Origin: Eledone cirrhosa
Lineage: Eukaryota
Length of the DNA: 64,000 nt
Reading direction: 5' to 3'
NCBI GenBank assembly: GCA_964016885.1
Contig: OZ024760.1
Span: 28,520,001-28,584,000 of the forward strand
A program made the position numbers and the translations under genes. This document shows positions 1 through 64,000 of the stretch, in pieces; position 1 is the stretch's first letter; every line of letters begins with the position of its first letter. A model generated the notes under the pieces. It ran no database searches. It saw nothing but the letters and a program-made list of their open reading frames with translations, and was not told the origin of the DNA.

Positions 1-3000
1 ACTGTCAAGATTGGACCAATAGTTATATTGATAGAAAAGCTGTCAAGATTGGACCAATAGTTATATTGATAGAAAAACTGTCAAGATTGGACCAATAGTT
101 ATATTGATAGAAAAACTGTCAAGATTGGACCAATGGTTATATTGATAGAAAAACTGTCAAGATTGGACCAATGGTTATATTGATAGAAAAACTGTCAAGA
201 TTGGACCAATGGTTATATTGATAGAAAAACTGTCAAGATTGGACCAATGGTTATATTGATAGAAAAACTGTCAAGATTGGACCAATGGTTATATTGATAG
301 AAAAACTGTCAAGATTGGACCAATGGTTATATTGATAGAAAAACTGTCAAGATTGGACCAATGGTTATATTGATAGAAAAACTGTCAAGATTGGACCAAT
401 GGTTATATTGATAGAAAAACTGTCAAGATTGGACCAATGGTTATATTGATAGAAAAACTGTCAAGATTGGACCAATGGTTATATTGATAGAAAAACTGTC
501 AAGATTGGACCAATGGTTATATTGATAGAAAAACTGTCAAGATTGGACCAATGGTTATATTGATAGAAAAACTGTCAAGATTGGACCAATGGTTATATTG
601 ATAGAAAAACTGTCAAGATTGGACCAATGGTTATATTGATAGAAAAACTGTCAAGATTGGACCAATGGTTATATTGATAGAAAAACTGTCAAGATTGGAC
701 CAATGGTTATATTGATAGAAAAACTGTCAAGATTGGACCAATGGTTATATTGATAGAAAAACTGTCAAGATTGGACCAATGGTTATATTGATAGAAAAAC
801 TGTCAAGATTGGACCAATGGTTATATTGATAGAAAAACTGTCAAGATTGGACCAATGGTTATATTGATAGAAAAACTGTCAAGATTGGACCAATGGTTAT
901 ATTGATAGAAAAACTGTCAAGATTGGACCAATGGTTATATTGATAGAAAAACTGTCAAGATTGGACCAATGGTTATATTGATAGAAAAACTGTCAAGATT
1001 GGACCAATGGTTATATTGATAGAAAAACTGTCAAGATTGGACCAATGGTTATATTGATAGAAAAACTGTCAAGATTGGACCAATGGTTATATTGATAGAA
1101 AAACTGTCAAGATTGGACCAATGGTTATATTGATAGAAAAACTGTCAAGATTGGACCAATGGTTATATTGATAGAAAAACTGTCAAGATTGGACCAATGG
1201 TTATATTGATAGAAAAACTGTCAAGATTGGACCAATGGTTATATTGATAGAAAAACTGTCAAGATTGGACCAATAGTTATATTGATAGAAAAACTGTCAA
1301 GATTGGACCAATGGTTATATTGATAGAAAAACTGTCAAGATTGGACCAATGGTTATATTGATAGAAAAACTGTCAAGATTGGACCAATGGTTATATTGAT
1401 AGAAAAACTGTCAAGATTGGACCAATGGTTATATTGATAGAAAAACTGTCAAGATTGGACCAATGGTTATATTGATAGAAAAACTGTCAAGATTGGACCA
1501 ATGGTTATATTGATAGAAAAACTGTCAAGATTGGACCAATAGTTATATTGATAGAAAAACTGTCAAGATTGGACCAATGGTTATATTGATAGAAAAACTG
1601 TCAAGACTGGACCAATAGTTACATTGATGAAAAACTGTCAAGATTGGACCAATAGTTACATTGATAGAAAAACTGTCAAGATTGGACCAATAGTTATATT
1701 GATAGAAAAACTGTCAAGATTGGACCAATAGTTATATTGATAGAAAAACTGTCAAGATTGGACCAATGGTTATATTGATAGAAAAACTGTCAAGACTGGA
1801 CCAATGGTTACATTGATAGAAAAACTGTCAAGATTGGACCAATAGTTATATTGATAGAAAAGCTGTCAAGATTGGACCAATAGTTATATTGATAGAAAAA
1901 CTGTCAAGATTGGACCAATGGTTATATTGATAGAAAAACTGTCAAGATTGGACCAATGGTTATATTGATAGAAAAACTGTCAAGATTGGACCAATGGTTA
2001 TATTGATAGAAAAACTGTCAAGATTGGACCAATGGTTATATTGATAGAAAAACTGTCAAGATTGGACCAATAGTTATATTGATAGAAAAACTGTCAAGAT
2101 TGGACCAATGGTTATATTGATAGAAAAACTGTCAAGACTGGACCAATAGTTACATTGATAGAAAAACTGTCAAGATTGGACCAATAGTTACATTGATAGA
2201 AAAACTGTCAAGATTGGACCAATAGTTATATTGATAGAAAAACTGTCAAGATTGGACCAATAGTTATATTGATAGAAAAACTGTCAAGATTGGACCAATG
2301 GTTATATTGATAGAAAAACTGTCAAGACTGGACCAATGGTTACATTGATAGAAAAACTGTCAAGATTGGACCAATAGTTATATTGATAGAAAAGCTGTCA
2401 AGATTGGACCAATAGTTATATTGATAGAAAAACTGTCAAGATTGGACCAATAGTTATATTGATAGAAAAACTGTCAAGATTGGACCAATAGTTATATTGA
2501 TAGAAAAACTGTCAAGATTGGACCAATAGTTATATTGATAGAAAAACTGTCAAGATTGGACCAATGGTTATATTGATAGAAAACTGTCAAGACTGGACCA
2601 ATGGTTACATTGATAGAAAAACTGTCAAGATTGGACCAATAGTTATATTGATAGAAAAACTGTCAAGATTGGACCAATGGTTATATTGATAGAAAAACTG
2701 TCAAGATTGGACCAATGGTTATATTGATAGAAAAACTGTCAAGATTGGACCAATGGTTATATTGATAGAAAAACTGTCAAGATTGGACCAATAGTTACAT
2801 TGATAGAAAAACTGTCAAGATTGGACCAATAGTTATATTGATAGAAAAACTGTCAAGATTGGACCAATAGTTATATTGATAGAAAAACTGTCAAGATTGA
2901 CCAATGGTTATATTGATAGAAAAACTGTCAAGATTGGACCAATAGTTATATTGATAGAAAAACTGTCAAGATTGGACCAATGGTTATATTGATAGAAAAA

Positions 3001-4858
3001 CTGTCAAGATTGGACCAATGGTTATATTGATAGAAAAACTGTCAAGATTGGACCAATAGTTATATTGATAGAAAAACTGTCAAGATTGGACCAATAGTTA
3101 CATTGATAGAAAAACTGTCAAGATTGGACCAATAGTTATATTGATAGAAAAACTGTCAAGATTGGACCAATGGTTATATTGATAGAAAAACTGTCAAGAT
3201 TGGACCAATGGTTATATTGATAGAAAAACTGTCAAGATTGACCAATGGTTATATTGATAGAAAAACTGTCAAGATTGGACCAATAGTTATATTGATAGAA
3301 AAACTGTCAAGATTGGACCAATGGTTATATTGATAGAAAAACTGTCAAGATTGGACCAATGGTTATATTGATAGAAAAACTGTCAAGATTGGACCAATAG
3401 TTATATTGATAGAAAAACTGTCAAGATTGACCAATGGTTATATTGATAGAAAAACTGTCAAGATTGGACCAATAGTTATATTGATAGAAAAACTGTCAAG
3501 ATTGGACCAATGGTTATATTGATAGAAAAACTGTCAAGATTGGACCAATGGTTATATTGATAGAAAAACTGTCAAGATTGGACCAATAGTTATATTGATA
3601 GAAAAACTGTCAAGATTGGACCAATAGTTACATTGATAGAAAAACTGTCAAGATTGGACCAATAGTTATATTGATAGAAAAACTGTCAAGATTGGACCAA
3701 TGGTTATATTGATAGAAAAACTGTCAAGATTGGACCAATGGTTATATTGATAGAAAAACTGTCAAGATTGGACCAATGGTTATATTGATAGAAAAACTGT
3801 CAAGATTGGACCAATAGTTACATTGATAGAAAAACTGTCAAGATTGGACCAATAGTTATATTGATAGAAAAACTGTCAAGATTGGACCAATAGTTACATT
3901 GATAGAAAAACTGTCAAGATTGGACCAATAGTTATATTGATAGAAAAACTGTCAAGATTGGACCAATGGTTATATTGATAGAAAAACTGTCAAGATTGGA
4001 CCAATGGTTATATTGATAGAAAAACTGTCAAGATTGGACCAATGGTTATATTGATAGAAAAACTGTCAAGATTGGACCAATAGTTACATTGATAGAAAAA
4101 CTGTCAAGATTGGACCAATAGTTATATTGATAGAAAAACTGTCAAGATTGGACCAATAGTTATATTGATAGAAAAACTGTCAAGATTGGACCAATGGTTA
4201 TATTGATAGAAAAACTGTCAAGATTGGACCAATAGTTATATTGATAGAAAAACTGTCAAGATTGGACCAATGGTTATATTGATAGAAAAACTGTCAAGAT
4301 TGGACCAATAGTTACATTGATAGAAAAACTGTCAAGATTGGACCAATAGTTATATTGATAGAAAAACTGTCAAGATTGGACCAATGGTTATATTGATAGA
4401 AAAACTGTCAAGACTGGACCAATGGTTATATTGATAGAAAAACTGTCAAGATTGGACCAATGGTTATATTGATAGAAAAACTGTCAAGATTGGACCAATG
4501 GTTATATTGATAGAAAAACTGTCAAGATTGGACCAATGGTTTTATTGATAGAAAAACTGTCAAGATTGGACCAATGGTTATATTGATAGAAAAACTGTCA
4601 AGATTGGACCAATGGTTATATTGATAGAAAAACTGTCAAGATTGGACCAATGGTTATATTGATAGAAAAACTGTCAAGATTGGACCAATAGTTACATTGA
4701 TAGAAAAACTGTCAAGATTGGACCAATAGTTATATTGATAGAAAAACTGTCAAGATTGGACCAATAGTTACATTGATAGAAAAACTGTCAAGATTGGACC
4801 AATGGTTATATTGACAGAAAAACTGTCAAGATTGGACCAATGGTTATATTGATAAAAC
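1..4858. repeat. 38-bp tandem satellite, about 128 copies, running off the window edge; lies in intron 3 of the TM2D1-like gene
   Basis: Unit ACTGTCAAGATTGGACCAATGGTTATATTGATAGAAAA repeated head-to-tail with few variants and no spacers. Confidence 0.98.
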
Positions 4859-5039
4859 TGTTATGGGTTAACTGTTGTGGGTAAAGTGTCGTGGGTGAAT
4901 TGTTAGCTGCCTTGGGTTATAAATGAGGTTTGGATTTTGGCCCCAAATGTTCTCAAACATAAAATGGAAGGAGGGGTGCTTATATTTGAGTACATACAGT
5001 ATATTGTAGAGAAGGAAAATTGAAAAATGTCAAACTTAC

Positions 5040-5130
5040 GTCCATTTACAGGAAAGATGTCTTGTAAATTTCTGTGAATCATTCTTCAGCCCTCCATGAC
5101 ACGTAACATTAGGGGCCGTTCGACATGTCA
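5040..5130 (-). CDS. TM2D1: TM2 domain-containing protein 1-like, coding exon 3
   Basis: Acceptor ctatattccAG, donor GTAAGT. Translates (V)TCRTAPNVTCHGGLKNDSQKFTRHLSCKW(T). Resembles the recalled TM2D1 segment VSCFPAPNITC...FFKPISC. Phase fits exon 2. Confidence 0.88.
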
Positions 5131-5384
5131 CTGGAATATAGGAGTTAAATGAATGTTAACAACATAGATTAATGTTAACCTCTGTCCCAAGTCCGGAAGC
5201 ACCATCACTAACACTTTACAGAGTGTACTGGGTGTATTAATGTGGCACCATCACTAACACTGTACAGAGTGTACTGGATACATTATAGTGGCACCATCAC
5301 TTTACAGAGTGCACTGGGTGCATTATTGTGGCACCATCACTCTCCAGGAGATGGGATTCACCAGCAAATTTCTTCCAGTGAAGG

Positions 5385-5840
5385 ATAGAGAGTGAGAGAG
5401 AGATAGAGAGAGTGAGAGAATAGAAGTGAGAGAGAGATAGAGAGAGTGTGAGAGAATGGAAGTGAGAGAGAGATAGAGAGAGTGAGAGAATAGAAGTGAG
5501 AGAGAGATAGAGAGAGTGAGAGAATGGAAGTGAGAGAGAGATAGAGAGTGAGAGAATGGAAGTGAGAGAGAGATAGAGAGTGAGAGAATGGAAGTGAGAG
5601 AGAGATAGAGAGAGTGAGAGAATGGAAGTGAGAGAGAGATAGAGAGAGTGAGAGAATGGAAGTGAGAGAGAGATAGAGAGAGTGAGAGAATGGAAGTGAG
5701 AGAGAGATAGAGAGAGGGTGAGAGAATGGAAGTGAGAGAGAGATAGAGAGAGTGAGAGAATGGAAGTGAGAGAGAGATAGAGAGAGTGAGAGAATGGAAG
5801 TGAGAGAGAGATAGAGAGAGTGAGAGAATGGAAGTGAGAA
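5385..5840. repeat. GA-rich minisatellite (~30-32 bp unit)
   Basis: Repeating GAGAGAGATAGAGAGAGTGAGAGAATGGAAGT; explains ORF 5358..5966. Confidence 0.95.
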
Positions 5841-5857
5841 AGATATATAGAGGAAAA

Positions 5858-6008
5858 ATTGACTCCAGTATTTAACTGGTACTTTTTTTATTGACCTTGA
5901 ATGGTTGAAAGGCAAAGTTGACCTCGCTGGGATTTGAACCCAGAGAGCTGAAATGCTGCAAAGCACACCATCAGACGTTCTAAGGACTCTCTAAATTCAA
6001 CACCTCCT
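5858..6008 (-). mobile_element. Degenerate SINE family A copy
   Basis: Reverse complement shows GGTTCAAATCCC B-box followed by GAGGTCAACTTTGCCTTTCA, shared with other copies. Confidence 0.7.
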
Positions 6009-6098
6009 CTAAATGTACACATATATATATATATATATGTAGATTTAACACTTCACTGTTATATATATATATATATGTATCTTCATATCATGTCTCCC

Positions 6099-6166
6099 TA
6101 TTTTATCTGATGAGAACGCAAATATCATCCCATGATATTTGTTTTTGAAATGCGCATAATAAAATA
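6099..6166 (+). ncRNA. Minimal type I hammerhead ribozyme motif
   Basis: Stem I TATTTTAT / CTGATGA / stem II hairpin CAAATATCAT-CCC-ATGATATTTG / GAAA / palindromic stem III TGCGCA / TA / ATAAAATA. Confidence 0.8.
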
Positions 6167-6475
6167 CATGGACCTCTTAACTATCTTTTGATCTTATATT
6201 ATATATATATGCCACACTGTAAAGTGGTCATGTAGGTGTCACGATAAAAAGTGCCCAGCACACACTGTAAATGTGGTTGGTGTTAAGAAGGACATCCAGC
6301 TGTAGAAACCAAGCCAAAATCAGTTCTGTGTGAGTGAAACACGGTCCTCTGAGCTGATCTCTCACAAAGGGACAGCCGGCCCTACCCATGCTAGCGTTGA
6401 AAATGGATGTTAAATGATGAAGGTGATGACATCTATAAACATACCAGAAGAGAAATATCTTAAATAGAGACTTAC

Positions 6476-6555
6476 CAATAACAGTTCTTGTTTCTTTATC
6501 ACAGTTCTTGGCCTGTTGTGTGTTTGAATCAATGGCTGGTTCATCACAAAGATAT
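6476..6555 (-). CDS. TM2D1: TM2D1-like coding exon 2
   Basis: 80 nt; translates (Q)YLCDEPAIDSNTQQAKNCDKETRTVI, similar to recalled TM2D1 QYICKDPKINDATQEPVNC. Donor GTAAGT at 6475. Confidence 0.88.
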
Positions 6556-6850
6556 TTACGGTAGAGTTAAGAAATAGAGAAAACTCATGTAGTACAGTGG
6601 TTATAAGTAGTGTGCTGAAACATGTAAGCAGGGTGTGAGGTCCACGTGAGGTTTCATCTATCTCAACTGCCAGCTCACCAATCTATCCCCTATCTGGCTT
6701 TACAAGTGCCCTCTAAAACTCTCTATCCATCATCAGCATTCTCAGTTATCCCACATCAGGGAACCTCAAAGTCTAATACTGTTATATGGTTGTAATATAA
6801 ATATACTCCTCTACCATTTTTTCACGGAACCTTGTCTGGATTAGGTTTAA

Positions 6851-7418
6851 CCCTTAAACATTTAAACCAGCCATATCCGGCCAGAATTCTCTCACCTCTT
6901 TCTGTTCCTCATACTGATGTTAAGGTTTGTTCTCAAATTAAATAATATCAAAATCTCATAGAATCAATATTATGTGAAGTAAAGCCTTTACTGTGAAAAT
7001 ACAATAGTATATAGAGAGTAATGTAAATGTTATGCGAGATATTATGTGAGGTAAAGCCTTTACTGTGAAAATACAATAGTATATATAGAGTAATGTAAAT
7101 GTTATGTAAGATATGTGAGGTAAAGCCTTTACTGTGAAAATACAATAGTATATATAGAGTAATGTAAATGTTATATGAGGTAAAGCCTTTACTGTGAAAA
7201 TACAATAGTATATATAGAGTAATGTAAATGTTATATGAGGTAAAGCCTTTACTGTGAAAATACAATAGTATATATAGAGTAATGTAAATGTTATATGAGG
7301 TAAAGCCTTTACTGTGAAAATACAATAGTATATATAGAGTAATGTAAATGTTATATGAGGTAAAGCCTTTACTGTGAAAATACAATAGTATATATAGAGT
7401 AATGTAAATGCTAAAGGG
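6851..7418 (-). mobile_element. piggyBac-type non-autonomous element (MITE) with internal 60-72 bp minisatellite, copy 1
   Basis: TTAA-CCCTTAAACATTTA ... TAAATGCTAAAGGG-TTGA termini; same family as 30014 and 34317. Confidence 0.8.
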
Positions 7419-7635
7419 TTGATGATCACCAACAACCATTTGTCTGGATCAATGTTTAATGAAATAAATTAATCCCAGATTAACTACAAAGCTGCTAAAT
7501 TCTAAAACTTTTTGTTCCTTGTTTTAACAATTTAATTAATTTGACAAATAACTATTCTGAAATTACATATTCAGGTTAATTAGAAACATAAAACATAGAT
7601 CTATTAAGTAAGTGAAAAAGTTTGATGATCAACTA

Positions 7636-8130
7636 TAGGAGAGTAAGGTGGTGCAGAGCACTAAAAGTTGATGGAAGCCTTGGAGTGGGGAGACCCAAGA
7701 CCTGGGATGAGGTGATAAAAGCTGACCTTGACCAATTGCACCTCTCAAAGGCGATGACACAGGACCAAGACCTCTGGCGTTATGCAGCAATACAGAAGAC
7801 CCGACTTCCCACGGGTACAAGCCGAAGTTGAAAAATATATTCAGTATGCCTCCACCCCTTCCAATGTAAAGTGGTCGTGGAGGTGTCACAACAAAAATCA
7901 CCCAGTCCACACTATAAAGTAGTCATGTAGATGTCACGACAAAAAGCTCTCAGCCTACACTATAAAGTGGTAGTGTAGGCGCCACGGTAAAAAAGCACCC
8001 AGTATTCAGTGTAAATGAGGTTGGTGTTAGGATGGGCATCCAGCTGTAGAAATCAAGCCAAAATCAGTTCTGTATGAACACGACATGGTCACCTGACCTG
8101 GCATTACACACAACAGGATAATCCGTCTAA
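7636..8130 (+). mobile_element. RTE-clade LINE 3' fragment (ORF end plus 3' UTR)
   Basis: RRVRW...KVDGSLGVGRPKTWDEVIKADL...DQDLWR, matching the ORF end at 28288-28929. Confidence 0.8.
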
Positions 8131-8615
8131 CTCAGGCATCTCAAACTGAGGGTTCCCCGAGGGCCACACACGACAACTATTAGGGCTTTCCTGGTGATTT
8201 CCTTCGAATGAAACAGTTCTAGTCCTGTAGAAACTATTTCAACATTATATATATTTATTTATATTTAACACATCAAAAACAATAGGAAAAACATAAGCTT
8301 CACCTACAAAACTAAACGGGTGTAATAGTAAAAAAAAGACGTAGTGCTAGATATAGTAAAGACAGAATACAGACTCGCAGTTAATAAAAATATTCGGAGC
8401 TGGCTATTTTAGTTTCGTAAAACCAGAACCTACATGAGAATTATGCCGATGATGTGTAAATTATATATTATATGTTTGTGAGGCAGGAATGTCTATTGTA
8501 ATAGAGATATAGGAATGGAAGTATAGGTAGAAATATAGACATTAGGTCACGTTTGAAAAAGAAATGAAAATATCTCGTCTTATTCACCGGATTTATATTT
8601 CACACGCTCATCTCT

Positions 8616-8655
<40 letters not shown>

Positions 8656-8657
<2 letters not shown>

Positions 8658-8840
8658 GTTCAAGACCCCGACGGCAGAGCTCAAGCCGTTTCGACGGCTA
8701 TTTCTGGACCAGAAACAGCCGTCGAAACGGCTTGAGCTCTGCCGTCAGGGTCTTGAACATGTTCCTATTACCCACTCTACTATCCAAAGTATCGCGTACT
8801 CTGGTGCGTTATGGTCCACCTGGTTCCTTACCACAATTCG

Positions 8841-8842
<2 letters not shown>
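8656..8842 (+). mobile_element. TA-embedded fold-back element carrying the 3' half of a hammerhead (family P)
   Basis: Near-perfect palindrome 8656-8760 containing GAAACGGCTTGAGCTCTGCCGTC, then a tail shared with copies near 19860, 49860 and 63280; flanked by (TA)n. Confidence 0.75.
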
Positions 8843-8896
<54 letters not shown>

Positions 8897-9140
8897 ATAG
8901 TAGAGTGGGTAATACTTTTTCCTATATATATATATGCACGAGCCGACGGTAGAACACGAACCCTAGACGAGATATTTTCATTTTCTTCAAACGAGACCTA
9001 ATCTCAGAGATAAACCACACACGAGTCGACGAAGGACCTTCGTATGTGCGTGTGTGTGTGTATGTATATATATATATATATATATATAGCATTGATGAAT
9101 ATGCTGGGTCCGTCAACTCATTATTATATATAGGTTAACT

Positions 9141-9431
9141 GGGTGGTGGATTGGCAGTATCAGTAGAGAGTCGGACGCCATGCTTTCCAGCATAGTTACG
9201 TCCCTTTACGGTCTGTGTTCAAATCCCGCCGAGGTTAACTTTGCCTTTCATCCTTACGGGGTCGATAAAATAAAGTACCAGTAATGTACTGGGTAATTGC
9301 TGGCCTTGTGCCAAAAGTAGAAACAATTATATATAGGTTAACTTTGCCTTTCATCCTTACGGGGTCGATAAAATAAAGTACCGGTAATGCACTGGGTTTT
9401 GCTGGCCTTGTGCCAAACGTAGAAACAATTA
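9141..9431 (+). mobile_element. tRNA-derived SINE family A (full copy plus duplicated 3' part)
   Basis: A-box-like TGGCAGTATCAG, B-box GTTCAAATCC, central GCCTTTCATCCTTACGGGGTCGATAAAATAAAGTACCAG, tail ending AGTAGAAACAATTAT; more than ten copies in the window. Confidence 0.9.
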
Positions 9432-9514
9432 TATATATATAGTGACGAAACATAAGTCAATTGCATGAACTCATAATCCTTTATTTACTACTATATGTAT
9501 TTCGATGATAGCCG

Positions 9515-9547
<33 letters not shown>

Positions 9548-9677
9548 AACACGTGTGTACGCAATGGACCCGGTAAAGCAGACGAAATTTTCGTTTACTT
9601 AGGAATAAGTAAAGCTTAGATAGGCTTCCTCAATCACATCCATACACCAGTGAGTTAAAGCTTAGATAGGGCTCTTA

Positions 9678-9708
<31 letters not shown>

Positions 9709-9792
9709 GCAAAGTTTCATTTAAATTGTTGGGTTAACGAGTAAATATTTATAACTGATATAAAAGCACTCAACAAGTATTTGGAGTATATT

Positions 9793-10015
9793 TACGATAT
9801 TAAATAAATGGAAACTATATTTATAAAACCATATTTATTTCATTATATATATTTCAGGGATATCATATTAAAAATATGTTATGCCTTCTTCAGACAAAAT
9901 ACAATATAAACAGTCTTATAAAGAAGGCATAACATATTTTTAATATGATATCCCTGAAATATATATAATGAAATAAATATGGTTTTATAAATATAGTTTC
10001 CATTTATTTAATATC

Positions 10016-10018
<3 letters not shown>
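9793..10018. repeat. Inverted repeat (98-bp arms, 30-nt spacer) overlapping a hammerhead motif
   Basis: 9793-9890 is the reverse complement of 9921-10018. Confidence 0.9.
9836..9901 (-). ncRNA. Minimal type I hammerhead motif, sense to TM2D1 pre-mRNA
   Basis: TATTTTGT-CTGAAGA-AGG...CCT-GAAA-TATATA-TA-ATGAAATA on the minus strand. Confidence 0.75.
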
Positions 10019-10048
<30 letters not shown>

Positions 10049-10134
10049 TTATCCCGGTTTCAATCGGGGGTAACCACAGTAAGTAAGGTACTCAATACAA
10101 AGGGGAGTATAAATGTTTTAATATAGAAAAGCTG

Positions 10135-10185
10135 AGCTTCCTGATGATTTCTCACGAATGAAACAGTTCTATTCCTGTAGAAGCT
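10135..10185 (+). ncRNA. Type I hammerhead motif with full stem III (family Q)
   Basis: AGCTTC-CTGATGA-T-TTC-TCAC-GAA-T-GAAA-CAG-TTCTATTC-CTG-TA-GAAGCT; predicted cleavage after GUA at 10179. Confidence 0.78.
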
Positions 10186-10257
10186 TTTCTATATTAAATA
10201 AAATATATATATATACAATATATTAACAAATGGAAACTATATTTATAAAACCATATT

Positions 10258-10322
10258 TATTTCATTATACATATTTCAAGGACACCAAAGCAAATTATGG
10301 TGCGCTTTCATCAGATAAAATA
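10258..10322 (-). ncRNA. Minimal type I hammerhead motif, sense to TM2D1 pre-mRNA
   Basis: TATTTTAT-CTGATGA-AAGCGCACCA...TGGTGTCCTT-GAAA-TATGTA-TA-ATGAAATA. Confidence 0.78.
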
Positions 10323-10432
10323 GATCAGTTTTATAAACAAATGTTGACATTTTTACTCGAAAATTTTGTTGAGTGCTTTATAACAGTTATAAAAACATTT
10401 GCTTGTATCCCAACAAATTAAATATAACTTCT

Positions 10433-10498
<66 letters not shown>

Positions 10499-10709
10499 CA
10501 GGACTAGAACTGTTTCATTCGAAGGAAATCATCAGGAAAGCCGACTGCCAATGTGATATGGTGGTATTTATACATTTTCTGGTAGTGAGAGGATGGGTGG
10601 AGGTCGTAGGCTGATGGGTTTAAAAAATGGGGATTCTTTGAATAGGGATTTAGAGAAAAATACATAGTGATACAGAATGATACAAATGCAGGCACTCCTA
10701 ATTATTCTA

Positions 10710-10760
<51 letters not shown>

Positions 10761-10830
10761 TATCCAGCGAACCTCCAACCGTCAAGGTTTTTCTTCTGCG
10801 GGTATGTCAACATTTATAAAACAAATTTTG

Positions 10831-10893
10831 TATTTTATCTGATGAAAGCGCACCAAAATTTGCGTTGGTTGCCCTTGAAATATATATAAAATA
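10831..10893 (+). ncRNA. Hammerhead motif, same family as 10258, small deletion near the cleavage site
   Basis: TATTTTAT-CTGATGA-AAGCGCACCA...CCCTT-GAAA-TATATATAAAATA. Confidence 0.55.
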
Positions 10894-10932
10894 ATTATGG
10901 TTTTATAAATATAGTTTCCATTTATTAATATA

Positions 10933-10969
<37 letters not shown>

Positions 10970-11059
10970 AAATGTTTCCTACACTTAAAATGTATTTATT
11001 ATGTGTTTATATTTTCATTCAGTAAGAAGTATTCATTAAGTATTATTATACACACAACT

Positions 11060-11340
11060 ATAAAGTACCAGTAATACACTGAGGTATTTCCTGGCCTTGT
11101 GCTAATAGTAGAAACAATTATTATAGGGTCGATAAAATAAAGTGCCAGTAATGCACTGGGGTATTTCCTGGCCTTGTGCTAATAGTAGAAACAATTATTA
11201 TAGGGTCGATAAAATAAAGTACCAGTAATGCACTGGGGATTTGCTAATAGTATAAACAATTATTATAGGGTCGATAAAATAAAGTACCAGTAATGCACTG
11301 GAGATTTGCTGGCCTTGTGCCAAAAATAAAACAATTATAT
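11060..11340 (+). repeat. Tandem amplification of the SINE A 3' half (about 4 units)
   Basis: Repeated GGGTCGATAAAATAAAGTACCAGTAATGCACTGG...GTAGAAACAATTATTATA. Confidence 0.85.
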
Positions 11341-11431
11341 TATATACTTAGAAAAGTAATAATGATGAGTTTTGGTGATAATAAACGGTTAGAATATATA
11401 TATAGGGACATGGTATAATAAATATTTTAAA

Positions 11432-11795
11432 TATTGTTATATTTGGGGAGGGTCATGTTGTTATATTTGGGGAGGGTCATGTTGTTATATTAGGAGAGGG
11501 TCGTGTTATATTTGTGGAGGGTCATATTGTTATATTTGGGAGGGAGGGTCATATTGTTATATTTGCGAGGAAGGGTCATATTGGTATATTTGTGGAGGGT
11601 CATGTTATATTTGGGTTGAGGGGGTCATATTGTTGTATTTGGGTTGAGGGGGTCATATTGTTGTATTTGCGAGAGAGGGTCATGTTGTTATATTTGTTGA
11701 GGGTCATGTTGTTATATTTGGGGAGGGTTATATTGTTATATTTGGGCAGGGTCATGTTATATTTTGGGGGAGGGGGTCATATTGTTATAATATTG
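11432..11795. repeat. Degenerate ~24-bp minisatellite
   Basis: TTGTTATATTTGGGGAGGGTCATG units. Confidence 0.9.
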
Positions 11796-11969
11796 GGTCT
11801 GATTAAGGGCCAAGGCTAACAATTTTGGGGGAGGGGAACATCGATAAATCGATCACAGTGCATTATTGCCAGACAAAAATATAGTAAAACACATGCAAAA
11901 CAAATACATCGCCGCCGCCACATGATAAAATGAATAATATTGAAGAATTAAATTATAAATAAAGGATAT

Positions 11970-12157
11970 TGTCCCAGCAAGAGATGAGAACAGTGAGGCG
12001 TTTTCCAATTTGGTGAGGGTGTTTTTTCGATGTTCTCATTTATATTAGTGTTACTGGCACCCAACGATAAATTCAGACATTGTAACAACATCAAAATATG
12101 TAAAATATAACCAGAAACAAGGTAATATTTCGCTATCAGCTGGTAGAAACGAGACAT
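11970..12157 (-). CDS. TM2D1: TM2D1-like coding exon 1 (signal-peptide-like N-terminus)
   Basis: MSRFYQ...ILHILMLLQCLNLSLGA...PHCSHLLLG(Q): hydrophobic leader, then C-x2-L-x2-GQ as in recalled TM2D1 CEDLKVGQ. Ends at a U12 donor. Confidence 0.85.
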
Positions 12158-12417
12158 CCTGCCATTAGGTAAAACAACCGAAGCACTACCAAAGAAATTA
12201 CTATAGTTTATAACAACAGTAGAACTATAACCGCAGAATAAAAAGAGTGCATTAGAAAGTTGATGTTAATGAAGTATTAATGAACCGAATAAAAAAATTA
12301 CTAAAGTGTGCTCAATTAAAATAAAGATAAAGAATCAATGACATATATTTATTGAACAATGATTTGTAGAAATCGATGAGTTTTATTGCAGTTGTTTATG
12401 TTAGGTGTTAAATTTTT

Positions 12418-12481
12418 CACTTCCGTTTTGTTACAATCGTTAAGTATCGTATGAATACATTTCAGGATGTGACGCCATTTT
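12418..12481. promoter_or_regulatory. Candidate TM2D1 promoter motifs (ETS-like CACTTCCG, YY1-like CGCCATTTT)
   Basis: Both motifs lie 260-325 bp upstream of the start codon in unique sequence. Motif match only. Confidence 0.4.
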
Positions 12482-12534
12482 ACATTTGTAAGTTTCGGAG
12501 GTCAAGGTGATGTAGTACCTAGATTTGAATGAAT

Positions 12535-12825
12535 GTAGTAGTAGTTGTGGTAGTAGTAGTGGTGGTGGTGTGGTAGTAGTAGTAGTAGTGATGGTGGTAG
12601 TAGTAGAAATGATAATGATAGTAGTAGTAGTTGGGCTAGTAGATTTAGTAGTGGTGGTGGCAGCTGTTGTAGTAGAAATTATAATAGTAGTAGTGTTAGT
12701 GGTAGCAGTAGTAGTGGTGGTAGTACTAATAGTGGTAGCGGTACTAGTAGATTTAGTAGTAGTGGTAGTAGTAGTAGTAGCAGTAGTAGTAATAGTAGCA
12801 GTAATATTAGTAGTAGTAGTAGTAA
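12535..12825. repeat. (GTA)n/(GTG)n degenerate trinucleotide repeat
   Basis: Direct reading; produces the poly-Val ORF. Confidence 0.95.
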
Positions 12826-13154
12826 TATGGCATTGATCCTAGAGGGGGTTAGCTAGATATGACAGTTGAGGTGTAAATGATCAGCAGGTGTTTGTAATGT
12901 TAATTAACATTATATGAATGTACACAGGTGGAATATTTTTCATTAGGTGCAAAGAATTATTGTAATCCGGTAAATAAATATAGACCAGGTCGAAACACAG
13001 AGGAACCAAACTCCATCTCTCCATATCTATCACTATTATGAGTAGATAAGGATCCTGGGTCAAACAGTAATTAAACCTGAACAGTAGCGGGACAGAGGTT
13101 AAATAACAATAACAACAACAAATTATTATTGAATTGTTTTTAGTATTATTATTA

Positions 13155-13336
13155 AGGTGTGTGAATCGGTGGAGCGTCAGACACCATGATTTGCAGCATA
13201 GAGTTATGGACCTTTACGTTCTGAGTTCAAATCCCGCTGAGGTTAGCTTTGCTTTTCATCCTTACAGGGTCGATGAAATAAGGTACCAGTAATGCACTGG
13301 AGTAATTGCTGGCCTTGTGCCCAAAGTAGAAACAAC
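13155..13336 (+). mobile_element. SINE family A copy
   Basis: B-box GTTCAAATCC, core and tail as at 9141. Confidence 0.85.
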
Positions 13337-13359
13337 GTGTGTGAATGATTAAATAATTA

Positions 13360-13416
<57 letters not shown>

Positions 13417-13721
13417 TTTCGTTTCTGAATTTGTTTAGCAAGATTCTTTATCTGAAAACGTGTGTTGAACATACACAAAAACAAGATGGCGTAGGACAGA
13501 ACAAAGGAGAGGCATAAAAACAAAGAAAATAATCCTCAGTCACTGAAGAGGTCACAAAATGTGTGACGAAAGAACTTTGACAATATATGAACAATCGTCT
13601 GATTGTGGAACCAACCAACCAACCAGAAATTTATAAATTTATTATAAATTTATTATAATAAATTGAAGTTATACAACTGGTGCGTGTGTTTCTTATTGGC
13701 AACATGACCCTCCCAAAGTAT

Positions 13722-13784
<63 letters not shown>

Positions 13785-14373
13785 GAGAAGAAAGAAGAAT
13801 ACTGCGTGGTTGCACATGATAAAAATAGTCCTTCGTCATTGATATTTCATCGCATTAAAAATCATATACCTCAGGTTGGTGCGAACAATAACTAAAAAAA
13901 GCTATTGGGACAAGTAAATCGCGTAAAGCGAGTGAGACAAGTAAACAACATAGAAGGATGAAAGCAACGCAAAGATGGGAATAAACAAGCAACATGGTTA
14001 TCCGGTCAGCATAAACTGGGTGGATTTCATGAGCGATCGAGTTACAGACCGTCCGACCTGAGTGAGATGTGAGCAAGAAGAGAACCCACTACTAGCCCAC
14101 GGGAGGAAGTGAGAAGGGGAGAAACAGAGGGTGAGTGAGTGGAAGTGCGAGGAAGAGGTCAGTCGAGAGAAAGTGTAACTGACAGAGGGGGCGAAAGAAG
14201 GTGAGAGCAACAGAGAGAGCGGGGAAGCAGTAAGAGAGAAACAGACAAACGCAGCCGAGGTAAATATATATATAAAACATGATATATATATATACGAGAA
14301 ACTGTTGAGTGCTTTTATATCAGTTATAAAATATTTACTCGTTGTAACCCAACAATTTTAAATATAACTTTTG

Positions 14374-14404
<31 letters not shown>

Positions 14405-14563
14405 CCAGGAAGTGTAAGGTGAAGTTACTGTAGGTTGACTCGGGTGAGCACTCGAGGTTTAAGTTCACGTCAGTAGCGAGGTGTAGAGCTAGACAAAGTG
14501 CAATATATATATATATATATATAATACAAGGACGATTTGTTATGTCTTCATTGCGTTCATTGA

Positions 14564-14641
14564 TTGAGGACGCGCGTTTCGCTATTGATCAGCTCAAGGT
14601 TCGATCTGGCCCGACTCTGGAATCAAAAGCTCATCGGTCAA
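14564..14641 (-). ncRNA. Degenerate hammerhead motif with CGCGCG stem III
   Basis: Minus strand TTGA-CCGATGA-GC...GC-GAAA-CGCGCG-TC-CTCAA; U4 changed to C. Confidence 0.5.
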
Positions 14642-15157
14642 CTTGTTCATCGGCACGGGTTGAACAAGTTGACCATCATACGATCAACGAAACCTACGTA
14701 CTTGCTATGGCGTCGTTGTAGTTCTGACCTAAACCTAAATATAATGTATATGAGGTCTGACAGAATACAGTTATATAACTGCCATAGACCAGATAATATG
14801 TCAAAATGATCAACCCTCCGAAACGATCGTAAAACAGATATGAATAGGTAAAATAACTCGACTTTGTTGTTATATTTTCATTTTTAAATTAATACCTGGA
14901 AGCATTTCTGAATGGTGAGGGGAGCATATTTGGTCTATTAGTAAGAAAACTTCGATATGCGATAAACGTAACATGTACACAAATAGTTTATTGTTTAAGA
15001 ATATACATATATCTGCTATCTCTAGTACTAACTGATTAGCCGATAGATATGTGTAGATTCTTAAACACAAAAAGGTGTGTTTTGGTAGTTTAGGGAGAAA
15101 AATATATAATTATTGTGGAGAGGGGGAATGGCACCACAGTTCTACCACCCCTGTATA

Positions 15158-15228
<71 letters not shown>

Positions 15229-15593
15229 CAAATTTAGACAGGAACAAAACAGAGAGGCAGACAAATAAAGGTTTATTAGGTTCACGCCCTCGAGAGTGGG
15301 GTGGGTGGTGGGGCGTTTCGGGCATAAGCCCTTCTTCGGGATAAATAGGTTAGGAAGAGAGTTCCGAGGGTATGTGGAAATACATTTAGAAAAAAGGGGG
15401 AAGGAGAACAAATAAAAACAAAACAAATAAAGGTAAAAATAAACATAAGAATTAACAATAAGATGAGCAAGTGGTGGAAGGGTGTGAGGCGTGTAAGGGT
15501 GTGTGTGTGTTATGTATTTCCGTAGAAAAGGTAAAGGAAAATAGAGTGCTCTATGTATAGTACAGAGCTATTTATCAAAGATTCATTATTTCT

Positions 15594-15780
15594 TGGATTG
15601 GCAGTATCGGTAGAGGGTCGGACGTCATGCTTTGACGCATAGAGTTACGGCCCTTGCCATTCTGAGTTCAAATCCCGCCGAGGTTAACTTTGCCTTTCAT
15701 CCTTACGGGGTCGATAAAATAAAGTACCAGTAATGCACTGAGGTAATAGCTGGCCTTGTGCCAAAAGTAGAAACAATTAT
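15594..15780 (+). mobile_element. SINE family A copy
   Basis: TGGCAGTATCGG A-box, GTTCAAATCC B-box, shared core and tail. Confidence 0.9.
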
Positions 15781-15979
15781 TTCTTTCTATCACAATCTTA
15801 TATATACCCCCCTCTCTCTCTCTCTATATATATATATATAGAGAGAGAGAGAGGTATATATATAAGATTGTGATAGAGAGAAATTATGAATCTGATAAAA
15901 GGTTAAGTCAACAGGTTATGAGTGAGAGGGGGGGGGAGACTGGTTTTTAAACACCGCCAAAACAGTCATACATAAGTTA

Positions 15980-16670
15980 TATATATATATATATATATAC
16001 ACACACTCAGATATATATATATATATATGATACATATGCATGACGTACATAATTTATTATCACATACACACACTTGTATAGGTAAGTATATACACACGCA
16101 CATGTTTGTATGAATTCAAATGACGCATATATATATATATATATATGTATGTATATATAAGTATATATACACACAGATAATACTCACACCTTACATAAGC
16201 AACATGTACACGATTTACACACACATATATATATATGTATACAAACATATATACACATACACACACACATATCTATATGTATAGTAACATATATACACAT
16301 ACACACACATATATATATATATGTGTATGTGTATATATACATACACACATATATATATGTATACAAACATATATTCACACACACATATATATATATATAT
16401 ATACAAACATATATATATACACACATATATATATATATGTATACAAACATATACACACATACACATATATATATATGTATACAAACATATATACACATAC
16501 ACACACATATATGTGTACAAACACACACACACTTATATATGTATACAAACATATACACACACACATATATATATATATATACACATACATATATGTATAC
16601 AAACATGTACACACACACACACACATACATATATATATATGTATAGAAACATATATACACATACATATTC
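15980..16670. repeat. Compound (TA)n/(CA)n low-complexity tract
   Basis: Direct reading. Confidence 0.95.
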
Positions 16671-16838
16671 ACTGACGGTGAAAGAAGTAGAATTAAACGA
16701 TAGAATTAAGAAAAATATATAGAGATAATAATAGATTACAATATAATTTATATCATATCGTAGACATTTCTTTTTATTCAACAAATCTGAGCAGATAATC
16801 ATAACAACAATAATAATATAAGTACGAACGATATTAAT

Positions 16839-16903
<65 letters not shown>

Positions 16904-17210
16904 GAGCACTTCGTCCTGTTGAGTGTAACTTGATGTATATTTATTATCTACCTGTAATTTAACCCATCAGGCATCAGGTGGTGGCAACTGACTTTTCAGA
17001 GTTGGACAGGTGGACGAAAGTAATAATATATATAATATATAATATATTGTAATTTATAAATAACTAAACAACAACTAAAATATCATCACTGCCGGGGTAA
17101 GGTGTTTTCCAATAGCAAATTTCTTTTAAGCTTATATTTTTTTTCACTTCTTTAAATAATTATTTCTATCTATCTCTCTTTCTTTACACACACACACACA
17201 CATATATATA

Positions 17211-17253
<43 letters not shown>

Positions 17254-17254
17254 A

Positions 17255-17305
<51 letters not shown>

Positions 17306-17452
17306 CTGTTAATGTATATATATACACATATATTAACAGTTTGATTCGTTCATTTAATATAAATACTTTTTATTTCCACGTTGTTTTGTGTCGATTGCCC
17401 ACTTTTCGTTTGTACAAATACCTATATTTATTTATATATCTATAAATATATA

Positions 17453-17509
<57 letters not shown>

Positions 17510-17592
17510 ATAATAATAAATTTGAAGACTAAAATCCAAAGAGGGCTCGATAAGGATAAATATATATCAAATATATAAGAACCGTAGAGCAA

Positions 17593-17709
17593 ATATTTAT
17601 TAAAATAACAGATTAAAGTTTAAGCAAAGAATCGCTGCTTTCACCCTTAACGGGATCTTCTGATCAGCGATTCTTTGCTTAAACTTTAATCTGTTATTTT
17701 AATAAATAT
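17593..17709. repeat. Inverted repeat (45-bp arms) whose spacer is a degenerate hammerhead core
   Basis: 17593-17637 is the reverse complement of 17665-17709; spacer on the minus strand reads CAGAAGA-TCCC-GTTAA-GGGT-GAAA. Confidence 0.8.
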
Positions 17710-18085
17710 ATATATATATATATTGTTATATTTGGGAGGGTTAGGTATATTCTTGTCTGTTTTTGTTTTTTCATATATATATAGTAAGGTGGGTGTAAAG
17801 CACAGGGATTCCACATGCAGTTACCTGTTAAATAATGTCTAAAATCAGTGTTTCCCCATTCAACCTGCGGTCAGTGGATCCTTGGGAGGTCAGTTAATAA
17901 AGATACGAACTATATACTAGTATTGAGGATGTGAACTTGTTGAGTAGAGGCAAACCTTCCAAAAATATGGGGCCCGCGAGTAATTAGAGGGAAAATTCGT
18001 TTAAATTAGCCATCATAGTGAAAAGCTTTGGAACCAAACAACCGCTTTAAACTAATTAATAAATCGGCTTTATATGTTTACACAC

Positions 18086-18134
<49 letters not shown>

Positions 18135-18238
18135 GCATGTGTGTATGTATGTTTTAATGCATGTTAACATACATACCCTTTCTTAAGACGTGTTTTGGGG
18201 AAGTTACACGGAACCACCTGCAAGGTGTGTAATCTCTC

Positions 18239-18307
<69 letters not shown>

Positions 18308-18496
18308 TCGTACATATATTTTGAAATTAAATGTTTACAATCGGCTTTTCAATGTGTATACAAACGTGTAAATTTACACACCGCTAGAGCGAGTGGTAGT
18401 AATTGTATATAGTTTAAAATCTCTTCTCTCACGTATTTAACAGGCCTGTCAATTGTATATATATGTATAAATATAAATATATATATATATATATAT

Positions 18497-18593
18497 AAGG
18501 TGTCCCCCAAAATGTATACACACTTCAACAACATTCTAATAAATATTACATGTACTGGTAATCAAAGTATGTATACATTTTTGGGGGACATCC

Positions 18594-18596
<3 letters not shown>
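18497..18596. mobile_element. Tc1/mariner-type MITE (~100 bp)
   Basis: Imperfect TIRs GGTGTCCCCAAAATGTATACACACTT / AAGTATGTATACATTTTTGGGGGACATCCTG in TA context. Confidence 0.65.
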
Positions 18597-18626
<30 letters not shown>

Positions 18627-18943
18627 TTATGGGAAATGATATATTTAATATATGTCATGAAATAATACAGCCAATTATCCACACAATACAATATAGTTAG
18701 CACCCCAAACGTTTAATTGGGAATATACTCGGGTATTTCCTAATGTTTGTTGAGTGAGTTGGAATTTGGCCGGAGTATCGCTATTAGCTTTCTCCGTTTA
18801 TGTAATTATATATATATATATTTATATATAATATGTTTACAACCGACCTTTCAATGTGTATGCTTGCGTGTAATTTTACACACCTTTCTCTACAAGTACT
18901 TTTTATATTTTTTATGTTATAACTGTTACGCATTTTAAGTAAG

Positions 18944-19185
18944 CTGTTTGTGTAAAGTTACACACTTACAGGTACCGTTTGTGTAAAGTTACACACTTAC
19001 AGGCACCGTTTGTGTAAAGTTACACACGCACCGTTTGTGTAAAGTTACACACTTATAGGCACCGTTTGTGAAAAGTTACACACTTGCAGGCACCGTTTGT
19101 GTAAAGTTACACACACACTTACAGGCACCGTTTGTGTAAAGTTACACACACACCACCGTGTGTGTAAAGTTACACACTCACACAC
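18944..19185. repeat. ~31-bp minisatellite
   Basis: CCGTTTGTGTAAAGTTACACACTTACAGGCA units. Confidence 0.9.
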
Positions 19186-19849
19186 AAAGTGCTTGTTTGT
19201 GTGTAAACCAGGTTTTAAAAACAATTTAACGAATGTTTATGTATGTATACTTATGTTTTACACATTTTTTTTATAACGAGTGTATATATTATATATTACA
19301 AACAATATAGTTTATAATAATAAAAATATTGTTTACATTTTCCATTTTCATTAAAAGGTTAACTTTGCCTTTCATCAGTAATACACTGAGATAATTGCTG
19401 GCCTTGTGCCAAAAGTAGAAACAATTATATATATATATATATATATATACTCCCCTACACACACATGTATGTATATTATACACACTATATATTCACCCTA
19501 CATGCACACATATATGATGGTATTTACGGGCATACGGTTTGTTTATAAATTGTTGACAATATATTTGTTTACGAATCTCCTTTCATTAGCCTGCTTGGCA
19601 ATCTGAAAACAACGTAGACCTGTAGTATATAATGTTCACGGGTGGAAACCACTTTATATAATGATTTCTTTCGAATGAAACAGTTCTAATCCTGTAGAAG
19701 CCATTTCTATATTAAATTTTGTATATACTATACTAATGTATTGAGTACTTCACTTACTGTGGTTGTTACCCCCGATTGAACCCGGGCCTCACACACATCT
19801 CTCTCTCCCCCTCTCTCTACCCCTCTCTCTTTCTATATATATGTATATA

Positions 19850-20016
19850 TAACAAAGAGGGTGTGGTAAGATACCAGATGGACCATAACGCACCTGAGTA
19901 CTCAATACTTAGGGTAGTAGAGTGGGAAGTAGGAAAAGAGTCAGGACCCCGACGGCTGAGCTCTGGCCGTTTCGAATCTAGCTGTCGAAACGGCCGGAGC
20001 TCAACCGTCCTGACTA
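19850..20016 (-). mobile_element. Family P fold-back half-hammerhead element
   Basis: Reverse-oriented tail plus imperfect palindrome TCAGGAC...GAAACGGCCGGAGCTCAACCGTCCTGA. Confidence 0.7.
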
Positions 20017-20265
20017 TCTCTCTCTATATATATATTTATAGATTGTCATGTATGTATAATATGGGATTGTGGGTCTGGTGTATATAATTGAAAGGGTATA
20101 TTATGTCATCCATACAAATTGGATGACATCCAGTAGATAACGGGTATGTTGTGCCGTTTAGTGTATATTATTGTTAAAGTTTGCTCTTCTGTAAAAAACG
20201 ACATGTAGCTCTTTAAATATGTTTACAAGGGACATGATTGTGCGTCTATAAAAGTAACCAATAAT

Positions 20266-20452
20266 TGTTTCTACTTTTGGCACAAGGCCAGCAAATACCC
20301 AGTGCATTACTGGTACTTTATTTTATCGACCCCGGAAGGATGAAAGGCAAAGTTAACCTCGGCGGGATTTGAACTCAGATCATACAGGGAGGTAACTCTA
20401 TGCTTCAAAGCATGGTGTCCGACCCTCTACCGATACTGCCAATCCACCGCCT
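20266..20452 (-). mobile_element. SINE family A inserted in the Helitron, with 17-bp target-site duplication
   Basis: TAAAAGTAACCAATAAT at 20249-20265 and 20453-20469 flanks a full reverse-oriented copy. Confidence 0.92.
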
Positions 20453-20486
20453 TAAAAGTAACCAATAATGCCTTACCTAATGATGT

Positions 20487-20800
20487 GAAGGCACATGGCT
20501 TAGTGGTTACAGCATTGGGCTTGCAATGAAAAGGTTGTGAGTTCAATTCTCGGATCGGGGGATGCATTGTGTCCTTGAGCAAGACACTTTATTTTTACGT
20601 TGCTCCAGTTTACTCAGTTGTAGAATTGAGTAGCGACATCTCTGGTGCCAAGCTGTATCAGCCATTGCCTTTTCTTTGGACATCATCGGTGGTGTGGAGA
20701 GGGGTGAGATTGGTATACATCGGTGACTGGCTGGTCTTCTACAAATAACCTTGCCCGGACTTGTGCCTTGAAGGGAAACTTTCTAGGTGCAAATCGAAGA
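20487..20800 (+). mobile_element. tRNA-derived SINE family B inserted in the Helitron
   Basis: TGGCTTAGTGG A-box, GAGTTCAATTC B-box, TGTGTCCTTGAGCAAGACACTTTA core. Confidence 0.85.
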
Positions 20801-22922
20801 GGGTCTTCAAATGATGCTCAGAATCAACGCAACCTTGGGGAAATAAGTTATCTTGGCTGCAGGTATGTGTCTCCGCCTGAAGCAGTGTGGCGTCTCTCTG
20901 AAATTAAGCTTCATGGTACATCACATACAGTGTACAAGCTAGCCATACAACTGGAGAACAAACAAACAGTTTATTTTCAAAGAGCTAATGCTCTGGTTGC
21001 AGCAAAAATGCATGGACACTGAGATACGACCCTTACTGCCTGGTTCAAGCTAAATGAAGAAGACAAATGCAAGCAAATATCTACATCCAGAAATTCTAGA
21101 ACAATATGTGTTCAATGAAACCAACGGAAAATGGGTGCCAAGAAGAAGGAACAATAATATCATTAGTAGAATGTCTTGTTGAACATTTTTATGTAAGGCG
21201 CTAAAAGTTTTGAAGGCTACGAACAATGGAGGGAGAAACATTTCCAATCTTCAAAGAGGCCTGCTTGCAACTTGGCCTTATTGAAAATACTGAATATTTA
21301 GGCCAAGCTCTGCAGGTTGCTGCTACCCACCATATGCCAACACAACTTCGTATGATGTTTGCTGTTCTGTCTGTTTATTCTGTGCCAGCCAATGCACTGC
21401 AATTATGGAACTCTCATAAGGAGTCAATGATTGAGGACTATTTACATCGAGGAATGGATAGTCAGTTAGCTGAAAATATGGCACTTGGTTACATTAATGC
21501 AATATTGATTGAAAATGGTACCAACTGTGCAAGACTGGGTCTACCTCAGCCGATTGAGATACTTCAACCTGATCCTCAAGTTGAGATCAGGCACCCTAAT
21601 ATTGATTTTCTTACTGAAGAGCAACAAATGATTGCTGATGCTGTTCAGAAGAGAGAAAAAAGGTGAAAGGCCTGCACATATCTGCTTCTCTGTAGATGCA
21701 CTTGGAGGTTGTGGTAAAATATACCTGTTCAATACTCTGATTTTTCACCTCCAGATGATTAACTATCAGGTATGTTGCAGTGCTTGGACTGACATAACAT
21801 CTACACTGCTGCTAGGAGGTAGAACTGTGCACAATTTATTCAAATGACCTGTTCCACTAACAGAGACCAGTGTATGTAATGTGTATGGCTCATCTGACCA
21901 TGCCAATTACAGAACCTGGATCTCATAATACTTGATGAGGCTTCTGTGATTCCTTCCTATGCAATTCATGCCATTCACAAGTGCCTTCAAGTCATCACTG
22001 GTGTCAATGAAGTGTTTGGGGGAAAGGTTTTGCTTTTAGGTGATGTCAGGCAACTGCTGTCAATATTACCAAGGAGTACCCATGAAGCCACATTAGAAAT
22101 ATGCCTTAAAAACTCCCATTTCTGGTACTTCTTTCAACATTTTAGATTAAGCAATAATGTCAGAGTAAGAGAAGATCAGAGAGAGTTTGTGAAGTGGCAG
22201 CTACATCTTGGTAATGGAACAACACCTTCAATTGAAGGATTGAATATAAATGATGTTGAAGTGCCTCCATTATCATGTGTAGATGACTTTTTAGTGAAAC
22301 ACATTTTCAGTAATACAACGCCACAAGAATGCTAATTGCCTATTAATCAATGAATAGGTTCTCGGACAGCTCCCTGTAACACCCATACTTATTACAGAAC
22401 CGATAGATAGATATAGTGCTCGCTGATGAGCCTACAAAGGTGGACAGATGTTCTACTGAATTTCTGAACTTACACCTTCTAGGATGTCGCTTCAAAAACT
22501 CCAATTAAAAACAGGATCATTTATAATGCTTCTACGGAATATTTCAATCCAGAACAGATTATGCAATGGCACAAGATTAGAAGTAGTGAGACTGCATCAA
22601 CATTTTATCAAAGCTTTTCATATCAATGGTCCTTTGATGAGCAGGTGTGTTTTGATCCCAAGACTGAAGTTAGCCCCCAGTGATCCCAACATCCCTTTTA
22701 CTTTGGAAAGACCCCAGTTTCCATTAAGACTGTCGTATGCTATGACAATAAACAAAAGCCAGGGTCAAACAGATGATAAAGTGGGTCTGTTCCTTCCTGA
22801 GCCACTATTTAGCCATGGGCCATTGTATGTCGCTTTTTCAAGAGTTTGTAGTCAGTCTTCTTCGCCCACTTATTCCTGAGGGTTGTGGGGGAAGAGTCCT
22901 CAAACACTGCTTCCAGTTATTA

Positions 22923-23336
22923 CGGTAGATTGGCAGTAATTGGTAGAGCATCGGATATCCTGCTTAGTGGCATAGAGCTATGGCCTTTTACGTTCTGAGT
23001 TCAAATCCCACCGGAGTTAACTTTGCCTTTCATCCTTATGGGGTCGATAAAATAAAGTACCAGTAATGTACTGGGTATTTGCTGGCCTTGTGCCAAAAAG
23101 TAGAAACAATTATTAGAGTATATTGGCACTAATCGGTAGAGCATCAGACACCCTGCTTCGTGGCATAGAGTTACGGCTCTTTGCGTTCTGAGCTCAAATC
23201 TCACCGAGGTTAACTTTGCCTTTCATCCTTACGGGGTCGATAAAATAAAGTACCTGTAATGTACTGAGGTTGATTTAATCAACTTTTCCTGCCCCTCATA
23301 TTGCTGGCCTTGTGCCTAAAGTAGAAACAATTATTA
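22923..23336 (+). mobile_element. Two tandem SINE family A copies
   Basis: Two successive head-core-tail units. Confidence 0.85.
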
Positions 23337-23361
23337 TGGTTGATATTTCAGCTTTCTTTAC

Positions 23362-24223
23362 TATCTTACCTGGCCACAATAACCCCCTCCTATCTTACCT
23401 TGCCACAATAACCCCCTTATCTTACCTGGCCACAATAACCCCTCCTATCTTACCTTTCCACAATAACCCCCTCCTATCTTACCTTGCCACAATAACCCCC
23501 TCCTATCTTACCTTGCCACAATAACCCCCTCCTATCTTACCTTGCCACAATAACCCCTCCTATCTTACCTTGCCACAATAACCCCCTCCTATCTTACCTT
23601 GCCACAATAACCCCCTCCTATCTTACCTTGCCACAATAACCCCCTCCTATCTTACCTTTCCACAATAACCCCCTCCTATCTCACCTTGCCACAATAACCC
23701 CCTCCTATCTTACCTGGCCACAATAACCCCCTCCTATCTTACCTGGCCACAATAACCCCTCCTATCTTACCTGGCCACAATAACCCCCTCCTATCTTACC
23801 TTGCCACAATAACCCCCTCCTATCTTACCTTTCCACAATAACCCCCTCCTATCTTACCTTGCCACAATAACCCCCTCCTATCTTACCTGGCCACAATAAC
23901 CCCCTCCTATCTTACCTTGCCACAATAACCCCCTCCTATCTTACCTTGCCACAATGACCCCCTCCTATCTTACCTGGCCACAATAACCCCCTCCTATCTT
24001 ACCTTTCCACAATAACCCCCTCCTATCTTACCTGGCCACAATAACCCCCTCCTATCTTACCTTGCCACAATAACCCCCTCCTATCTTACCTTGCCACAAT
24101 GACCCCCTCCTATCTTACCTGGCCACAATAACCCCCTCCTATCTTACCTTGCCACAATAACCCCCTCCCATCTTACCTTGCCACAATAACCCCCTCCCAT
24201 CTTACCTGGCCACAATAACCCCT
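23362..24223. repeat. 29-bp minisatellite (~30 copies)
   Basis: ATAACCCCCTCCTATCTTACCTTGCCACA units. Confidence 0.97.
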
Positions 24224-24565
24224 CAGTCACCTTTCCTTCCTCTATATAAACCTCCCTTATTCTCTTTAACCCCATTAAAAGTGCTGCTGTTGATAAGGAA
24301 ATTCTTTAAATATTATTTCAAACAATGACTTTGTCACCTCTTCCTCTCCTTCCTCTATTGCCTTTCTTCCTCTCCTACTCCCTCTATTGCTTTTCTTCCT
24401 CTTCTCACTCCCTCTTCTACTCCCTCATTCTCTCTCTCATACATTGCTTCTCTTTCCTTTTCTCTTCCTCCACCTATAACAACAGATCAAACAAACTTTA
24501 TAGAAACAGTTAACTTTCAGAACAGACCTAGTTTAGCTGAACTGCCTCAGTCTGAGTGTGTGAAA

Positions 24566-37591: not shown

Positions 37592-40500
37592 TATATCAGA
37601 ATGAAAATCTGAAGGCAAAGTAAAATTTCCAATCATTTTAATCACGACACGTGTTTCAATAAGAGATAGATCGATCGTGAAGCCATGATCAATTATCATT
37701 GATCTCATCAGGTGAAAATGAATTGTTTTCAAATTCTTGATATGAGGGAGAAAATTAGCAATGTTCACTCACAGAGTTTATTCCCTCATATGAAAATCAA
37801 GCAGTCAAATTACGGCGACTGCTATCAACTTCAGTTAAGGTCATAAAACAAACAAAATTCTATATTCCAATAGCTGCAAAAGACGCTGGACATCAATCAA
37901 ATCTGTAGAAATACAGTTGGTCACAGTTAATGTGAGTGGGTACACACACACTTAACACCCACACACACCGACTCGAAGTCAAAGAACAAATATATATAAA
38001 TATATACACACATCAACACAGTATCAAATCTGTAGAACTATAGACGGTCACAATTAGTGTGAGTGGGTACACACACACCGAAGCGATGTCAAAGAAAAAA
38101 CAATAAATATAAGAATATACCAACATAGCATTCACCGAAAAGTTAGTTTACAAAATAACAAATGCTACATTGGTTAAATCTCAATTTGACGATGCAATTG
38201 GAAATATTGGGTCAACCACAGCCCCATATATACACACACAAGCAAATAAATTCAGTTCAGTGTTCTGCTATACGTGTATAGATTGAATTGTAACATCCGT
38301 ATCTCCAAATAGTGTATGTTATAGTATATACACATCCGTATTGTCCCAAAAGAGTGTATGTCTGGGTATATACACATCCATGTGAAGAGCAAACAATCGG
38401 CTCATATTGAACTCAATATGTACCGCTGTCCCATTGAGAATCCAAGTCCCCAAATCTGTGCGTGCAAGCAACCGCTATGTAGGCCAGCAAGGGGCTCCGT
38501 GTAGGGTTGGGTATTTGGGTTAAGGTATCAGTAAGTGCGATTTCTCGTCATATGGGCCCTTGGGCTTTTAAGATAGGTGTTTGAGTGGTGGCGGTGTGTT
38601 ATCCAACACAAAAGGTAAAGTAAAATAACAGGATAGCAAAGCCTAGAGGATGTGTGTAGGCCCATTAGTGGTGTGTAAATATTATTGTTCAATCCGTAAC
38701 TGTGAGCACTCCATGGTTAGATGATCAAAACCAGGAGTAGTGTTCAATCGGTTTGAACGTGACCAGTCGTAACTGTGGGAACTCAATGTCTAAAGAAAAC
38801 GGGTACTGTGTGTAGAGTTATGTATAGAGAGCGTAAACGGTCTTAACTGAGTGTGCAATACGTCTAACTATATCCCAACCGAGAGAATTCAATGGTTAGG
38901 GTATCTAAAAGTAAAGGTAATGCGCGTAATCGGTCTTGCCTGAGTGTGTAATCATTTACTAACTAGGTATTCTGAGTGTGTAATCATTCTAACTATTTAC
39001 TAACTAGGTATTCTAAAAAGCACTCAGCTGTGAGAACTCTGTGGAAACAGGCCGAGTACTGTTTGTAAGTACGCAAATGATTTTAGCCATCTAATTACCT
39101 GAGTGTGTGACTGTCTGCTTATTGAGAGAACTCTATGGCTAAAATAGAGAGGGAGGAGTTATTGGTGGGTTACTTTCCAAAAATCCTGCGGAAGGTTTTC
39201 GAGGTTCTATTTTGGCAGTTGCTGAAAAAATCCGCTCTCCTATTAATTAATAGGGGGGGCTGCCTCTAATAATATTAAAGGTTTCAGCTATACACAAATT
39301 ATAAACGCCAGTGCTGCCGTTGTAAGGCTGGGCTGAGCACACTATGGACCAGGATAAGGAGTGCTCTATATTCTGTTGTTTAAGCTTCCAGACTAATTCA
39401 GAAAGCGCCGTGCTATTTTTTTAAATTTAATCTATTAAAGGTATGGCAGTGATTATACCATCTATCCTTAAATTCCGTGGCAGTTACCCCAACATACCTG
39501 AAGGCTCTATCAAGAGTGGAGACCTTACAGTCGTAGACTATGTTTTTGGTGAGACATTTCCCAGCCATCGGGCAAGGGGCGGTGTTCCTGCAATTACATT
39601 TTCTGTTATCGACCTGGGTAGTTCCAGAGGAACCACGGTACCTTTGGGGTCGGGTCTCAGTTCTTGTCTGCTCTATGGGTAATTTCCCAGGGGTTGGGGT
39701 GACCCGACTCGCCTCATGTGTATGAGTCTGTTCATCCATAGAGCTGCCATTAGTTCTGCCATGTCTAGTCCCCCCTTGGGCTGACCTAAGTCTACTATAA
39801 TTCATCTTAGCTATGTTACTGGTTGTGGAGTAGGGCAGCTTGATGGTATTCTTATTGAATATTTTATAGTATCTGTGTGATCTAGGGCAGCATTTGTCTA
39901 AGGCTCTAAAGAAAAGCTTAGCTATACTAGTGGTCAAGCCAGTGGAGTAAGGGAGGTTATACCATAGGATTTTTCTGGTCCGAGGCCTCTTGTTCTTACT
40001 AACTATAATAGAGTTACCTGTCTCCTTAGTAGCTACTGGTCTATTATAACTGAAGACCGCCTGTGGGTTGATCGTGTCCTGGGGTGTCCCGATTCTATTA
40101 GGAATCGTCCCAAGTCTCCGGGGCGGTGTACTCCCCGTGCAGCCATTGGGATTACCCTCGATAGCCGGTGTTATATCCACTATGCGTCTGCTACACCTAT
40201 CCTTATTCCCCTTACTCGACCTTCGTTCCAATTTACGTTCAACGGTTTTATCAGTTCTACAATTAAGGTTACAATTAGAGTTTCTGCTGGCATTATGGTG
40301 CTCAGATCCCGTGTTAGTACCTGGGTGGTTGTTTCCATTGGTGCCGTCGACATTGGGACTAGGCAGCAATACAACATGAAGTCTATATAAATCCTCCCTC
40401 GCATCCCGCCTGCTGTTAACTAAAGTGTCACTATTTAGGCCTAAGCTATCGCAGGCAATGTTGCTACTACTATTTAATGGACGTTTGAAAGCGATCCCCC

Positions 40501-41756
40501 CGCGCATTCCAGGGCGCTATTATAGTAATCCGAGATCTTATTAAAGGTATCTTCATTGGAAGATAGTCCTGAGATTCTACTAGAGACGCTTTTGGTAATA
40601 CCGTTAGTGACTATTCTAGGGTGGTTCGATTTTGCGTTGACATAATTTAAATTCTCGTTGGGTTTGTGGTAGGGTTGGAAGAGTCCTGAATTGAGGTTAA
40701 GTGCAACATCTAGAAAATTAACTATCTTCAGGTTTTCTTCAAACACTATACTTAGGTCTATGTTGTCGAAGAATTTGCTTAGTTTTTTCCTCACCCTCTC
40801 TACCATACTATTATTATGGAACGACACAGTAAACAAAACGTTGTCACGGTAAGTGCCGCCTCCCAGGTGGGGCATTTCCATTCCGAGACAGTCGAGGAAG
40901 TAAAGGTCCACCAGATCCGTCACCTGGGCCGAGTCCGAGGATCCCATGGTGATGTCGAAATTGTCCGGCCATCCTTCCTGGTCCAAAAGTCACCGTTGAA
41001 CTCAATTAAGGTTTTCCTAGCTAGGAGAATAATGTTAATTTCTTCAGATGTAAGGTCGGTGTGTGAGGTAGCAAAGTTTAGGGCCTTACCTAGAAGAATG
41101 GGAGAGATCGAAGAGTAGTAATTAGAGATATCGAACTGTATAAACTTAGTGCTATTCTTATTCTGCGATTTCTCAAACCAGTTAATTACCTCACTAGTTC
41201 CTGACCACAATTTAAGCTTCGATCTCCTAACTAGAGTAGGGATTATTTTATCAAGGATGTTTTTACTCACGATTCCTATGTCCGACTTCGAAGGGGCTAT
41301 CAGCCTGACAGGTCTTGATGATTAAAAATTTAATTTGTGGTCCTTCAACAAAATCCTCGGAGTTCTAGGATGGAAGGGTTTGGTTTTATCCTCAATACCC
41401 AGTTTAGTCATGACGCTATTGGCCTCCGTGTTGATTAAATCCAGGTTAGCCCATGTAGTTTTTTTGTAGCTTTTTCTAAGTTCTCTGATTATCAAATTAT
41501 CATAAGTTACTCTATCCATTCCGTACAGGTTGTTAGTTTTATCTGCGTGCACCTAGATCACCATTCAGTCGTCTCAGGTAGCTTTTTCTCCTGAGTGTGT
41601 TTTTCCTAAATTTAAGGTTGGAAACTATGTTAGACATTTCAGTCTCGAATTCTTCCAGGTACTTATTGTGCGGTGGGTTTCTTCTGGATTTGAATATTTC
41701 CTCGATGCCGCGCGTTCCCTCTCTGCTGTGGTTTGTTGGTGTTCCTCTGTCGAAGT
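37592..41756 (-). mobile_element. Penelope-like retroelement (RT plus GIY-YIG endonuclease), decayed, probably Naiad-type
   Basis: ADKTNNLY, LKDHKLNF, FIQFDISNYYSSI, FDITMGSSDSAQV, VNFLDVALNL, YVNAKSNHP, KILWYNLPYS, CNC..CPMAGKCL..NIVY..YVGVT..FKDRWYNH. Begins at a (TA)n tract; hammerhead in the 3' region. Confidence 0.9.
37642..37715 (-). ncRNA. Type I hammerhead motif near the 3' end of the Penelope-like element
   Basis: TCAC-CTGATGA-GAT...ATT-GAAA-CACGTG-TC-GTGA; palindromic stem III, GUC triplet. Confidence 0.8.
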
Positions 41757-42134
41757 ATATATATATATATATATATATCCTCTCCTAATACATTATTTCC
41801 TGAAGGCACATCAGAATATATTTCTTATAGAATACTCCAGAATAAAATCTCCTCTTTAGAAAGAAGGAAGCTCAGGGAATGTTTAAGCTATTTAGAACTG
41901 TAATGGGACCAGGTATTAGACGGGTACAACTACTGATATATATATGTCTATATGTATATACATGACTCTGGATATATGTAGGCTTGTATGTGCGTATGTA
42001 TATATGTATGTGGGTGTGTTCCTGTCAGTGTGTCTGTGTCTGTATATTTGTGTGTCTATATGTATATGCATGGTTGTATATGTATGCTTCTGTGTGAGTC
42101 TGTATTTCTTTGTATTTATTTGTTTGTGTGTGTG

Positions 42135-42192
<58 letters not shown>

Positions 42193-42195
<3 letters not shown>

Positions 42196-43381
42196 TTATA
42201 TATATATAAAAGCGAGGATGTGTGTGTGTCTGTGTTCAACTTTGCATGCATAAGGCTTTCACAATTACCAACTGAATTTGACCAAATTTTCTGTGCACAT
42301 TGCACAGGTCACTGAGATTGTCACATCACAAACATTTTTCAAATCGACCTACGTTGAGCAATAAAAAATCGATATCAAAATTATCGGTACAAAAATTGAT
42401 GTAAGGGAGATAAACTTTATTGACAATCCTTATAAAAAAGGGAGATAACCAACTTTTCAGAAATTGGTTTACCTCCTAATACATTGATTCTGAAAGAGGG
42501 AACACCAGTTATTTTGCTGAGAAATATCACTCCTCCAAAACTATGCAATGGTACACGCCTTGTGGTTAAAAAACTGTCTCCACTTAGTATTGACGCTACC
42601 ATTCTATCCGGATGTGGAAAAGGCGAGGATGTGATAATAACAAAAATTAGCCTGACTACATCAGGCGTGGATACTCCTTTCTCCTTTCGCCGAACCCAAT
42701 TTCCCCTTCTGCCTTTGCGATGTCCATAAACAAGTCGCAAGGTCAAACTCTGTCCGTCGCTGGAATTCACTTGGATGAACCTTGCTTTTCGCACGGACAC
42801 TTCTATGTTGCCTGCTCACGAGTTGGCAGTTGAGATAATCTCTTTGCGTTTGTTCCGAAAAGAAAAACAAAGAATATTGTCTATCCTGAAGTGCTTTAGT
42901 GTTCACAAAAAAACTTATTACAGCTCTGCCTTGACTTCACCTTACTCATTACAAAACATACCAATGAATATGTCATGCAGGATATTTTGGATTATAAGTT
43001 AAAAATTTAACCATATACAGCAAAGGATGCTCTCAAAGAATAGATTTTCTCTTATTCTACTCTCATTGTTTTTTTGTTTGTATACAACTCTGCTTTCAGT
43101 ACAACTTTTTGTACTTTAGCAAAACTGCCTATTTTTTTTACAGATTTGCAACGTGTATTGTCTTTAATCATTTGTATAACTACATCCTGTTCAGTGTTTT
43201 CCTTCATTATCAGCATAGTTTTATGTGTACAAAGATTGCACTAAATATTCGTTTGCATTAATTATTGAAGACTTCTGCTTATTTTGAGAGGTTGGGGACA
43301 AATAATGTTCTTCTTTTACTTCCTAGCTGTATATTCTTAGCATAATTTCAAACCCCGAGCAACGCCGGGTAAATCTGCTAG
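42193..43381 (+). mobile_element. Non-autonomous Helitron with both termini and a helicase C-terminal remnant
   Basis: A|TC 5' start; 3' hairpin CCCGAGC-AAC-GCCGGG then CTAG|T; internal LLRNITPPKLCNGTRLVV and [11 protein letters not shown]. Confidence 0.9.
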
Positions 43382-43819
43382 TATATATATATACACACAT
43401 GAGTGTATATGTGTATATGTATGCATGTGTATAAGAGCATGTATATATATAAGTATGTCTGTGTGTATGTATGTGTATAGGTATGTCTATGAGTAAGTGT
43501 CTGTATGTGTATAGTTGTGTGTGTGTGTGTATGCATGACTATATGTATGCATGGGTGTGTGTATGTATGTTTATGTGTATGTATACATGTTTTGCGTCAT
43601 CAGCAATATTTAATGGTGGCTTCCCACTTCCTATTGTCACACTCACACACAGACACACAGACAGACACACACACACACAGACACACACACACACACAGAC
43701 AGACAGACAGACAGACACGCACACACACGCCCATTCCAACCACCACCGCTATCATCATCATCATCATTTAACATCTGTTTTCCATGCTAGCATGGGTTAG
43801 ATGATTTATTCTCTTCTTT

Positions 43820-44904
43820 TAGTGTCACTAAGAGGCTATCATACATCTACGTTCACAACTGTTGATATACACTCTTTATGTCACTAAGAGGCTACCATAC
43901 ATCTATGTTCACAACTGTTGATATACTCTTCTTTAAGTGTCACTAAGAGGCTACCATACATCTAATATGTTCACAATTTTTGATATACTCCTTTTTGTGT
44001 CACTAAGAGGCTACCATACATCTATGTTCATAACTGTTGATATACACTCTTTATGTCACTAAGAGGCTACCATACATTTATGTTCACAACTGTTGCTATA
44101 CTCTGTTTATGTCACTAAGAGGCTACCATACATCTGTTCACAACTGTTGCTATACTCTTCTTTTAGTGTCACTAAGAGGCTACCATACCTATGTTCACAA
44201 CTGTTGATATACACTCTTTATGTCACTAAGAGGCTACCATACATCTATGTTCACATCTGTTGCTATACACTCTTTATGTTACTAAGAGGCTCCTATACAT
44301 CTATGTTCACAACTGTTGATATACACTCTTTGTCACTAAGAGGCTACCATACATCTATGTTCACATCTGTTGCTATACACTCTTTATGTTACTAAGAGGC
44401 TACCATACATCTATGTTCACAACAGTTGATATATACTCTTTGTCGCTAAGAGGCTACCATACATCTATGTTCACAACTTGCTGTACTCCTTTTATGTCAC
44501 TAAGAGGCTACCATACATCTATGTTCACATCTGTTGCTATACTCATTTTATGTCACTACGAGGCTACCATACATCTATGTTCACATCTGTTGCTATACTC
44601 CTTTTATGTCACTAAGAAGCTACCATACATCTATGTTCACATCTGTTGCTATACTCCTTTTATGTCACTAAGCAGCTACCATATGTCTATGTTCACAACT
44701 GTTGATATACACTCTTTATGTTACTAAGAGGCTCCCATACATCTATGTTCACACCTGTTGATATACACTCTTTGTCACTAAGGGGCTACCATACATCTAT
44801 GTTCACATCTGTTGATATACACTCTTTGTCACTAAGGGGCTACCATACATCTATGTTCACATCTGTTGATATACACTCTTTGTCACTAAGGGGCTACCAT
44901 ACAT
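43820..44904. repeat. ~55-57 bp minisatellite
   Basis: TGTCACTAAGAGGCTACCATACATCTATGTTCACAACTGTTGATATACACTCTTTA units. Confidence 0.96.
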
Positions 44905-44994
44905 GTGATGGAGTCAATATTTGGAATTTGACATTGATAAAAGTTTCTCTTTAATTATTTATGTGTATATATATTGAAGAAACATAATCAATAA

Positions 44995-45248
44995 CTGTGT
45001 GTATATATATACATATGTGTACACACACACACATGTATGTACATATACACACACACATGCACACACACATATATATATATATATATATGTGTGTGTTTGT
45101 CTTTGTATGTGTGCATATATATACATGTGTACACACACACACACATATATACATATAGATGTATGTGCACATGTGTGCAGGTATGTACACACACACACAT
45201 ACACACATATATATACATATGGATGGATGTGCACATGTGTGCAGGTAT

Positions 45249-45282
<34 letters not shown>

Positions 45283-45995
45283 TGTGCATGTATCTAAATA
45301 TGTGTGCATATCTGTACAAATATATAGATATACATGTATATGTGCATGTGCGCATATGTGTGACTGTATGTACACATACACACACTCATATACATATATG
45401 TGTGTGTATGTATGTACATTTAAATATGTATATATATATATGTTCATATGTACAAATATGTGTGTATATGTGTATATATATGTGCGTATGTATGTACATT
45501 TATATATGTATATATATATATATATATATATGTTCATATGTACAAATATGTGTGTATATGTGTATATATATATGTGTGTATGTATGTACATTTATATATG
45601 TATATATATATATATGTTCATATGTACAAATATGTATGTATATGTGTATATATATATGTGTGTATGTATGTACATTTATATATGTATATATATATATGTT
45701 CATATGTACAAATATGTGTGTATATGTGTATATATATATGTGTGTATGTATGTACATTTATATATGTATATATATATATATATATGTTCATATGTACAAA
45801 TATGTGTGTATATGTGTATATATATATGTGTGTATGTATGTACATTTATATATGTATATATATATATATGTTCATATGTACAAATATGTATGTATATGTG
45901 TATATATATATGTGCGTATGTATGTACATTTATATATGTATATATATATATATGTTCATATGCACAAATATGTGTGTATATGTGTATATATACAT
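44995..45995. repeat. Microsatellite tract with a ~75-bp higher-order unit
   Basis: Recurring TGTTCATATGTACAAATATGTGTG...TATGTACATTTA anchors. Confidence 0.9.
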
Positions 45996-46829
45996 AGATA
46001 GTTATTAGATATTAATGCTGGCAGCTATCTAATTTAGGTTATATAAAATGTGATGAACTTTCATAAATTTGAACATATTCCAGTATTCTATCCTTAAAAC
46101 GTGAACTAGCCGTTATGAGAACTAATTAGTATCATTGTGTAAAACACACTGAAACACTGATGGTACTTTTAAACAAATTCAGTAATCTTCTGTTTGATAT
46201 TTACACTTTGGTAATTGAAAGATCCTTTTACTTGTTTCAGGCACTAATGTATGGCCATACTGGGGCACCACTTTGAATGGATTTTTAATCAATAGATCAT
46301 ACTGGGATCACCTGGGATTAATAGCTTGATGGCTTGTAGTTCGTTAGCTTTGGTTGCTAAAATTGAATTTGAGGAAAAAACGATTTTTTTAATGGTTTTG
46401 TTATATTTCACAAGCTGGAATGGTGGCGCTTACTTTGGCTTCAGTAATTGTCCAGGCGATTAACTTTGTATAAATAGTAGTGTAAATCATTCACAGAATA
46501 GACTAAGTCCACCTGGGATTAATAGTTTGATGGCTTGTAGTTCGTCAGTTAATTTTGTTTTTCTTGTTTCCACTTAAATCTGTATTCAATGTGGATATGA
46601 TCAATTGGTAATGCCTGTTTCCTTGAAATGGCTGTGAATCGGTAGAGCATGGAACAAAGTATCTGAAGATATTTGTTCCAGCTTTCTGCACTCAGAGTTC
46701 AAATCCTGCTGAGGGAGGTCAATATATTTTCTTTCATCTTTTCAGGGGTACTAAAACACTAAAATAATCCAAGGCAGAATTGTTAAAGTGTCTAAAATAA
46801 TTTTTAATACCCGATTTTGAAATACAAAT

Positions 46830-47980
46830 GACTGATCTGGGCCTCCTCTGATGGGTCAGTAGAGTAACATTTCTCAATAATGTGTAGCTTGGAGATCAGA
46901 GAGTCACTCCGGATAGAGCCGCTATTTCTCCGAATTGAGAGATCACAGCTCTGATACTATGGACATGTGGTTAGAATGTCTCAGGAAAGAATCACTGAAT
47001 TGAGAGAGCACAGCTCTGATACTATAGACATGTGGTTAGAATGTCTCAGGAAAGAATCTCTGAATTGAGGGATCACAGCTCTGATACTACAGACATGTGG
47101 TTAGAATGTCTCAGGAAAGAATCACTGAATTGAGAGATCACAGCTCTGATACTACAGACATGTGGTTAGAATGTCTCAGGAAAGAATCACTGAATTGAGA
47201 GATCACAGCTCTGATACTACAGACATGTGGTTAGAATGTCTCAGGAAAGAATCTCTGAATTGAGAGATCATAGCTCAGATACGACAGACATGTGGTCAGA
47301 ATGTCTCAGGAAAGAATCACTGAATTGAGAGAGCACAGCTCTGATATAATAGACATGTGGTTAGAATGTCTCAGGAAAGAATCTCTGAATTGAGAGATCA
47401 TAGCTCAGATACTACAGACATGTGATTAGAATGTCTCAGGAAAGAATCACTGAATTGAGAGAGCACAGCTCTGATATAATAGACATGTGGTTAGAATGTC
47501 TCAGGAGAGAATCTCTGAATTGAGGGATCACAGCTCTGATACTACAGACATATTGTTAGAATGTCTCAGGAAAGAATCACTGGACAAATTTTACAGGGCA
47601 AAACCAACCAGCAGGAGATCCAGGGGTAGACCCTGAGCAAGATGGTTGGATAACATCCATGAGCTTGGTTGATTTTACTTGGGTATCCAGCTGAATCAGT
47701 TGGAGATGAGTGTTTCTGACATGACCCACTGGAAAGAGTGTTTGAGGACTCTTCCCCCACGACCCTCTCCGGAGCTGGACAGATTTTATAGGCAAAACCA
47801 ACTGGAAGGAGACCCAGGGGTAGATCCGAGCAAGATGGTTGGATAACATCCATGAGCTTGGCTGGTTTCACTTGAGGGATCCAGCCGGATCAGTTGGAAA
47901 TGGCTGCTTCTGACAGGACCTGCTGGAAGGAGTGATTGAGGACTCTGTTCCCATGATCCTCTCAGGAATAAGTGGAAGAA
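46830..47980 (+). mobile_element. RTE-like LINE 3' fragment expanded internally into a 65-bp tandem array and a duplicated ORF end
   Basis: Translates EIRESLRIEPLFLRIERSQL*YYGHVVRMSQERI; that segment repeats ~10 times (46930-47580), then KPTGRRPRGRSRARWLDNI-like sequence occurs twice. Confidence 0.85.
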
Positions 47981-48301
47981 GATAGAATGATTAATCATAC
48001 CTCGAATGAATGCTTTAATCATAGATCTGCTGAACCAAGTTCACATGGGGCTAAACACTAACAACAACAACAACAACACAATGTCACTAAATATTCTATT
48101 AATTAATTTCTTTATTTATCTATTTGTAATTACATTTGTTTCCAGTAGAATAAAGCCATTTTAATATTATCTCCACCATTTATTATCTAGCATGACTTTG
48201 TCACATTCTCAGAATCTGTTTTAAAAACCTTTTCTAGCTGACGGCTACATTGAGGACAATGTATTTTGTAATCAACGTTATGTCATTAGACTTTTAAATG
48301 A

Positions 48302-48340
<39 letters not shown>

Positions 48341-48346
48341 CACATT

Positions 48347-48488
<142 letters not shown>

Positions 48489-48603
48489 ACCAAAGATTAA
48501 TATGGTTCGTTGATTACTCAACGAATGCAGTTTTACAATAGATTAGAAGCACTCAACAAGAAAGTTTTCCTGGAGTTTTTAATATTATTAAAAATGTTAA
48601 CAA

Positions 48604-48886
48604 ATGAAAAATATTCGCATAATCAAAATATATACTTTATTATATATATTTCAAAGGTACTGTGTTGGTTTTTTCAGTACGTCCTCATCAGACAAAATAT
48701 ATGATTTGATATATGTCATACCGCTACGGTCTTGCCAATACTGGAATTGAATAATCAAGACCGTAGCGGTATGTCATATATCAAATCATATATTTTATCT
48801 GATGAGGACGTACTGAAAAAACCAACACAGTACCTTTGAAATATATATAATAAAGTATATATTTTGATTATGAGAATATTTTTCAT
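48604..48886. repeat. Inverted repeat (~131-bp arms) with one complete hammerhead motif per arm
   Basis: Plus 48788-48860: ATATATTTTAT-CTGATGA-GGACGTACTG..CAGTACCTTT-GAAA-TATATA-TA-ATAAAGTATAT; mirror copy on minus at 48630-48702. Confidence 0.88.
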
Positions 48887-48950
48887 ATAGAGTTATTAAC
48901 TCATATAGATACCCTGCAATTAACAAGCTCAAAGTATAAATACTGAGCAT

Positions 48951-49250
48951 TGTGGATTGGCAGTATCGGTAGAGGGTTTGACGCCATGCTTTCCAGCATA
49001 GTTACGTCCCTTTACGATCTGAGTTCAAATCCCGCCGAGGTTGACTTTGCCTTTCATCCTTACGGGGTCGATAAAATAAAGTACCAGTAATGCACTGAGT
49101 AATTGCTGGCCTTGTTTGTGCCTAAAGTAGAAACAATTATGATATTAATATATTAACTTTGCCTTTCATCCTTACGGGGTCGATGAAATAAAGTACCAGT
49201 AATACACTGGGTAATTGCTGGCCTTGTGCCTAAAAATAGAAACAATTATA
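48951..49250 (+). mobile_element. SINE family A plus duplicated 3' part
   Basis: As at 9141. Confidence 0.9.
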
Positions 49251-49858
49251 ATATTAATATGTGTAGAAATAAACACAGTAAATTCTGCATCTAAAATTAC
49301 GAGGGTAGATTATACCACAAATGTTTTATATATTTAAACTGAAGCATACAGTATGATACAAGATTTCCTATACATACCGTATCAATAACGATTTCCTCTC
49401 TTGGACAGACTAAAGATTTAATCTGTTTCGCCCTGAAAAAATTGTTTGTAACAAGTAATCCTTAGGCATTTCGTCAGCGAGAGATAAGATTAAATGATAC
49501 AGAACATCTATAACAAGAAACTTCCTCGTGTGTTGAAAGTCATACGTGGTGCGAGTGGATATGCTAGAAACAATAGCCCATTTACACTCATTTTTATAAG
49601 CTCAACAGATAAGGAGCCGAAATAATCTACCCTCGTAATTTTAGACACAAAATTTACTGTGTTTACTTCTATGTATACATACATGCATATCTATATAATA
49701 TACACACACAGACACATGTATATATACGCACACACACATATATATACATGTATATATATGTGTGTGTATATATACAGTATATATATATATATATATATGT
49801 ATGTATACACACATATATATACATACATACACACACACACGCATATATATATATATAT

Positions 49859-50067
49859 ATAAGAAAAAGTAGGACCCCGACGGCTGAGCTCAAGCCGTTT
49901 CGACGGCTAATTCTGGACTAAAATCATTTTAGTCCAGAATTAGCCGTCGAAACGGCTTGAGCTCAGCCGTCGGGGTCCTACTTTTTCTTATTACCCACTC
50001 TACTACCCTAAGTATTGAGTACTTTGGTGCGTTATAGTCCACCTGGTTCCTTACCACATTTCCTTCG

Positions 50068-50070
<3 letters not shown>
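49859..50070 (+). mobile_element. Family P element with a perfect 133-nt palindrome
   Basis: 49859-49924 is the exact reverse complement of 49926-49991; flanked by (TA)n. Confidence 0.88.
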
Positions 50071-50100
<30 letters not shown>

Positions 50101-50377
50101 TATGTACATATATATAGATCTATATATTAAAGTAATTAATATTTTTTTTATAAACTTCACCAAAAACAGAGACAATACTCTAATGAAATAATAACAACAA
50201 TAAAAACACCTAATTCTGTCTCAAATTAAATATTCTTCTCTAATATTCCCATTAACTGTTTTGATATCAAACGACCTGACACTTCCCCTGCTTCTTTGAT
50301 ACAAAGATACAGTATTTAGTTTAAAGTGGTTATATCTAAAAACATATGTATTTGACTGATTTCATTTCTTCTTTGTT

Positions 50378-64000: not shown

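What the first reader, a model, noticed from the sequence alone, without database searches (positions are those of the whole stretch)
6556..11969. U12-type intron with apparent non-canonical AT-AA ends in the TM2D1-like gene
Seen: exon 1 ends GGA CA followed by ATATCCTTT, a perfect U12 AT-type donor. Exon 2 is preceded by TTTCTTAAC (U12 branch site) and TCTACCGTAA, with no AG. Joining after AA restores G-Q-Y-L-C and leaves 11 nt between the branch A and exon 2, typical of U12 introns. The only AC (6562-6561) is too close to the branch and is out of frame. Known: U12 3' site choice is distance-driven and AT-AA introns are rare. Standard gene predictors would likely mis-model this gene.
Basis: partly seen in the sequence, partly recalled or inferred. 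Interest (0 to 1): 0.75.

Follow-up and report, generated by a model that had tools for sequence, protein, structure and literature searches.

The report
AT-AA minor intron in octopus TM2D1
The first intron of an octopus TM2D1 gene ends in AA instead of the usual AG or AC and is cut out exactly there in a transcript contig, likely by the rare 'minor' splicing machinery; this is a real but already known kind of one-letter variation, and the same intron has other endings in other animals.

Summary
Confirmed. Intron 1 (5,414 nt, minus strand, 11969-6556) of a six-exon, 210-aa TM2D1-like octopod gene starts ATATCCTTT and ends TTTCTTAAC-10 nt-AA. None of the 7 equivalent cut positions is GT-AG, GC-AG or AT-AC, and only one keeps the U12 donor. 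DNA contigs of 3 runs (one sample, probably the assembly's source) show the same AA. The genome has U11, U12, U4atac, U6atac and CENATAC matches. Human TM2D1 has an AT-AC minor intron at the same codon position. AT-AA is the commonest non-canonical minor class in animals (823 introns, 1.1%), so this is a new member of a known kind. Added here: metagenome contigs show this same intron as AT-AA in a cnidarian-like group (one matched 136/136 by a spliced contig), and as AT-AC, GT-AG and GT-AT elsewhere. This scan earlier noted AT-AG in a ray's TM2D1 (unchecked). Splicing by the minor spliceosome is inferred, not shown.

The parts
11970..12175 (-). Exon 1 of TM2D1-like gene; CDS starts at ATG 12157; ends in phase 2 of Gln63. 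The 5' limit is only where the transcript contig ends.
   Evidence: contig X4 runs 205 nt past the junction and its first 30 letters equal 11971-12000
11961..11969 (-). U12-type 5' splice site ATATCCTTT
   Evidence: predicted to pair with this genome's U11 and U6atac 5' ends
6556..11969 (-). Intron 1, 5,414 nt, AT-AA termini, phase 2; holds tandem arrays and (TA)n runs
6566..6574 (-). U12-type branch site TTTCTTAAC; presumed branch A at 6567
   Evidence: predicted 10-bp duplex with this genome's U12 snRNA with one A bulged, -9.1 kcal/mol
6556..6557 (-). Non-canonical terminal AA, 10 nt after the branch motif
   Evidence: no differences in DNA contigs of runs X1-X3 over 6420-6787/6788
6476..6555 (-). 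Exon 2 (80 nt), followed by a GT donor
5040..5130 (-). Exon 3 (91 nt). Exons 4-6 lie left of the window at L006:9137-9046, 7835-7762 and 7025 onward (TM2 domain and C-terminus). Introns 2-5 are GT-AG.
   Evidence: the exon 2-3 join is in contig X4; TM2 match beside the window

Best explanation
Intron 1 of this octopus TM2D1 gene is removed between an AT start and an AA end, as a transcript contig shows, likely by the minor (U12) spliceosome. Inferred mechanism: U11 and then U6atac pair with ATATCCTTT, U12 pairs with TTTCTTAAC and bulges the branch A, and the 3' cut is set mainly by distance (11 nt from the branch A). A-type minor introns tolerate any last base, so AA serves, and the nearer AC is skipped because it is too close. 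The intron is old: it sits at the same codon position in human, where it is AT-AC. Its last base has drifted, probably close to neutrally. Shown: signals, junction, machinery genes, orthologous intron. Inferred: which spliceosome acts, the branch nucleotide, the distance rule, neutrality.
For: Junction in contig X4 (864 nt, depth 26.7, 0 differences over 6476-6556; loose ends equal exon 1 and exon 3). Of 7 equivalent cuts only one keeps the U12 donor. AA present in X1-X3. Single copy of the exon-2 region in G000. U12 x1, U11 x2, U6atac x15 and U4atac x1 over Rfam cut-offs, and CCDC84/CENATAC exons. Predicted snRNA pairing. Human TM2D1 intron is AT-AC, listed as U12 A-type and retained on CENATAC loss and in ZRSR2 mutants (PMC8280824 supplement rows). 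Optimum branch-to-3' distance 11-13 nt (PMC3584512 passage). AT-AN tolerance (PMC1635337 passage; PMC1557818 passage). Same intron with AT-AA in 3 distinct metagenome sequences, one matched 136/136 by a spliced contig.
Against: RNA evidence is one contig from one run whose kind is not on record; RNA is inferred from its joined exons. Contigs drop rare variants, so minor acceptors, retention and editing cannot be seen. X1-X3 are one sample, probably the assembly's source, so they are not independent and the AA could be a private allele. No experiment ties the intron to U12. The branch motif has T for the consensus C at one position.
Confidence: 0.92

Rival explanations
1. The AA is an assembly error or a private allele, and the species normally has AT-AC or AT-AG here.
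For: The only DNA check (X1-X3) is one sample, probably the one assembled. The transcript contig cannot test the intron's last base.
Against: Three separate runs each give a 403-404-nt contig with 0 differences over the site, and no other letter is listed at 6556. AT-AA occurs at the same intron in another animal group.
Confidence: 0.04
2. A-to-I editing, which is extensive in cephalopods (recalled), turns the last A (or the first A) of the intron into inosine, so that it is read as AT-AG or GT-AG.
For: Only the host lineage. No raw RNA reads were available to exclude it.
Against: No long complementary partner in the pre-mRNA from 12200 to 5040: the longest perfect stretch is 10 nt near the acceptor and 12 nt near the donor, and the acceptor is largely unpaired in a local fold. 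AT-AA introns splice in human. A cnidarian-like animal splices the same AT-AA intron.
Confidence: 0.02
3. The true cut is one of the six other equivalent positions (for example AT-AT, two bases on), or the major spliceosome removes the intron.
For: Cuts from -1 to +5 give the same mRNA, because exon 2 begins with the same five letters as the intron.
Against: No shifted cut is GT-AG, GC-AG or AT-AC, and all break the U12 donor register. There is no AG after the branch motif. Orthologues with GT donors fix the cut at this register.
Confidence: 0.02

Closest known systems
Human TM2D1 intron chr1:61723787-61724956 (U12, AT-AC), as tabulated in PMC8280824 supplements
   Same: Same gene family and same position (GGA CA | A TAT), AT donor with ATATCC, U12 branch motif close to the 3' end.
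   Different: Ends AC; 12 nt after the branch motif against 10 here; about 1.2 kb against 5.4 kb; branch motif TTCCTTAAC against TTTCTTAAC.
Natural AT-AA U12-type introns: human ABHD18 and PIGB, RASGRP4 and MSH3, 823 conserved animal and 690 plant cases
   Same: Same termini, donor consensus and short branch-to-end distance (ABHD18: 11 nt after the motif).
   Different: Only gene and species. No cephalopod case was found in my paper searches.
TM2D1 intron 1 in a cnidarian-like group (L048, L065/L075, L066)
   Same: Same position and AT-AA termini; a spliced contig (L059) matches the joined L066 exons 136/136.
   Different: 101-170 nt long; branch motif TTCCTTGAC with 9 nt after it; distant lineage.

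Membership tests
U12-type (minor) intron | 5' splice site RTATCCTTT | tested here: met
   ATATCCTTT at 11969-11961; consensus from PMC1635337 passage
U12-type (minor) intron | Branch site TTCCTTRAY that pairs with U12 snRNA | tested here: met
   TTTCTTAAC, 1 mismatch read as G-U; predicted duplex with the genome's own U12
U12-type (minor) intron | Short branch-to-3'-end distance (optimum 11-13 nt) | tested here: met
   11 nt from the presumed branch A to exon 2; optimum from PMC3584512 passage
U12-type (minor) intron | Intron is removed at the predicted ends | tested here: met
   One contig of run X4
U12-type (minor) intron | Minor spliceosome present in the organism | tested here: met
   U11, U12, U4atac, U6atac and CCDC84 matches in G000
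U12-type (minor) intron | Splicing depends on U11/U12/U6atac | not testable with these tools
   Shown only for the human orthologous intron through CENATAC and ZRSR2 data
A-type (AT-AN) non-canonical subclass | AT start with a non-C last base fixed in the genome | tested here: met
   AA in the assembly and in X1-X3; one sample only
TM2D1 / CG10795 (biscotti) orthologues | TM2 domain, N-terminal C-x-x-L-x-x-G-Q-Y-x-C motif, best hits so named | tested here: met
   PF05154 match; 79% identity over 210 aa to O. bimaculoides CG10795-like; groups with octopods 100/98. TM2D2 and TM2D3 were not put in the tree.
U2-type (major) intron | GT/GC donor and AG acceptor | tested here: not met
   None of the 7 equivalent cuts fits

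The most novel reading that the evidence does not exclude
TM2D1 intron 1 is an unusually labile minor intron. It would give a natural series for testing whether AT-AC to GT-AG subtype switches pass through non-canonical intermediates.
Probability: 0.4. Interest if true: 0.45.

Novelty: new member of a known kind. Interest (0 to 1): 0.25.

Why it matters
Modestly. It corrects a gene model of a kind that predictors get wrong: 2 of 5 listed octopod models are broken at this junction. It adds a transcript-supported mollusc case to a catalogued class. The comparative series at this one intron is the more useful part, since it could serve to study how minor-intron ends change.

Tried and rejected
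No RNA holder was listed as such; X4 is taken as RNA only because its contig joins exons 1, 2 and 3. RAD-seq runs X5-X7 laid 0 reads, which is no test. Reads were laid on the exon-2 region only, not across the whole intron, so the junction rests on loose-end letters and not on a reported joint. My searches with exon 4, and protein 1, used a wrong reading frame: their blanks are void, and the one search of protein representatives was lost that way. The other 4 single-exon peptides matched no Pfam family. The Atlas gave no answer. A strict branch-site plus exon-2 pattern found 0 metagenome loci; the looser exon-2 pattern found 77. Dietrich 2005 and 2001 were not held, so their results are taken second-hand from passages. 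A processed-pseudogene origin of the X4 contig was rejected: single genomic match and no such joint in X1-X3. The in-frame alternatives AT-CG (+3 nt), AT-TA (-3 nt) and the in-frame ACs upstream of the branch site were rejected: the contig stops matching at 6556 and covers 6555. An editing duplex was not found. No paper held both TM2D1 and 'minor intron' or 'U12' and 'intron', or 'minor spliceosome' and 'cephalopod'.

Full report
Observation. On the minus strand exon 1 ends GGA CA at 11970 and is followed by ATATCCTTT, the only RTATCCTTT in the window. The far end reads TTTCTTAAC at 6574-6566, ten more letters ending in AA at 6557-6556, then exon 2. The intron is 5,414 nt. The branch motif is the only site in it with at most one mismatch to the U12 consensus. 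No AG follows it, and the AC five letters after it shifts the frame.

Gene. With 10 kb fetched left of the window the gene has six exons and an open frame of 210 codons; introns 2-5 are GT-AG. A TM2 domain match lies in exon 4. The product is 79% identical over its whole length to the O. bimaculoides CG10795-like protein and groups with octopods at 100/98 in a tree of 28 rows that I chose from the hits. The exon-2 region is single-copy in G000. G-Q-[Y/F]-x-C spans the junction in 115 of 123 homologues (these are the 120 best of 814 hits plus three cluster members).

Transcript evidence. Seven runs were listed, none on record as RNA. Run X4 holds one 864-nt contig (depth 26.7) that matches 6476-6556 with no difference. 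Its loose ends equal 11971-12000 and 5101-5130 letter for letter. It therefore joins exons 1, 2 and 3 and is taken as a transcript, with exactly the predicted junction. It was the only X4 contig laid on 6420-6685, but contigs drop rare variants, so minor acceptors and retention are not tested. Seven cut positions give the same mRNA. None is GT-AG, GC-AG or AT-AC, and only the AT-AA cut keeps the U12 donor intact.

DNA evidence. Runs X1-X3 each give a 403-404-nt contig over the acceptor with no difference. They are one sample, probably the assembly's source, so they argue against a consensus error but not against a private allele. Three RAD-seq runs of other samples laid no read, which is no test.

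Machinery. G000 has matches over the Rfam cut-off for U12 (1), U11 (2), U6atac (15) and U4atac (1), and three exon matches to CCDC84/CENATAC on one contig. The donor is predicted to pair with the genome's U11 and U6atac, and the branch site with its U12 over 10 bp with one A bulged.

Orthologues. Supplement rows of PMC8280824 list a human TM2D1 intron as U12 AT-AC, with exon flanks GGGACA and ATATAT, which is the same codon position. Its retention rises from 0.21 to 0.85 after 48 h of CENATAC depletion (one of 13 files was not searched). A pattern for exon 2 gave 77 metagenome loci, 75 of which match a profile of the homologues. Of the 77, 28 hold both ends of an intron at this position and reduce to 17 distinct sequences: 12 GT-AG, 3 AT-AA, 1 AT-AC and 1 GT-AT. 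All but one have RTATCCTT donors; L048 has ATATCTTT. The 12 look like one group of close relatives and the 3 like another, so these are about four lineages, not 17 events. Of the rest, 15 hold only the acceptor (14 AG, 1 AC), 27 have no intron here or are transcripts, 5 have an AG four bases earlier, and 2 are chance. The AT-AA locus L066, once joined, matches the spliced contig L059 at 136 of 136 letters. L059's protein falls in a four-row group with Nematostella (98/91), so the group is cnidarian-like.

Annotation. An O. bimaculoides UniRef model runs through the donor as Q-Y-P-F and stops at 71 aa, which also suggests an AT-type donor in that species. An O. vulgaris model lacks exon 1. The RefSeq models of O. 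bimaculoides and O. sinensis and the Argonauta model are correct. The acceptor letters in these species could not be read.

Mechanism. Shown: signals, junction, machinery genes and the orthologous intron. Inferred from the literature: U11/U12 recognise donor and branch site; the 3' end is set by a distance of 11-13 nt (PMC3584512, passages); the last base of AT introns is tolerant (PMC1635337, passages; PMC1557818, passages and Tables 2-3). The 11-nt spacing here fits, and the nearer AC is too close. Editing of the terminal A is not excluded without raw reads, but no long duplex partner exists in the stretch examined and it is not needed.

Comparison. AT-AA is the commonest non-canonical ending of conserved minor introns in animals: 823 introns, 1.117% (PMC10639083, passages and Table S1). 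Human cases include ABHD18 and PIGB. Switching of the last base between orthologues is documented: 14 of 24 human-mouse pairs in the text of PMC1557818, and 36 clusters with both subtypes in PMC2831892 (passages). Searches for TM2D1 with 'minor intron' or 'U12', and for 'minor spliceosome' with 'cephalopod', found no paper, but per-species tables that I could not see may list this intron.

Verdict. A real, transcript-supported AT-AA intron, very likely U12-type: a new member of a known kind. Interest 0.25. The part worth following is the range of endings at this one orthologous intron.

Noticed in passing
L019, L021, L043, L052 (and L025, acceptor only): In these TM2D1 loci the intron is an ordinary GT-AG intron placed 4 nt upstream of the U12 position (inside the Gly codon). 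This may be a U12-to-U2 conversion with a shift, or a separate gain.
   Followed up: partly
L020, L022, L024, L035, L036, L039, L042, L055, L067, L094 and related loci: GT-AG copies of the intron keep a U12 donor but have decayed branch motifs (mostly 2-3 mismatches) 12-15 nt from the end; possibly on the way to U2 type.
   Followed up: partly
L081: The same intron with GT-AT ends, 1,563 nt; no transcript check.
   Followed up: partly
protein P0073 (Nucella lapillus model): The model begins M-R-K-Y-L-C, as the intron end of this window would read in frame. This may hint at an AA acceptor in a gastropod, but its genomic DNA was not seen.
   Followed up: no
window 1-4854, continuing to about L006:9160: A 38-bp satellite (128 copies in the window, 97% matches) fills most of intron 3 and ends about 25 nt before the exon-4 acceptor.
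   Followed up: no
window 12165-12136, minus strand: An out-of-frame ATG 8 nt upstream of the start codon opens a 9-codon frame that overlaps the CDS start.
   Followed up: no
G000, loci L010-L017 and others: 15 U6atac matches against one U12 and one U4atac; most are probably pseudogenes.
   Followed up: no
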